Part shown: piece after piece, positions 1 to 64,000 of the stretch
How the letters are laid out: every line of letters starts with the position of its first letter
Position numbering within the stretch: the first letter of the stretch is position 1
Assembly: GCA_902610585.1 (NCBI GenBank)
Contig: CACLWE010000001.1
Coordinates: 3,922 to 67,921 of the forward strand
Source of the DNA: an uncultured Pelagibacteraceae bacterium
Lineage (GTDB): Bacteria; Pseudomonadota; Alphaproteobacteria; Pelagibacterales; AG-422-B15
Length of the DNA: 64,000 nucleotides
Direction of reading: 5' to 3'
The notes under the pieces: generated by a model
What the model was told of the DNA's origin: nothing
Seen by the model: the letters and a program-made list of their open reading frames with translations, nothing else
Databases searched by the model: none
Position numbers and translations under genes: made by a program

Positions 1-51
1 CAATATGTGGTTAGACTCTTTTATAGATAATTATTTTCTTAGAGATAAATC

Positions 52-345
52 ATGAACTCACTCATAATTCTTGTTGATCAAATTATAAATCTTTATACGT
101 GGGTATTAATCATTAATGTCATATTCAGTTGGTTAATTGCTATGAGTATTTTTAACACTCAGAATAGAATTATTATTGCTATTTATTTTGGAACAAAAAG
201 ATTAACAGATCCACTTCTTAACCCAATAAGAAATTTTCTTCCTAATTTAGGAGGGATTGATATATCACCAGTAGTCCTGATACTGATACTTTACTTTATT
301 AGAAACTTACTTTTCGAGTTTTTTTATGCGGGAATTCCAATCTAA
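52..345 (+). CDS. yggT: YggT family membrane protein
   Basis: 97-aa hydrophobic ORF with '[20 protein letters not shown]' YGGT signature, upstream of folD. Confidence 0.9.
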
Positions 346-347
346 AA

Positions 348-1235
348 ATGTCTGATAAAAAAATTATTGATGGTAAAGAAATCGCAGCTGATCTCAGAGC
401 TGAAACCGCTATCAAAGTTGAAGATTTTAAAAATAAATTTAATAAAACACCGACCCTTGCCGTTGTACTTGTAGGTGAAGATCCAGCAAGCCAAGTTTAT
501 GTTAATACAAAATCTAAAATGGCTAAAGAGATAGGAATGGATGTTGAAGATCATTTTCTGGATACCACTGTGTCTGAAGAAAAGCTTTTGGAATTAATTG
601 ATAAACTTAATAATGATCAAAAAGTAAATGGCATTCTTGTTCAATTGCCACTTCCATCACACATCGATTCAAGAGCCATTATTGATGCAATTGATCCGGT
701 AAAAGACGCTGATGGTTTTCATGCTGTAAATGTTGGCAGAAATTCAATAGGAGGAGACTTACTAAGTAAAACCTTTACTCCATGCACACCACTTGGATGC
801 TATTTAATGCTTAAGAAAAGTATTCCTGATTTAAAAGGGATGCACGCTGTAATTATTGGACGATCTAATATTGTTGGTAAACCAATGGCGCAACTGCTGC
901 TTGAAGAGTCATGCACCGTTACAATCGTTCATTCTAAAACTAGAAATATTGAAGAAATTACAAAACAAGCTGATATTGTTGTTGCAGCAGTTGGAAGACC
1001 ACTGATGGTTAAAAAAGATTGGATAAAAGAAGGTGCTATCGTTATTGATGTTGGAATCAATCGCGTTGATCATCCAGAAAACCCAGGCAAAACAAAACTC
1101 GTTGGTGATGTTGATTTTGATGAAGTATTAAGTGTAGCTTCAGCAATTACACCAGTCCCAGGCGGTGTTGGACCTATGACCATTGCATGTTTATTGAAGA
1201 ACACTGTTGATGCAGCTTTCAGACAGCAAGATTAG
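348..1235 (+). CDS. folD: Bifunctional methylenetetrahydrofolate dehydrogenase/cyclohydrolase
   Basis: 'IIDGK', 'YVNTK', 'GILVQLPLP', 'PCTPLG', 'GRSNIVGKP', '[11 protein letters not shown]'. Confidence 0.98.
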
Positions 1236-1259
1236 ATACTGTTTTGGAATTTGTCTTAT

Positions 1260-1436
1260 TTACTTTCTTAAATTTTGTTTTTCTCTTTTAAATATAAGAC
1301 GTGCACGATTTACAAGACCTGCAACACTTATTTCAGTTACCAACTCCCAACCCTCCGCACCTAATTTATTTAAATTTTCTTCAGCGCGTCTGGATGGAAA
1401 CTCATTATTTATAACTTTGTATTCCCATTTTCTCAT
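1260..1436 (-). CDS. DUF4177-like small protein (58 aa; not in ORF track)
   Basis: Read by hand: MRKWEYKVINNEFPSRRAEENLNKLGAEGWELVTEISVAGLVNRARLIFKREKQNLRK; WEYK...LNxLGxEGWELV...FKR pattern; starts 7 nt after the argG stop. Confidence 0.85.
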   Translation of the reverse strand: MRKWEYKVINNEFPSRRAEENLNKLGAEGWELVTEISVAGLVNRARLIFKREKQNLRK

Positions 1437-1443
1437 ATCTATA

Positions 1444-2637
1444 TTATTTTTTTTCTCTTAATCTTAGAGCGTTTAATTTTATAAAACCTTCAGCATCTTT
1501 TTGAGAATATACTTGATCTGATTCAAATGTTGCAAGACTTGGATTATATAGGCTTAAAGACGATTCCCTTCCTGTAATCATTGTATTACCTTTAAAGAGT
1601 TTAAGTCTTACTTTACCCTCCACTTTTTCTTGTGATTTATCAATCATTGATTGCATCATCTCTCTTTCAGGTGAGAACCAATAACCGTTATAGACAAGCT
1701 CGGCATATTTAGGCGCTAATTCGTCTTTCATATGCGCAGACTCTTTATCAAGTGTAATACTCTCTATTGCTCTGTGTGCGTGATAGAGAATGGTTCCACC
1801 AGGAGTTTCGTAAATTCCTCTTGATTTCATTCCAATGTATCTATTCTCAACAAGATCAACTCGTCCAATTCCATGTTTCCCACCAAGCTCATTAAGAGAT
1901 TTTAATATTTCAAACGGCGTTAAAGCCTTTCCGTTCAGTGCACAAGCATCACCTTTTTTAAATTCAATTGTTATTTCTTCTGCATTATCAGGTGCTTCTT
2001 CAGGTGAAACACTTCTGGTGTAAACATAATCAGGCGCTTCAATCCATGGATCTTCAAGAACCTTTCCTTCAGCAGAGGAGTGTAAAATATTTTCATCAAT
2101 GCTAAATGGTTGTTCCCCTCTTTTATCTTTTGCTATTTCAATCCCGTGCTTATCAGCGTATTCAACAAGTGATGTTCTTGATGATAAATCCCATTCTCTC
2201 CAAGGACTGATTATTTTTATATCAGGCTTATGATAATAGTATCCAAGCTCAAATCTTATCTGATCATTTCCTTTTCCTGTTGCACCATGGGATACCGCAT
2301 CAGCATTAATCTCATTTGCAATTTCTATTTGTTTTTTTGCTATTAGAGGTCTTGCAATAGAAGTGCCAAGTAAGTAGTAGCCCTCATAAAGTGGATTAGC
2401 TCTAAACATTGGGAAAACATAATCACTTACAAATTCTTCTTTAAGGTCTTCGATAAATATTTCTTTAGTTCCTTGCTTTTCAGATTTTGCTTTGACTAAA
2501 TCATAGTCTTCATCTTGACCTAGATTTGCTGTAAAAGTTGCCACTTCACATTGATACGTCTCTTTTAGCCACCTCAAAATGACTGAGGTGTCTAAGCCAC
2601 CTGAGTATGCAAGAACAACTTTATTTATTTTATCCAT
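1444..2637 (-). CDS. argG: Argininosuccinate synthase
   Basis: '[12 protein letters not shown]', '[14 protein letters not shown]', '[11 protein letters not shown]'; start placed at MDKINK (2637) rather than 2652. Confidence 0.98.
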
Positions 2638-3727
2638 TTGCCCTGAGTTCACTTTTTCTAATTTTTATACTAGAGGATTTTAATTGACCACACGCAGCCA
2701 TAATATCTTGCCCCCTGGTTTTTCTAACTGGGCTTGCATAACCTGCATTTTTAATTATGTCACTAAATTTCTTGATATCTTCTTTACTAGAACATTCGTA
2801 CGGTGAATTAGGCCAAGGATTGAAAGGAATAAGGTTTATTTTTGCCGGAATTCCAGAAATTAGCTTAACAAGTTTACGAGCGTCTTGCGCTGTATCATTT
2901 ACTCCCTTTAACATGACATATTCAAAAGTTATTCGTTTCGAGTTTTTTGATCGAGGATATTCTCTGCATGCCTTTATGAGTTCTCTAAGAGGAAATTTCT
3001 TATTTATAGGAACAATATCATTTCTCAACTCATCGTTTGTTGCGTGCAATGAAATTGCCAATCTTGAGTCAACTTCATTACCCCATTTAATAATTTCAGG
3101 AACAATACCTGAAGTGCTCAGGGTAATTCTCTTAGTAGACAATTGTATACCCTCTTTGTCTCCCATAATTTCTGCAGCTTTTTTAACATTTTTATAATTA
3201 TAGAGAGGCTCTCCCATACCCATAAATACAATATTTGAAATTTTACGATCTTTTCCATTCGGCCAATCTGAAAGATTGTCCTTTGCCAAAAGAAGCTGTG
3301 AAATAATTTCACTAGATGTTAAATTTCGAACCAGTTTTTGAGTTCCGGTAAAGCAAAATTTACAGTTAAGTGTGCAACCAACTTGCGATGAAACACATAA
3401 CGTCCCTCGATTTTCTTCAGGTATAAAAACCGTTTCAATAAGATTGCCATCATTTAATTCCAAAAGCCATTTTTGTGTTCCATCTTTTGATATTTGATGT
3501 GATTTTACTTTTGGTCTTTGAATAATAAAACGATCTTTTAGTTTTTTTCTAAGGTCTTTTGAAACAGTCGTCATTTTGTCAAAATCGGTTTCACCTCTAA
3601 AATAAAGCCAATGCCAAAGTTGTTTGGATCTAAATGTTTCTTTAACTTGGATTAAGTCTTTCTTTATAAGAGTTTCAGATATTTCATTAAGACTTAAACC
3701 AATTAAGTCGAGTTTATCATCTGTCAT
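2630..3727 (-). CDS. rlmN: 23S rRNA m2A2503 / tRNA m2A37 methyltransferase
   Basis: '[15 protein letters not shown]' radical SAM motif, 'MGMGEP', 'AACGQL'. Confidence 0.97.
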
Positions 3728-3733
3728 TGTACT

Positions 3734-4252
3734 TTATGAGCAGGCTTTATCGATTGCCGCTAGTGCTTTTGTGAATCCTATTAAAGAATATGTATCTGTA
3801 ATTTTTGTTCCACGGCTTGAGGTGCTTTTAACTTTCACGCGCGCTCCATTTTTCATATCCTTAATGAGTTGTTTGCCGTTTTCTCCATCTGCCAACCAAG
3901 CTCTTGATTCAACTGTAAAAAATTTATACTTATTACTACCAATACTCACTTCGACCATGCTTTTGGGTTTAAACGTGAAACCTGTATCCACACTTGGCTC
4001 ATGAAAAGTCTTATCATCTTTGAAATTTGTGATCATCAGAGCATGCTCGCCTCGATTAAGATCGGACGGGTTTGTTGCTATCGGCTCTGATATGATATAA
4101 CAGATCTTTGCTGTGCCATCTTTAAATTCTTTAGCTTGCCATGCACCACTTTTGCCAAATGAGCCCAAATGCACGACATCAATTACTGCAAAAGCACTTA
4201 TTGAACTCAACAGTAAAATTGATAGAATAAGTTTGAAATTTACTAATTTCAT
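3734..4252 (-). CDS. Invasion-associated locus B (IalB)-like exported protein
   Basis: Signal peptide, 'CYIISEP', 'MKNG..V.V...SSRGT..TDTYSL.GFTKA...IDKAC'; usual position upstream of rlmN in alphaproteobacteria. Confidence 0.8.
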   Translation of the reverse strand: MKLVNFKLILSILLLSSISAFAVIDVVHLGSFGKSGAWQAKEFKDGTAKICYIISEPIATNPSDLNRGEHALMITNFKDDKTFHEPSVDTGFTFKPKSMVEVSIGSNKYKFFTVESRAWLADGENGKQLIKDMKNGARVKVKSTSSRGTKITDTYSLIGFTKALAAIDKACS

Positions 4253-4282
4253 AATCGCTAATTTATATCGAGATTCACAATT

Positions 4283-5302
4283 ATGAAAGCAATTGTTTGT
4301 AAAGAATTTGGCCCTCCAAGCTCACTAGTTTACGAAGATGTTGAGTTACCTGAACTCAAAAAGAGTCAAATACTGATAGATGTACACTCTGCTGGAGTCA
4401 ATTTTCCAGATACTTTAATCATTCAAGATAAGTATCAAGTTAAACCGCCGCTCCCTTTTTCACCAGGGGGTGAAATTTCAGGAGTCATAAGCGCAGTTGG
4501 AGAAAGTGTTACTGATTGGAAAGTTGGTGACGAAGTTGTGGCTATGATAGGCTTTGGTGGTTTTAGGGAACAAGTCATAACAAGTCCATCCAATATATTT
4601 CGAAAACCAAGTAGTATGGATTTTACCACCGCCTCTTGTTTTACATTAACTTACGGCACATCACACTACGCTCTTAAAAATCGTGGTCAACTTAAGGAGG
4701 GTGAAAATTTACTTGTCCTAGGTGCTGCAGGTGGTGTTGGTATATCAGCTGTCGAAATTGGAAAAGCAATGGGTGCCAGAGTTATTGCTGGTGCATCATC
4801 TGATGAAAAATTAGAAGTATGCAAAGAGTATGGAGCTGACGAAGTTATTAATTATGGAAAGTATGATTTAACCAATCGAGATCATGTGAAAGAATTTAGA
4901 GCAGAAATTTCAAAAGCAACGGGCGGTAAAGGACCAGATGTGATCTATGACCCGGTTGGGGCAGATTTCACAGAGCCCTCTTTACGAAGTATAGCATGGA
5001 ATGGACGCTTCTTAGTTATAGGTTGGGCAGCTGGGTATATTCCAAAAATACCAATGAATCTCTACCTAATTAAGGGCTGTTCTGCTGTTGGTGTATTTTG
5101 GGGTCAATTTACAGCTTTAGAGCCACAGGAGCATTTAGCTAACATGAACCAACTTACTGGTTGGTATGAAGAGGAAAAATTAAAAGCTCCAGTGACTGAA
5201 GTGCTGCCACTTGAACAAGGTCAACAGGCTTTGGAGACAATTCTAGCCCGTAAGGCTACTGGAAAAATAGCACTAACTACATCTTTTTATAAATCTCAGT
5301 AA
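4283..5302 (+). CDS. NADPH:quinone oxidoreductase (zeta-crystallin/MDR family)
   Basis: 'GVNFPD', 'PFSPGGE', 'LGAAGGVG', 'YDPVG'. Confidence 0.9.
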   Translation: MKAIVCKEFGPPSSLVYEDVELPELKKSQILIDVHSAGVNFPDTLIIQDKYQVKPPLPFSPGGEISGVISAVGESVTDWKVGDEVVAMIGFGGFREQVITSPSNIFRKPSSMDFTTASCFTLTYGTSHYALKNRGQLKEGENLLVLGAAGGVGISAVEIGKAMGARVIAGASSDEKLEVCKEYGADEVINYGKYDLTNRDHVKEFRAEISKATGGKGPDVIYDPVGADFTEPSLRSIAWNGRFLVIGWAAGYIPKIPMNLYLIKGCSAVGVFWGQFTALEPQEHLANMNQLTGWYEEEKLKAPVTEVLPLEQGQQALETILARKATGKIALTTSFYKSQ

Positions 5303-5303
5303 T

Positions 5304-5591
5304 TTACTTGGTTCTCTGGTTCATTTTTCTGGCCATATCTAAGTCCAGATCTGTCACTCCACCAGCATCGTGTGTTGATAAAGTAACTTCCACAGTACTA
5401 TAGACATTAAACCATTCCGGATGATGGTCTTTTTTTTCTGCATAGATTGCCATTGACGTCATCCACCCAAAAGCTTCTTGAAAGTTATCAAATTTAAATG
5501 TTTTTGTTATAGCGCTTCGGCCTTTGACTATCTTCCATCCAGACAATCTTTTTAATTTTTTAGTAAGTTCAGCTTTAGAGATTTTTTTCAT
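5304..5591 (-). CDS. phhB: Pterin-4a-carbinolamine dehydratase
   Basis: 'DHHPEWFNVY..V...LSTHDAGG.T.LD' signature. Confidence 0.95.
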   Translation of the reverse strand: MKKISKAELTKKLKRLSGWKIVKGRSAITKTFKFDNFQEAFGWMTSMAIYAEKKDHHPEWFNVYSTVEVTLSTHDAGGVTDLDLDMARKMNQRTK

Positions 5592-6646
5592 TATGGCGCT
5601 GGATTTGGAATTTCTTTATGAATACTTCTTATCTCATTGATAATTTCTTTTGTAATATCAAGGTCAACACTTTCTATACAGGTTTTTAATTGCTCCATTG
5701 TAGTCGCTCCAATAATTGTAGATGTAACAAAAGGTTGAATATTACAAAATTGAATCGCAAGTTGAGCGGGATCAATTTCGTATTTTTTTGCAAGATTTAC
5801 ATACATTTCAATTGCCTGTTGTGTTTTATCTCCCTTATATCTCATCATCAAAGGACCGTCGCCAAAGAGTGCAAGTCTTGAACCTTGAGGCATCTGTCCA
5901 CCTAAATATTTCCCAGTTAATGTTCCTTGTGCTAGAGGCGAGTAAGCAAGCAAGCCGACTTGTTCATGCATCGCTACTTCTGATAAACCAATTTCAAAAC
6001 CTCTATTGACCAAATTATAAGCATTTTGAATTGAAGCCACGCGCGGTAATGATTTAGTTTCAGCAAGCTCTAAATATTTCATCGTTCCCCACGGTGTTTC
6101 GTTAGATAAACCAATTTGCCTTACTTTGCCTTGCTTAACTAATTCACCAAGAGCTTCAAGAGTTTCCTCCAAAGGAATGGAGTCTGATGTATCAATATGT
6201 TTGTACTCAAGCCTTCCTGAAAACGCACCAAAAGGTCTATCGGGCCAATGAACTTGGTAGAGATCAATGTAATCTGTTTGAAGTCTTTTGAGACTTTGCT
6301 CAACTGCGTAGAAAACATGTTCTTTTGATAGTCGAGGAATTTCTTCATTTTCTCTAAGCCAGGACATCCCGGAACGGCCAGCTACTTTAGTAGCAAGTAC
6401 AACTTTGTCTCTGTTGCTTCTCGCTTTGAACCAAGTTCCAATATATTTTTCAGTTAAACCCTGAGTTTCAGCTTTTGTAGGAACAGCATAAATTTCAGCA
6501 GTATCGATAAAATTAACTTCATGGTCTAGAGCGTAATCTAGTTGATCGTGCGCATCGGCCTCAGTATTCTGTTCACCCCAAGTCATGGTTCCTAAACAAA
6601 TTAAACTTACATTAATATCAGATCTTCCGAGTTTTCTGTATTCCAT
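5591..6646 (-). CDS. tas: NADP(H)-dependent aldo/keto reductase (Tas-like)
   Basis: 'CLGTMTWGEQN', 'DTAEIY', 'DLYQVHWP', 'GLSNETPWG', 'LAYSPL'. Confidence 0.85.
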   Translation of the reverse strand: MEYRKLGRSDINVSLICLGTMTWGEQNTEADAHDQLDYALDHEVNFIDTAEIYAVPTKAETQGLTEKYIGTWFKARSNRDKVVLATKVAGRSGMSWLRENEEIPRLSKEHVFYAVEQSLKRLQTDYIDLYQVHWPDRPFGAFSGRLEYKHIDTSDSIPLEETLEALGELVKQGKVRQIGLSNETPWGTMKYLELAETKSLPRVASIQNAYNLVNRGFEIGLSEVAMHEQVGLLAYSPLAQGTLTGKYLGGQMPQGSRLALFGDGPLMMRYKGDKTQQAIEMYVNLAKKYEIDPAQLAIQFCNIQPFVTSTIIGATTMEQLKTCIESVDLDITKEIINEIRSIHKEIPNPAP

Positions 6647-6673
6647 TAATTATCCTCATAAAAATTTTCAGTT

Positions 6674-7693
6674 TTACCTATTATCCATTACATCCTGTAT
6701 TGATTTTCCCATATCAATTATAGTTTTTTCAAACGGTATAGGTGTCCATGAAAATACATCTACTGTTTGTGAGTTATCCATAGTTATTTTCTGATTTAAA
6801 AATGTCTTCATGGTCTTCATTTCAGCACTAAATAAAGCAAGAAATTTTACCACAAAGTCCGGAAGAGTTTTGGTTGTAACCTTTGGAAAACCATTAGTAC
6901 TTAATGTCTTAGCAATATCAAGTAAGGGAACTGACTCATTTGATGTGCAAGCAAAACGCTTTCCATTAGACTTGCTATTTTTAATTGCTTCAACTTGAAG
7001 TTTGGCTATGTCTCTAACATCGACATAATTCATATATATGTTTGGAACCGCTGGAATCTCTCTTGTAAGAAAACGCTTAATGGTATCAGTAGATGTTCCG
7101 CCAATATCATCACTTAATGAGGGCCCTAAAACAAAGGATGGATTAATAACGGTCATATCGAATATTTTTTCAGTTTGCGACTCCATAAAATCCCACGCTG
7201 CTTTTTCAGCTATCGTTTTACTTTTCACATAAGGTGTCACATTTTTTCCTTCAATATTAGTCCAATCATTATGATCAAAAACTTTATCTGGATCGTCGTG
7301 ACCATATTGTATTGCTGCAACCGACGACGTGAGTATTAATTTTTTAATATTTGCCTTTTTTGCTGCTTTAAGTGCTCTAATAGTACCTTCTTTTGCGGGG
7401 ATAATTACATCATTTTCATTTTTTGGTTCCTTAAAGGGAAATGGAGAGGCAACGTGTAAAACATAGCTACATCCAATCATTGCATCATTCCAGCCTTCAT
7501 CTTCATTTAGATTAAGCTGACAAAATTCGAGGTTATTTTTAGCATCTACCTCTTTAGCTATTGCCTGCCTTACTTCTGCTTCACGATTTTCAGAGCGTAA
7601 TGACGTTCTAACTGAGTACCCTTTTTTGAGTAATTCAGCTATGCAATGCTGGGCAATGTAACCTGAACCTCCCGTAACTAAAACTTTTTCCAT
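6674..7693 (-). CDS. NAD(P)-dependent aldehyde reductase (extended SDR, dihydroflavonol-reductase-like), copy 1
   Basis: 'VLVTGGSGYIA', 'HVASP', 'TSSVAA', 'YVKSK..AEKAAW'. Confidence 0.88.
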   Translation of the reverse strand: MEKVLVTGGSGYIAQHCIAELLKKGYSVRTSLRSENREAEVRQAIAKEVDAKNNLEFCQLNLNEDEGWNDAMIGCSYVLHVASPFPFKEPKNENDVIIPAKEGTIRALKAAKKANIKKLILTSSVAAIQYGHDDPDKVFDHNDWTNIEGKNVTPYVKSKTIAEKAAWDFMESQTEKIFDMTVINPSFVLGPSLSDDIGGTSTDTIKRFLTREIPAVPNIYMNYVDVRDIAKLQVEAIKNSKSNGKRFACTSNESVPLLDIAKTLSTNGFPKVTTKTLPDFVVKFLALFSAEMKTMKTFLNQKITMDNSQTVDVFSWTPIPFEKTIIDMGKSIQDVMDNR

Positions 7694-7701
7694 ATATTAT
7701 T

Positions 7702-8709
7702 CTACTTTCCAAGTATCTTACCCATGGATAGCGCCATGTCACTTATTGTTTTTTCAACTGGTATAGGTTCCCAGTTAAAAATAGAAACTGTTGAGCTGTT
7801 ATCAGTTTTATAACTACCTCTTTTGATATTTTTTAAAATACCTTTCATTTGTAAATTGAACAATGCAAAAACTCTTAATAAAAAGGTTGGTAAAATTTTA
7901 GTTGAAACTTTTTCAAAGCCACTATCTTTTACAATCTTTGCAATTTTTGTAATATGATAATCATTTGTTGAAGTTGTGAGTATTCTTTTACCATCGCTGG
8001 CTTCTGATTTAAGAGCCTTTACATGCAACATAGCTGTATCTCTTACGTCAGATATATGCATATATACATCAGGTAATGCAGGAATTTTTCCAAGTATCAG
8101 TCGAGCCATAAAACTAGCAGACGCACCCATGGTATCATTGCTTAATAGTGGACCCATGACAAAACCTGGATGAATAGTTGTCATTTTTAGATCTTTGTTT
8201 TCTGGTAAATTAATAAATTCCCATGCAGCTTTTTCAGCTAAAGTTTTACTTTTATTATATGCACCGACATCTTTATCTGTGTTGGTCCAATCATGACTGC
8301 TACAAATTTTTTGATTATGTCCGTAGGCAATAGCAACAATTGACGATGTAAGAACAACTTTTTTTATACCAGCTTTTTTTGCAGCTTTAAGAGCTCGCAT
8401 TGTTCCTTCTGTGGCTGGCTTTATGAGCTCATTTTCATTTTTTGGTTCTCCAACTATGAACGGCGAAGCTAAATGCATCACATAATCACAATCAGATGCA
8501 CAACTGTCCCAACCTTCATCGGACATTAGATCAAGTTTACAAAATTCTAAATTGTTGTCTGGTATTTCCTTTTTTACTGCTTCTCGTACTTCATTTTCTC
8601 TATTCATACTTCGTAGAGAACCCTTAACAGCATATCCATTTTTCAATAATTCAGTTATGCAGTGTAGTGCTATGTAACCTGATGCTCCTGTGACTAAAAC
8701 CTTCTCCAC
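7702..8709 (-). CDS. NAD(P)-dependent aldehyde reductase (extended SDR), copy 2
   Basis: 'VLVTGASGYIA', 'HLASP', 'YNKSK..AEKAAW'; GTG start with GGAG SD. Confidence 0.88.
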   Translation of the reverse strand: MEKVLVTGASGYIALHCITELLKNGYAVKGSLRSMNRENEVREAVKKEIPDNNLEFCKLDLMSDEGWDSCASDCDYVMHLASPFIVGEPKNENELIKPATEGTMRALKAAKKAGIKKVVLTSSIVAIAYGHNQKICSSHDWTNTDKDVGAYNKSKTLAEKAAWEFINLPENKDLKMTTIHPGFVMGPLLSNDTMGASASFMARLILGKIPALPDVYMHISDVRDTAMLHVKALKSEASDGKRILTTSTNDYHITKIAKIVKDSGFEKVSTKILPTFLLRVFALFNLQMKGILKNIKRGSYKTDNSSTVSIFNWEPIPVEKTISDMALSMGKILGK

Positions 8710-8829
8710 TAAAACTCCTAAGTATCTGTATTCATTTAATAAAATCTTGATAAATAATTACTTGTATTGATTACCTTTATAATTATGTATTAAAATATAT
8801 AAAATAATTTTTACAAGAGGTTTTTAAAC

Positions 8830-9564
8830 ATGGATTATCAAACTAGAGCTCAATCAACGCCAGCAATCGACGAAGGTCTAAGACAGTATATGATGAGTGT
8901 TTATAATTACATGGCATCTGGTTTGGCCTTAACAGGTTTGGTTGCATATATGTTATTTCAAGCAACCGCAGTAATGGGTCCAACAGGAGAAATTGTTGGC
9001 CTTACAAATTTGGGTGTGACCCTTTATACTGGTCCAATGATGTGGGTTGTTGCGTTAGCACCTCTTGGAATTGTGATGTATATGAGTTTTGGAATAAGAG
9101 GTATGTCTGCTTCTAGAGCACAGACAATGTTTTGGATATTTGCATTTTTAATGGGTTTATCACTCTCTACAATTTTCCTAACTTACACTGGTGCAAGTAT
9201 AGCTAGAGTATTCTTCATTACAGCAAGTACCTTTGGCGCAATGAGTATATATGGTTATACAACAAAAAGAGATTTAACTAATTTTGGATCATTTCTATTT
9301 ATGGGACTGATCGGAATTATAATTGCATCAATTGTAAATATCTTCATGCAATCACCTGCATTATATTATGGAATATCTATTCTTGGAGTTCTAATTTTTG
9401 TTGGTTTGACAGCTTACGATACTCAAAAGATAAAAAATATGTATATGGCATATGATAGCGGTGAAGTCGCTGCAAAGAAAGCTATTATGGGCGCATTAAC
9501 ACTTTATTTAGATTTTATAAATCTATTTATAATGTTGTTAAGACTTTTTGGCCAAAGAAGATAA
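8830..9564 (+). CDS. Bax inhibitor-1/YccA family membrane protein
   Basis: 'IDEGLR.YM..VYNYM', 'YGYTTKRDL', 'AYDTQKIK', 'GALTLYLDFINLF'. Confidence 0.95.
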   Translation: MDYQTRAQSTPAIDEGLRQYMMSVYNYMASGLALTGLVAYMLFQATAVMGPTGEIVGLTNLGVTLYTGPMMWVVALAPLGIVMYMSFGIRGMSASRAQTMFWIFAFLMGLSLSTIFLTYTGASIARVFFITASTFGAMSIYGYTTKRDLTNFGSFLFMGLIGIIIASIVNIFMQSPALYYGISILGVLIFVGLTAYDTQKIKNMYMAYDSGEVAAKKAIMGALTLYLDFINLFIMLLRLFGQRR

Positions 9565-9566
9565 GT

Positions 9567-9920
9567 TCAGGCGATACGTTTTACAGAAACTTTAAGATAT
9601 TTTGTAATATCTGAAAGATATTCACTTTCCTTGATTTTTTTATTATTAAAATCGATTAATGTGAATGTTATATGCTTTCCTCTATTTTTATTTTTAATTA
9701 TTCTTAAAAAAGCATTCTCGAAAGTACTGCGATAAATTGAAAAAACTGCATTGTATTTTCCATGATCTATTGCATAGTCTTTCCAATGTCCTTGGCTGAC
9801 TTTTTGTGCGTATACTGAAAGTATCAGATTAAGTTCGGTTTTATGAAAACTCGTAAATTTATTTCTTGATCGACTAGAGCTTTTGATGGTTTGGCCAGTA
9901 CTGATATTATGTATTGTCAT
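9567..9920 (-). CDS. DUF2794 family protein
   Basis: 'F.K.EL..IL.VY...V..G.WKDYAID.....AVFSIYR'; normally adjacent to yccA in alphaproteobacteria. Confidence 0.85.
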   Translation of the reverse strand: MTIHNISTGQTIKSSSRSRNKFTSFHKTELNLILSVYAQKVSQGHWKDYAIDHGKYNAVFSIYRSTFENAFLRIIKNKNRGKHITFTLIDFNNKKIKESEYLSDITKYLKVSVKRIA

Positions 9921-10001
9921 AGTTATCTTATGTTATCTTGAAAAATATGTAAAAAACACTGAAAATAGGGAAAATTTTTGAGATAACCTCACTTAAATTG
10001 C

Positions 10002-10029
10002 CTTGAATTTCGATGGATAATTCCAATAT
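10002..10029 (+). promoter_or_regulatory. Putative RpoH (sigma32) promoter of htpG
   Basis: CTTG-N17-CCAATAT, close to the alphaproteobacterial heat-shock consensus CTTG-N17-CYTATNT, 20 nt upstream of the htpG ATG. Confidence 0.65.
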
Positions 10030-10049
10030 AGTTTTTGAGAGTAAATATT

Positions 10050-11936
10050 ATGCCTAAATCAGAAAAATTAGAATTCCAAACAGAAGTCAGCCAGTTGCTG
10101 AAATTAATGATCAATTCTGTTTACTCAGAAAAAGAAGTATTTGTAAGAGAGCTTGTCTCCAATGCCTCAGACGCGTGTGATAAACTTAGATATTTGGCTA
10201 ATACTAAAGAAAAGTTAATCAAAGATGATCCAAATTTTAAAATACAGATTGCGATTGATAAAAAAAGTAATTTGATATCAATTTCCGATAACGGAATTGG
10301 TATGAATAAAAAAGATCTCGTGTCTAATCTAGGGACTATTGCTCGTTCTGGTACTGCCCATTTTTTGAAAGAATTATCTGAGTCAAAGACTAAAGACTTA
10401 TCTCTTATTGGTCAATTTGGTGTTGGTTTCTATTCCGCTTTTATGGTTGCTGCACAAACAAAAGTTATTACACGAAAAGCTGGAGAAAATAAGATATGGG
10501 TATGGACTTCTGATGGAGAAAGCAGTTTTACAATTGAGGAAACTGAAGACACGAGTCTTATTGCTTCAAATAGAGGAACAACAATTGAACTAACTTTAAC
10601 AAAGGACTCAAAAGAATATTTAGATAAAGATAGAATTCAAAATATAATTAGAAAGTATTCTGATCATATAAGTATTCCAATCTATATCAATGATGGTACT
10701 GAAAAAGAAGATGAAACCTTGGAGTCTGTCAATTCTGCATCAGCAATTTGGACAAGACCTAAAAATAAAATTTCAGCGGAGCAATACAAAGAGTTTTATA
10801 ATCATGCAGGACAAATGTTTGATGACCCCTGGATGACATCACACTACAAAGCTGAAGGTAAAATTGAGTACACAGTTTTGAATTTTATTCCATCAACAAA
10901 GCCCTTTGATTTATATGACCCCGCTAGAGAAAATAGACTAAAACTTTACGTCAAAAGAGTATTCATAACTGATAATTGTCCTGAACTTATTCCTCCCTAT
11001 CTTCGATTTCTTCGTGGCATAATTGACTCGGAAGATTTACCATTAAATATTAGTCGTGAAATGCTTCAAAATAATCCTGTTGTAACTAAAATTAGATCAT
11101 CGCTGGTTAAACGAACAATATCTGATTTAAAAAAGAAATTAGCTAAAGATAGAGAGTCATACGAAAAATTTTGGGAAAATTTTGGCCCAGTTCTTAAAGA
11201 GGGCATTTATGAGGATTTTGAAAGAAAAGATTCAATCTTAGAAATTTCATTATTTAAAAGCTCCAAGTCTAGCAAACTGATAACATTAAATGAGTACATA
11301 GAATCAATGGGAAAAAAACAAAAAGATATTTATTTTATGACAGGGGATAATTATGAAAATATAATCAATAATCCAAGCTTAGAAGGCTACAAGTCAAGAG
11401 GTATTAATGTCTTGATATTAGATGATCCTGTAGATAGTTTTTGGACATCATCAACACCTGCGTATCTTGAGAAAAATTTCAAATCAGTGACTAGGGGCGC
11501 TGATGATCTTGAAAAAATTGATGGTGAAAAAAAAGACAGTAAGGAAAAAAAGTCTACAGAACCTCTCATAAATTTATTAAAAGAAAAATTAAAAGATAAA
11601 GTAAAAGATGTCAGAATTTCATCAAGACTTACTGACAGTGCGGTATGCTTAGTCAGTGATGAAGGAGCAATGGACCCTCAACTTGAAAAAATTCTTCAAC
11701 AGCATAATCAACTCAATCAAGGTTTATCGTTAAAGGTTATGGAAATAAATCCAAATCACAAACTTATAAAAAAGCTATCTAAAATGAGCAAAGATAAGAA
11801 CAAGATTGGAGAAGTAGAAAATATTTCTATTTTGTTATATGAACAATCAAAAATTCTTGATGGTGAAAAACCTTCAGATCCAATTGAGTTTTCAAAAAAA
11901 TTGATAAATACAATTTATAGTGCAATTGAAAATTAG
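10050..11936 (+). CDS. htpG: Molecular chaperone HtpG (Hsp90)
   Basis: 'FQTEV..LL.LMINSVYS', 'RELVSNASDA', 'IGQFGVGFYS', 'LNISREMLQ'; start placed at MPKSEK (ATG 10050). Confidence 0.98.
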   Translation: MPKSEKLEFQTEVSQLLKLMINSVYSEKEVFVRELVSNASDACDKLRYLANTKEKLIKDDPNFKIQIAIDKKSNLISISDNGIGMNKKDLVSNLGTIARSGTAHFLKELSESKTKDLSLIGQFGVGFYSAFMVAAQTKVITRKAGENKIWVWTSDGESSFTIEETEDTSLIASNRGTTIELTLTKDSKEYLDKDRIQNIIRKYSDHISIPIYINDGTEKEDETLESVNSASAIWTRPKNKISAEQYKEFYNHAGQMFDDPWMTSHYKAEGKIEYTVLNFIPSTKPFDLYDPARENRLKLYVKRVFITDNCPELIPPYLRFLRGIIDSEDLPLNISREMLQNNPVVTKIRSSLVKRTISDLKKKLAKDRESYEKFWENFGPVLKEGIYEDFERKDSILEISLFKSSKSSKLITLNEYIESMGKKQKDIYFMTGDNYENIINNPSLEGYKSRGINVLILDDPVDSFWTSSTPAYLEKNFKSVTRGADDLEKIDGEKKDSKEKKSTEPLINLLKEKLKDKVKDVRISSRLTDSAVCLVSDEGAMDPQLEKILQQHNQLNQGLSLKVMEINPNHKLIKKLSKMSKDKNKIGEVENISILLYEQSKILDGEKPSDPIEFSKKLINTIYSAIEN

Positions 11937-12004
11937 ATCTGAAATTAGTACTATTTTAATTTTTATTTTGAAGTATAATTTATAGTCAAACAAAAGGAAA
12001 AAGT

Positions 12005-12634
12005 ATGTTTAAAAATATTATTATCTCTCTATCTTTACTGTTAATGTCACTTTCATTCAGTAATGCCACAGAACTTAACGAACAAGTTTTTTATAATGGC
12101 GAAATAAAAAATGCTTATAATCAAAATGATCTTCCTGTATTACCAGGTAATTGGAAAGTATATGATTTAGAAAAATCTGGTAGTGTTCCATCAGGAAATT
12201 TCTACGTTTATGCAACTTTAGTTCCTGAGGATGTTGGCCCTACCGACAATGCATTTAATTTTGATGGAATTAATTATGCGGTCTTGGGATCAAAATCTGA
12301 AGAGACTTCATATAGAAAATCATTCTATGCTTGTGATGCAGGATGGATTACTGATGCTGATGTGACAACCTCAAATATTGATTCCAGAGGCTCTGGAAAT
12401 TTTGAAGAAACATGCTCAGTAATCGGAGAAATTAACCCTTTTTATACTTTTTTTTATACAGATTGTGACGAAATCTGTGTCGAAGTAAATTTTACATTGC
12501 ATAGACAAAACTACAGTATAAGCGAAGGAGATTTTGCATCAGCATCTGATCAAATTTTTAAAGCAATTAGAAATACTGTAAATGGTCAGGGGTCAAGTGA
12601 CCTTAGTCAAATTCTATCAAATTATAAATCCTAA
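12005..12634 (+). CDS. Hypothetical exported protein (signal peptide, 4 Cys)
   Basis: AAGGAA SD, signal-peptide-like N-terminus, no family recognised. Confidence 0.75.
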   Translation: MFKNIIISLSLLLMSLSFSNATELNEQVFYNGEIKNAYNQNDLPVLPGNWKVYDLEKSGSVPSGNFYVYATLVPEDVGPTDNAFNFDGINYAVLGSKSEETSYRKSFYACDAGWITDADVTTSNIDSRGSGNFEETCSVIGEINPFYTFFYTDCDEICVEVNFTLHRQNYSISEGDFASASDQIFKAIRNTVNGQGSSDLSQILSNYKS

Positions 12635-12640
12635 TTGGAT

Positions 12641-15322
12641 TTAAGAATTTACTAATTCTTTTAAAACATATTGTAGAATGCCACCGCTGTTGAGATATTC
12701 TACTTCTGTAGATGTATTTACTAATAGTTTTATCTCAGTGGTTATATTTTTACCGTTTTTATAGACTATCATTGCATTATAAAAAGATTGAGGTTTTAAA
12801 TTATTTTTGATACCACTTATTGTTATTTTTTCTGGGCCTTCTAATTTTAGAGATTTTCTATTCTCACCATCTTTGAATACAAAAGGAAGTACGCCCATTC
12901 CGATTAAGTTAGATCTATGTATTCTTTCATAAGATTCAGCAATTACCGCTTTAACACCAAGCAAATTTGTTCCTTTTGCTGCCCAGTCTCTTGATGAGCC
13001 CATTCCATAATCTTTTCCCGCAATGACAACTAATGGTGTTTTTGATTTATTGTATTTCATTGAGGCGTCATAAATTGACATTTGTTTTTTAGATGGATAA
13101 TGAATGGTATAACCACCTTCAATGTTATCTAACATTTCATTTTTTATTCTAATATTTGCAAAAGTACCCCTCATCATTATCTCATGATTTCCTCTTCTGG
13201 CACCAAACGAGTTAAAATCAATTTTTTTAATTTTCTTTAATTTAAGATAATCACCCGCAGGACTATCTTCCTTAATGGCTCCAGCAGGGCTGATGTGGTC
13301 TGTTGTTACAGAATCACCAAATATTCCAAGAATATTCGCACCTTTAATGTCAGAGATACTATTTAATTCTGAATTTTTAAAAAATGGTGGATGTTGTACG
13401 TAGGTGGATTTTTTATTCCATTTATATGTTAAACCACTTGGAGATTTTACTGTATTCCATTTCTTGTCACCTTTAAAAACATTTTTGTAACGTTGCTTAT
13501 ATAAATTTGAATTAATAATTTTATTCATTACCATTTTTATCTCTTTTGACTTTGGCCAAATATCTTTAAGATAAACAGGTTGGTTGTTTTTTCCATAACC
13601 TATTGGATCCTTTGTTAAGTTAATCTTAGTTGAACCGGCCAGGGCGTAGGCAACAACAAGAGGAGGTGATGCGAGGTAATTAGCCTTTACGAAAGGATTA
13701 ATTCTACCTTCGAAATTTCTATTACCCGATAAAACACCACTTACAATTAAGTCATTTTTTGTAATAGCGTCAGAAATATTCTCATCGAGTGGGCCAGAAT
13801 TTCCAATACAAGTTGTACAACCAAAGCCTACCAAATTAAAACCAAGTTTATCAAGATGTTCTTGTAGTCCTGATTTCATTAAGTAATCAGTCACTACTTT
13901 TGATCCCGGGGCTAAAGATGTTTTTACCCAAGGCTTGCTTTTAAGCCCCATCTTAATTGCTTTTTGCGCGAGAATTCCAGCCCCAATCATTACACTTGGA
14001 TTGGAAGTATTAGTACAACTTGTGATAGCCGCAATAGCGACATGTCCATTGTCAATTTGAAATTTTTCATTTTTAACACTTATGGGGTTGTCAATTTGCT
14101 TTTTACCAAATTCTTTTTCAAAAGATTTTATAAATGTATCGGATACATTTGATAATAAAATTTTGTCTTGTGGTCGTTTTGGTCCAGCTAAACTTGGTTC
14201 GATACTAGATAAATCTAATTTCATAGTTTCCGTGTAAACTCTTTTGCTTTTTTTGTAGTCTTCCCATAAATCTTGAACCTTCGCATATTTTTCGACAAGT
14301 TTGATTTCTTCAGAGGACCTACCGCTAACTTTTAAAAATTTAATTGTTTCTTCATCAATCGGAAAAAAACCACATGTTGCACCATATTCAGGTGCCATAT
14401 TTGAAATTGTTGCCCTATCAGGAACCGATAATTCTTTAAGACCAGCACCATAAAATTCTACAAACTTTCCTACAACCCCTTTTTGTCTTAGTTGTTCAGT
14501 GATTGTTAAAACCAGATCTGTGGCTGTAATACCTTCCTTTATTTTTCCTTTTATCTCAAATCCTATAACTTCTGGAACGACCATTGAAATTGGCTGGCCT
14601 AACATCGCAGCCTCAGCCTCTATTCCGCCTACTCCCCATCCAAGCACAGATAAACCATTTATCATAGTCGTATGGCTGTCTGTTCCAACCACAGTGTCTG
14701 GATAAGCTAAATTCAAATTTCTATTTTTAATTTTTTTCTTCTCAGACCAAACAGTCTTGGCAAGATATTCCAGATTTACCTGGTGGCAAATACCTGTACC
14801 AGGTGGTACAACACGAAAGTTGTTGAAGGATTTTTGCCCCCATCTCAAGAATTCATATCTTTCAATGTTTCTTTTATATTCTAAATCTACATTTGCTTTG
14901 TAGGAAGTTGCTGAGCCGTACTTATCAACCATCACGGAGTGATCTATCACCAGATCAACTGGCGATAAAGGATTTACTTTTTTAGGGTCTCCTTTCTCAC
15001 TCATAATTGCAGACCTCATAGATGCAAGGTCAACAACAGCTGGTACACCTGTAAAATCCTGCATTAAGACTCTTGCAGGTCTAAAATTGATTTCTCTATT
15101 GATTTTTTTATCAGTTTTCCAGTTATCAAAATCTTTGATGTCATCTACACTGACAGTAGTGCCATCCTCGTTTCTTATGAGATTCTCCAAGAGTACTTTT
15201 ATTGAAAATGGCAATGAAGAGATGTTTTTAAGACCATTTTTTTCAGCAGCTTTGAAGCTGAAATAGGTGTAGGTTTTTTTTCCTATTTTTAGTGTTTTTT
15301 TTGTCTTAAAGCTGTCGTACAT
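12641..15322 (-). CDS. acnA: Aconitate hydratase A
   Basis: 'RVLMQDFTGVP', 'IDHSV', 'GTDSHT', 'TSCTNTSNP', 'GCTTCIGNSG', 'GSSRDWAAKG'. Confidence 0.98.
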   Translation of the reverse strand: MYDSFKTKKTLKIGKKTYTYFSFKAAEKNGLKNISSLPFSIKVLLENLIRNEDGTTVSVDDIKDFDNWKTDKKINREINFRPARVLMQDFTGVPAVVDLASMRSAIMSEKGDPKKVNPLSPVDLVIDHSVMVDKYGSATSYKANVDLEYKRNIERYEFLRWGQKSFNNFRVVPPGTGICHQVNLEYLAKTVWSEKKKIKNRNLNLAYPDTVVGTDSHTTMINGLSVLGWGVGGIEAEAAMLGQPISMVVPEVIGFEIKGKIKEGITATDLVLTITEQLRQKGVVGKFVEFYGAGLKELSVPDRATISNMAPEYGATCGFFPIDEETIKFLKVSGRSSEEIKLVEKYAKVQDLWEDYKKSKRVYTETMKLDLSSIEPSLAGPKRPQDKILLSNVSDTFIKSFEKEFGKKQIDNPISVKNEKFQIDNGHVAIAAITSCTNTSNPSVMIGAGILAQKAIKMGLKSKPWVKTSLAPGSKVVTDYLMKSGLQEHLDKLGFNLVGFGCTTCIGNSGPLDENISDAITKNDLIVSGVLSGNRNFEGRINPFVKANYLASPPLVVAYALAGSTKINLTKDPIGYGKNNQPVYLKDIWPKSKEIKMVMNKIINSNLYKQRYKNVFKGDKKWNTVKSPSGLTYKWNKKSTYVQHPPFFKNSELNSISDIKGANILGIFGDSVTTDHISPAGAIKEDSPAGDYLKLKKIKKIDFNSFGARRGNHEIMMRGTFANIRIKNEMLDNIEGGYTIHYPSKKQMSIYDASMKYNKSKTPLVVIAGKDYGMGSSRDWAAKGTNLLGVKAVIAESYERIHRSNLIGMGVLPFVFKDGENRKSLKLEGPEKITISGIKNNLKPQSFYNAMIVYKNGKNITTEIKLLVNTSTEVEYLNSGGILQYVLKELVNS

Positions 15323-15381
15323 AGAGGTTTACTGCTGCTATATTTAGACTAATTTAACAAGCTATCAACATAAAGTTTATA

Positions 15382-15981
15382 ATGAACGAACTAAAAATTG
15401 AGGATTTGAGCTGTAAAAGAGGAGAAAGCAAAGTTCTCAATAATATTAATCTTACTATTAAGTCTGGTGAAACATTGGTTGTAAAAGGACGAAATGGTTC
15501 TGGTAAAACTACCCTCTTAAGAATTTTATCCAATTTTATCACATCCTATCAGGGCAAGGTATCATTGAATGATCTGAGTATACTTGAGGACAATTTATAT
15601 AATAATAAATTTAACCTCATTGGCCAAAAGAACTCTCTTAAAGATAATCTTTCAATAAAAAAAAATTTAGAGCTATGGGATATTATCTTTAATGAAACTC
15701 TTGATCATGTAAAACTACTGGAACACGATAATCTGGATCATTTAATTAATAGAGATGTTGGCTCATTAAGTGATGGTCAAAAAAAATGTATTTCTCTTTA
15801 CAGACTAAACTATAATAAATATGAATTTTGGTTTTTAGATGAACCGTTTGTTTATCTTGATGAAGTCAACACAAACTTACTAATAGAAAAAATTAATCGG
15901 TTTAACGAAAATATGGGAATAGTTATACTTACTTCCAATATTAACTTACCAAAAAAATTTCATAAGGAATTTAATATCTAA
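15382..15981 (+). CDS. ccmA: Heme ABC exporter ATP-binding subunit
   Basis: Walker A 'GRNGSGKTT', 'LSDGQ', Walker B 'WFLDEP'; first gene of the ccm cluster. Confidence 0.85.
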   Translation: MNELKIEDLSCKRGESKVLNNINLTIKSGETLVVKGRNGSGKTTLLRILSNFITSYQGKVSLNDLSILEDNLYNNKFNLIGQKNSLKDNLSIKKNLELWDIIFNETLDHVKLLEHDNLDHLINRDVGSLSDGQKKCISLYRLNYNKYEFWFLDEPFVYLDEVNTNLLIEKINRFNENMGIVILTSNINLPKKFHKEFNI

Positions 15982-15982
15982 T

Positions 15983-16606
15983 ATGTTAAACTTAATTAAA
16001 AGGGATCTATTATTATCGTTTTATTCAAGTGCTAATTTCTTTTTTACAGTATCTTTCTTTGTACTAATTTTAATATTAATTCCATTTGCCATTGGTACTC
16101 AAAGTGATCAGCTTAAAAATTTGTTTAAAGGTGTAGTTTGGATTGCACTAGCTTTATCAATCATAATTACAGTTGATAGAATTTATAACGCTGATTATGA
16201 AGATGGTAATTTAGATATTATTATGCAGAAAAATAAGACGATAGAGTATTTAGTAATCAGCAAATATGTTACCCATTGGTTTATTTACTGCCTTCCACTC
16301 TTAGTAATCCTACCAATACTTAGTTTTCTATTTTATTTGGATTATTTAGAGACTATACAAATATTTATAAACTTATTCATAGGTTCATTTGGCATGGTTT
16401 TTATTGCGAATTTTGTTAGCGCACTAACGCTCGGTGCCAAAAGAACAATTTTTTTGAAAGCAATTATAATGATACCGCTATTCGTGCCTTTTATTATTTT
16501 TGGCTCTGATGCTGGTTCTTGGCCAATTCTATTGGGATTATCAATGCTTTCTTTTGTTATCTCTATATATGTAACCGCTTATGGTCTGCGTCTTTATGGA
16601 GAGTAG
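15983..16606 (+). CDS. ccmB: Heme exporter permease
   Basis: Multi-TM protein with 'ADYEDGNLD' and 'HW'; between ccmA and ccmC. Confidence 0.9.
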   Translation: MLNLIKRDLLLSFYSSANFFFTVSFFVLILILIPFAIGTQSDQLKNLFKGVVWIALALSIIITVDRIYNADYEDGNLDIIMQKNKTIEYLVISKYVTHWFIYCLPLLVILPILSFLFYLDYLETIQIFINLFIGSFGMVFIANFVSALTLGAKRTIFLKAIIMIPLFVPFIIFGSDAGSWPILLGLSMLSFVISIYVTAYGLRLYGE

Positions 16607-16640
16607 GCAATGCCTCAAGTCGTTATATATATAATAGAAA

Positions 16641-17342
16641 ATGTATATCAAAATTAATAATAATCATATTGAGCTTATCAAGTCTGCAAATCCATACTTA
16701 ATTTTTGCGACAATTTTTGTATTTATTATAGGTTTATACTATTCACTTTTTCAGTCTCCTCCAGATTATATTCAAGGAGACTCGATGAGAATTATGTATA
16801 TTCATGTTCCTTCTGCTTGGTTTGCACTTATGACTTACTCAATTTTAGCTGGTTCATGCGTTCTTTGGTTTATAACCCGAAACCCCCTTTTTAATGTTGT
16901 TGCAAGATCAATTGCTCAAGTAGGAATGGTGTTTACTTTAATGTCATTGATAACCGGAAGTATATGGGGCAAGCCTACATGGGGTGTATGGTGGGTATGG
17001 GACGCAAGACTAACTTCTATGTTAATATTATTTTTTCTTTACATCGCTTATATCTTTCTTTGGCAGGCTATATCAAATAAGGAGCTTGCTTCAAAAATAT
17101 CAGCAGCACTAGCAATAATAGGTTTTATCAATATACCAATAATTAAATTTTCAGTTGATTGGTGGAATACTTTGCATCAACCTGCTTCGATTTCAAAACT
17201 TTCTACACCAAGTATTGATATAAGTATGCTCATTCCATTATTTATAATGACAATTGCTTGTTTTTTATTTCTAGTAACAGTATCACTGATTAGATTCAGA
17301 CTCGTCTTAATTGAAAATAAAATGTTAAGGACAAGCAATTAA
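16641..17342 (+). CDS. ccmC: Heme exporter protein C
   Basis: 'IMYIHVP', 'WGKPTWGVWWVWDARLT', 'WWNTLHQ'. Confidence 0.97.
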   Translation: MYIKINNNHIELIKSANPYLIFATIFVFIIGLYYSLFQSPPDYIQGDSMRIMYIHVPSAWFALMTYSILAGSCVLWFITRNPLFNVVARSIAQVGMVFTLMSLITGSIWGKPTWGVWWVWDARLTSMLILFFLYIAYIFLWQAISNKELASKISAALAIIGFINIPIIKFSVDWWNTLHQPASISKLSTPSIDISMLIPLFIMTIACFLFLVTVSLIRFRLVLIENKMLRTSN

Positions 17343-17497
17343 TGAATGAATTATTAGATATGGGTGGATACGCAATCTTTGTTTGGTCTTCATACGGTAT
17401 TTTTTTCTTTTCCTTAGTAATATTTTTTTTAATCAATATGTTAAATTTAAGGAAATACGAAAAAATTTTTAATAAAACAAAAAAGAAAATTGACTAG
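17342..17497 (+). CDS. ccmD: Heme exporter protein D (51 aa; not in ORF track)
   Basis: Read by hand: MNELLDMGGYAIFVWSSYGIFFFSLVIFFLINMLNLRKYEKIFNKTKKKID; MGGYxxFVWxSYG, one TM helix and a basic tail, between ccmC and ccmE. Confidence 0.92.
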   Translation: MNELLDMGGYAIFVWSSYGIFFFSLVIFFLINMLNLRKYEKIFNKTKKKID

Positions 17498-17927
17498 TTT
17501 AGTAAAAAGCAGATTAATTAAATTCCTCTTAAGTTTAATTATTGTTTTGATTGCAGTTTTGATAATTATTTTTAACTTAAGGGATAACATAATTTATTTT
17601 TATGGCCCAACCGAACTTTTAAAAAATTCTGATAAACAAGGTCAAATAATGAGGTTGGGTGGCCTTGTATCTGTAGACTCCGTTCAAAACGAAACTGACA
17701 GTATCTTTTATTTCAGTATTACTGATGGTGATAACGAAATTGAAGTAAAATATGAGGGTATTCTGCCAAATTTATTTGCTGAGGATAAGGGAGTAGTAGT
17801 TGAGGGGGTTTATATGAATGATGGTAGGTTTATTGCAAATAAAGTCTTAGCTAAGCATGACGAAAACTACATGCCTCCTGAAGTCATAGAAACACTTAAA
17901 AAATCTGGCAAATGGCAAGGCGAATGA
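17490..17927 (+). CDS. ccmE: Cytochrome c maturation heme chaperone
   Basis: 'RLGGLV', 'GILPNLF', 'LAKHDENYMP'; TTG start. Confidence 0.96.
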   Translation: MTSLVKSRLIKFLLSLIIVLIAVLIIIFNLRDNIIYFYGPTELLKNSDKQGQIMRLGGLVSVDSVQNETDSIFYFSITDGDNEIEVKYEGILPNLFAEDKGVVVEGVYMNDGRFIANKVLAKHDENYMPPEVIETLKKSGKWQGE

Positions 17928-19825
17928 GTTTATACATTTTTTACATTTCAAATTTCTTGCTACTTCTTTGTCTAACTGCATCACTAATGCAGTCTAGTAA
18001 AATTATAAATAATAAAATATTCACTAGACCTGGTGTTATGGTGTTGGCCTCCGTACAGTTAATTTCAATACTGCTATCATTTTTGATACTAATTTATCTT
18101 TTTCTTATTTCAGATTTTAATTTTGATTTAGTTTATTTCAATTCTCACTCGGAAAAGCCACTTATATATAAATTCTCAGGTGTTTGGGGAAATCATGAGG
18201 GAAGTATGCTTTTATGGATATTAATTTTGGTGTTATTTAATTTTTTATTTGCTCTCTCGAAAAGAATTTCTGAAAGACTCAAAGATATCACAGTTGCTGT
18301 ACAGAGTATTATGATCTTTGGATTTGTGGCATTTTTATTTTTTTTATCAAATCCATTTGTATTAAATCAAAACAATTTTTTTGATGGTATTGGACTGAAC
18401 CCTATCTTACAGGATCCACTCTTAGCAATACATCCACCTGTTTTGTATGTAGGTTATGTTGGTTTTTCTCTGGTATTTAGCTTAGCAATTGCAGGGTTAA
18501 TTACAAAAGAAGTTGACCAACAATGGGCTTCAATAGTTAAACCATGGGTCTTTTCTGCCTGGGCATTTCTTACGGCAGGAATAGCCTTAGGTTCATTTTG
18601 GGCATATTATGAACTTGGCTGGGGTGGCTATTGGTTTTGGGATCCAGTTGAAAATGCATCGCTAATGCCGTGGATAGCCGCAACTGCGTTAATTCACTGC
18701 GTGTTGATGCTTCAGAAAAGAAATGTAATGCAATCCTGGACTATTATTTTAGCCATACTTACATTTTCATTGAGTTTAGTTGGAACATTTCTTGTTCGGT
18801 CTGGGATCCTAAACTCAGTTCATACCTTTGCTAGTGATCCTGGAAGAGGTTTATTTATTTTATTATTTATTTTTCTTATACTTGCCTTTTCTTTTAGCTT
18901 ATTTGCTTACAATTCTGAAAAAATTAATAAGACAAGTAGTATGGGTTTGATCAGCAGAGGTACTGGCATACAAGTAAATAACTGGCTTTTGATAACCATA
19001 TTAACAATTGTTTTTTTGGGAACCATGTATCCTCTTGCAACGGATTTATTACTTAATAAGAGCTTAACTGTTGGACCAAAATATTATTCAACGACTATTG
19101 CCCCCATCATAATACTTTTCCTCTTTTTTATGTTTATTTCTCCACGTTTAGGATGGAATGACACAAAACTCTATAAAATAATAATTCAATTGCGATATCT
19201 CATCATTACATCATTAACTATAACATTGATAGTCAGTCTATATTTTGAACTATTTAATTTGACTGAAATCTTAATTATCTTTTTTAGTTTACTTTTAATT
19301 ATTTCTTCTATGACAGCTAGTATAAACTTTAATAAGCAAAATATTTTAGTAAGAACCAACTTAGGCCAAAATCTTGCACACGCTGGATTCGGTATCTTGA
19401 TGATGGCAGTTGTGAGTAATGCTGTGTATTCTGAGGAGAGAATTTATGACGCTAAAGTTGGAGATAATTTACAATTGCAAAAATATATTTTTAGTTTTGA
19501 TAAAATAGAGCAAGTTGAGGAAAGCAATTATAATTCACTAAAAGCATATTTTCAGATGAAAAAAGATGGTAAGTTAATAGATACATTCACTCCGGAAATC
19601 AGATTTTATTCAAACCCACCTACAATTACTTCAGAAGCAAGTATTTTGCATAAGTTTTTTTCTGATATTTACCTTGTCATGAATGTTCCTCAAGATCAGC
19701 AGTCAATAAGTGTCAGAATGCATATCAAACCTTTCATGACAATACTTTGGTTAGGTACCTTAATGATAATCATTGGTGGGATTGTATCTGCTTCTATAAG
19801 AATCGGACGTTTCGATGAAAAGTAG
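17924..19825 (+). CDS. ccmF: Heme lyase CcmF
   Basis: 'WGNHEGS', 'IHPP', 'WAYYELGWGGYWFWDPVEN', 'SVHTFA'; start placed at the ATGA overlap with the ccmE stop. Confidence 0.97.
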   Translation: MSLYIFYISNFLLLLCLTASLMQSSKIINNKIFTRPGVMVLASVQLISILLSFLILIYLFLISDFNFDLVYFNSHSEKPLIYKFSGVWGNHEGSMLLWILILVLFNFLFALSKRISERLKDITVAVQSIMIFGFVAFLFFLSNPFVLNQNNFFDGIGLNPILQDPLLAIHPPVLYVGYVGFSLVFSLAIAGLITKEVDQQWASIVKPWVFSAWAFLTAGIALGSFWAYYELGWGGYWFWDPVENASLMPWIAATALIHCVLMLQKRNVMQSWTIILAILTFSLSLVGTFLVRSGILNSVHTFASDPGRGLFILLFIFLILAFSFSLFAYNSEKINKTSSMGLISRGTGIQVNNWLLITILTIVFLGTMYPLATDLLLNKSLTVGPKYYSTTIAPIIILFLFFMFISPRLGWNDTKLYKIIIQLRYLIITSLTITLIVSLYFELFNLTEILIIFFSLLLIISSMTASINFNKQNILVRTNLGQNLAHAGFGILMMAVVSNAVYSEERIYDAKVGDNLQLQKYIFSFDKIEQVEESNYNSLKAYFQMKKDGKLIDTFTPEIRFYSNPPTITSEASILHKFFSDIYLVMNVPQDQQSISVRMHIKPFMTILWLGTLMIIIGGIVSASIRIGRFDEK

Positions 19826-20339
19826 CCATTTAAAATTTTTACCTTTAGTCTTAATAATATTATTAAGTATATTCTTATTTTTTTCTTTAAATAATGACAC
19901 ATCAAAACTTTCAAGTCCTCTTGTTGGAAAAAAAGTACCAGAATTTTCATTGCCAAACCTTTTTGGAAAGAAAGAGCTTACAAATTTAGACTTAAATAGT
20001 GAAAATCCAATTTTATTAAATGTTTGGTCTTCTTGGTGTATACCGTGTCGAGCAGAACACGACATATTAATGGTTTTGTCAGAACTGTATGAAGTAGAAA
20101 TATTCGGTTTGAATTATAAAGATAATAATGAAGAAGCAAAAAATTTCATAAATAATCTTGGAAATCCATTTGTCAAAATTGGCTCAGATAATTCAGGAAG
20201 AACCTCTATTGATTTGGGAGTTTACGGAGTTCCTGAGACTTATATTATTGCCAACGGTATAATTATTTATAAACATATTGGCCCAATTCATATGAACGAG
20301 ATGGAAGAGAAAATTCTTCCAATAATTAGGGGTAATTGA
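19815..20339 (+). CDS. ccmG: Thiol:disulfide interchange protein CcmG/DsbE
   Basis: 'WSSWCIPCRAEH', 'GLNYKD', 'GVYGVPETY'. Confidence 0.96.
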   Translation: MKSSHLKFLPLVLIILLSIFLFFSLNNDTSKLSSPLVGKKVPEFSLPNLFGKKELTNLDLNSENPILLNVWSSWCIPCRAEHDILMVLSELYEVEIFGLNYKDNNEEAKNFINNLGNPFVKIGSDNSGRTSIDLGVYGVPETYIIANGIIIYKHIGPIHMNEMEEKILPIIRGN

Positions 20340-20342
20340 AGT

Positions 20343-20699
20343 ATGATAAGGATAATTAAAATATTTTTACTCCTTTTTTTGCTACAAAATAATGCTATCG
20401 CCGAAGATTCTAGGGCAATTGAGCTTTTTAAAGAGGTAAGGTGTCTTGTGTGCCAGGGCCAAACAATACACGAGTCTAATGCTGAATTAGCAGAGGATTT
20501 AAAAAAACTTATTCGTGAAAAAATTAGTCAAGGTGAGACCGATCAGCAAATTAAAGAATATTTAGTAGAACGATATGGCGATTGGATTTTGATGACACCG
20601 CCGTTTAACAGCCTAACTTATATATTATGGTCTCTTCCATTCCTTATAATGATAATTGGAGCTATTGCAATTTATAGACAAAAAAGAAGCCATGCCTAA
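20343..20699 (+). CDS. ccmH: Cytochrome c biogenesis protein CcmH
   Basis: 'VRCLVCQGQ', 'LVERYGDWIL', C-terminal TM helix. Confidence 0.95.
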   Translation: MIRIIKIFLLLFLLQNNAIAEDSRAIELFKEVRCLVCQGQTIHESNAELAEDLKKLIREKISQGETDQQIKEYLVERYGDWILMTPPFNSLTYILWSLPFLIMIIGAIAIYRQKRSHA

Positions 20700-20771
20700 T
20701 TTTTGACAATTTGTAGATATCTTTTAAACAATTTGAAATTTTATATTATAGTGCAATTAAAAGAGGTGTTT

Positions 20772-21071
20772 ATGAAATCAAAAATTTATGCGTTTTTATT
20801 ATTTTTTTTCCTAGGTCTGAATTTCACTTTTGCAGGTGGCATCGAAGATGAGACAAAAGATTATGAGGATGTTGAACTTACAACAAGAGAAGATATTTCT
20901 GAATTTCAAGAATTACAAGAGCCATTATATGAGAAGCTAGAAGAAATAGTTGCTGATGGATGTGACGGTGAGGGTAACGTTGTTAAATGGTCAGGTGGAT
21001 GCGTAACTTGGTCAGGTGGCTATTTAGAAGATGGTGAAGAAGCTGATACATTTGTAAGATACGGATCATAA
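20772..21071 (+). CDS. Hypothetical small acidic exported protein
   Basis: GAGGTG SD before ATG 20772, signal peptide ending TFA, Asp/Glu-rich body, 2 Cys, duplicated WSGG. Confidence 0.75.
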   Translation: MKSKIYAFLLFFFLGLNFTFAGGIEDETKDYEDVELTTREDISEFQELQEPLYEKLEEIVADGCDGEGNVVKWSGGCVTWSGGYLEDGEEADTFVRYGS

Positions 21072-21081
21072 AAATCTTTTT

Positions 21082-21567
21082 ATGAAAAAATTATTTTTTA
21101 CAATTTTAATTTTAATATCCTACGGATTTAGTTCTCAAAGTAATGAAGAAAACATGTGGTCTTTTTCATTAGGTCAATTTGATGTAAATGACACAGTTGA
21201 CTCATCAGAATTAAGATTTGAATATTTGTATGGGAATAACTTTTTAAAAAATAATTATGATCTCAAACCTTTCTTGGGTGTTATGAGAAACGGAGATAAC
21301 GGAAAATATATTTATTCAGGATTAAGAAAAAATATTGAAATTTCAGAAAAATGGTTTTTTACTCCAAGCTTTGCATTGGGATATTATGATCGAGGAGATA
21401 GTAAAGATTTAGGATATAATCTTGAATTTAGAAGTCAGATTGAGTTTTCATATAAACTTAAATCAGGTCGAATAGGATTTAATTTAAATCACATATCCAA
21501 TGCAAGCATTGGTGATACGAATCCTGGGACAGAAAGTGCAATGATCTCACTCATAAGACCTTTTTAA
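21082..21567 (+). CDS. Acyloxyacyl hydrolase / PagL-like lipid A 3-O-deacylase outer-membrane protein
   Basis: Signal peptide, amphipathic beta strands, 'DLG..LEFRS', 'HISNA....NPG.E', terminal Phe. Confidence 0.85.
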   Translation: MKKLFFTILILISYGFSSQSNEENMWSFSLGQFDVNDTVDSSELRFEYLYGNNFLKNNYDLKPFLGVMRNGDNGKYIYSGLRKNIEISEKWFFTPSFALGYYDRGDSKDLGYNLEFRSQIEFSYKLKSGRIGFNLNHISNASIGDTNPGTESAMISLIRPF

Positions 21568-22436
21568 TTTTTAATAAAATTATTTGAAAATTGCTTAGGA
21601 TCAAAATCATCAAAATCACTAATTTGCTCACCACTACCAATTGCTAAAATTGGTATTTTTGTTTTATTGGAAATTGATACTAGTGTTCCTCCTGCTGCCT
21701 TGGAATCAAATTTCGTCATAATAATGCCAGTAATTTTTGTAAATTTATTAAATTCTTCCACTTGTTTTAAGGCATTTTGCCCTGTTGTGGCATCGATCGA
21801 TATTATTGAATCATGAGGAAGTGTTTCATCGTGTTTTTTAAGCACTCGGTCAATTTTACCTAATTGATCCATTAAATCAGTTTTATTCTGAAGTCTTCCA
21901 GCTGTATCGATTATAACTACGTCAATATTATTTTTATTTGCATATGCAATTGACTTATAAACTACACTTGCTGGGTCAGATTTGTCAGCATCTCTTACAA
22001 AGTCTGTTCCTATTATATCAGCCCATTCATTTAATTGTTCCGCAGCTGCTGCTCTAAAGGTGTCAGCAGCAACCAACAGAACATTTTTTTTCTCTTTTTG
22101 AAATTGATTTGCCAGTTTTGCAATTGTTGTAGTTTTACCTGAACCATTTACGCCTACCATTAATATAACGTAGGGTTTTGCGTTATTTTTATAGTCAATT
22201 TTTTTTATATTTGTTGATACAATATCATTTATAATTTTACTAAGAAATGATTGGATTTCTTTCAGCGAAGGGGCATTAGAAAATTTTTCGTTTGCTAATT
22301 TTGATGTAATGAGTTCTGATGTTTCAACATCAACGTCAGAAGTAATGAGAAGATCTTCAAAATCCCGTATTGTATTTTGATCAATTTTTTGATTTGCAAA
22401 TACTTTTGCTAGGCCGGATTTTAAACTCTTAAACAA
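21564..22436 (-). CDS. ftsY: Signal recognition particle receptor FtsY (NG domain only)
   Basis: 'GVNGSGKTTT', 'DTFRAAA', 'DTAGR', 'TGQN', 'TKFD'. Confidence 0.97.
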   Translation of the reverse strand: MFKSLKSGLAKVFANQKIDQNTIRDFEDLLITSDVDVETSELITSKLANEKFSNAPSLKEIQSFLSKIINDIVSTNIKKIDYKNNAKPYVILMVGVNGSGKTTTIAKLANQFQKEKKNVLLVAADTFRAAAAEQLNEWADIIGTDFVRDADKSDPASVVYKSIAYANKNNIDVVIIDTAGRLQNKTDLMDQLGKIDRVLKKHDETLPHDSIISIDATTGQNALKQVEEFNKFTKITGIIMTKFDSKAAGGTLVSISNKTKIPILAIGSGEQISDFDDFDPKQFSNNFIKN

Positions 22437-23685
22437 TTATATTTCCAATTAAGCCTTTTTGACGCTTTCCAGTGACAAGCATTTTTATTATTTTACCCGC
22501 TTCAAAATTATCATCGAGACAGACCTTTGCAAATGTATCTGATCTACCTTGATTTTGACTCTCAACAATAAGGTTGATCTCTTTATTTTTAAGCTTATCG
22601 TAGTGCTCGGTAATCTTTCGCTCGCCAATATTTCTGAGTATTTTTGCTCTTTTTTTTATAATTTCTCGATCTAATTGAGGCATTCTAGCGGCGGGCGTTC
22701 CATCTCTTGGTGAAAATGGAAATACGTGCAAAAAAGTAATATTACATTCATCTATAAGACGCACTGAATTTAGAAACATTCCCTCCGTTTCTGTTGGAAA
22801 TCCAGCAATTAAATCTGCACCAAATACAATATCAGGTCTAACAGCTCTGATGCGCTCCATTGCATTAATTGCATCTTCTCTTGAATGTCTTCTTTTCATT
22901 CTTTTTAAAATCATATTATCGCCAGCCTGCAGAGATAAATGAATATGAGGAAGTAAACGTTTCTCACTACCGTAAAGATTTATTAATTCATCATCTATTT
23001 CTGCGATATCAAGTGATGACAGTCTCAGTCTGTTAAGTTGAGGCAACCTATTGAGAATAGTTTTTACTAACTTTGACAATGAAATTTTTTTCTCAAAATC
23101 ACTACCGTAGCTTGTGAGATCAACGCCAGTTAGCACTATCTCCTTGTAGTTCTTCTCTAGAAGTAACTTTATTTGTTTTATAATATTTTTTGGATCCACA
23201 CTTCTTGAATTTCCTCGTCCATATGGAATAATACAAAATGTACACCTATGATCACATCCATTTTGTATTTGTACAAATCCTCTTATTCTGTTTTTAACTT
23301 TACTTATAAACGGTGAAATTGCCTGTTCATTTTCGAATATATCTCCTACTAAATTTACGGGCTTATTACTTTCTCTTATAGTTTTATAGGTTGAGGATTC
23401 TAATTTTTCTTTATTTCCAATGATGGAGTCAACTTCGCTCATTGCTTTAAAATCTTTTTTATGTATCTGTGCAGCACAACCAGTAAGAACGACTTGACTT
23501 TGTTGATTTTCTTTTTTTACTTTTCTAATTTCATTTTTCAGATCAGCGATAGTTTTATTTGTAACAGCGCAACTATTAATAAAAATATGGTTCTGAAGAT
23601 TATTATCTTTTGCGTATTTTCTTATAACTTCAGACTCATAAAAATTCAGTCTACACCCGTAAGTTTTAATTTCTGGATCTTTCAT
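22429..23685 (-). CDS. mtaB: tRNA t6A37 methylthiotransferase
   Basis: 'TYGCRLN', 'NSCAVT', 'GCAAQ', 'GCDHRCTFC'; dapF-mtaB-ftsY synteny. Confidence 0.93.
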   Translation of the reverse strand: MKDPEIKTYGCRLNFYESEVIRKYAKDNNLQNHIFINSCAVTNKTIADLKNEIRKVKKENQQSQVVLTGCAAQIHKKDFKAMSEVDSIIGNKEKLESSTYKTIRESNKPVNLVGDIFENEQAISPFISKVKNRIRGFVQIQNGCDHRCTFCIIPYGRGNSRSVDPKNIIKQIKLLLEKNYKEIVLTGVDLTSYGSDFEKKISLSKLVKTILNRLPQLNRLRLSSLDIAEIDDELINLYGSEKRLLPHIHLSLQAGDNMILKRMKRRHSREDAINAMERIRAVRPDIVFGADLIAGFPTETEGMFLNSVRLIDECNITFLHVFPFSPRDGTPAARMPQLDREIIKKRAKILRNIGERKITEHYDKLKNKEINLIVESQNQGRSDTFAKVCLDDNFEAGKIIKMLVTGKRQKGLIGNIIV

Positions 23686-24052
23686 TACTTATTTGATTTC
23701 GATTTTTTAAATATAGAGCAAATGCAAGAACTTCATACAATATATGACTCATATGATAGATAAGAGGCAATTTAATAAAATTATAAAGCCATTTATACCT
23801 TGGAAGTTGAGACCATATCAGCAAAAAAGCATCGATTCCCTCTAATATCTTTCCATCATGATTGGCGTGAAGACGTCTTATCAATTGACTTGGTTCTTTT
23901 GAGGTTTCCTTTTCAGCAACTTTATTTTGAGTAACATCGATCCAATCAATAACATTATTAAGTTTCTTATAGTGGTTTATTTCAAACCTACAGATACTGC
24001 ATGAGTTATTAAAGTATATTTTAGTATTTTTTTTAGAATTTTTATTTCTCAC
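23666..24052 (-). CDS. DUF393/DCC1-like thiol-disulfide oxidoreductase family protein
   Basis: 'IYFNNSCSICRFEI', 'RLH', 'G.DAF..IW'. Confidence 0.85.
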   Translation of the reverse strand: MRNKNSKKNTKIYFNNSCSICRFEINHYKKLNNVIDWIDVTQNKVAEKETSKEPSQLIRRLHANHDGKILEGIDAFLLIWSQLPRYKWLYNFIKLPLIYHMSHILYEVLAFALYLKNRNQISNERSRN

Positions 24053-24873
24053 AGCTTATATTTATCAGTAAAATTTATCTCAGTTGGACCAGTCATTATA
24101 ACATTATCACTACTTTTGTAATATATTTCTAAATCGCCCCCTGGCAATGTTACTGTCACGTTATTTTTTATCACTCCCATTTCAACTCCTGCTACAGCTG
24201 TTGCGCAAGCAGCCGTACCACAAGCATTTGTTTTTCCTGCACCCCTTTCCCATACTTTTAGTACAATGTGGTTATCACTTTTTAACTTTGCAAAACTCAC
24301 ATTTATTTTTTCAGGAAATAAACTATCGTTTTCAATTAAAGATCCAAAACTCTCAATATCATATTTTTCGATTTCATCATCAAAAAATATAATATGTGGA
24401 TTACCAATATTAACTAAAAATGGTTTTTTTAGAGTAAGATCTCTGATTGAAAAATTTATATCTTCTGGATTGACATCTTGAGTTAAAGGTATTTCATTCC
24501 ATTTGAATTTTGGCTTGCCCATATTTACACTAACTGTGACTTCATCAATCTTTTCACATGTAATTGTTCTTTCACGTGTTGTTAAGTTTATTTTCTCGCT
24601 TTTTGTTTCTTTCATTAAAAAGTTTGCAACACAACGCGAACCATTTCCACAAGCATCTATTTCACTTCCATCTGAATTAAAAAATTTAATCAGTGGATCG
24701 CTGTTATCTTGTGACTTTCTAATCATGATTAGTTGATCGCAGCCAACCCCGTCTGTTCTGTTACAAACTAATTTTATTTGTTCTTCTGATAAATCAAATT
24801 CAGATACTCTTTGATCAATAACAACAAAATCATTTCCAAGGCCATTCATCTTTACGAACTTAAACTCGTGCAT
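24049..24873 (-). CDS. dapF: Diaminopimelate epimerase
   Basis: 'KMNGLGNDF', 'ACGNGSRC', 'GNPH', 'ERGAG.T.ACGT'; start placed at MHEFKF. Confidence 0.97.
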   Translation of the reverse strand: MHEFKFVKMNGLGNDFVVIDQRVSEFDLSEEQIKLVCNRTDGVGCDQLIMIRKSQDNSDPLIKFFNSDGSEIDACGNGSRCVANFLMKETKSEKINLTTRERTITCEKIDEVTVSVNMGKPKFKWNEIPLTQDVNPEDINFSIRDLTLKKPFLVNIGNPHIIFFDDEIEKYDIESFGSLIENDSLFPEKINVSFAKLKSDNHIVLKVWERGAGKTNACGTAACATAVAGVEMGVIKNNVTVTLPGGDLEIYYKSSDNVIMTGPTEINFTDKYKL

Positions 24874-24931
24874 AAACACTTTATATTGAGCCAATTTTGA
24901 TTTTTCCAGTAAATAAGAAATTAAATGAATC

Positions 24932-24960
24932 TTGACATTAACTTACTGAAGTAATAAAAA
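24932..24960 (+). promoter_or_regulatory. Putative sigma70 promoter of the ffh-rpsP operon
   Basis: TTGACA at 24932 followed 17 nt later by TAAAAA, just upstream of the structured leader. Confidence 0.5.
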
Positions 24961-25016
24961 ACTCACGTTTTCCGTCAGAAATATTATTTCTGCGGTGCCA
25001 TAAATAAAGGTATCGA

Positions 25017-25064
25017 CACCAGTCAGCGAGTTTCGCCCATTGGTGCACTACCTGCTGAAGGAGA
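25017..25064 (+). ncRNA. ffh leader RNA motif (cis-regulatory)
   Basis: GC-rich CACCA(gtca GCGA-gtt-TCGC ccat)TGGTG nested hairpin immediately 5' of the ffh SD; an ffh motif is described at this position in Pelagibacter and other alphaproteobacteria. Confidence 0.7.
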
Positions 25065-25071
25065 GTTTATT

Positions 25072-26454
25072 TTGTTTGAGAACCTTAGTAATCGGTTTGA
25101 GGAAATATTTAAGAGTTTAAAAAAGACAGGTTCTATTGATGAGGCCTCTCTCGATAGTGCAATGAGAGATATTCGAAGAGCTCTTCTTGAAGCTGATGTT
25201 GCATTACCAATTGCAAAAAAATTCATAGAGGATGTCAAAAAAGAGTCGATCGGAAAGGAAATCATTCGATCAATAACGCCTGCGCAAATGATAACAAAAA
25301 TTGTGAATGATCAATTAATTCAAATTTTAGGGTCAGCTTCACCCGAATTCCAAATAAACGATAATCAAGTTTCATCTTATTTATTTGCAGGACTTCAAGG
25401 TTCTGGCAAGACAACGACTGTTGGTAAAATCGGTAATTATCTCAAAAGCAATTACGATAAGAAGATTTTATTTGTTTCATTAGATACCACAAGACCAGCT
25501 GCTTTTGATCAGCTAAAAAAACTTTCTGAGTTAATTGATGTAACAATTTTACCCAAACTCGAAAATCAAATGCCTATTGATATTGTATCAAGAGCAAAAC
25601 AATTTGCTGAATTACAGGAAATTGATTGTGTTTTATATGATACAGCGGGGAGAATGAATGTTGAAGAAGGGCTAATGAGCGAATTGAGTTTGCTGGAAAA
25701 AGAAATTAACCCTCTAGAAACGATACTTGTTTTAGACAGCCTAACTGGCCAAGAGGCAGTGAATGTTGCAAGCGATTTTGCAAAAGCAATCAATATTACT
25801 GGCTCTATTCTTACTAGGATTGATGGCGATGCTCGAGGTGGGGCCGCATTAAGCATGAAGTACATTACTGATTGTCCAATTAAATTTATGGGAGTTGGGG
25901 AGCAAGTCGATGACCTTGAAAAATTTCACCCAGAGCGAATTGCCAATCGTATTCTTGGAATGGGAGATATTGTAACCTTAGTTGAAAAAGCTGCTGAAAC
26001 TATTGATCAAGAAGATACCGAAGAAATGGCCAAAAAATTACAAAAAGGAGAATTTGACCTCGACGATTTACTTAGTCAAATCAGACAGATGAAAAAAATG
26101 GGTGGCATTTCGGGTATGATGAAATTCATTCCTGGACTAAGTAATCTGAGTGATAAGATCCCACAAAATACTAATCCTGACAACTCAATCGCTCAACAAG
26201 AAGCAATTATTCTCTCAATGACAAAATACGAGCGAAGCAAGCCAAAGATAATTAATGGATCAAGAAAAAAAAGAATAGCGGCAGGGTCAGGGACTTCAGT
26301 ATCCGAAATAAATAAAATTCTAAAACAACATAGAAAGATGTCAGACATGATGAAGAAGTTATCTAGAAAAGGGGGAGGATCAATTGATCCAAATATGTTA
26401 GCAGGCCAACTTGGAAGTGGTATGCCGAGTGATTTTTTTAAAAATAAATTTTAA
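25072..26454 (+). CDS. ffh: Signal recognition particle protein
   Basis: 'RRALLEADV', 'GLQGSGKTTT', 'DTAGR', 'DARGGAALS', 'RILGMGD', Met-rich M domain; TTG start. Confidence 0.98.
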   Translation: MFENLSNRFEEIFKSLKKTGSIDEASLDSAMRDIRRALLEADVALPIAKKFIEDVKKESIGKEIIRSITPAQMITKIVNDQLIQILGSASPEFQINDNQVSSYLFAGLQGSGKTTTVGKIGNYLKSNYDKKILFVSLDTTRPAAFDQLKKLSELIDVTILPKLENQMPIDIVSRAKQFAELQEIDCVLYDTAGRMNVEEGLMSELSLLEKEINPLETILVLDSLTGQEAVNVASDFAKAINITGSILTRIDGDARGGAALSMKYITDCPIKFMGVGEQVDDLEKFHPERIANRILGMGDIVTLVEKAAETIDQEDTEEMAKKLQKGEFDLDDLLSQIRQMKKMGGISGMMKFIPGLSNLSDKIPQNTNPDNSIAQQEAIILSMTKYERSKPKIINGSRKKRIAAGSGTSVSEINKILKQHRKMSDMMKKLSRKGGGSIDPNMLAGQLGSGMPSDFFKNKF

Positions 26455-26480
26455 TTATTAACAAATAAAAGGAGAATAAA

Positions 26481-26954
26481 ATGGCGTTAAAAATAAGACT
26501 ATCGAGAGCAGGTTCAAAAAAAAGGCCTGTATACAGAGTTGTAGTTGCAGATTCAAGAAGTCCGCGAGATGGTAGATTTATTGAAAAGGTAGGATTGTAC
26601 AATCCTCTTTTACAAAAAGATAATAAGGATAGGATCCAACTAAACTTAGACACAATAAAAGAGTGGATTTCTAAAGGAGCAAAACCAACAGATAAGGTTG
26701 CAAGATTTTTGGGAGAAGCCGGCGTAATACCTATGCCAGCACAAGGCAACAATCCTAAAAAAGCTCAGCCAAAAAAGAAAGCACAAGAAAGATTAGCTGC
26801 AGCTGAGGAAGCAAAGAATCAGCCTACTCCTGAAGCTCCAGCAGAAGAGACTCCAGCAGAGGAAGCTCCAGCAGCAGAAGCAAAAACTGATGAAGCTCCA
26901 GCAGAAGAGACTCCAGCAGAGGAAGCTCCAGCAGAAGAGGAGAAAAAAGACTAA
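26481..26954 (+). CDS. rpsP: 30S ribosomal protein S16 with Pro/Ala/Glu-rich C-terminal tail
   Basis: '[29 protein letters not shown]'. Confidence 0.98.
26831..26934 (+). repeat. Exact 44-nt direct repeat (60-nt period) in the rpsP tail
   Basis: tgaagctccagcagaagagactccagcagaggaagctccagcag at 26831-26874 and 26891-26934; encodes [14 protein letters not shown]. Confidence 0.95.
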
Positions 26955-26965
26955 GCTTATTAATT

Positions 26966-27472
26966 ATGTCCCAATTGATAGTTATTGGAGAAGTAAGAGC
27001 AGTTCACGGTTTAAAGGGTCATTTCAAGATTACATCATATACAGAAACGCCAGACGATGTATTTAGATATGGCCCCTGTAGACTTGGGAAAAAATATTCA
27101 AATATCACTCTTAAAAAATTGAAAGAGTTAAAAACTGGTTTTATTGCTAGTTGTGAACAAATTAAAACAAGGGAGTTGGCTGAAAAAATTGTAGGGCTTA
27201 CAATAGAAATCGATCAATCGTATTTACCAGCTATAAAAAAATTAAACCAATACTATTATCATCAATTAATTAATTTAATTGTAAAAACTAATGATGGAAA
27301 AAATATTGGAAAAGTAATATCTGTTCAGAATTACGGTTCATCGGATTTACTAGAAATAAGAAAAAAAAATGCTAAAGACTACTTTATTCCAATAAGTGAA
27401 AACACAATAAAAAAAATTGATCTTATAAAAAAAATTATTGTTACAAAAAATATCAATGACTATATAGGCTAG
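26966..27472 (+). CDS. rimM: 16S rRNA processing protein RimM
   Basis: 'IGEV.AVHGLKG', 'YYYHQLI', 'NYGSSDLLEI'; between rpsP and trmD. Confidence 0.93.
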   Translation: MSQLIVIGEVRAVHGLKGHFKITSYTETPDDVFRYGPCRLGKKYSNITLKKLKELKTGFIASCEQIKTRELAEKIVGLTIEIDQSYLPAIKKLNQYYYHQLINLIVKTNDGKNIGKVISVQNYGSSDLLEIRKKNAKDYFIPISENTIKKIDLIKKIIVTKNINDYIG

Positions 27473-27474
27473 CA

Positions 27475-28191
27475 ATGTATCGAGTAAAAATTATCACACT
27501 TTTCCCAAATAGTTTTCCTGGACTTTTAAATACAGGAGTCGTGGGTAAGGCATTAAAGAAAAAAATATGGTCATTAAAAACAATTGATCCGAGAAAATAT
27601 TCAAAAGGTAATTACAAAAAAGTAGATGATACCACAGCTGGTGGCGGTCCTGGTATGATTTTAAAAGCAGATGTAATTGGGAAATCTGTTGATGCTTGTT
27701 ACAAGAATATAAAATCTAAAGATAGTTATCCAATGGTATATTTAAGTCCTCGCGGTACTCCTTTAACTCAAAGTAAAGTTATTAATTTTTCAAAGATGAA
27801 AGGAATTAATATTCTTTGTGGTAGATACGAAGGCATTGATCAACGTATACTCGATTTCTATCCTATTGAGGAAATAAGTATTGGAGACTATATACTGGCG
27901 GGTGGTGAAATAGCCTCCCAGGTTTTAGTAGAGTCAATAGTGAGACTGTTGCCAGGAACACTTGGTGACATGAAGTCTGCCAGTTCAGAGACCTTCTCAA
28001 AAGACCTTCTTGAATACCCTCAGTATACAAGGCCTAAAAAATGGAAAAATTTGACAATTCCAGACATATTGCTCTCTGGAAATCACAGAAATATTAGTGA
28101 GTGGCGCTTAAAACAATCTGAAAAACTGACACAGAAAGTTAGGCCAGATTTATGGAAAAACTACAAAAAAAGCAAGACAAGGAAGAAATAA
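27475..28191 (+). CDS. trmD: tRNA (guanine-N1)-methyltransferase
   Basis: 'VDD..AGGGPGM', 'CGRYEGID.R', 'SIGDYILAGGE', 'LEYPQYTRP'. Confidence 0.98.
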   Translation: MYRVKIITLFPNSFPGLLNTGVVGKALKKKIWSLKTIDPRKYSKGNYKKVDDTTAGGGPGMILKADVIGKSVDACYKNIKSKDSYPMVYLSPRGTPLTQSKVINFSKMKGINILCGRYEGIDQRILDFYPIEEISIGDYILAGGEIASQVLVESIVRLLPGTLGDMKSASSETFSKDLLEYPQYTRPKKWKNLTIPDILLSGNHRNISEWRLKQSEKLTQKVRPDLWKNYKKSKTRKK

Positions 28192-28218
28192 AGTATTAAA
28201 ACACGGTGCGAGGCTACC

Positions 28219-28803
28219 ATGAACATCATAGAACAATTCGAAAAAGACCAGATAAAGTCACTAGTCAAAGGTAAGAAAATACCACAATTCCATCCAGGAG
28301 ATACAGTAAGAGTGAATGTCAAGGTACGTGAGGGTACGCGTGAGAGAATACAGGCATTCGAGGGCGTTTGCATCAGAAAGAAAAATAGAGGTCTAAGTTC
28401 TTCATTTACAGTTAGAAAAATTTCTTTCGGTGAGGGCGTAGAAAGAGTATTTCCAATCTTTAGTCCGTCTATTGACTCCATTTCGATTGTAAGAAGTGGA
28501 CAAGTCAGAAGAGCTAAGCTTTACTATCTTAGAGATCTAACCGGTAAGAAAGCAAGAATCGTTGAGAGAATTCGAAAGAAGCAACCAGATCTTGCTAGTT
28601 TATATATTGATGAGAGTGAAGAAGTTGTAGAAGAAGAAATTATTGCTTCTGATGAGCCTGCTCAAGATGAGAGTGTTGAAGTTGCAGCTGATGCTTCTCA
28701 AGCTGAGGAAAAAACAGAGTCTGAAGTTGATGAGATTGCTCAAGAACAAGTTCCTGAAGATAATGCTGAAAGTTCAGAAGAATCAGAAACAACAAAAGAA
28801 TAA
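28219..28803 (+). CDS. rplS: 50S ribosomal protein L19 with acidic C-terminal extension
   Basis: 'PGDTV.V', 'RIQAFEG', '[11 protein letters not shown]', '[10 protein letters not shown]'. Confidence 0.98.
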
Positions 28804-28842
28804 TTACTTCTTTTTCGTTTTTTTTGTTAATCAAAGTTATTT

Positions 28843-30246
28843 ATGAGTACTCCAAAGACATTATATGATAAAATATGGAATGATCATTTAGTTTCAGAAA
28901 ATGAAGATGGAACATCAATCATTTATATTGACAGACATCTTGTCCATGAAGTTACAAGTCCCCAAGCATTTGAGGGACTAAAAATTGCAAACAGATCAGT
29001 TAGAAAACCTAATTTTACATTAGCCACTGCTGATCACAATATTCCTACAACAAATAGAGATGAGGGAATATCAGATCCAGAGTCTAAGTTACAGGTAGAT
29101 ACTCTTGAAGAGAATTGTAAAGAGCACGGAATTACTTTTCTTTCTATGTCTGATAAAAGACAGGGCATAGTTCATATTATCGGACCGGAGCAAGGTTTCA
29201 CACAACCAGGAATGACTATCGTTTGTGGTGATAGCCATACGTCAACACACGGTGCCTTCGGTGCTCTTGCATGGGGAATTGGAACTTCTGAAGTAGAACA
29301 TGTTCTTGCAACTCAAACATTGGTACAAACTAAAGCTAAGAATATGCAAATTAATATACAAGGTGAACTGCCACTGGGTGTCACAGCAAAAGATATTGTT
29401 TTAAAGATTATTCAAACAATTGGAACTGCTGGAGGTACTGGATATGTTATTGAATACACAGGTGATGCGATCAAATCCCTAACAATGGAGGGAAGAATGA
29501 CTGTCTGTAACATGTCAATTGAAGCGGGAGCAAGAGCTGGTTTAATCAGTCCTGATGAAAAAACAATTGAATACTTAAAGGGTAGACCATTTTCTCCAGC
29601 AGAAAATGAATATCAATCAGCGTCAGATTATTGGTTATCGCTAGCATCTGATGAAGGTGCTGCTTATGACAAAACAGTAAATATTGATGCAAGCGATATC
29701 ATTCCGCAAGTCACATGGGGCACAAGTCCTGAGGATGTCGTTTCGATTGATGGATTGGTTCCAAACCCTGAGGACGAAAGGGATGAGACAAAGAAAAAAT
29801 CAATGATTAGAGCTTTGGAATACATGGGTCTTGTTCCGAACACACCACTTAAAGAGGTGAAAGTAGATAAGGTATTTATTGGTTCATGCACAAATGGACG
29901 GATTGAAGACTTGAGAGCTGCATCCAAAATTGCAAAGGATAGAAAAGTTGCGGACCATGTAAATGCAATAATCGTTCCTGGGTCCGGTTTAGTTAAACAG
30001 CAGGCAGAAGAGGAGGGTTTGGATAAAATATTTATTGAGTCAGGCTTTGAATGGAGAGAGCCCGGATGTTCAATGTGTCTTGCAATGAATGCTGATAAAC
30101 TTAAACCTCAAGAAAGATGCGCTTCCACTTCAAACAGAAACTTTGAAGGTAGGCAAGGAAGAGGAGGTCGTACTCATTTAATGAGTCCAGCTATGGCTGC
30201 TGCCGCGGCTATCAATGGAAAACTATCAGACTGTAGAGAGATATAA
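28843..30246 (+). CDS. leuC: 3-isopropylmalate dehydratase large subunit
   Basis: 'HEVTSPQAF', 'CGDSHT', 'GSCTNGR', 'GCSMCLAMN'. Confidence 0.98.
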
Positions 30247-30872
30247 TGGAAAAATTTAAAAAAATAGAAAGTAATGCAATTCCTTTACCAATGGTGAATG
30301 TTGATACTGATATGATCATTCCAAAACAATTTCTCAAAACAATTAAGCGAACAGGTTTAGGTAAAAATTTATTTTATGAATTAAGATATGATGAAAAAGA
30401 TGCACCCATAGATTCGTTTGTCCTTAATCAAGATAAATATAAAGACTCTCAAATTTTGATTACTGGTAAAAATTTTGGCTGCGGGTCATCTCGTGAACAT
30501 GCTCCTTGGTCAATCTTAGATTATGGTATTAAATGCATCATCGCTTCGAGCTTTGCGGATATCTTTTATAATAATTGTTTCAAGAATGGTATTCTTCCAA
30601 TCAAATTAGATGAGTCTGAAGTAACTAAATTACAAAAAGCAGCTGAAAACAGTCTTAGTTTTACAATTGATTTAGAAAATCAGAAGATTTCTTATTTTGA
30701 TAAAAATATAAATCATGAGGTAAGTTTTGAACTTGATAAAGCCAAAAAAACTAGCCTATTAGAGGGTTTAGATGATATTGGATTGACACTAGCTAAAGTT
30801 AATCATATTTCTGATTTTGAAAATAAGCAAAAGTCAACAACACCCTGGTTGTATAGCCAACAAATAAAATGA
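30246..30872 (+). CDS. leuD: 3-isopropylmalate dehydratase small subunit
   Basis: '[13 protein letters not shown]', '[13 protein letters not shown]'. Confidence 0.98.
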
Positions 30873-31978
30873 GCAATTCTTATAAATTATTAGTCTTACC
30901 TGGCGACGGTATAGGGCCTGAAGTAATGAAGGAGGTCATAAAGGTTGCTAAGAGTATTGGTGAACTTAGTAAAGTTAAATTTGAGATAGAAGAGGACTAT
31001 ATTGGTGGATCTGCCTATGATCGCTATGGCACCCCTCTATCTGATGAGACTCTTGAAAAAGCTAAAAACTCTCACGCAGTTTTACTTGGTGCTGTGGGTG
31101 GAGAAAAATGGGATAATTTAGATTTTTCTCTTAAACCTGAACAAGGCCTTTTGAGAATTAGAAAAGAATTAGACTTGTTTGCAAACTTAAGGCCTGCTCT
31201 ATGTTTTGAGTCAATGGTTGACGCCTCTTCTCTTAAACCAGACTTAGTATCAGGTCTCGATATATTAATTGTTAGAGAACTTACCGGTGGTATTTATTTT
31301 GGTGAACCAAGAGGTATTAAAGATAAAGGTAACGGAAATCGTATTGGAATTAACACTCAATCCTATAGCACTAATGAAGTTAGAAGAGTTGCACGAATAG
31401 CATTTGAACTTGCAAGTAAAAGAGGTAACAGGGTTACTTCATGTGAAAAATCAAATGTGATGGAGTCTGGAATATTGTGGAGGGAAGAAGTGTCTTATGT
31501 GCACGAAAATGAATATTCTAATGTCGAGTTATCTCATATGTATGCAGATAATTGTGCGATGCAATTAGTTAGAAACCCCAAACAGTTTGATGTTATTGTT
31601 ACTGATAATTTATTTGGAGACATTCTGTCAGATGAGGCGGCCATGCTCACAGGTTCGCTTGGAATGTTGCCCTCTGCTTCTTTGGGTGCAGTCGATAGTA
31701 ATAATTTTAGAAGGTCTTTATACGAGCCAGTTCATGGGTCTGCACCGGACATAGCTGGCAAAGGAATAGCAAACCCAATTGCATCTATTCTTAGTTTTGC
31801 AATGTGTTTAAAGTACTCATTCAATATGGACAAGGAATCAGATCTTATAAATAAGGCTGTAAATAATGTACTTGCCAATGGCTTTAAAACTGCGGATTTA
31901 ATAGGTGATAATAACAAAAACCTATCAACAGTTGAAATGGGTGATCAAATATTAAATCAATTGAAAGAAAACTTTTAA
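30869..31978 (+). CDS. leuB: 3-isopropylmalate dehydrogenase
   Basis: 'PGDGIGPE', 'NLRP', 'RELTGG', 'NLFGDILSD', '[12 protein letters not shown]'. Confidence 0.98.
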
Positions 31979-31981
31979 ATT

Positions 31982-32998
31982 ATGAATTTTAATATTGCTA
32001 TAGTGGGTGCCACAGGAAATGTTGGAAGAGAAATGTTAAATATTCTCTCTGAAAAAAAATATGATGCGTCAAAAATATTTCCTGTAGCTTCTAGTAGAAG
32101 TGAAGGCATGGAAATTGAATTTGGGGAGGATAAACTAATTGTAGAATCTATTGAAAAGTTTGATCCTTCAAAAGTAGAATTGGCACTCTTCTCAGCAGGA
32201 GCTAGTACCTCAAAGGAATGGGCACCAAAGTTTGCAGAAAAAAACTGTATTGTTATAGATAACTCTAGTCATTTTAGAATGGAAGAAGAAATTCCTCTGG
32301 TTGTGCCTGAGGTTAACCCAAGTGATCTAAATAATTATAAAAAAAGAAATATAATTGCTAATCCAAACTGCTCAACAATTCAATTGGTGGTTGCCTTAAA
32401 ACCATTGCACGAAATTTCAAAAATAAAAAAAGTTATTGTATCAACTTATCAATCTGTTTCGGGTGCAGGTAAGGCTGGTATGGACGAGTTGTTTGAGCAA
32501 ACAAAAAATATGTTCTCTGATGATATTAAAGATAATGTTAAGTTTACCAAACCAATTGCCTTTAATGTCATACCTCATATTGATAAATTCATGGATGATG
32601 GATATACAAAAGAAGAATTAAAAATGAGACAAGAAACTCATAAAATTTTAAGTAGTGAGATCAGCTTTAGCGCTACATGTGTTCGCGTTCCTGTATTTAT
32701 TGGTCACTCTGAAGCTGTAAATATTGAGTTTGAAAACAAAATTTCAGTAGAAGAAGCACGTGAAGCTATTAAAAATGCTCCTGGATGCACACTACTTGAT
32801 GAAAGAGCTGATGGAGGTTATGTAACTCCAAAAGAGTGTGCAGGAAATGATGACACGTATGTATCGCGAATTCGAGAGGATACGTCTACAAAAAATGGAT
32901 TATCTATTTGGATAGTTTCTGATAATTTAAGGAAAGGTGCTGCTTTAAATACAATCCAAATCGCTGAAATGCTAATTGAGGAACATTTATCTAAATGA
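31982..32998 (+). CDS. asd: Aspartate-semialdehyde dehydrogenase
   Basis: 'GATGNVG', 'ANPNCSTIQ', 'TYQSVSGAG', 'DNLRKGAALN'. Confidence 0.98.
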   Translation: MNFNIAIVGATGNVGREMLNILSEKKYDASKIFPVASSRSEGMEIEFGEDKLIVESIEKFDPSKVELALFSAGASTSKEWAPKFAEKNCIVIDNSSHFRMEEEIPLVVPEVNPSDLNNYKKRNIIANPNCSTIQLVVALKPLHEISKIKKVIVSTYQSVSGAGKAGMDELFEQTKNMFSDDIKDNVKFTKPIAFNVIPHIDKFMDDGYTKEELKMRQETHKILSSEISFSATCVRVPVFIGHSEAVNIEFENKISVEEAREAIKNAPGCTLLDERADGGYVTPKECAGNDDTYVSRIREDTSTKNGLSIWIVSDNLRKGAALNTIQIAEMLIEEHLSK

Positions 32999-34953
32999 GA
33001 CAAGATGTAAGAAAACCAAGAAGAAGTGTACTTTATGTTCCTGGATCTAATCCAAAAGCATTAAAAAAAAGTAGTACGCTTGATGTAGATGCAATTATTT
33101 ACGACTTAGAAGACTCGGTTGCTGCAAATGCCAGAAATGATGCACGCACAGCAATTATCGAAATTATAAATTCTGGTGTAAACAAAAATAAGGAGCAGGT
33201 GATAAGAGTAAATGCTTTGGATACTGATGATGGTAAAATAGATATTAAGGTCTTGGACAAATGTAATCCCGATGCAATATTAATCCCTAAAGTAAATGAA
33301 GCTAAAGATGTTAAAGCTTTTGAAAAACATCTTAAAAATAAAGAAACTAAAATTTGGGTTATGATGGAAACAGCTTTATCCATTGTAAACGCGTATGATA
33401 TTGCAAAATCATCAAAATATTTAAAATGTTTTGTAATGGGAACTAATGACTTGTCTGCAGAGTTGGGTATAGAGGAAGAACTGAAAAGAACTGCATTAGT
33501 CACAAGTTTTGAGAAATGTATGATGGCGACAAAAGCCTACAAATTATCACTACTTGATGGAGTTTTTAATGACATCAGAGACGCTAATGGCTTTGAAGAA
33601 GAGTGCATCTATAGTCATGGTCTTGGATTTGATGGTAAAACCTTAATACACCCCGGACAAATACAAATATGCAATAAAATATTTACCCCTACGGCTGAAC
33701 AACTAGACAAAGCAAAACGAATTGTTGCAGCCTTTGAGGATGCAAGAAAAAAGGACCCAAATGTTGGAGTAATTACGTTTGAAGGCAGTCAGATAGAGGA
33801 ATTACACGTAAATCATGCAAAACGAATTATAGAAGCAGAATTGCTTGTTTCAAAAGTTACAAAACTAGATCAATCAGAAGTTATACAAACTTCTTCAAGT
33901 AAATATAAAATTGGTAATTTTTTTGAAAATTTTAAGTTAGGACAAAAAATAATACACGCAACTCCACGAACAATAACATATGGAGATTGTGCACTTTATA
34001 CAGCTTTATACGGTTCAAGGTATGCCTTGCACTGCTCAGATGAGTTTGCAAAAAAACTCTCATTAGAAAAATCACCAATTGACGATTTTCTTTTATTTAA
34101 CATAGCTTTTGGTAAAACTGTCCCAGATATCTCTTTAAATGCAATTGCCAATTTAGGTTACGCAGAGTGTAAGTTTTTAAAGCCAGCTTATCCAGGAGAT
34201 ACAATTAGTTCAACTTCAGAAGTGATTGGCATTAAAGAGAATTCAAGTGGAGAAAATGGGGTAGTCTATGTTCACTCTGTAGGCACTAACCAGCATGACG
34301 AACCAGTTATTGATTATAAAAGATGGGTTATGGTTAGAAAAAAAAATAGAAATCTAAATAAAGCAGAACCGTCTATACCGGAATTAAATAAAGAGCTTAC
34401 AAGTGAGGAGGTTGTAGAAATTGCAAAAAAATATGATTTTGATTGTGCAGGATATGATTATAAAGCCTCAGGCTCTGATCTTTGTTATGAGGATTATTCT
34501 ATTGATGAAAAAATAAATCATATTGATGGTATGACAGTTGAAGAGGCTGAACATATGATGGCAACAAAATTATACCAGAACAATGCAAAAGTTCACTTTA
34601 ACCATTTTGTTGAAAAAGGTGGCAGGTTTGGAAAAAGAATTGTTTATGGTGGTCACGTTATAAGTTTAACAAGAGCTTTATCGTTTAATGGACTTTCAAA
34701 TGCTTTTAAAATTATTGCGATCAACGGTGGAACTCACGCATCACCGTGTTTTGCTGGAACAACTGTTTTTGCTTGGAGTCTGATTTTAGATAAAGTCGAA
34801 GTATCAGAATCATTAGGTGCTATTCGAATCAGAACAAATGGAATTGGTGATGCACAGGCTTATCAGTTTCAACATCAAGATAGTAACAAGCGCTTTGATC
34901 CGTCCGTTTTGTTAAGTCTTGATTATTGGGCTTTAATTCCAAGAAAAAAATAA
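32995..34953 (+). CDS. Fusion protein: CitE/Mcl2-type (malyl-CoA thioesterase/lyase) domain + mesaconyl-CoA hydratase (Mch, double MaoC) domain
   Basis: N-half 'RSVLYVPGS..DLEDSV..RVN..PKV..MMET..GTNDL..GFDGKTLIHP..IEELH'; C-half 'GNFFENF..HATPRT..SDEFA..FGKTVPDISLNAIANLGY..RWVMVRK..YQNNAKVHFN..YGGH..NGGTH'; one uninterrupted frame. Confidence 0.9.
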   Translation: MRQDVRKPRRSVLYVPGSNPKALKKSSTLDVDAIIYDLEDSVAANARNDARTAIIEIINSGVNKNKEQVIRVNALDTDDGKIDIKVLDKCNPDAILIPKVNEAKDVKAFEKHLKNKETKIWVMMETALSIVNAYDIAKSSKYLKCFVMGTNDLSAELGIEEELKRTALVTSFEKCMMATKAYKLSLLDGVFNDIRDANGFEEECIYSHGLGFDGKTLIHPGQIQICNKIFTPTAEQLDKAKRIVAAFEDARKKDPNVGVITFEGSQIEELHVNHAKRIIEAELLVSKVTKLDQSEVIQTSSSKYKIGNFFENFKLGQKIIHATPRTITYGDCALYTALYGSRYALHCSDEFAKKLSLEKSPIDDFLLFNIAFGKTVPDISLNAIANLGYAECKFLKPAYPGDTISSTSEVIGIKENSSGENGVVYVHSVGTNQHDEPVIDYKRWVMVRKKNRNLNKAEPSIPELNKELTSEEVVEIAKKYDFDCAGYDYKASGSDLCYEDYSIDEKINHIDGMTVEEAEHMMATKLYQNNAKVHFNHFVEKGGRFGKRIVYGGHVISLTRALSFNGLSNAFKIIAINGGTHASPCFAGTTVFAWSLILDKVEVSESLGAIRIRTNGIGDAQAYQFQHQDSNKRFDPSVLLSLDYWALIPRKK

Positions 34954-35001
34954 TTTACTGTCGTTTAATCACCGGCAATTTGGTATATATAAATATTACT
35001 A

Positions 35002-35379
35002 ATGAGCAGTCCCTTATCACCACATTTGCAAGTTTATAGATGGCAAATTACATCAATACTATCAATTCTTCATAGAATAACGGGCATAGTTTCATCATTA
35101 GGTGTAATCATATTAATAATATTTTTATATTCAATTAGCGCTGGCGAAGAAACTTTTCAATTTATAATTTCCTTATCAGAAAATATTTTTATAAGAACAA
35201 TATTAATAGGTCTTACGTTTTCATATTTGTTTTATTTTTTAAACTGCTTAAGGCACTTATTTTGGGACGTTGGTATTGGGCTTGAATTAAATACTGCCAA
35301 ATTGACAGGTTGGATTACAATTTTGTTTACTGTTTTGCTCACTGTTCTATTTTGGTTTTTAATTATGATTGGATATTAA
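35002..35379 (+). CDS. sdhC: Succinate dehydrogenase cytochrome b556 subunit
   Basis: 'PLSPHLQVY', 'SILHRITG', 'RHLFWD'. Confidence 0.95.
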   Translation: MSSPLSPHLQVYRWQITSILSILHRITGIVSSLGVIILIIFLYSISAGEETFQFIISLSENIFIRTILIGLTFSYLFYFLNCLRHLFWDVGIGLELNTAKLTGWITILFTVLLTVLFWFLIMIGY

Positions 35380-35381
35380 CT

Positions 35382-35711
35382 ATGTCTGCCAAAAATACTT
35401 GGAAACTTCATCGATGGAGCACGATTTTACTACTACCACTCGTTGCTTATTTATTCATAAAAATAATACACCTTTCCACTCTGCCATATCAATTAATTTT
35501 GAGTGAATTAAGCAACTTATGGGGTGTAGGGTTTATATTGATTTTCACGGTCTTAGGATTAATTCATATGAATACAGGTGTGCACGAAATCCTTGATGAT
35601 TATGTTCACTCTGATGTGGTTAAAAGGATATTAAATGTAATAATTTCAATATTTTTTTTACTAATACTAATTTTTGTTTGTTTGTCTCTACTACTAATTT
35701 TTATAGGTTAA
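35382..35711 (+). CDS. sdhD: Succinate dehydrogenase hydrophobic anchor subunit
   Basis: Start placed at MSAKN; 'W..HR', '[11 protein letters not shown]'. Confidence 0.92.
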
Positions 35712-35715
35712 CTTA

Positions 35716-37491
35716 ATGAATTACGAAATTGAATATCACGATTACGATGTAGTTGTTGTTGGTGCTGGTGGATCTGGTTTGAGAGCGACAGTAGGTGCTG
35801 TTGAGAATGGTTACAAGACTGCTTGTATTTCAAAAGTATTCCCAACCAGAAGTCATACGGTTGCAGCACAGGGAGGCATCTCTGCTGCGCTTGGAAATAT
35901 GGGTGATGATGATTGGAGATGGCACATGTATGATACCGTGAAAGGCTCTGATTGGCTTGGGGATCAGGATGCAATTGAGTATTTGTGCAAAAATGCACCA
36001 AAAGCTGTTTTAGAATTAGAGAATTATGGAGTTCCATTTAGTCGAACAGAGGATGGAAAAATTTATCAAAGAGCCTTTGGAGGGATGACCAAAAATTATG
36101 GTCAAGGTACTGCACAAAGAACATGTGCTGCTGCTGATCGAACTGGCCATGCAATAATTCATACTTTATACGGGCAATCATTAAAACACGACGTTGACTA
36201 TTATATTGAATATTTTGTTTTGGACTTATTAATGGTTGAGGGTGAATGCAGGGGTGTTGTTGCATGGTGTTTAGAGGACGGTAAATTACATGTATTTAAT
36301 TCTAAACAAACAATACTAGCATCTGGTGGATATGGCCGTGTTTATTTTTCTGCAACTTCAGCTCACACCTGCACAGGCGATGGTAACGCTATGGTTTTAA
36401 GAGCTGGCCTACCTCTACAAGATATGGAATTTGTTCAATTTCATCCAACTGGTATTTATGGCGTTGGTTGTCTTATAACAGAGGGCGCAAGAGGAGAAGG
36501 CGGTTATTTAGTAAACAGTGAAGGCGAACGTTTCATGGAGAGATACGCACCATCAGCGAAAGACTTAGCTTCAAGAGATGTTGTTTCTCGTTCTATAACA
36601 AAAGAAATTTTAGAGGGTAGAGGTGTTGGCAAAGATAAGGATCATGCTTATCTACATCTTGATCACATAGACTCAGATATATTGGAAGAAAGATTGCCCG
36701 GTATTTCAGAGTCCGCAAAAGTTTTCGCAGGAGTTGATGTAACTAAAGAGCCAATTCCAATTATACCTACAGTTCATTATAATATGGGTGGAATTCCAAC
36801 AAATTTTCATGGAGAAGTAATGAACCTTGAAAAAGGAAATGAAACAGTCGTACAGGGTTTGATGGCAGTTGGTGAAGCTGCTTGTGTGAGTGTTCATGGT
36901 GCAAATAGACTCGGATCAAATTCTCTAATTGATTTAGTAGTTTTTGGCAAAGCAGCTGCAGATAGAATAAATGATACGGTAAATAAAGATGAACCAAATA
37001 AGGAAATTCCCAGTCACGTCATCGATGAAGTCATTGCAAGGTTTGATAGTACACGATCTTCTGATGGGGATATTTCAACTTCAGAATTAAGGTCTCAAAT
37101 GCAGAGAGTTATGCAGAAACACTGCGCTGTTTTTAGAGATGATGAGATTATGTCTGAAGGAAAAAAACTTATCGAAGAAACTTGGTTAAACTCAGAAAAT
37201 ATTAAAATTAAAGACAAATCACTTATATGGAATACTGATTTGTTAGAAACACTTGAATATAAAAACCTAATTGCACAAGCTGTAGTTACAATGAACTCAG
37301 CACTAAATAGAAAAGAAAGTAGAGGGGCTCACGCTCGAGAAGACTATAAGGAAAGAGACGATAAAAATTGGATGAAGCATACAATGTCATGGCTGAACGA
37401 TAAGAGTTGTGAATTGGATTATAGATCAGTTCACGAATACACATTATCAAACGAAGTTAAATATATTGCGCCAAAGGCCAGAGTTTATTAA
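35716..37491 (+). CDS. sdhA: Succinate dehydrogenase flavoprotein subunit
   Basis: 'GAGGSG', '[10 protein letters not shown]', 'QFHPTG', 'HYNMGG', 'HGANRLG'. Confidence 0.99.
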
Positions 37492-38267
37492 TGGTTCAGT
37501 TTAATCTTCCCGACAATTCTAAATTAACAGACGGTGATTATTACAAGTCTGAAAAAAGCAATGGAAATAGTAAAAAATTCAAAATCTACCGTTGGTCTCC
37601 CGACGATGGGAAAAACCCAAGGATGGACACTTATGAAGTTGATCTAGACGATTGTGGTCCGATGGTATTGGACGCAGTTATGAAAATCAAAAGTGAAATT
37701 GATACTTCATTAACCTTTAGACGATCATGTCGCGAGGGCATATGTGGTTCTTGTGCAATGAATATTGATGGGACAAATACACTTGCTTGTACCAAAGCAA
37801 TTAGTGATGTGAAAGGTGACATAAAAATTTATCCTCTGCCTCACATGCCAGTTATAAAAGACTTGGTTACAAATTTAAAAACACTCTATAAGCAATTAAA
37901 GTCCATCAAGCCATGGCTTATGAATAAGAAACAAAACGCAAACGATACTGAAAATATTCAATCAAGAAATGACCGTGAAAAATTAGATGGCTTGTATGAA
38001 TGCATCTTGTGTGCATGTTGCTCAACTTCATGCCCAAGTTATTGGTGGAACAGTGACAAATATTTGGGCCCTGCAGTCCTGCTTCAGTCATATCGCTGGT
38101 TACAAGATAGCCGTGATGAGGAAAGAAAAGAGAGATTAAAAGAATTAGATGATACGTTTAAAGTTTATAGATGCCATACAATAATGAACTGCACTCAAGC
38201 TTGTCCAAAAGGTCTCAACCCCGCAAAGGCTATTGCTGGTATCAAACAAATGATAGCACAGCAGTAA
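37491..38267 (+). CDS. sdhB: Succinate dehydrogenase iron-sulfur subunit
   Basis: '[10 protein letters not shown]', '[12 protein letters not shown]', 'CHTIMNC...CP'. Confidence 0.99.
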
Positions 38268-38360
38268 TTAAATTACTGTAAAATCAAAAAGTATACTTAC
38301 CAGCAGAACTGAAATAATAATTGTAACTACGATAAAATAATTAACCACTATAAATCTCAA
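38268..38360 (-). CDS. Candidate small single-TM peptide (26-30 aa; not in ORF track)
   Basis: TTG(38360)/GTG(38348) start to TAA(38268): (MRFI)VVNYFIVVTIIISVLLVSILFDFTVI; fills the gap exactly up to the sdhB stop; no clear SD. Confidence 0.35.
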   Translation of the reverse strand: MRFIVVNYFIVVTIIISVLLVSILFDFTVI

Positions 38361-38414
38361 TGGCGGGCAGTTGATTAGGGGAATTTATGAAAATATTACG
38401 TACCCACCATTGAG
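38356..38414 (-). ncRNA. Candidate stem-loop RNA with anti-SD/anti-AUG loop
   Basis: Minus strand CUCAAUGGUGGGUA...UGCCCGCCAUUGAG forms a 14-bp stem with two U-G pairs that work only on this strand; the 31-nt loop contains UUUUCAUAAAUUCCCCU. Confidence 0.55.
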
Positions 38415-38482
38415 TTATACATATAAGTGTAAAACTTTCTAATTAAACTCTAATAAGTTTGCCAAAATGACAGAGCTTGATT

Positions 38483-38716
38483 TCAATATTTCCTCTGGAT
38501 TTTGACAACAAAACTGCCTTCATGCCAACTCTGTTCAATGTACTGTATTTGGTGACTGCTTTCTGCCCAATGAGGAAATTCTTTTCTGATTTGCCCACTT
38601 TTACCTGTTATGACCTCTACTTTGGGTATACTTCCTTGGTAAGCTTCGTAAATAAAGTCAGTGAATTCTTGATAAGCATCCTCAAGTGTAAATCCATGAA
38701 GGTCAAGTTTTCTCAT
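38483..38716 (-). CDS. Stand-alone Smr (small MutS-related) domain protein
   Basis: 'KLDLHGFTLEDAY', 'VITGKSG', 'GSFVV'; start placed at MRKLD. Confidence 0.88.
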   Translation of the reverse strand: MRKLDLHGFTLEDAYQEFTDFIYEAYQGSIPKVEVITGKSGQIRKEFPHWAESSHQIQYIEQSWHEGSFVVKIQRKY

Positions 38717-38766
38717 AATTTTCAAACATTGCCATTAGTTGTATTTAATCTAGAATATTTCATTAT

Positions 38767-39774
38767 ATGAAAAATTCTTATACTAAACCTAATCTCGATA
38801 CTAAGTATTTTGATGATTTATTCAACTCACTACCTTCAATGGAGAATAAAACAGTTGCTATAACAGGCACAACTTCTGGGCTTGGATTTTATGCTGCTGA
38901 GTCAGTAGCTAAGCTTGGCGCTAAAGTCTTACTATTGAATCGTCCTTCGACTAGAGCCGAGTCATCTTTAAATTTACTTAGACAAAATTGTGCAAATGGA
39001 AACTTTCACAGAGTGGATTGTGATCTACAAAGTTTTGACTCGGTAAAAACTGCATTTCGAAAAATTAATGAAATATGTAGCGATGGCCTTGATGTATTAT
39101 GCAATAATGCGGGCGTAATGGCTCTTAAAGATAAAGCCACAATCGACGGCTTTGATGTACAAATGCAAACTAACCACCTGTCCCATTTTCTTCTAACTAA
39201 ATTATGTATGCCCTTACTAGAAAAAGCATCACAATTAAGGGATGAAGCAAGAATAGTTAATCATTCTAGTATTGCACGCTTTCAAACAAAAAGACTTAAA
39301 GAAAAGTTTCTTGAAAAAAAAGGTGGCAACTTAGGTGGAGATGGAGGTAATTTGATGTTTGGTGGTGGCCGATGGGAGCGTTATGCCCAGACAAAGCTTG
39401 CTAATGCTGCATTCACTGCATGTTTGCATGAAAAGTTGCAGAAAAATAATTCAAAAATTAGAGCGATGGTTGCTCATCCGGGTCTTGCAGAAAGTGATTT
39501 ACAATCTACAACAGTAGAGGATGGCGGAATGGGCAGTTTTTTTACAAAATATTTAATGAAGTTTGGGCAGTCTGAAAAAGATGGAACTTTGGGTCTCCTA
39601 AGATGTATTGCAGATCCTAAAATTAATTCCGGCTCAATGGTAGGGCCTGGTTTAAAAGGAATGAAAGGTAAAGCAAAATCTTTTTCACTTGAGTCTTTTT
39701 ATGATAATCCTGAAGTCAAGAGCATGCTGTGGGCCAAAAGCTGTGAGGCTATAGGCGAAAGTTTTGAAATCTAG
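38767..39774 (+). CDS. Classical SDR oxidoreductase (retinol dehydrogenase/WWOX-like)
   Basis: 'TGTTSGLG', 'NNAGVM', 'NHLSHFLL', 'YAQTK', 'AHPG'. Confidence 0.9.
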   Translation: MKNSYTKPNLDTKYFDDLFNSLPSMENKTVAITGTTSGLGFYAAESVAKLGAKVLLLNRPSTRAESSLNLLRQNCANGNFHRVDCDLQSFDSVKTAFRKINEICSDGLDVLCNNAGVMALKDKATIDGFDVQMQTNHLSHFLLTKLCMPLLEKASQLRDEARIVNHSSIARFQTKRLKEKFLEKKGGNLGGDGGNLMFGGGRWERYAQTKLANAAFTACLHEKLQKNNSKIRAMVAHPGLAESDLQSTTVEDGGMGSFFTKYLMKFGQSEKDGTLGLLRCIADPKINSGSMVGPGLKGMKGKAKSFSLESFYDNPEVKSMLWAKSCEAIGESFEI

Positions 39775-39783
39775 GTAATTTAG

Positions 39784-41277
39784 ATGAATATTGTTAATCA
39801 TTTTATTAATGGTAAAGAGTACGTGAGTAAGTCAGATAGATTTGGTGACGTATATAATCCTGCAAATGGAGAAAAAATAAGAGAAGTTAACTTTGCTAAC
39901 AAAGAAGATGTATCCGTGGCAATAAGTTGTGCAGTCAAAGCAGGTAAAGAATGGGCTGATACTCCATCACTGACTAGATCTCGAGTTTTATTTAAATTCA
40001 AAGATTTAATTCTCAGAGATATGGACAAATTAGCTCTGGAATTAACAACAGAGCATGGAAAAATTTTATCAGACTCAGTTGGCTCAATAACAAGAGGCAT
40101 GGAAGTAGTTGAGTTTGCTTGTGGTATTCCTCATTTGCTTAAAGGAGAATATTCTGAAAACGTCGGATCAAATATCGACAGCTGGAGTATGCGACAGCCT
40201 CTTGGGGTTTGTGTAGGAATTTCACCTTTCAATTTTCCTGCTATGGTTCCAATGTGGATGTTTGTTATGTCTATTGCATGCGGTAATTCATTTATTTTAA
40301 AACCGAGTGAAAAAGATCCAACGGTTCCATACATGATGGGAGATTTACTTAAAGAAGCAGGGTTGCCAGATGGTGTTTTCAATGTGGTTAACGGCGATAA
40401 AGAAGCAGTAGACCTTCTGATCACCGATCCTGAAGTTGCATCAGTTAGTTTTGTTGGCTCGACTCCAGTTGCTGAGTACATTTATCATACATCTTCTAAA
40501 CACAATAAGCGCGTCCAGTCATTAGGCGGTGCAAAAAATCATATGGTTGTAATGCCTGATGCAGATTTAGACCAAGTTGTTGATGGCCTGATCGGCGCAG
40601 GGTATGGATCTGCAGGAGAGCGATGCATGGCTCTCTCTGTTGCTGTAGCTGTTGGTGATGTGGGTGATAAATTAATTGAAAAGCTTACCCCTCGCGTTCA
40701 GGGACTTAAAGTTGGCCCCGGAACAGATCCAGAAGTTGAAATGGGTCCACTCATCAGTGATGTACATTTATCAAAAGTAAAAAGCTATGTTGACTCTGGA
40801 GTTGCTGAAGGAGCTGATCTTATAGTGGATGGAAGATCAATATCTCTTCAAGGTTATGAAAATGGATACTTCATCGGAGGCTGTTTATTTGATCATGTTA
40901 AGGAAGATATGAAGATATATAGAGAAGAAATATTTGGACCTGTATTATCTGTTGTACGTCAACCTACTTTTGACGATGCTTTAAAAATGGTTAACGATCA
41001 TGAATTCGGAAACGGCACCACTATTTATACTCGTGATGGTGACACAGCTAGAGCTTTTGCTAATCAATGCAAAATTGGAATGGTTGGAGTGAATGTTCCC
41101 ATACCAGTACCCATGGCTTTTCATAGCTTTGGCGGTTGGAAAAGATCCTTATTTGGGGATCATGCAATGCATGGTATGGACGGAGTAAGGTTCTTTACGC
41201 GTCTCAAAACTGTTACTTCGAGATGGCCAACTGGTATTAGAAAAGGTGCTGAATTTACCATTCCAACAATGAAGTAA
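39784..41277 (+). CDS. mmsA: CoA-acylating methylmalonate/malonate-semialdehyde dehydrogenase
   Basis: 'PFNFPAM', 'KPSEKDP', 'GGAKNH', 'GSAGERCMA', 'EIFGP', 'NVPIPVP'. Confidence 0.95.
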
Positions 41278-41338
41278 ATATTTAATTTATCTTGATTTTA
41301 ATCGCTATCTAGTTAGTTTACCGAGCTATAAACTCATC

Positions 41339-42301
41339 ATGACAAGTAAAAAAATATCACTTATAGGAGCTGGACAAATTGGAGGTACACTTGCTCATTT
41401 AGCTGCCATGAAAGAGCTTGGAGATGTAGTTCTTTTTGATCTGATGTCTGGACTGGCAAAAGGTAAAGCTCTTGATATAGCGCAGTCCTCAGCCATAGAT
41501 GGTTTTAATGTTTCCTTGTCTGGTACTGATAATTATGAGGATACAAGTGACTCTGATGTTATAATTATAACAGCTGGAGTTCCTCGAAAACCAGGAATGA
41601 CTAGAGACGACCTTTTGGGAACAAACTTAAAAATTATCAAGCAAGTAGCTGAAGGTATAAAATCAACTTCTCCTAATGCCTTCGTTATTTGTATTACAAA
41701 TCCATTGGATGTAATCGTTATGGCTCTTCAAAAATATTCAGGACTTCCAAAAAATAAAGTTGTTGGTATGGCTGGAGTTTTAGATACTTCACGTTTTAAA
41801 TATTTCTTATCACAAGAATTGAACGTTCCAATTAGCGAAGTAGACTCATTTGTTCTTGGTGGCCATGGTGATACAATGGTACCAGTTCCAAATAGAACTA
41901 TGGTTAGTGGTGAAAACCTGACTGATTTAGTGAATAAAGGAAAAATTTCAAAGGCTAGGCTTGACGAGATTATTGATAGGACGAGAAAAGGTGGAGCCGA
42001 AGTTGTAAAGTTATTGGAAACCGGATCCGCTTTTTATGGACCGGCAGCATCAGGAATTGAAATGGCCGACTCATATCTAAATGATAAGAAAAAAACGTTA
42101 CCATGCGCAGCATATTTAAATGGTGAATACGGTGTTTCAGATTTATATGTTGGAGTTCCTGTTGTTATTGGCTCAGCTGGAATTGAAAAAGTTGTTGAAC
42201 TTGATCTAGACGAAGAAGAAAAAAAATATTTTAAAACTTCAATCGAAGCAGTCAGTGAGCTATTTGAGGCTGCAAAAAATATTGATCCTTCACTTAAATA
42301 A
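41339..42301 (+). CDS. mdh: Malate dehydrogenase (LDH-like)
   Basis: 'GAGQIG', '[11 protein letters not shown]', 'ITNPLD', 'GGHGD'. Confidence 0.98.
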
Positions 42302-43459
42302 ATGAATATACACGAACATCAAGCAAAGGAATTATTTGACGGTTATGATATACCTGTGTCCAAAGGAAGCGTTGCATATGAAAAAAGTCAGATAAATGAA
42401 GCAGTAGGAAAAGTTAAGGGTCCAATTTGGGTTGTTAAAGCGCAAATTCATGCAGGTGGCAGAGGTAAAGGTGGAGGCGTTAAAGTAGTTTCTTCAAAAG
42501 AAGAAGCTGTAAATGAGGCTGAAAAAATGTTTGGTATGAATTTAATAACGCCTCAAACAGGCCCTGCAGGAAAAGAAGTAAAACGTATCTACATTGAAAA
42601 TGGGTCGGATATTAAAAAAGAATTATACCTTTCTTGTTTATTAGACAGAGCGACAAGCAAAGTTGCCTTTATTGTATCTAAGATGGGAGGTATGGACATT
42701 GAAGCAGTTGCAAAAGATACCCCAGAAAATATAACAACAGTTCAAATAGAGCCTTCAATAGGTGTTACTGAAAATGATATAAATACAATTAGTAAAGCTT
42801 TTGAACTCAAAAAAGATCTTGAGGGCCAACTTTCTGATCTTATAAAAAATATGTATAAATTTTTTTTAGAAAAAGATGCTAGTCTTGTTGAAGTTAATCC
42901 TTTGATTATAACTGAGACTGACAAACTATTGTGTCTCGATGCTAAAGTTAATTTTGATGATAATGCTTTATACCGCCATCCAGAAATTGAGGAATTAAGG
43001 GATGAGAATGAAGAGGATGAATACGAAAGAGAGGCATCAAAATATGATCTCGCATATATAAAATTGGATGGGAATATAGGCTGTATGGTCAATGGCGCAG
43101 GCTTAGCAATGGCTAGCTTAGATATTATTAAAATGTATGGTGGTGAGCCCGCCAACTTTCTTGATGTTGGCGGTGGAGCTTCTAAAGAAAAGGTTTCGAG
43201 TGCATTTAAAATTATTCTTTCTGATAAAGGTGTAAAAGGCATCTTAGTTAATATCTTTGGTGGAATCATGAGATGTGACATCATTGCTGAAGGAATTGTT
43301 GCTGCTGCAAAAGAATTAGAAATCTCTGTACCGCTTGTAGTTAGACTTGAAGGCACAAATGTTGATGAAGGTAAAAAAATTCTTGATAATTCAAGTATCG
43401 AAATTATTTCTGCCAATGATTTAGATGATGCAGCAAAAAAAATAGTCAAGTTAGTTTAA
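42302..43459 (+). CDS. sucC: Succinyl-CoA synthetase beta subunit
   Basis: 'MNIHEHQAK', 'AGGRGK', 'NGAGLAM', '[10 protein letters not shown]'. Confidence 0.98.
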
Positions 43460-44340
43460 TGTCAGTAATAGTTAACAAAGATACAAAAGTTATTTGTCAG
43501 GGTTTCACCGGATCACAAGGTACCTTTCATTCAGAACAGGCAATTAAATATGGCACTAACATGGTTGGTGGAGTTACTCCAAAAAAAGGAGGAACTGAGC
43601 ACTTAGGGTTACCAGTATTTGATACAGTAAAAGAAGCTAAAGATAAAACGGAAGCAAATGCCACTGTAATTTATGTTCCTCCCCCATTTGCCGCAAAAGC
43701 AATTTTAGAAGCAATAGATAGTGAGATGGAGCTAATAGTTTGTATAACAGAGGGAATTCCTGTTATGGATATGCTAGAGGTCAAAGATAAATTAAGATCT
43801 TCCAAATCACGTCTCATTGGCCCCAATTGTCCCGGAGTCATAACTCCTGATGAGTGTAAGATTGGTATAATGCCAGCGCATATTCATCAAAAGGGAAACG
43901 TAGGAATTGTATCTAGGTCTGGAACACTAACTTATGAAGCAGTTTATCAAACAACAGTGGAAGGTCTTGGACAATCCACCTGTATTGGAATAGGGGGCGA
44001 TCCAGTGAATGGAACAAACTTTATTGATTGTTTGGAACTTTTCTTATCTGATCCGGAAACTGAATCGATAATCATGATTGGTGAAATTGGTGGTTCAGCT
44101 GAGGAAGAAGCAGCTGAATTTTTGAGAAAAGAAAAGGTAAAAAAGCCAACCGTTGGATTTATTGCAGGAACGTCAGCCCCTCCAGGAAGAAGAATGGGAC
44201 ACGCTGGAGCAATTGTATCTGGAGGGAAAGGTGGAGCAGAAGATAAAATTGAAGCCATGAAGAGTGCTGGGATTCAAATTTCAAATTCTCCAGCAGCTTT
44301 AGGATCAACTTTACTTGAGGTATTAAAGAATCAAAACTAA
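43459..44340 (+). CDS. sucD: Succinyl-CoA synthetase alpha subunit
   Basis: 'QGFTG', 'GPNCPG', 'SRSGTLTYE', 'RMGHAGA'. Confidence 0.98.
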
Positions 44341-44354
44341 AATTAATCTGCTTA

Positions 44355-47315
44355 ATGACAAAGTCATCCATAAACGATATTTTTGATAAAACATCTTTCC
44401 TGCACGGTGCAAACGCAGTTTATATCGAACAAATGTTCGAAAGATTTCAAAATAATCCCGCTGACATTCCAGATGATTGGAGAACTTTTTTTTCTGGTAT
44501 TACAGATAACTTAAATCAACAAAATATTCTTCGTGCCAGTTGGGCATCTCAAAATGTAGAAACCAATAATGAAGAAGATACTTTAGAAAATATTAATGAG
44601 AGTGAAATCAAAATAGAGTCCCAAATATTAAATAAAGATAACATTGTTACGAGTGAAGTATTTAAAGAACAGGTTTTTGACTCAATAAGGGCAATAAGAC
44701 TTATCAGAGCTTATAGAGTTAATGGTCATCTTGCATCAAATCTGGATCCACTAAATTTAAAAGAAATTAAAACATATTCTGAACTTGATTATAGAAATTA
44801 TGGTTTCAAAGAAAATGACCTTGATAAAGAAATTTTTATTGACGGAAGTCTTGGTCTAAACTTTGCTAAACTCAGAAATATAATTGACATACTTAAGGAA
44901 ACTTATTGCGGATCTATAGGTGTTGAATTTGTTCATATTCAAGATGCTGATCAAAAGCAATGGGTTCAAGAAAGAATAGAGGAAGTTAGAAATAAAACAC
45001 AGTTTACCTCAAACGGTAAGAAAGCAATATTCAAACGTTTGCTTGAAGCTGAAATGTTCGAGCAATTCCTTGATAAAAAATTTATAGGCACCAAAAGGTT
45101 TGGGCTCGTTGGCAGTGAGTCGACTGTCCCAGGCATTGAGCAAATAATAAAACAAAGCTGCTTAGCAGGAGTCGAGGACATATATATAGGAACCGCACAT
45201 CGTGGGAGATTAACTCTTCTTTCATCTGTTATGGAAGTTCCCTTGCGATCAATTATGGCAAAATTTGAGGGTGGAGGAGAGGATCCAAATGAAGTTTTAG
45301 GATCCGGGGACGTGAAGTACCATTTAGGGATTTCAAGTGATAGAGAGTTTGATGATAAAAAAATTCATCTTTCTTTGACGCCAAACCCATCACATTTGGA
45401 GGCAGTGGATCCCGTAGTGATTGGAAAAGTTAGAGCTGAGCAAACATTGCTTCAAGATAAAACAAACGACAGAGTAATAGGACTATTAATTCATGGTGAT
45501 GCTGCAATGGCTGGGCAAGGTGTTGTTGCAGAAACTTTTGCGATGTCGCAATTACGGGGTTTTCGCACAGGAGGTACAATTCATTTTGTTATTAACAATC
45601 AAATAGGTTTCACCACAATGCCCCATTATGGTCGTTCAGCTCCATACTGTACCGAAATAGCAAAAATCATACAGGCGCCGATATTTCATGTTAATGGAGA
45701 TGATGTTGAAGCAGTCGTTCATGTATGTAGACTAGCAGTTGAATTTAGAAATAAATTTAAAACTGACGTTGTAGTAGATATGTTTTGTTATCGTCGATCT
45801 GGCCATAATGAAATGGATTTACCAGAATTTACACAGCCGCTAATGTATCAAAAAATTAAATCTCACCCTTCTACTCTTAAAATTTATGAAAAAAAACTTA
45901 TTGAAGAGGGTGTTTTAACTAATGATGATGTTGAAAATGAAAGATCAATTTACGCCAGTAAATTGAATGAAGAGTTAAAATTTGCAAAGTCGTATAAGCC
46001 AAATAAAGCTGACTGGCTTGAAGGTTCATGGAAAGGTATAACGGTAGCGTCAATCGATGCAAGAAGAGGTAAAACAGCTATTACTGAAAATGAGCTTTTA
46101 AAAATTGGGGAAGAAATACATACCATTCCAGAAAACTTTAACCCTCATAGAAGAATAAAAAAAATTTATGATGATAGATTATCAAGTATACAAACAGGTA
46201 ATGGAATTGACTGGGCAACTGCTGAGTCTCTTGCATTTGCTTCATTGTTATCAGAAGGTTATGGAGTAAGGCTTTCTGGTCAAGACTCGGGCAGAGGCAC
46301 TTTTAGTCAAAGACATGCAGTTCTTTATGATCAAGTAAGCGAGAAAAGATTTGTACCATTGAGACATTTTAGAGAAAAACAAGGATTTTTTGAAATCATT
46401 GATAGTTTTTTATCTGAGTATGGTGTTTTGGGTTTCGAATATGGTTATTCACAAGTTGATCCAAGAACTCTAGTGCTTTGGGAGGGTCAATTTGGTGACT
46501 TTGCAAACAATGCTCAGACAATAATTGACCAATTTATAACTACTGGTGAGAGAAAATGGTTAAGAATGTCAGGTCTGACATTGCTTTTGCCACACGGCCA
46601 TGAAGGCCAGGGACCTGAACACACAAGTGGAAGATTAGAGAGATTTTTACAAATGTGTGCCGAGGACAATATTCAAGTTGTTAATTGTACTTCACCCGCA
46701 AATTATTTTCATGCTCTTAGAAGACAGCTTCATAGAGATTTCAGAAAACCACTGGTTATCATGACACCTAAATCTACATTAAGGCACAAAAAAAATACAT
46801 CTAGCATTGAAGAATTTACAAATGGATCAACCTTTCATCGAATTTTAAGAAAAGAACTAACTTCAGATCAAAAATCAAAAGTAAATAGATTGCTTTTATG
46901 TTCTGGAAAAATATATTTTGAGCTTGATGACCATCTTGAAAAATTAAAAAAAGATAATGTACACATTTTAAGATTTGATCAATTGTATCCATTTCCTTAT
47001 GAAGTTTTAAAAGAAGAAGTGTTACAGTTTCCAAATGCTGAAATAATTTGGGTTCAAGAAGAGCCATCAAATATGGGAGCATTCAGATTTGTTAAACATC
47101 GTATTGAGTCAGTATTACAGGGAGTAACAGGAAAATATAAAGAGCTACTATTTATAGGTAGAAAGGCATCCGCATCTCCTGCTACTGGTATAGCCAATCG
47201 TCATGCAGAAAACCAAGCCAATATTATAAAGCTGGCTGTAGAGAGCGATATAAATGAAATTAAAAAACACAAGGATGGCGTAACATTAGTTAAATTTAAA
47301 CTGCCGATTGAATAA
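44355..47315 (+). CDS. sucA: 2-oxoglutarate dehydrogenase E1
   Basis: 'GDVKYHLG', 'NPSHLE', 'HGDAA..GQG', 'NNQIGFTT', 'GQDSGRGTF', 'QFGDF'. Confidence 0.97.
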   Translation: MTKSSINDIFDKTSFLHGANAVYIEQMFERFQNNPADIPDDWRTFFSGITDNLNQQNILRASWASQNVETNNEEDTLENINESEIKIESQILNKDNIVTSEVFKEQVFDSIRAIRLIRAYRVNGHLASNLDPLNLKEIKTYSELDYRNYGFKENDLDKEIFIDGSLGLNFAKLRNIIDILKETYCGSIGVEFVHIQDADQKQWVQERIEEVRNKTQFTSNGKKAIFKRLLEAEMFEQFLDKKFIGTKRFGLVGSESTVPGIEQIIKQSCLAGVEDIYIGTAHRGRLTLLSSVMEVPLRSIMAKFEGGGEDPNEVLGSGDVKYHLGISSDREFDDKKIHLSLTPNPSHLEAVDPVVIGKVRAEQTLLQDKTNDRVIGLLIHGDAAMAGQGVVAETFAMSQLRGFRTGGTIHFVINNQIGFTTMPHYGRSAPYCTEIAKIIQAPIFHVNGDDVEAVVHVCRLAVEFRNKFKTDVVVDMFCYRRSGHNEMDLPEFTQPLMYQKIKSHPSTLKIYEKKLIEEGVLTNDDVENERSIYASKLNEELKFAKSYKPNKADWLEGSWKGITVASIDARRGKTAITENELLKIGEEIHTIPENFNPHRRIKKIYDDRLSSIQTGNGIDWATAESLAFASLLSEGYGVRLSGQDSGRGTFSQRHAVLYDQVSEKRFVPLRHFREKQGFFEIIDSFLSEYGVLGFEYGYSQVDPRTLVLWEGQFGDFANNAQTIIDQFITTGERKWLRMSGLTLLLPHGHEGQGPEHTSGRLERFLQMCAEDNIQVVNCTSPANYFHALRRQLHRDFRKPLVIMTPKSTLRHKKNTSSIEEFTNGSTFHRILRKELTSDQKSKVNRLLLCSGKIYFELDDHLEKLKKDNVHILRFDQLYPFPYEVLKEEVLQFPNAEIIWVQEEPSNMGAFRFVKHRIESVLQGVTGKYKELLFIGRKASASPATGIANRHAENQANIIKLAVESDINEIKKHKDGVTLVKFKLPIE

Positions 47316-47341
47316 TAATCTTAAAGTGTTAAATATTAAAT

Positions 47342-48580
47342 ATGTCTGTTGAAATCAAAGTTCCTTCACTCGGAGAAAGCGTTGTAGAGGCAACGGTAGC
47401 AAAATGGTATAAGAATGAAGGTGACTCTGTATCCGTCGATGAACCACTGCTTGAGCTTGAGACAGATAAAGTAACTCTTGAAGTTCCTTCGCCATCAAAT
47501 GGCTGCATACAAAAAATCAACGCAGAAGAAGGTTCAACTGTTGAAGTTGGAGCAATCTTAGGGTCTATTGATGAAAATGCATCTATAGACAAAAAAGTTA
47601 ATCAGTCAGAACCAGTAATTGAAAAATCAGTTACGACTCCAGAAAAAATTATTCCTGAGGAAATAAAGTCTCCACCAAAAGAAGAGATGCCCATTCAAAT
47701 TGATAATTTAAATAATCAAAAATTATCACCTGCTGTAAGAAAAATTGCTGCTGAAAAGAATATAAATATTAATACTGTAACCTCTTCAAGAGAGGATGGT
47801 AGAATTACTAAATCTGACGTCATAAATTATCAAAATATAGAAAAACAAGAAAATACTCCTCAAACAATTAGACAAACCGATAAAAGAGAAGAACGAGTGC
47901 CCATGTCGCGTTTAAGGCAAACCATTGCGAAACGTCTAAAGGATGCCCAGAATAATGCTGCTATGCTCACAACATTTAATGAGGTTGATATGAGTGAGCT
48001 TATAAAGACACGTAATGATCATAAATCAGAATTTGAAAAAAAGTATGGCGTGAAATTAGGCTTCATGTCTTTTTTTGTAAAAGCATGTATAACTGCGCTG
48101 AGAGATATTCCTGAAGTAAATGCAGAAATTGAAAATAACGATGTCATTTATAAAAACTTTTACAATATTGGTGTTGCTGTTGGAACTGATCAAGGCCTCG
48201 TCGTACCAGTTGTTAAAGACGCCGATAAAAAATCTCTTGTTGAAGTAGAAAAAGAAATCTATCAACTGGGACAGAAAGCTCGTTCTGGCCAATTAAGTAT
48301 TGAAGATATGCAGGGCGGTACATTTACAATATCCAATGGTGGTGTTTATGGATCTTTAATGTCAACTCCAATATTAAATCCACCTCAATCAGGAATATTG
48401 GGAATGCATAAAATAGAAGAAAGACCCATAGCTATTGATGGTGAAATAACAATTAGACCAATGATGTATCTTGCCCTTTCATACGATCATAGAATAGTAG
48501 ACGGCAAAGGAGCTGTAACTTTTTTAGTGAGAGTTAAAGAGGGTCTAGAGGATCCAAGTAGATTATTGTTAGGAGTTTAA
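47342..48580 (+). CDS. sucB: Dihydrolipoamide succinyltransferase E2
   Basis: Lipoyl 'ETDKV', 'SPAVRK', 'YDHRIVDG'. Confidence 0.98.
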
Positions 48581-48581
48581 T

Positions 48582-49973
48582 TTGGAACAATTTGATATCA
48601 CAGTGATTGGCAGCGGGCCTGCTGGTTACGTTTGTGCAATTAGGGCATCACAACTTGGATACAAGGTTTGTTGTATCGAAAAGGGACAAACGCTTGGCGG
48701 TACCTGCTTAAATATTGGATGTATTCCCTCAAAATCTCTATTGCATTCTTCTCATTTATTTCATCAAGCTTCAGAACTTAATCAATTAGGCATTAATTTT
48801 GATAACGTATCGTTTGATCTAAATAAAATAATGAAATCTAAAAATGAAAGCGTCGAGTCACTTACAAGTGGCATCGACTTTCTTTTTAAAAAAAATAAAG
48901 TTACAAGAAAATTGGGATTTGCGAAGTTCATTGACAATGAGCAAATTGAGATTTTAACTGGCGATAGTTCTGAGGTTATTAAATCATCTAAAACAATTAT
49001 TGCTACAGGTTCAGAAGTTGTTTCACCTGAGGGAGTGATCATTGATGAAATTGATATCTTATCATCCACTGGAGCTTTAAGTTTATCGTCTGTTCCAAAG
49101 CACCTAATGGTTATTGGTGCAGGTTACATTGGCCTGGAAATGGGATCTGTTTGGTCAAGACTAGGGTCAAAGGTAACGGTTATTGAATATGCTGACCGAA
49201 TACTTCCTGGAATGGACCAAGAAATTTCTGATGCTTTTCAAAAAATACTCATTAAACAAGGATTTGATTTTAAACTTTCCACTGCTTTAAGAAAGGTAAA
49301 TAAAAGCGACGGCTCGCTTTCTGTTTCGGTTGAAAACAATGGTCAAACTCTTGATATGGATTGTGACAAAGTTTTAATATCGACTGGTCGAAAACCTTAC
49401 ACTTTTGGTCTGAACTTAGAGAAGATAGGAGTAAAAACGAATGATAAAGGCTTTATTGAGACTAATCAGCATTTTAATACTTCGATTGAAAATATTTACG
49501 CAATCGGTGATTGTAAAGTAGGACCAATGCTTGCCCATAAAGCTTCAGAAGAAGGTACTGCTGCAGCTGAGATTATTGACGGTCAGGCTGGACACGTTAA
49601 CTACAATACAATTCCATCGGTTATTTATACTGCCCCAGAAGTAGCATCAGTTGGAAAAACAGAGGAAGAATTAAAGAAAAACAACATCACATACAAAATA
49701 GGTAAATTTCCGTTTTCAGCAAATGGTAAAGCTAAAGTGATGAATGAAACAAGCGGGTTTGTGAAGATCTTATCTGATAAAAATACAGATGAAGTATTAG
49801 GTGTTCATATCATTGGAGCAGACGCCGGCAACCTTATTGGCGAACTCACAATTGCAATGGAATTTGGAGCATCAGCTGAGGATATCGCAAGAACGTGTCA
49901 TGCACATCCAACTCTAACAGAATCAATAAAAGAAGCTGCGTTAAACGTGGATAATCAAGCTATTCATATTTAG
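48582..49973 (+). CDS. lpdA: Dihydrolipoamide dehydrogenase E3
   Basis: 'GGTCLNIGCIPSK', 'GAGYIGLE', 'HAHPT..E'; TTG start. Confidence 0.98.
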   Translation: MEQFDITVIGSGPAGYVCAIRASQLGYKVCCIEKGQTLGGTCLNIGCIPSKSLLHSSHLFHQASELNQLGINFDNVSFDLNKIMKSKNESVESLTSGIDFLFKKNKVTRKLGFAKFIDNEQIEILTGDSSEVIKSSKTIIATGSEVVSPEGVIIDEIDILSSTGALSLSSVPKHLMVIGAGYIGLEMGSVWSRLGSKVTVIEYADRILPGMDQEISDAFQKILIKQGFDFKLSTALRKVNKSDGSLSVSVENNGQTLDMDCDKVLISTGRKPYTFGLNLEKIGVKTNDKGFIETNQHFNTSIENIYAIGDCKVGPMLAHKASEEGTAAAEIIDGQAGHVNYNTIPSVIYTAPEVASVGKTEEELKKNNITYKIGKFPFSANGKAKVMNETSGFVKILSDKNTDEVLGVHIIGADAGNLIGELTIAMEFGASAEDIARTCHAHPTLTESIKEAALNVDNQAIHI

Positions 49974-50550
49974 CTTCCTTTTTTGTTATTAATAAAGTCA
50001 TCAAGTACAGCCAGACTGCTACAACTACATGATAAAAATGCCAGCTGAGATTTGGTTCAAACAGCTGAACCTGTCTAATAATAAAATTAACCAGTATAAT
50101 TGAAAAAATGAAGCTTGATACGAAACGAGAAGAAATTTTTTCTCTTGGTATCAAAAAAGAAAAAATTATTCCGAGAATAAGCCACATAACAGCATACATG
50201 ATGATTAAACTCTTTGCTTGAAAGAAAATATATATACTTATCAATGCCATTATTAGTGCAAAAATTAAAATTATCTTTTCATTAAGGAACTGACTTTTTT
50301 TAATGACGTTTATCGTGATAAGTGGCACTCCGAATAGAAGTGATAGAGCTGTGAACAATTGATGTGAAGACTTCAGCTCGGTATGCATGTTCAAGCCAAA
50401 CCTAAGGGTTGCTAAAAAAGCTGCGACTGCCAGTACTAAAACTCCGGCAGCAGCAAAGTTTAGCTTATGTTGCAAAAAGACTCTTATTGAGTATGCACCA
50501 GCTATTACAATCAGTATTTCAGAAAGAGCAAAATGAGCTGGAGGTGTCAT
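49960..50550 (-). CDS. Uncharacterised polytopic membrane protein (about 7 TM, His-containing)
   Basis: Hydrophobic throughout; 'HFALSE', 'LRFG', 'WHFYH'; TAATG coupling to the upstream gene. Confidence 0.75.
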   Translation of the reverse strand: MTPPAHFALSEILIVIAGAYSIRVFLQHKLNFAAAGVLVLAVAAFLATLRFGLNMHTELKSSHQLFTALSLLFGVPLITINVIKKSQFLNEKIILIFALIMALISIYIFFQAKSLIIMYAVMWLILGIIFSFLIPREKISSRFVSSFIFSIILVNFIIRQVQLFEPNLSWHFYHVVVAVWLYLMTLLITKKEAKYE

Positions 50551-51470
50551 TAATGACTTTTAATCGCCCTGTTATAGTCTTCTTTAATTTGAGTTGAAGT
50601 TTTTCGAGTTCCGTCATGCGACCATCCAGGAGGGCCAAAAAGATACATAAATCTATCTTTAAGCGAAATACCGCGCATTGAAATGTCTTTAAATATATTT
50701 GCATATTCTTCAAATAATATCCTAAGAGGATTCAAAGATGTCATCGGAACCACCAATCCATAGTCACATGGTTCTTTTGGATCTTCAGCAACAAATGTTC
50801 CAAACATTCTATCCCAAACCATTAGTGTTCCAGCATAATTTGCATCAAGGTATTTCGGATTTCTTGCATGATGAACTCTATGGTGTGAAGGTGTGTTAAA
50901 TAAATACTCATACCAGCGTGGTAACTTATATATAGTTTGAGTGTGGCATAAATATTGGTAGTAACCGTTTATAAACACACAGAATAAAACCATTACTGGA
51001 TCAAAGCCAATGATTACAAGTGGTATTTTGAGCATTCGAGTTCCAGTGAAGTGTTTTGTAAATGGTTGTCTTGCACCCACATCGATGCCCATTCTTTCTG
51101 AAGAGTGGTGAGTTCGATGCAGCCCCCAGCCCCATCTCCATCGATGACAAATTCTGTGATGTAAATAAAAAGTTAAATCATCAAGTATGAAGCATAAAAC
51201 TAAAGCGCTTAAAGTAAATGGGAATGTATAAATCTGAAATTCCTTAGCCCAAAATAGAGCTCCTAGTGTTATAAACGCAAATAGTCCATTAACAGGGTAA
51301 CTCAAAACTCCCATGGACATATTTAATATCCATTCTTTAAAATCATTTTTACCTTTCAATTTAAAGAAATATATAGCTAATGTTTCTATTACTGCTATTC
51401 CAATTAAAATTGGTACCAATAACCAAAAAAGCTCTAGAGCGGAATATCGGAACAAAAAATCAACTGACAT
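50550..51470 (-). CDS. Sterol desaturase/fatty acid hydroxylase family protein (alkylglycerol monooxygenase-like)
   Basis: His boxes 'HRICH', 'HRTHHSSE', 'CHT', 'TPSHHRVHH', plus 'NYAG' and 'WDRMFGTF'. Confidence 0.9.
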   Translation of the reverse strand: MSVDFLFRYSALELFWLLVPILIGIAVIETLAIYFFKLKGKNDFKEWILNMSMGVLSYPVNGLFAFITLGALFWAKEFQIYTFPFTLSALVLCFILDDLTFYLHHRICHRWRWGWGLHRTHHSSERMGIDVGARQPFTKHFTGTRMLKIPLVIIGFDPVMVLFCVFINGYYQYLCHTQTIYKLPRWYEYLFNTPSHHRVHHARNPKYLDANYAGTLMVWDRMFGTFVAEDPKEPCDYGLVVPMTSLNPLRILFEEYANIFKDISMRGISLKDRFMYLFGPPGWSHDGTRKTSTQIKEDYNRAIKSH

Positions 51471-51855
51471 TTTTAAAACTCTCTAACATGTTACCCATCA
51501 TCTTGTGTATTATATTAACACCCTGGAGTGGTCTGATAAATACTTTAAATTCAGTAATAAGTCCAGCTTCATTCCATGTAATGAGGTCGATTCCATTTAT
51601 ATCAGTATCTTCAATAGTCAAAGTAAATTCAAGGCTGGCGTTTGTTTTTCCAATTATTTCTTTATGATATTTAAAATTCGATGCATTAAATACTTCTGAT
51701 GCAGCCATTAAATATTTTAATGTGATATCTTTTCCTCGCTGAGGTGTGTACACAACTGGAGAATAAAAAATAACATGCTCATCTAATATCTCTGTCAGAG
51801 CATTATAGTCTCGAAGATTAACAACATCATGCCATCTTGATATTGGGTTTTGCAT
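51460..51855 (-). CDS. NTF2/SnoaL-like protein
   Basis: 'WH...D...L..IL...V.FYSPVV.TP..GK', 'NGIDLI.W...G.I.EFKV.IRP'. Confidence 0.88.
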   Translation of the reverse strand: MQNPISRWHDVVNLRDYNALTEILDEHVIFYSPVVYTPQRGKDITLKYLMAASEVFNASNFKYHKEIIGKTNASLEFTLTIEDTDINGIDLITWNEAGLITEFKVFIRPLQGVNIIHKMMGNMLESFKNVS

Positions 51856-51876
51856 ATTTATTAATATATAATTTAT

Positions 51877-52794
51877 TTATTTCTTAGCAAGCGGATGGGT
51901 TTTTGAATATGCTTCATATAGTCGCTCAGTCTCAACTTTGGTATATCTTTGAGTTGTGGAAAGACTGCTGTGTCCCAATAATTCTTGAATTGTTCTCAGG
52001 TCTCCACCTGAGTCAAGCAAATGTGTAGCAAAACTATGTCTTAACGCATGAGGGGTTGCAGTTTCAGGTAAAGACAAATTATGCCTAATTTTTTCCAAAG
52101 TATATTGAATAATTCTCGGACTAAGACGGTTCATTCTTTTACCTAAAAAAAGTGGATCACCATTTTCAAAACCCTTTGGACACTCTTTTATATATTCTTT
52201 TATTTCGTGCTTAATAAATTCCATTAAAGGCACGAGTCTTTCTTTGTTACCTTTGCCTCTAATGACCAAATATTCATTCTCATTAATATCTTCATAATTT
52301 AAATTTAATGCCTCGGAAATTCTCAATCCGCATCCATATAAAAGCATAAGGATTGACTTATTACGTAATCCCACCCATTTCTCTTTTTCAATTTCTTGTG
52401 AATATTTTATAGCTTTAATTGCAAGATCAGCTGAAATTGGTCTGGGCAAAGATTTTTTTGTTTTCGGAGATTTTAAAGATTGTATCGTACTATTTTTTAT
52501 TTTTTCATTCTTTACTAAGAAATTAAAAAAAGATTTTAATGATGATATCACTCTTGCAATTGATGTAGTTCGAATACCTTGATTTCTTAAAAAGGATAAG
52601 AAACTTCTGAAGTCAGAAATTTGCATACTATCAAGATCATTTATTGATAAGCTACCCCCAAAATGGTCCTTTGAAAAAATTAAAAATTTTTCAACGTCAT
52701 TTTTGTAGCTTATAAGCGTGTTGTCACTTAAGTTTCTAACTTTTTGTAAATTTTCAATCCAATCGTGAAAGCATTCTTTAACTTGTTTATTCAC
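51877..52794 (-). CDS. xerC: Tyrosine recombinase XerC
   Basis: 'GLRISE', 'GKGNKER', 'TPHALRHSFATHLL', 'LGHSSLSTTQRY'; lpdA/xerC/priA synteny. Confidence 0.9.
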   Translation of the reverse strand: MNKQVKECFHDWIENLQKVRNLSDNTLISYKNDVEKFLIFSKDHFGGSLSINDLDSMQISDFRSFLSFLRNQGIRTTSIARVISSLKSFFNFLVKNEKIKNSTIQSLKSPKTKKSLPRPISADLAIKAIKYSQEIEKEKWVGLRNKSILMLLYGCGLRISEALNLNYEDINENEYLVIRGKGNKERLVPLMEFIKHEIKEYIKECPKGFENGDPLFLGKRMNRLSPRIIQYTLEKIRHNLSLPETATPHALRHSFATHLLDSGGDLRTIQELLGHSSLSTTQRYTKVETERLYEAYSKTHPLAKK

Positions 52795-52797
52795 GCA

Positions 52798-53454
52798 CTA
52801 AAGAATTTTTTGTTTTGTTTTTTTCCAATCATCAAGAAAAGCTTTTAAACCCTTATCTGTTAAGGGATGCTTATATAGCTTTTCAAGTGTTGCAGGCGGC
52901 AAGGTGACTACATCAGCACCAATCATTCCAGACTCTATTACATGATCAACAGTTCTAACTGAAGCAACTAATATTTTTGTTTTAATATTTTTATAATTTG
53001 AATATATCGCTTTGATTTCTCTAATTAGGTTCATTCCATTTTCACCTATATCATCTAATCGTCCAACAAATGGAGATATATATGTTGCTCCACATTTAGC
53101 AGCAATTAATGCCTGCGCAGCTGAAAAACATAGGGTTACATTGGTCTTGATTTTTTTGCTGCTTAGTATCTTACAAGCTTTAAGACCTTCTTCTGTTAAA
53201 GGTAACTTGATAACAATATTTTTGGATATTTTTGATAGTATTTTTGCTTCTGCAATCATTCCCTTGCATTCAATGGCTGTAACTTCAGCACTAATCGGCC
53301 CTTTTATCATTTTAGAAATTTCTTTAAGTATTTTTTTAAAATCTTTTCCTGATTTGGCCACTAATGATGGATTGGTTGTAATTCCATTAATCAAGCCGGT
53401 TTCTTTAAATTCTCTAATTACTTCTACATCTGCTGTATCTAAAAAGAATTCCAT
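52798..53454 (-). CDS. Transaldolase / fructose-6-phosphate aldolase family (TalC-type)
   Basis: 'FFLDTA', 'GITTNPSL', 'SAEV', 'IKLP', 'NVTLCFS', 'SPFVGRLDD', 'ASVR'. Confidence 0.92.
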
Positions 53455-53512
53455 AACAAATAATATTTTGACTGATATATTTATATCATAGTTAGAGATT
53501 CAAACAAAATTT

Positions 53513-55507
53513 ATGAATAAAATTATTTACTATATAGATGTCTTATTAGCTCACAATGTAAGTGAAGAATTTACCTATAAGCATGAAACGATTGAAAAAC
53601 CTAGAGTCGGAATGATTGTTTTAGCTCCTTTGCGCTCAGGAAAAAAAATTGGAGTTATCACCAAAGTAAACAGTGTTTTAAATGATTCAAAAATAAAGTT
53701 GAAATTTATAAAAGAAATTTCACCCGAATATAGACTGAATTCAAAAATGATAAAGTTTTTAAATTGGGTTAGTAATTACAATTTAATTGATAGAGGGCTA
53801 GTTCTCAAAATGATTTTGTCGCATAGTAAATTTTATTTTAAGAAGAAAAAAACAAAAGAACTCACTTCGAATATTAAAAAAAATGTTAAGGCAATAAAGC
53901 TAAGTTTGGAGCAAAAAAGGGCGTCTCAAGATATACTAAAAATTTTCCAACAACGAAATTTTAAGTCTGTCCTACTTGATGGTGTTCCTGGATCTGGAAA
54001 AACAGAAGTTTATTTTGATGTTATAAAAAAATTTATTAAAGACGGTGAACAAGTTTTAATTATGTTTCCAGAAGTTTCATTGACAGGAGATTTTGTAAAT
54101 AGAATTGAAGAAAGATTTGGGTTTTCACCAGTAGTTTGGCACTCAAAGATAAGTACTGCTTATAAAACAAAAGCATTAAAGAGCATTATTGATGGTACTT
54201 CTCAAATTATTATTGGTGCTCGTTCTTCTTTATTTCTACCATACAAAAACCTATCAATGATTGTCTTAGATGAAGAACATGACAGCTCTTATAAACAAGA
54301 AGAACAAGGTATATACCACGCACGGGATATGTCAGTTGTTAAGAGTTCAATAGAAGATATTCCAATTATTTTAACAAGCGCTACCCCATCACTCGAGACA
54401 ATTTTTAATGTGATGAATAAAAAATATAATAAAGTTTCGATTAAAAATAAGTATTTTAATCAAGAAGAAAATGAAATTTTCATAGTTAATATGAAAAAAG
54501 AAAAATTAAAAAAAGATCAATGGTTATCTGAAAGACTCATTAAAGAAATCAGTCAGACATTGAATAAGAAACAGCAGACATTGCTTTATATCAACAAAAG
54601 AGGATATGCACCCGTAATTATTTGTAAGTCATGTGGGCATAAAATCACATGTAAAAACTGCTCAAGCTACTTAGTAGAACATTTAAAGAATAAAAAATTA
54701 CTATGTCATCACTGCGGTCATAGTATTTTTACAAAGGGCTTAGAATGTCCTTCATGTCAAAATAATGATAGCCACTTTATTGATTATGGAGCTGGCGTTG
54801 AAAAGATATTTACAGAAATTTCAAAAACTTTTCCCTTGGCAAAGATATGCCTATTCTCTAGTGATCATATAAAATCACAAGATGAATTAGAAATTAAGGT
54901 AAAACAAATTAAAGATCATGAATACGATATTATTATTGGAACTCAACTTATAACTAAAGGTTATCATTTTCCTAGCCTTGCATGTGTTGGAATAATTGAT
55001 GCTGACATGACATTGAAAGGTGGTGATCTGAGAGCTTCTGAAAAAACTTATCAGGCCTTATACCAAGTATCTGGAAGAGCAGGACGGGCTCAAACAAAAG
55101 GAAGAGTAATTATTCAAACATATTATCCTGAAAACGAAACTATTCAGTCTCTTGCAAAATTAGATCGAGATGCATTTTATGAAAATGAAATATATTATCG
55201 CAAACTTAATAATCTTCCACCCTCAGGAAAAATGGCAGCAATAATTGTTAGTGGAAATAATATTGCCAAGGTGAGGGAGCAATGCAGTATCATGTTTGGT
55301 TCTATTCCAAATATTTCAGAACTTGAAATATATGGTCCAGCCCCAGCCCCATTGTCCAAGTTAAAAGGACGCCACAGGCAGAGATTTTTGATACATGACA
55401 AAAAAGCCAGAAATATGCAAAAAATAGTCAATGCTTGGCTCAAGAATTCCAAATCATTATCTAGCGTAAACATATCTGTGGATATCGACCCGTTTAGCTT
55501 TGTATAA
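53513..55507 (+). CDS. priA: Primosomal protein N'
   Basis: 'GVPGSGKTEVY', 'DEEH', 'SATPS', four CxxC pairs, 'QVSGRAGR'. Confidence 0.97.
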   Translation: MNKIIYYIDVLLAHNVSEEFTYKHETIEKPRVGMIVLAPLRSGKKIGVITKVNSVLNDSKIKLKFIKEISPEYRLNSKMIKFLNWVSNYNLIDRGLVLKMILSHSKFYFKKKKTKELTSNIKKNVKAIKLSLEQKRASQDILKIFQQRNFKSVLLDGVPGSGKTEVYFDVIKKFIKDGEQVLIMFPEVSLTGDFVNRIEERFGFSPVVWHSKISTAYKTKALKSIIDGTSQIIIGARSSLFLPYKNLSMIVLDEEHDSSYKQEEQGIYHARDMSVVKSSIEDIPIILTSATPSLETIFNVMNKKYNKVSIKNKYFNQEENEIFIVNMKKEKLKKDQWLSERLIKEISQTLNKKQQTLLYINKRGYAPVIICKSCGHKITCKNCSSYLVEHLKNKKLLCHHCGHSIFTKGLECPSCQNNDSHFIDYGAGVEKIFTEISKTFPLAKICLFSSDHIKSQDELEIKVKQIKDHEYDIIIGTQLITKGYHFPSLACVGIIDADMTLKGGDLRASEKTYQALYQVSGRAGRAQTKGRVIIQTYYPENETIQSLAKLDRDAFYENEIYYRKLNNLPPSGKMAAIIVSGNNIAKVREQCSIMFGSIPNISELEIYGPAPAPLSKLKGRHRQRFLIHDKKARNMQKIVNAWLKNSKSLSSVNISVDIDPFSFV

Positions 55508-55591
55508 AATTCGAATTGCGACATTCCAATACTTGAAAAATATGAGAGTTAATGGTACGGAAAGAGTGAATTTTTAAGGAATTTCCACATA

Positions 55592-56152
55592 ATGGCTAAC
55601 GCAAGTACAAGACAAGTCGCATCAGTTGATAGATATGCTAATGCATTATTTCAGTTGGCAAAAGAGGCCAAAGTACTCGAAACTGTCTCTAGTGAACTTT
55701 TAAATTTAAAAAAAATACTGAATGAAGATGGTACTTTACTATCCATGGTTAAGAATCCTTCAATCAGCAAATCTAACAAATTTAATTTTTTTAATTCACT
55801 TTCTGAGAAAATTGAAATGTCCAAGCTGGCAAAAAATTTTATTGGAGTAATAATTAATAAAAATCGAATAAACTACTTAATGGATATAATTAATTCATTT
55901 GAGAAATTAATGTCTGGACTTAAGGGTGAGATGTCAGCAACAATTACTTCAGCTAAAGTTCTGAAAGAAGAAGAATTAAAACATATTAATGATAAACTCA
56001 AAGATAAGTTTAGTTCAGAATTTAATATTAACACTATAGTTGATGAGACATTAATAGGGGGTCTTAAAATACAAGTTGGTAGTCAAATGATTGATAGCAG
56101 TATTAAAAATCAACTCCAAACATTAAAAGAAAAAATGAAAGAGGTCGCTTAA
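55592..56152 (+). CDS. atpH: ATP synthase F1 delta subunit
   Basis: 'RYANALF', 'LIGG...[10 protein letters not shown]'. Confidence 0.96.
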
Positions 56153-57678
56153 TGGACATACAACCATCAGAAATATCAAAAATACTCAAAGAAGAAATTA
56201 AAAATTTTGGATCTGACTCTGAAATTACAGAAGTTGGTCAAGTTCTTTCAATTGGAGATGGTATCGCAAGAATTTATGGTCTTGATAATGTTCAGGCCGG
56301 TGAAATGGTAATGTTTGATGATGGTACAAGAGGAATGGCCCTTAACCTGGAGGATGATAATGTAGGTGTTGTACTATTTGGAAGTGATGCAAATATTAAA
56401 GAAGGTGATACAGTTAAAAGGACAAACTCTATTGTTGATGTTCCAGTAGGTAAAGAGTTGCTAGGAAGAGTTGTGGACGCTCTTGGAAATCCTATAGATG
56501 GAAAAGGAAACATAGAGTCACAGAATAGAAGTCGTATTGAAGTTAAAGCGCCAGGTATAATACCAAGAAAATCAGTATCCGAACCAATGCAAACAGGTCT
56601 TAAAGCGATCGACAGCTTGATTCCAATTGGCAGAGGGCAACGTGAATTAATTATTGGTGACAGACAAACTGGAAAAACAGCAATTGCTATTGATACTATC
56701 ATAAATCAAAAATCTATTAATGAGTCTGGCGATGAAACTAAGAAACTTTATTGTATTTATGTCGGTATAGGTCAAAAAAGATCTTCGATTGCTCAAACAG
56801 TGAAAGCCTTAGAAGACGCTGGTGCAATGGAATATACTACAGTTGTTGCAGCAACAGCAAGTGACGCTGCTCCACTACAATTTCTTGCTCCTTATACTGG
56901 TTGTTCAATGGGTGAATATTTCCGTGATAATGGAATGCATGCATTAATAATTTATGATGATTTATCAAAACAGGCAGTAGCTTATAGACAAATGTCATTA
57001 CTTCTTAGAAGACCTCCAGGACGTGAAGCATTTCCAGGAGATGTATTTTATCTTCACAGTAGATTACTTGAGAGAGCAGCCAAGATGAATGATGAAAATG
57101 GAGGTGGTTCACTAACAGCGTTGCCTGTGATTGAAACTCAAGCAAATGATGTTAGTGCATTTATACCAACAAACGTGATTTCAATCACTGATGGTCAAAT
57201 TTTTCTAGAAACTGAATTGTTTAACCAAGGTATCAGACCTGCAGTTAATGTAGGTTTAAGCGTGTCACGAGTTGGTTCTGCAGCGCAAACTAAGGCGATG
57301 AAGAAGGTTGCAGGCTCGATAAAACTTGAACTGGCCCAGTACCGTGAAATGGCAGCATTTGCCCAATTTGGTTCAGACCTAGATGCCTCGACTCAGAAGC
57401 TATTAAATAGAGGTTCAAAACTTACCGAACTATTAAAGCAAAACCAGTATTCACCGATGACAATTGCAGAGCAAGTTGTTTCAATTTTTACTGGTGTGAA
57501 CGGTTACTTAGATGATCTGGAGTTGAATCAGATAAGGGATTTCGAAAAAGATCTATTTGAACTTATAAAATCATCTCATTCAGATATTATTGAGTCTATC
57601 AATTCATCTGGAGACTTGAACGATGATACTTCCAGTAAATTAACATCAATAATTGAAGAGTTTAAAAAAAATAGGTAA
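56152..57678 (+). CDS. atpA: ATP synthase F1 alpha subunit
   Basis: 'GDRQTGKT', '[24 protein letters not shown]'. Confidence 0.99.
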
Positions 57679-58563
57679 ATGCCAAGTTTAGACGATCTAA
57701 AAAAACGAATTGGTAGCGTTAAGTCTACTCAAAAAATAACTAAAGCCATGAAAATGGTTGCGGCTGCAAAATTACGGCGTGCCCAAGAGTCTGCTGAGTC
57801 AAGTCGTCCTTATTCTGAGACCATGGAAGATCTTATATCATCTATATCATCTGGGTACTCTCCAACTTCAAATGAAAGAAATTTATTAACCGGAGATAAT
57901 GAGGACTCAATTCATATGTTGATCCTCTTTACATCTGAGAGAGGACTATGTGGTGGATTTAATTCAATTGTCACTAAATCACTTCGAGATAAAGTAGCAA
58001 GTCTTGAGGAGTCAGGCAAACAAGTAAAAATTATTTGTGTCGGAAAAAAGGGTTATGACATTATTAAAAGACAGCATGAAGAAAAAATTGTCGAAGTTGT
58101 TGATATGAGATCTGTTAAGTCTGCTTCTTATCAGGATGCAAAAAATATAGCTGACAAAATAATAAAAATGTATTTTGACGAAGAATTTGATAAATGTTCT
58201 ATCTTTTATAACAAGTTTAAATCAGTAATATCACAGATTCCGACTGAACAACAAATTGTTCCAATTGATATTACTGAAAACGAGTCAGATACAACGAAAA
58301 ATGACAATACTTTTTTTGAATTTGAACCTGGTGAGAGTGAAATACTCGATGAACTACTCCCGCTGAACTTTACAATACAAATATTTAAAGCTTTACTAGA
58401 AAGTGCAGCTAGCGAACAAGGTGCTAGAATGAGCGCTATGGATAATGCATCAAGAAATGCTTCTGATATGATTGATAATTTAACACTATTTTATAACCGT
58501 TCCAGACAAGCTGTTATTACTAAAGAGCTTATTGAGATAATTTCTGGAGCAGAAGCAGTTTAA
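57679..58563 (+). CDS. atpG: ATP synthase F1 gamma subunit
   Basis: 'KITKAMKMVAA', 'RGLCGGFN', 'RQAVITKELIEI'. Confidence 0.99.
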   Translation: MPSLDDLKKRIGSVKSTQKITKAMKMVAAAKLRRAQESAESSRPYSETMEDLISSISSGYSPTSNERNLLTGDNEDSIHMLILFTSERGLCGGFNSIVTKSLRDKVASLEESGKQVKIICVGKKGYDIIKRQHEEKIVEVVDMRSVKSASYQDAKNIADKIIKMYFDEEFDKCSIFYNKFKSVISQIPTEQQIVPIDITENESDTTKNDNTFFEFEPGESEILDELLPLNFTIQIFKALLESAASEQGARMSAMDNASRNASDMIDNLTLFYNRSRQAVITKELIEIISGAEAV

Positions 58564-58567
58564 TTAA

Positions 58568-60004
<1,437 letters not shown>

Positions 60005-60009
60005 CTTGA

Positions 60010-60396
60010 ATGTCTGATCAATTTAACTATAAATTAGTAACACCTGAAAAAATATACCTTGAGGGTGATGCTCAAATGGTTGTCTTACCTGGTGCGGAGG
60101 GTGATCTTGGAGTGCTTCCAAATCACTCAAATATTATTACTTCTCTTAGGCCAGGAATCATAAAAGTAACTAATTCAGATCAAACACAATCATTGTTTGT
60201 TGAAGAGGGCTTTATTAAATTCTCTAACAACGAGCTACTTGTTATAGCTGTGGGTTTGGATGAAGAAGCTGCTCTAAATAATGATTTTATCAATGCTAAA
60301 ATTGAGAATTATTCTTCAGCTCTTAATGCTGCTGATGAAGCCCAAAAAATGAAAATTCAGAAAAAAATTGATAGTTTAAGACTTCTTTTAAATTAA
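60010..60396 (+). CDS. atpC: ATP synthase F1 epsilon subunit
   Basis: 'LVTPE', 'PGAEGDLGVLPNH', 'LRPG'. Confidence 0.95.
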   Translation: MSDQFNYKLVTPEKIYLEGDAQMVVLPGAEGDLGVLPNHSNIITSLRPGIIKVTNSDQTQSLFVEEGFIKFSNNELLVIAVGLDEEAALNNDFINAKIENYSSALNAADEAQKMKIQKKIDSLRLLLN

Positions 60397-60863
60397 CCAT
60401 CAATATTATTAATCTCTTTAAATATACTTGTATAAAGTCTTCTTTTAAAGGGAACGATTTTTTCAAGTATATTATCTTGTGTAGACCATTCCCATTTCTT
60501 AAATTCCGGTTTTTTTGTTTTAATATTTATATCTTCATCTTTTCCAGTAAAACTTATTATAAACCATTTTTGTTTTTGACCAATAAATCTACCTTTCCAA
60601 AGTTTTTTTCTTAAATAAGAAGGAAGTTTATAAAAATACCAAGTTTTACATTCATATATAATTTTATAATTTTTTTTAATTCCAGTTTCCTCTTTCATTT
60701 CTCGTATAACAGCTGTTGCAGGGCTTTCCCCTTTATCAATTCCACCTTGTGGCATCTGCCAAGCTGATTTATCTTTATCAAATCTCTGTCCAATAAAAAT
60801 TTGCTTTTTAGAGTTGAGTATGATCATTCCAACTCCTCTTCTATATCTTGGTTTTTGATCCAT
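60393..60863 (-). CDS. rppH: RNA pyrophosphohydrolase
   Basis: 'WQMPQGGID', Nudix box 'REMKEETG', 'GQKQKWF', 'VPFKR'. Confidence 0.95.
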   Translation of the reverse strand: MDQKPRYRRGVGMIILNSKKQIFIGQRFDKDKSAWQMPQGGIDKGESPATAVIREMKEETGIKKNYKIIYECKTWYFYKLPSYLRKKLWKGRFIGQKQKWFIISFTGKDEDINIKTKKPEFKKWEWSTQDNILEKIVPFKRRLYTSIFKEINNIDG

Positions 60864-60890
60864 TCTGTTCTATTGCTGAAAATATTAATT

Positions 60891-62039
60891 TTATTCAACT
60901 ATCTTTTCTTTATCAAAAAGATCTAGAGCATAATTTAATTGATTATCGGTTTCTTCGTCCTCATCATAAATATATTCAACTTCAATATCTGGAGTTATTC
61001 CAACTCTATGAATAGAGTCACCAGAGGGTGTATAATAAAGCGCTGTTGTCATTCTGATGGCACTAGAATCTTTTAATGGAAAGATCGTTTGAACTGATCC
61101 CTTTCCATATGATTGTTCTCCAAGGATAATTGCGCGTTTGTGGTCTTGAAGCGCGCCGGCAACAATTTCAGAGGCTGATGCGGATCCCTGATTTATAAGA
61201 ACAATAATTGGCTTATCGTTTGCAATGTCCCCACCTGACGCTGTAAACCTTGATATATCATTTTTATCTCTTCCCTTTATTGATACAATTTCACCAGATT
61301 TTAGGAAGTTATTTGTAACTTTTGCCGATTGATCCAATAAACCACCAGGATTATTCCTTAAATCAATTATGTAGCCTTCAACATTATTTTTTCCGATACT
61401 GTTTGATAATTCTTTTACAGCATTTCTAATGCCTTTATCGGCTTGTTCACTGAATGAAATTAATCTTATGTATCCAATGTTACCTTCAGCCTTAAATTTA
61501 ACTGCTTGTACAGTTATAACCGCCCTTTTTAATGTCACATCTATGGGGTCTTCTTCTCCGATTCTAACCACTTTTATTGTTAATGATTTACCTACAGGCC
61601 CTCGTAAAAGTTCAACAGCTTCACTTAGTGTTAATCCAAGCACGTCAATTTCATCAATATGTGTAATATAATCACCAGGGCGCATTCCTGCTCTCGCAGC
61701 CGGAGTGTCATCAATTGGGGAAATTACTTTTACATACCCGTTTTCCATTGTTACCTCAATTCCAAGTCCCCCAAATTCGCCTTTAGTTTCTTCTTGCATA
61801 TCAGTATAAATTTCTGAGTCCATATAGCTTGAAAATGGATCCAATGATTGAAGCATACCGTTAATTGCGTATTCAATTACCTTCTCATCATCTATATCCT
61901 CGACATAATTACTTTTTATAATGTCAAAAACATCCCCAAAGACATCCAATTTTTTATAAAGGTCTTGGTTATTTGCAGAGATATAATTAAAGCTAAAAAG
62001 TGATATAACAAACGATAGCGTAATAAACAAAATTTTCAT
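60891..62039 (-). CDS. ctpA: Carboxy-terminal processing protease (S41, PDZ)
   Basis: 'LDP.S.Y', 'FGGLG', 'DLRNNPGG', 'SASASEI', 'GKGSVQ'. Confidence 0.93.
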   Translation of the reverse strand: MKILFITLSFVISLFSFNYISANNQDLYKKLDVFGDVFDIIKSNYVEDIDDEKVIEYAINGMLQSLDPFSSYMDSEIYTDMQEETKGEFGGLGIEVTMENGYVKVISPIDDTPAARAGMRPGDYITHIDEIDVLGLTLSEAVELLRGPVGKSLTIKVVRIGEEDPIDVTLKRAVITVQAVKFKAEGNIGYIRLISFSEQADKGIRNAVKELSNSIGKNNVEGYIIDLRNNPGGLLDQSAKVTNNFLKSGEIVSIKGRDKNDISRFTASGGDIANDKPIIVLINQGSASASEIVAGALQDHKRAIILGEQSYGKGSVQTIFPLKDSSAIRMTTALYYTPSGDSIHRVGITPDIEVEYIYDEDEETDNQLNYALDLFDKEKIVE

Positions 62040-62041
62040 TT

Positions 62042-62476
62042 TTAAACTCTATGATATGGATGATTAGATACAATAGTAGCAGATCTATATATTTGTTCTA
62101 ATAAAATTATTAGTGCAAATGAGTGCGTTAATGTCATTTTACTCAAAGAAATAACTTTATTACTTTTTTCTAGTATACCTTTCTTAATACCATCAGTACT
62201 GCCAACAATAAATTTCAAGTTTTTGAAATTATTATTAAATAAGAATACTTTTAAGTCTTCAGTTGAAAAATGCTCACCTTTCTCGTCAAGGCTTACAAAA
62301 CACTCATTGGCCTTCTTTTTAACTATTCTATTTTCAATTCCTTTATTATTAATTTTTACTGTTTTTATATCAGTTATAATATTTCTAAACTGTGAAATAC
62401 GTTTTATATAAATATCATGAAGTTGTTCTTCATGATCAAATTTAAATTTATCAAAATGTAGAATTTCAATTTTCAT
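62042..62476 (-). CDS. rlmH: 23S rRNA m3psi1915 methyltransferase
   Basis: 'LDEKG', 'SLSKMTLTH', 'EQIYR', 'HPYHR'; downstream of rsfS. Confidence 0.9.
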   Translation of the reverse strand: MKIEILHFDKFKFDHEEQLHDIYIKRISQFRNIITDIKTVKINNKGIENRIVKKKANECFVSLDEKGEHFSTEDLKVFLFNNNFKNLKFIVGSTDGIKKGILEKSNKVISLSKMTLTHSFALIILLEQIYRSATIVSNHPYHRV

Positions 62477-62487
62477 TTAAGGATCAA

Positions 62488-62811
62488 TTATTCAATTTCT
62501 GCGGACCACATATTTTCTAAGTTATAAAATTTTCTAATTTCATCTTTGAATAAATGTATAATAACGTCACCACTATCAATTACTATCCAGCCACTGTCTT
62601 GGTTTCCCTCGATTGATGGCAGTGTAATATTTAGACTTTTAAGCATTTTATGAACTGATTGGGAAATTGCGTTTATATGTCTATTTGATGTTCCAGTTGC
62701 AAATACTAAGTGGTCAGCTAGTGATGTTTTTTTAGATATATCTATTGAGACTATATCCAGAGCTTTATTATCCTCTAAATCACTTAATATTTTTTTTAGT
62801 ATTTGAGTCAT
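62488..62811 (-). CDS. rsfS: Ribosome silencing factor
   Basis: 'DNKA.DI', 'TGTS.RH', 'WIVIDSGDVIIHLF', 'RKFYNLE.MW'. Confidence 0.96.
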   Translation of the reverse strand: MTQILKKILSDLEDNKALDIVSIDISKKTSLADHLVFATGTSNRHINAISQSVHKMLKSLNITLPSIEGNQDSGWIVIDSGDVIIHLFKDEIRKFYNLENMWSAEIE

Positions 62812-63365
62812 TTATTATTTCTAATGGCAGTTGATGACTCACTTTCATTGAAGTCACGAATAAATATCCAAGCAGGTGATTTGGTAAATATTAACTTTGC
62901 ATCAGATAATTTTATTTGGTTGTTTTTAAATTTTTCCGCAACTATAGAAGTAAGTGGATTATATAATTTTTCGTTACGATTAAATACAGCAATAGGCATT
63001 TGATTAAAAATATCTAAATAATTTTTCCATTTATCCATTTCTTCAAAAGAGTCGCTACCCATTAAAAATATGAACTCATCCTCGTTAAAGTTGGATTTGA
63101 TATGTTTCAAGTTATCAATTAAATAATTTGAGTTAGTAATATCCTCAAAAAATTTCAGTTTAATATTGTTATTGCCTATTAGTTTTTTTGCTTGATTATT
63201 TCTGTCTTCAAATGACATATAATCATCCTTTTCCTTTAATGGATTTTGCTTTGTGATCATCCACCAGACTTCATCGAGATCAAAAATTTGAATTGCCTTT
63301 TCTGATAATTTTAAATGTCCTAAATGTGCTGGATTAAATGAACTTCCTAAAATGCCAATTTTCAT
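62808..63365 (-). CDS. nadD: Nicotinate-nucleotide adenylyltransferase
   Basis: 'GSSFNPAHLGH', 'NPLK', 'MGSD', 'SSTAIR'. Confidence 0.93.
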   Translation of the reverse strand: MKIGILGSSFNPAHLGHLKLSEKAIQIFDLDEVWWMITKQNPLKEKDDYMSFEDRNNQAKKLIGNNNIKLKFFEDITNSNYLIDNLKHIKSNFNEDEFIFLMGSDSFEEMDKWKNYLDIFNQMPIAVFNRNEKLYNPLTSIVAEKFKNNQIKLSDAKLIFTKSPAWIFIRDFNESESSTAIRNNK

Positions 63366-64000
63366 TTACGGTCTAACCTGTCCATTTCCTCTCACTATAT
63401 ATTTATAAGTTGTCAGCCCTTCTAACCCAACTGGCCCTCTGGCGTGCAATTTGCCAGTAGCAATTCCTATTTCAGCACCTAAACCAAATTCCCCTCCATC
63501 TGCAAACTGGGTTGAAGTATTATGCATAACAATTGCACTACCTACAGTATTTAAAAACTTTTCAACTTTCTCTTTATCTTCAGAAATAATACTCTCTGTA
63601 TGACCTGATCCATATGTAGCAATATGTTCTATTGCTTCATCTACCCCTTTAACAGTCTTTATAGATATTATTGCATCTAAATATTCTGTACCCCAATCTT
63701 CTTCGGATGCTTTTAGAACTTTGTCTGAGATTTTCATACATGCATTATCTCCTCTTATTTCACAGCCCCCATTAATTAAATCAGTAATAATTTTTGGTAG
63801 ATGAGTGTCGACACAGTTTTCATCAATTAATATAGTTTCAGCTGCACCACAAATTCCAGTTCTTCTCAATTTTGCATTTTCAATGATTTTGCTTGCTATT
63901 TCTGTATCTGATGTTTCATCAACATATAAATGACATATTCCATCGAGATGTCCAATAACAGGTATTTTTGCGGTGTCTTGAACTTTTTTTACCAAACCTT
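63366..64000 (-). CDS. proA: Glutamate-5-semialdehyde dehydrogenase (3' part; runs off the window edge)
   Basis: 'GICHLY', 'CGAAET', 'GSGHTE', 'FADGGEFGLGAEIGIATGKLHARGP'. Confidence 0.97.
   Translation of the reverse strand, partial: GLVKKVQDTAKIPVIGHLDGICHLYVDETSDTEIASKIIENAKLRRTGICGAAETILIDENCVDTHLPKIITDLINGGCEIRGDNACMKISDKVLKASEEDWGTEYLDAIISIKTVKGVDEAIEHIATYGSGHTESIISEDKEKVEKFLNTVGSAIVMHNTSTQFADGGEFGLGAEIGIATGKLHARGPVGLEGLTTYKYIVRGNGQVRP

Follow-up and report, generated by a model that had tools for sequence, protein, structure and literature searches.

A putative malyl-CoA thioesterase joined to a predicted mesaconyl-CoA hydratase in one chain: a fusion specific to a SAR11-type family that probably combines two steps not consecutive in the ethylmalonyl-CoA pathway

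The closest described counterparts of the protein discussed here are two separate enzymes of the ethylmalonyl-CoA (EMC) pathway. Mcl2 of Rhodobacter sphaeroides (RSP_0970; EC 3.1.2.30) folds as a TIM barrel of the CitE-like type, some 285-295 aa long, with a lid Glu and the Mg and Arg residues; it is a free protein from an EMC-pathway genome with a separate Mcl1, and its gene lies near mch but is not fused to it (RSP_0970 and RSP_0973, locus tags three apart; PMC6747724). Mch/MeaC (PDB 4e3e and 8hgn; MeMeaC of Methylorubrum extorquens) is a standalone double hotdog with a free N-terminus. In the locus described here, the N-half shares with Mcl2 the fold, size, residues and genomic setting but is the first domain of a longer protein (652 aa), whereas the C-half, which resembles Mch over its full length and in its site residues, is preceded by a linker and the Mcl2-type domain. 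Mcl1 belongs to the same superfamily as the N-half and shares its metal and Arg residues but differs by an Asp lid and an insertion of ~40 residues. The first-pass annotation knew of no characterised enzyme of such architecture, and, by title and abstract, we likewise found nothing pertinent on the fusion or on an ethylmalonyl-CoA pathway in SAR11.

Frame, layout and linker of the fused gene

Within the window (the whole 64,000-nucleotide stretch of DNA analysed), the ORF list and the translation give one frame of 652 aa, from ATG to TAA and without internal stops, whose start codon and the stop of asd, the preceding gene, overlap by 4 nt, and whose end lies 48 nt before the start of sdhC. The features are as follows.

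28843..38267, + strand: co-directional array leuC-leuD-leuB-asd-[mcl2-mch fusion]-sdhC-sdhD-sdhA-sdhB, with the order conserved across genera
32995..34953, + strand: complete fused gene, 652 codons and the stop
32995..33855, + strand: N-half, residues 1-287, putative Mcl2-type CitE-like TIM barrel (Pfam, residue columns and the Glu-for-Asp rule of PMC3832036)
33856..33900, + strand: interdomain linker, residues about 288-302 (low identity, low pLDDT)
33901..34950, + strand: C-half, residues 303-652, predicted double-hotdog mesaconyl-C1-CoA hydratase, Mch/MeaC (PDB matches, PF19315)

The boundary of the N-half at about residue 287 is where the standalone Mcl2 of genus g6, which carries the two genes separately, terminates in the alignment. 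The junction stretch AELLVSKVTKLDQSEVIQTSSS (about residues 282-303) contains neither a Met nor a stop. Among 11 fused proteins, the mean pairwise identity is 0.38 over residues 283-302 as against 0.82 in each domain, and the length of the linker differs by 1-2 residues. In the AF2 model (mean pLDDT 90.6), disorder is confined to the linker, with pLDDT <50 at residues 294-302, and these ~15 linker residues have no counterpart in the split g6 genes. The first-pass annotation had thus been right to read a single 652-aa frame with a linker free of Met and stop, and its title claim of an Mcl2-type CitE-family domain joined to Mch is supported by the domains and the lid Glu; its two-domain layout also stood, apart from the start of Mch at nt ~33890, as the domain begins at about residue 303 (nt 33901).

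Predicted activities of the two halves and the pathway in the genome

The N-half matches HpcH_HpaI (PF03328) at residues 10-220 with an E value of 1.7e-42 and 145.6 bits against a Pfam cut-off of 25. Within its lid motif QIEELH (residues 266-271), Glu268 (nt 33796-33798) occupies the position of the catalytic Asp. Zarzycki & Kerfeld 2013 (PMC3832036) name the R. sphaeroides malyl-CoA thioesterase cluster as the sole exception in the superfamily to an otherwise universal lid Asp (Asp299 of MCLR), for which it has Glu. In our alignment the column holds Glu in 71 of 73 sequences, the two Asp exceptions being the genome's own Mcl1-like protein (LIDAAS) and the lyase part of P0132, a metagenomic protein discussed below; E-x-L-H is common to all 69 standalone relatives (representatives at 50% identity). 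The N-half also has E39, D40, R71, E125 and D152, each shared by 71-73 of the 73 rows, and the alignment with PDB 5ugr, read together with PMC3832036, suggests that E125, D152, R71, E39 and D40 correspond to E141, D168, R76, E44 and D45 of MCLR. The same alignment splits into two segments (residues 6-156 with 11-171 and 174-280 with 212-316) that skip ~40 lyase residues, matching the MCL-specific insertion named in PMC3832036, and at ~287 aa the N-half is shorter than the genome's Mcl1 (326 aa). Neither the lid Asp nor the ~40-residue insertion of the malyl-CoA lyases was found in the N-half. In a quick maximum-likelihood tree built without R. sphaeroides Mcl2, the N-half falls in a group of 76 rows that carry the Glu lid, with two Asp-lid proteins outside it.

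The residue alone does not decide the chemistry, since human CLYBL, in which the Asp is retained, is nevertheless an efficient malyl-CoA thioesterase (bioRxiv 10.1101/2024.09.25.614871). The published Glu signature (PMC3832036), together with size and context, therefore supports the N-half as a putative member of the Mcl2 cluster, and the suggestion in the first-pass annotation that its lid resembles Mcl2 more than the Asp-bearing Mcl1 lyases was upheld by Glu268 and the published rule. Other identities considered for this half were rejected because their scores fell far under the cut-offs, namely CitE (TIGR01588; 196 bits against an equivalog cut-off of 443.4) and the itaconate-degradation proteins RipC_Ccl (159 bits against 375) and RipB_Ich (92.9 bits against 340).

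The C-half contains MC_hydratase (PF19315) at residues 305-600 and MaoC_dehydratas at 315-426 by Pfam, and it matches PDB 4e3e (E 3.4e-128 over residues 301-651) and PDB 8hgn, a beta-methylmalyl-CoA dehydratase (E 4e-116 over residues 305-650). The site residues of MeMeaC are F71, S79, N85, K113, R142, N226, H231, Y248 and G249 (PMC10164722), and all nine recur here as F372, S380, N386, K414, R443, N529, H534, Y551 and G552, a partly inferred mapping that follows the spacing of motifs in the MeMeaC numbering and not a sequence alignment, in which the spacing of the first five is exact and the last four are offset by +2. Each is the majority residue, in 15-22 of the 22 rows, among Mch-containing sequences. 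The C-half is accordingly a predicted mesaconyl-CoA hydratase (Mch/MeaC, EC 4.2.1.148).

Genes for other steps of the pathway accompany the fusion in this genome. A separate locus encodes Mcl1 (326 aa), which matches PDB 5ugr with an E value of 1.1e-126, and ccr reaches 558 bits where the cut-off is 378.55. Next to ccr lies one of two MM_CoA_mutase genes, for a 651-aa mutase that scores under the MCM equivalog cut-off, the other being a 731-aa frame, and beside the ccr/mutase pair are a 551-aa acyl-CoA dehydrogenase with an N-terminal extension of ~160 residues and a PduO adenosyltransferase. The genome thus holds ccr, an ecm-like mutase, an mcd-like dehydrogenase, mcl1 and mcm, so that the genes the first-pass annotation proposed to look for (ccr, ecm, mcd and mcl1) all have a match or a candidate there, ecm and mcd being assigned by size and position and not by an equivalog model. 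In this genome, which is 76.8% complete, isocitrate lyase (ICL), malate synthase and any CitE-like gene besides Mcl1 that could replace the N-half were not found.

Distribution of the fusion, its split ancestor and the junction

Of 59 other genomes of the family, 39, belonging to three genera, carry the fused frame without interruption (652-669 aa, 74-100% identity), and two further copies are cut off by contig ends; by genus, these 39 full-length and two truncated matches fall in g1 (34/46), g5 (6/6) and g7 (1/2). In genus g6, on the other hand, all five genomes carry two separate genes, and in the three g6 loci read the junction consists of a stop, 3-5 nt and an ATG. The order leuCDB-asd-x-sdhCDAB is the same in three g6 genomes, where x is split, and in one genome each of g5, g7 and g1, where it is fused; the g6 pair shares order, strand and synteny with the fusion at an identity of 54-57% in the N-half and 67-69% in the C-half. 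No match to the fused protein was found in 13 of the 59 genomes. Gene loss is unsupported in the five no-match g1 genomes tested (G068, G061, G014, G058 and G002), where the C-half went undetected, as did the adjacent asd, so that the region of the locus is probably unassembled there.

A contig scan gave the fused form in 39/39 SAR11-type loci, a species set that overlaps the 59 genomes, and a protein search gave it in all 120 matches listed. Of 38 other, mostly alphaproteobacterial, loci, 22 have mch preceded on its own strand by an Mcl2-like gene, split in every case, with a gap of 0-175 nt in 21 and 860 nt in one. Split pairs in g6 and in these genomes have a stop and a spacer and, unlike the fusion, no linker. 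The proteins and loci searched yielded no same-order fusion outside the family. P0142, a metagenomic protein (289 aa, 50% identity), was considered as a second same-order fusion and set aside, as its junction and C-terminal end look frameshifted in high-GC sequence. In the quick maximum-likelihood tree, the six fused N-halves cluster together with an SH-aLRT of 99; the standalone proteins of g6 are their neighbours (99), and all lie within the Glu-lid group. The first-pass annotation had raised the possibility that non-consecutive steps were fused during streamlining, a view that gains support from the adjacent mcl2 and mch retained by g6 in the same synteny; close relatives, which it considered might all turn out split, are fused in 39 of the 59 family genomes, with g6 split.

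Contigs bearing the fused gene were recovered from four RNA-library runs of four studies, and those of three studies (X15 record 1, X16 record 6 and X20 record 25) cross the linker without indels or a stop; this evidence leaves out runs X21-X24 (next to no shared words). Such contigs may contain DNA and are for this reason no proof of a single transcript or a single polypeptide. Across them, 38 in-frame substitutions are listed, 31 synonymous and seven non-synonymous, and none creates a stop. The chance that the single frame is an artefact, with a stop lost or a frameshift introduced in this one assembly, is negligible: artefacts of this kind do occur, as the frameshifted appearance of P0142 across what seems to be such a junction illustrates, but here the same frame recurs in 39 other family genomes and throughout the matches listed in the protein search, and three RNA-library contigs bridge the linker without gaps.

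According to a further alternative, one half is a decayed passenger and the fusion is monofunctional, e.g. with an N-half that aids oligomerisation while another enzyme hydrolyses malyl-CoA. The activities are predictions from sequence, and the IMG label of the fused protein is 2-methylfumaryl-CoA hydratase only, both of which would suit this reading. We consider it highly improbable, because neither half has lost any catalytic or metal-binding residue, the halves are equally conserved (mean identity 0.82 and 0.82 among fused genera), the listed variants are mostly synonymous over the whole frame, and neither a malate synthase nor a substitute CitE-like gene beyond Mcl1 was found. The retained site residues likewise speak against a catalytically dead half, an outcome that the first-pass annotation had thought might undo its reading.

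Proposed role and significance

Together, these data are best explained by one bifunctional polypeptide, created by a one-time stop-loss fusion, in which two active sites serve the EMC pathway independently, a reading that we hold with high confidence. Both halves would act in the assimilation of acetyl-CoA by this pathway. The C-half would hydrate mesaconyl-C1-CoA to beta-methylmalyl-CoA (Mch, EC 4.2.1.148), which the separate Mcl1 would cleave to glyoxylate and propionyl-CoA; Mcl1 would also condense glyoxylate with acetyl-CoA to (S)-malyl-CoA, and the N-half (Mcl2 type, EC 3.1.2.30) would hydrolyse malyl-CoA to malate and CoA, drawing the pathway forward. The fused chain would hence catalyse the steps that flank the two Mcl1 reactions on either side, which makes its own steps non-consecutive. 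The fusion would have arisen once, within one SAR11-type family, from adjacent mcl2 and mch genes that were probably translationally coupled, by loss of the stop and the 3-5 nt spacer and addition of ~14 linker residues; likely gains would be a fixed 1:1 dosage, one start and one stop fewer, and commitment of the pathway to malate release. We therefore regard the locus as a lineage-specific fusion of two non-consecutive EMC steps by stop-codon loss; it is a gene fusion of neighbours and not new chemistry.

Physical fusions usually link consecutive steps, which would favour an N-half that acts on beta-methylmalyl-CoA as a lyase or thioesterase, giving a channelled enzyme that interconverts mesaconyl-CoA with glyoxylate and propionyl-CoA or releases free beta-methylmalate. 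The CitE-like fold is capable of both lyase and thioesterase chemistry (PMC3832036; bioRxiv 10.1101/2024.09.25.614871), and the idea is biologically sensible in view of P0132 (725 aa), which, like the fusion in the window, carries Mch and CitE-like domains in one chain. P0132 differs in having the reverse order, a Chloroflexus-type lyase (E 1.4e-99 to PDB 4l7z) and an Asp lid; its CitE-like part being an Asp-lid lyase, P0132 joins consecutive steps, and its origin is separate from that of the fusion described here. In our case, the N-half carries the Glu of the thioesterase cluster and lacks the lyase Asp and the ~40-residue MCL insertion, as these are defined in PMC3832036. A dedicated, highly conserved Mcl1 is encoded in the same genome, the split orthologues, both in g6 and at the 22 other loci (mostly alphaproteobacterial), are ordinary neighbouring mcl2 and mch genes, and hydrolysis of beta-methylmalyl-CoA would drain the EMC pathway. 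The characterised Mcl2 of R. sphaeroides reportedly does not use beta-methylmalyl-CoA. This alternative, offered by the first-pass annotation, is thus unsupported, with Mcl1 encoded elsewhere and the Asp and the insertion missing, and we rate it as very unlikely.

On the preferred reading of two independent sites, a more speculative extension, to which we give a low probability, is that the fused chain acts as a scaffold recruiting the Mcl1 oligomer, such that beta-methylmalyl-CoA, glyoxylate and malyl-CoA would be passed among three active sites without build-up. The thioesterase and MeMeaC are both reported as trimers (PMC3832036 and PMC10164722, respectively), so that a three-fold symmetric assembly would be possible. 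If such a scaffold existed, the two B12-dependent mutases of the pathway would be protected from malyl-CoA, because malyl-CoA inactivates human methylmalonyl-CoA mutase (bioRxiv 10.1101/2024.09.25.614871). A complex prediction for the fused protein with the genome's Mcl1 scored 0.02 against a mark of 0.32, a result that bears neither way on binding.

In a streamlined genome, the locus provides a clean natural case of two non-consecutive steps fused by loss of a stop codon; the split ancestor persists in a sister genus, which allows a direct comparison of both arrangements. Hydratase and thioesterase would be locked by the fusion at a ratio of 1:1. Methylobacterium extorquens down-regulates the thioesterase, which would be harmful, while the pathway supplies its serine cycle (PMC2948502); the fusion would therefore mark the pathway here as committed to malate from acetyl-CoA. 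Because automatic annotation names the hydratase only, the thioesterase step is easily overlooked in metabolic reconstructions. From an ecological point of view, this family of abundant SAR11-type marine bacteria carries the ethylmalonyl-CoA pathway, whereas its sister family carries isocitrate lyase, a difference that bears on the B12 and CO2 requirements of these cells and on how they assimilate C2 compounds.

The fused gene across genomes and RNA libraries

The fused gene forms a single frame without interruption, running from the ATG at 32995 to the TAA at 34951-34953 and encoding 652 aa (ORF listing and translation of the window), with sdhC starting 48 nt past its stop. Pfam places HpcH_HpaI at residues 10-220 of the product (E 1.7e-42), MC_hydratase at 305-600, and MaoC at 315-426. 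The first-pass annotation had proposed a CitE-type domain and a mesaconyl-CoA hydratase (Mch) domain in one frame at 32995-34953 (+), and because the matches to Pfam and to solved structures cover both halves, this frame is truly present there. Packing between 28843 and 38267 is very tight: the fused gene and its upstream neighbor asd overlap by 4 bases (start with stop), leuD and leuB also overlap by 4 nt, and leuC/leuD and sdhA/sdhB each share a base. Such packing fits a genome that readily tolerates the loss of a stop codon between neighboring genes.

A family-wide genome search (E <= 1e-30) returned matches to the fused protein in 46 of the 59 other genomes of the family, which are incomplete assemblies, made from single cells and metagenomes, of related species and are not mutually independent. 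A full-length, stop-free fused frame occurs in 39 of those genomes (33 of genus g1, 5 of g5, and 1 of g7; 74-100% identity, 652-669 aa), and 2 further fused copies are truncated by contig ends. All five genomes of the sister genus g6 carry two separate genes, so that the possibility raised earlier, that close relatives are all split, holds for g6 and not for these 39. The other 13 of the 59 genomes gave no match at this threshold; in the 5 of them examined, one rated 94% complete, the hydratase half and the neighboring asd were both missing, and the region is therefore most likely unassembled there. Both domains were present in all 120 matches listed in a large protein search (identity at least 78%), and the stretch 33500-34300 was found in 20 sequencing runs among those listed, from 17 studies, labeled marine, seawater, or plain metagenome. 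Four RNA-library runs from as many studies supplied contigs for alignment to 32900-35100, and three of these contigs bridge the linker gap-free (run X15 record 1, 3101 nt; X16 record 6, 2206 nt; X20 record 25, 245 nt). The stop or frameshift that the first-pass annotation had considered for the linker was thus not seen: the sole indel listed is one base inserted at 34337 in one low-depth contig, and the 38 in-frame substitutions listed comprise 31 synonymous and 7 non-synonymous changes and no stops. These contigs document presence in RNA libraries and are not proof of one transcript or one polypeptide.

Identity of the two halves

In a PDB search, residues 6-280 matched malyl-CoA lyase (5ugr, E 4.8e-37), and human CLYBL (5vxc, E 2e-34), among other CitE-like proteins. 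CitE and RipC identities were ruled out, both scores being far under the equivalog cut-offs. According to an excerpt of Zarzycki and Kerfeld (PMC3832036), all of the CitE-like superfamily and the malate synthases share a conserved catalytic Arg and Asp, two Mg ligands, and a Glu-Asp pair, the sole exception reported there being the cluster of the Rhodobacter sphaeroides malyl-CoA thioesterase (Mcl2), which has a conserved Glu for Asp. By alignment, the N-half retains E39, D40, R71, E125, and D152 and carries Glu268 at the lid position, in the motif QIEELH. [quoted passage not shown] The earlier reading of the lid motif as Mcl2-like rather than of the Asp-bearing Mcl1 type is therefore supported. 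The N-half is without the ~40-residue malyl-CoA lyase insertion, its alignment to 5ugr jumping lyase residues 172-211, and has ~287 aa compared with 326 aa for Mcl1 of G000. A quick, arbitrarily rooted maximum-likelihood tree covered 78 rows, 76 with a Glu lid and two with an Asp lid. In it, the six fused N-halves group together (SH-aLRT 99) and adjoin the g6 standalone proteins (99), within the Glu-lid group, which stands separate from both Asp-lid rows (99).

The C-half (residues 301-651) has a full-length, orthologue-level match to solved Mch proteins: PDB 4e3e, covered from end to end (E 3.4e-128), and 8hgn, named beta-methylmalyl-CoA dehydratase (E 4e-116). In Mch of Methylorubrum extorquens (MeMeaC), the substrate site comprises F71, S79, N85, R142, N226, H231, Y248, and G249; the putative catalytic pair is N226 and H231, and CoA is bound by K113 (excerpt of PMC10164722). 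The C-half counterparts, placed by motif spacing without alignment to MeMeaC, are F372, S380, N386, K414, R443, N529, H534, Y551, and G552, where the first five keep the MeMeaC spacing exactly and the last four are shifted by two; most Mch-containing sequences have the given residue at each position (15 to 22 of 22 rows).

Between the halves, residues 283-302 show a mean identity of 38% across 11 fused proteins of three genera, compared with 82% in each domain, and the linker length differs by one or two residues. An AlphaFold2 model of the fused protein (36-row alignment) has a mean pLDDT of 90.6, values below 50 being limited to residues 1-3 and 294-302, and its pTM of 0.57 is the value expected of two rigid domains joined by a flexible tether.

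Origin of the fusion and other architectures

In g6, mcl2 and mch lie in the same place and order, leuC-leuD-leuB-asd-mcl2-mch-sdhC-sdhD-sdhA-sdhB. At the three loci that were read, the stop codon of mcl2 is TAA or TAG and the mch ATG follows 3-5 nt further on, in the same frame in one locus and in different frames in two. The g6 Mcl2 end aligns to window residue ~287 and the Mch start to ~301; therefore, the fused forms gained ~14 linker residues. Outside the family, 38 non-SAR11-type loci were kept from a scan of genome contigs, with titles mostly of alphaproteobacterial MAGs. In 22 of them, all split, mch is preceded on its own strand by an Mcl2-like gene; the stop of this upstream frame and the beginning of the hydratase match lie 0-175 nt apart in 21 and 860 nt apart in one; the remaining 16 have mch alone within 3-kb flanks. 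In a 50%-identity representative library, one full-length same-order fusion appeared among the best 150 of 14,001 matches, from the same family and at 78% identity; any same-order fusion whose two halves were as distant as those standalone matches should have scored above them and appeared. The domain-architecture search suggested at first pass thus places the full-length same-order fusion only within the window's family, as judged from these 150 matches and the 22 split pairs among the 38 outside loci. The simplest history is that stop and spacer were lost once, inside this family. P0142, a 289-aa metagenomic high-GC protein, was rejected as a second fusion: at its junction and C-end, the sequence strays from the conserved motifs in the manner of a frameshift, and its read-through of the mcl2-mch junction is probably a sequencing error.

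The families of both halves and the pathway are already known; the mcl2-mch architecture is new. A literature search, judged by listings and abstracts, found no paper describing or characterizing it, and IMG names the protein simply 2-methylfumaryl-CoA hydratase. The channeled hydratase-lyase envisaged in the first-pass annotation does exist as a fusion, in P0132 and not in the window's protein. P0132 (725 aa, metagenomic) has the opposite domain order: its N-terminal part is Mch (E 1.1e-92 to 4e3e), and its C-terminal part is a malyl-CoA lyase of the Chloroflexus type that carries an Asp lid (E 1.4e-99 to 4l7z). It joins steps that directly follow each other, of the 3-hydroxypropionate bi-cycle type. 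Other C-terminal additions to Glu-lid Mcl2-like proteins are a Mitofilin-like region in P0187 (868 aa) and DUF1737 in P0180 (395 aa).

Pathway context and proposed role

G000 (1.21 Mb, 25 contigs, 76.8% complete) encodes Mcl1 as a protein of its own (E 1.1e-126 to 5ugr, 1.9e-106 to 4l9y), a crotonyl-CoA carboxylase/reductase (ccr) above the equivalog cut-off at G000:C1:92106-93272, and, besides the mutase described below, another mutase gene whose frame has 731 aa. Further genes lie together:

G000:C1:88949-96415, cluster of mcd-like, adenosyltransferase, ccr, and ecm-like genes (loci L024 and L021), outside the window

This compact cluster holds a 551-aa mcd-like acyl-CoA dehydrogenase with an N-terminal extension of ~160 residues, a PduO-type cob(I)alamin (B12) adenosyltransferase located between mcd and ccr, ccr itself, a divergently placed 651-aa ecm-like mutase under the methylmalonyl-CoA mutase equivalog cut-off, and a 217-aa esterase. 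Neither isocitrate lyase nor malate synthase was found in this 76.8% complete genome. The gene set appears to be the ethylmalonyl-CoA pathway, whose genes are listed for both R. sphaeroides and Paracoccus denitrificans (excerpt of PMC6747724); of the genes that the first-pass annotation had named for checking, ccr and mcl1 are present, and ecm and mcd are candidates assigned by size and position. Two contigs of G000, C21 (2967 nt) and C24 (2472 nt), have 52% and 51% G+C compared with ~33% for the genome and could be fragments of rRNA genes or of foreign origin. Between the two families of the order, the contrast is sharp: ccr was found in 46/59 genomes of the window's family and 0/141 of the sister family, whereas isocitrate lyase was found in 0/59 and 110/141 (one being the unpublished G115). 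Thus, the window's SAR11-type family appears to use the ethylmalonyl-CoA pathway where its sister family has the glyoxylate shunt, a difference for which no report was found in a literature search judged by listings.

In the proposed mechanism, the hydratase domain would convert mesaconyl-C1-CoA to beta-methylmalyl-CoA, free Mcl1 would cleave this product and then form malyl-CoA from glyoxylate and acetyl-CoA, and the thioesterase domain would set malate free. With the hydratase acting before Mcl1 and the thioesterase after it, the fused activities would bracket Mcl1 rather than be consecutive. A thioesterase tethered to a beta-methylmalyl-CoA producer is harmless only if it is blind to beta-methylmalyl-CoA, which R. 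sphaeroides Mcl2 reportedly ignores, as Erb et al. are said to have found in 2010. Fusing the two genes may pay off by coupling their dosage or by economy, the genome being very compact. M. extorquens down-regulates its thioesterase when grown on methanol and up-regulates it on acetate, and the enzyme would be deleterious during methylotrophy (excerpt of PMC2948502); a fixed 1:1 fusion would therefore imply that the pathway is dedicated to assimilating C2 compounds into malate.
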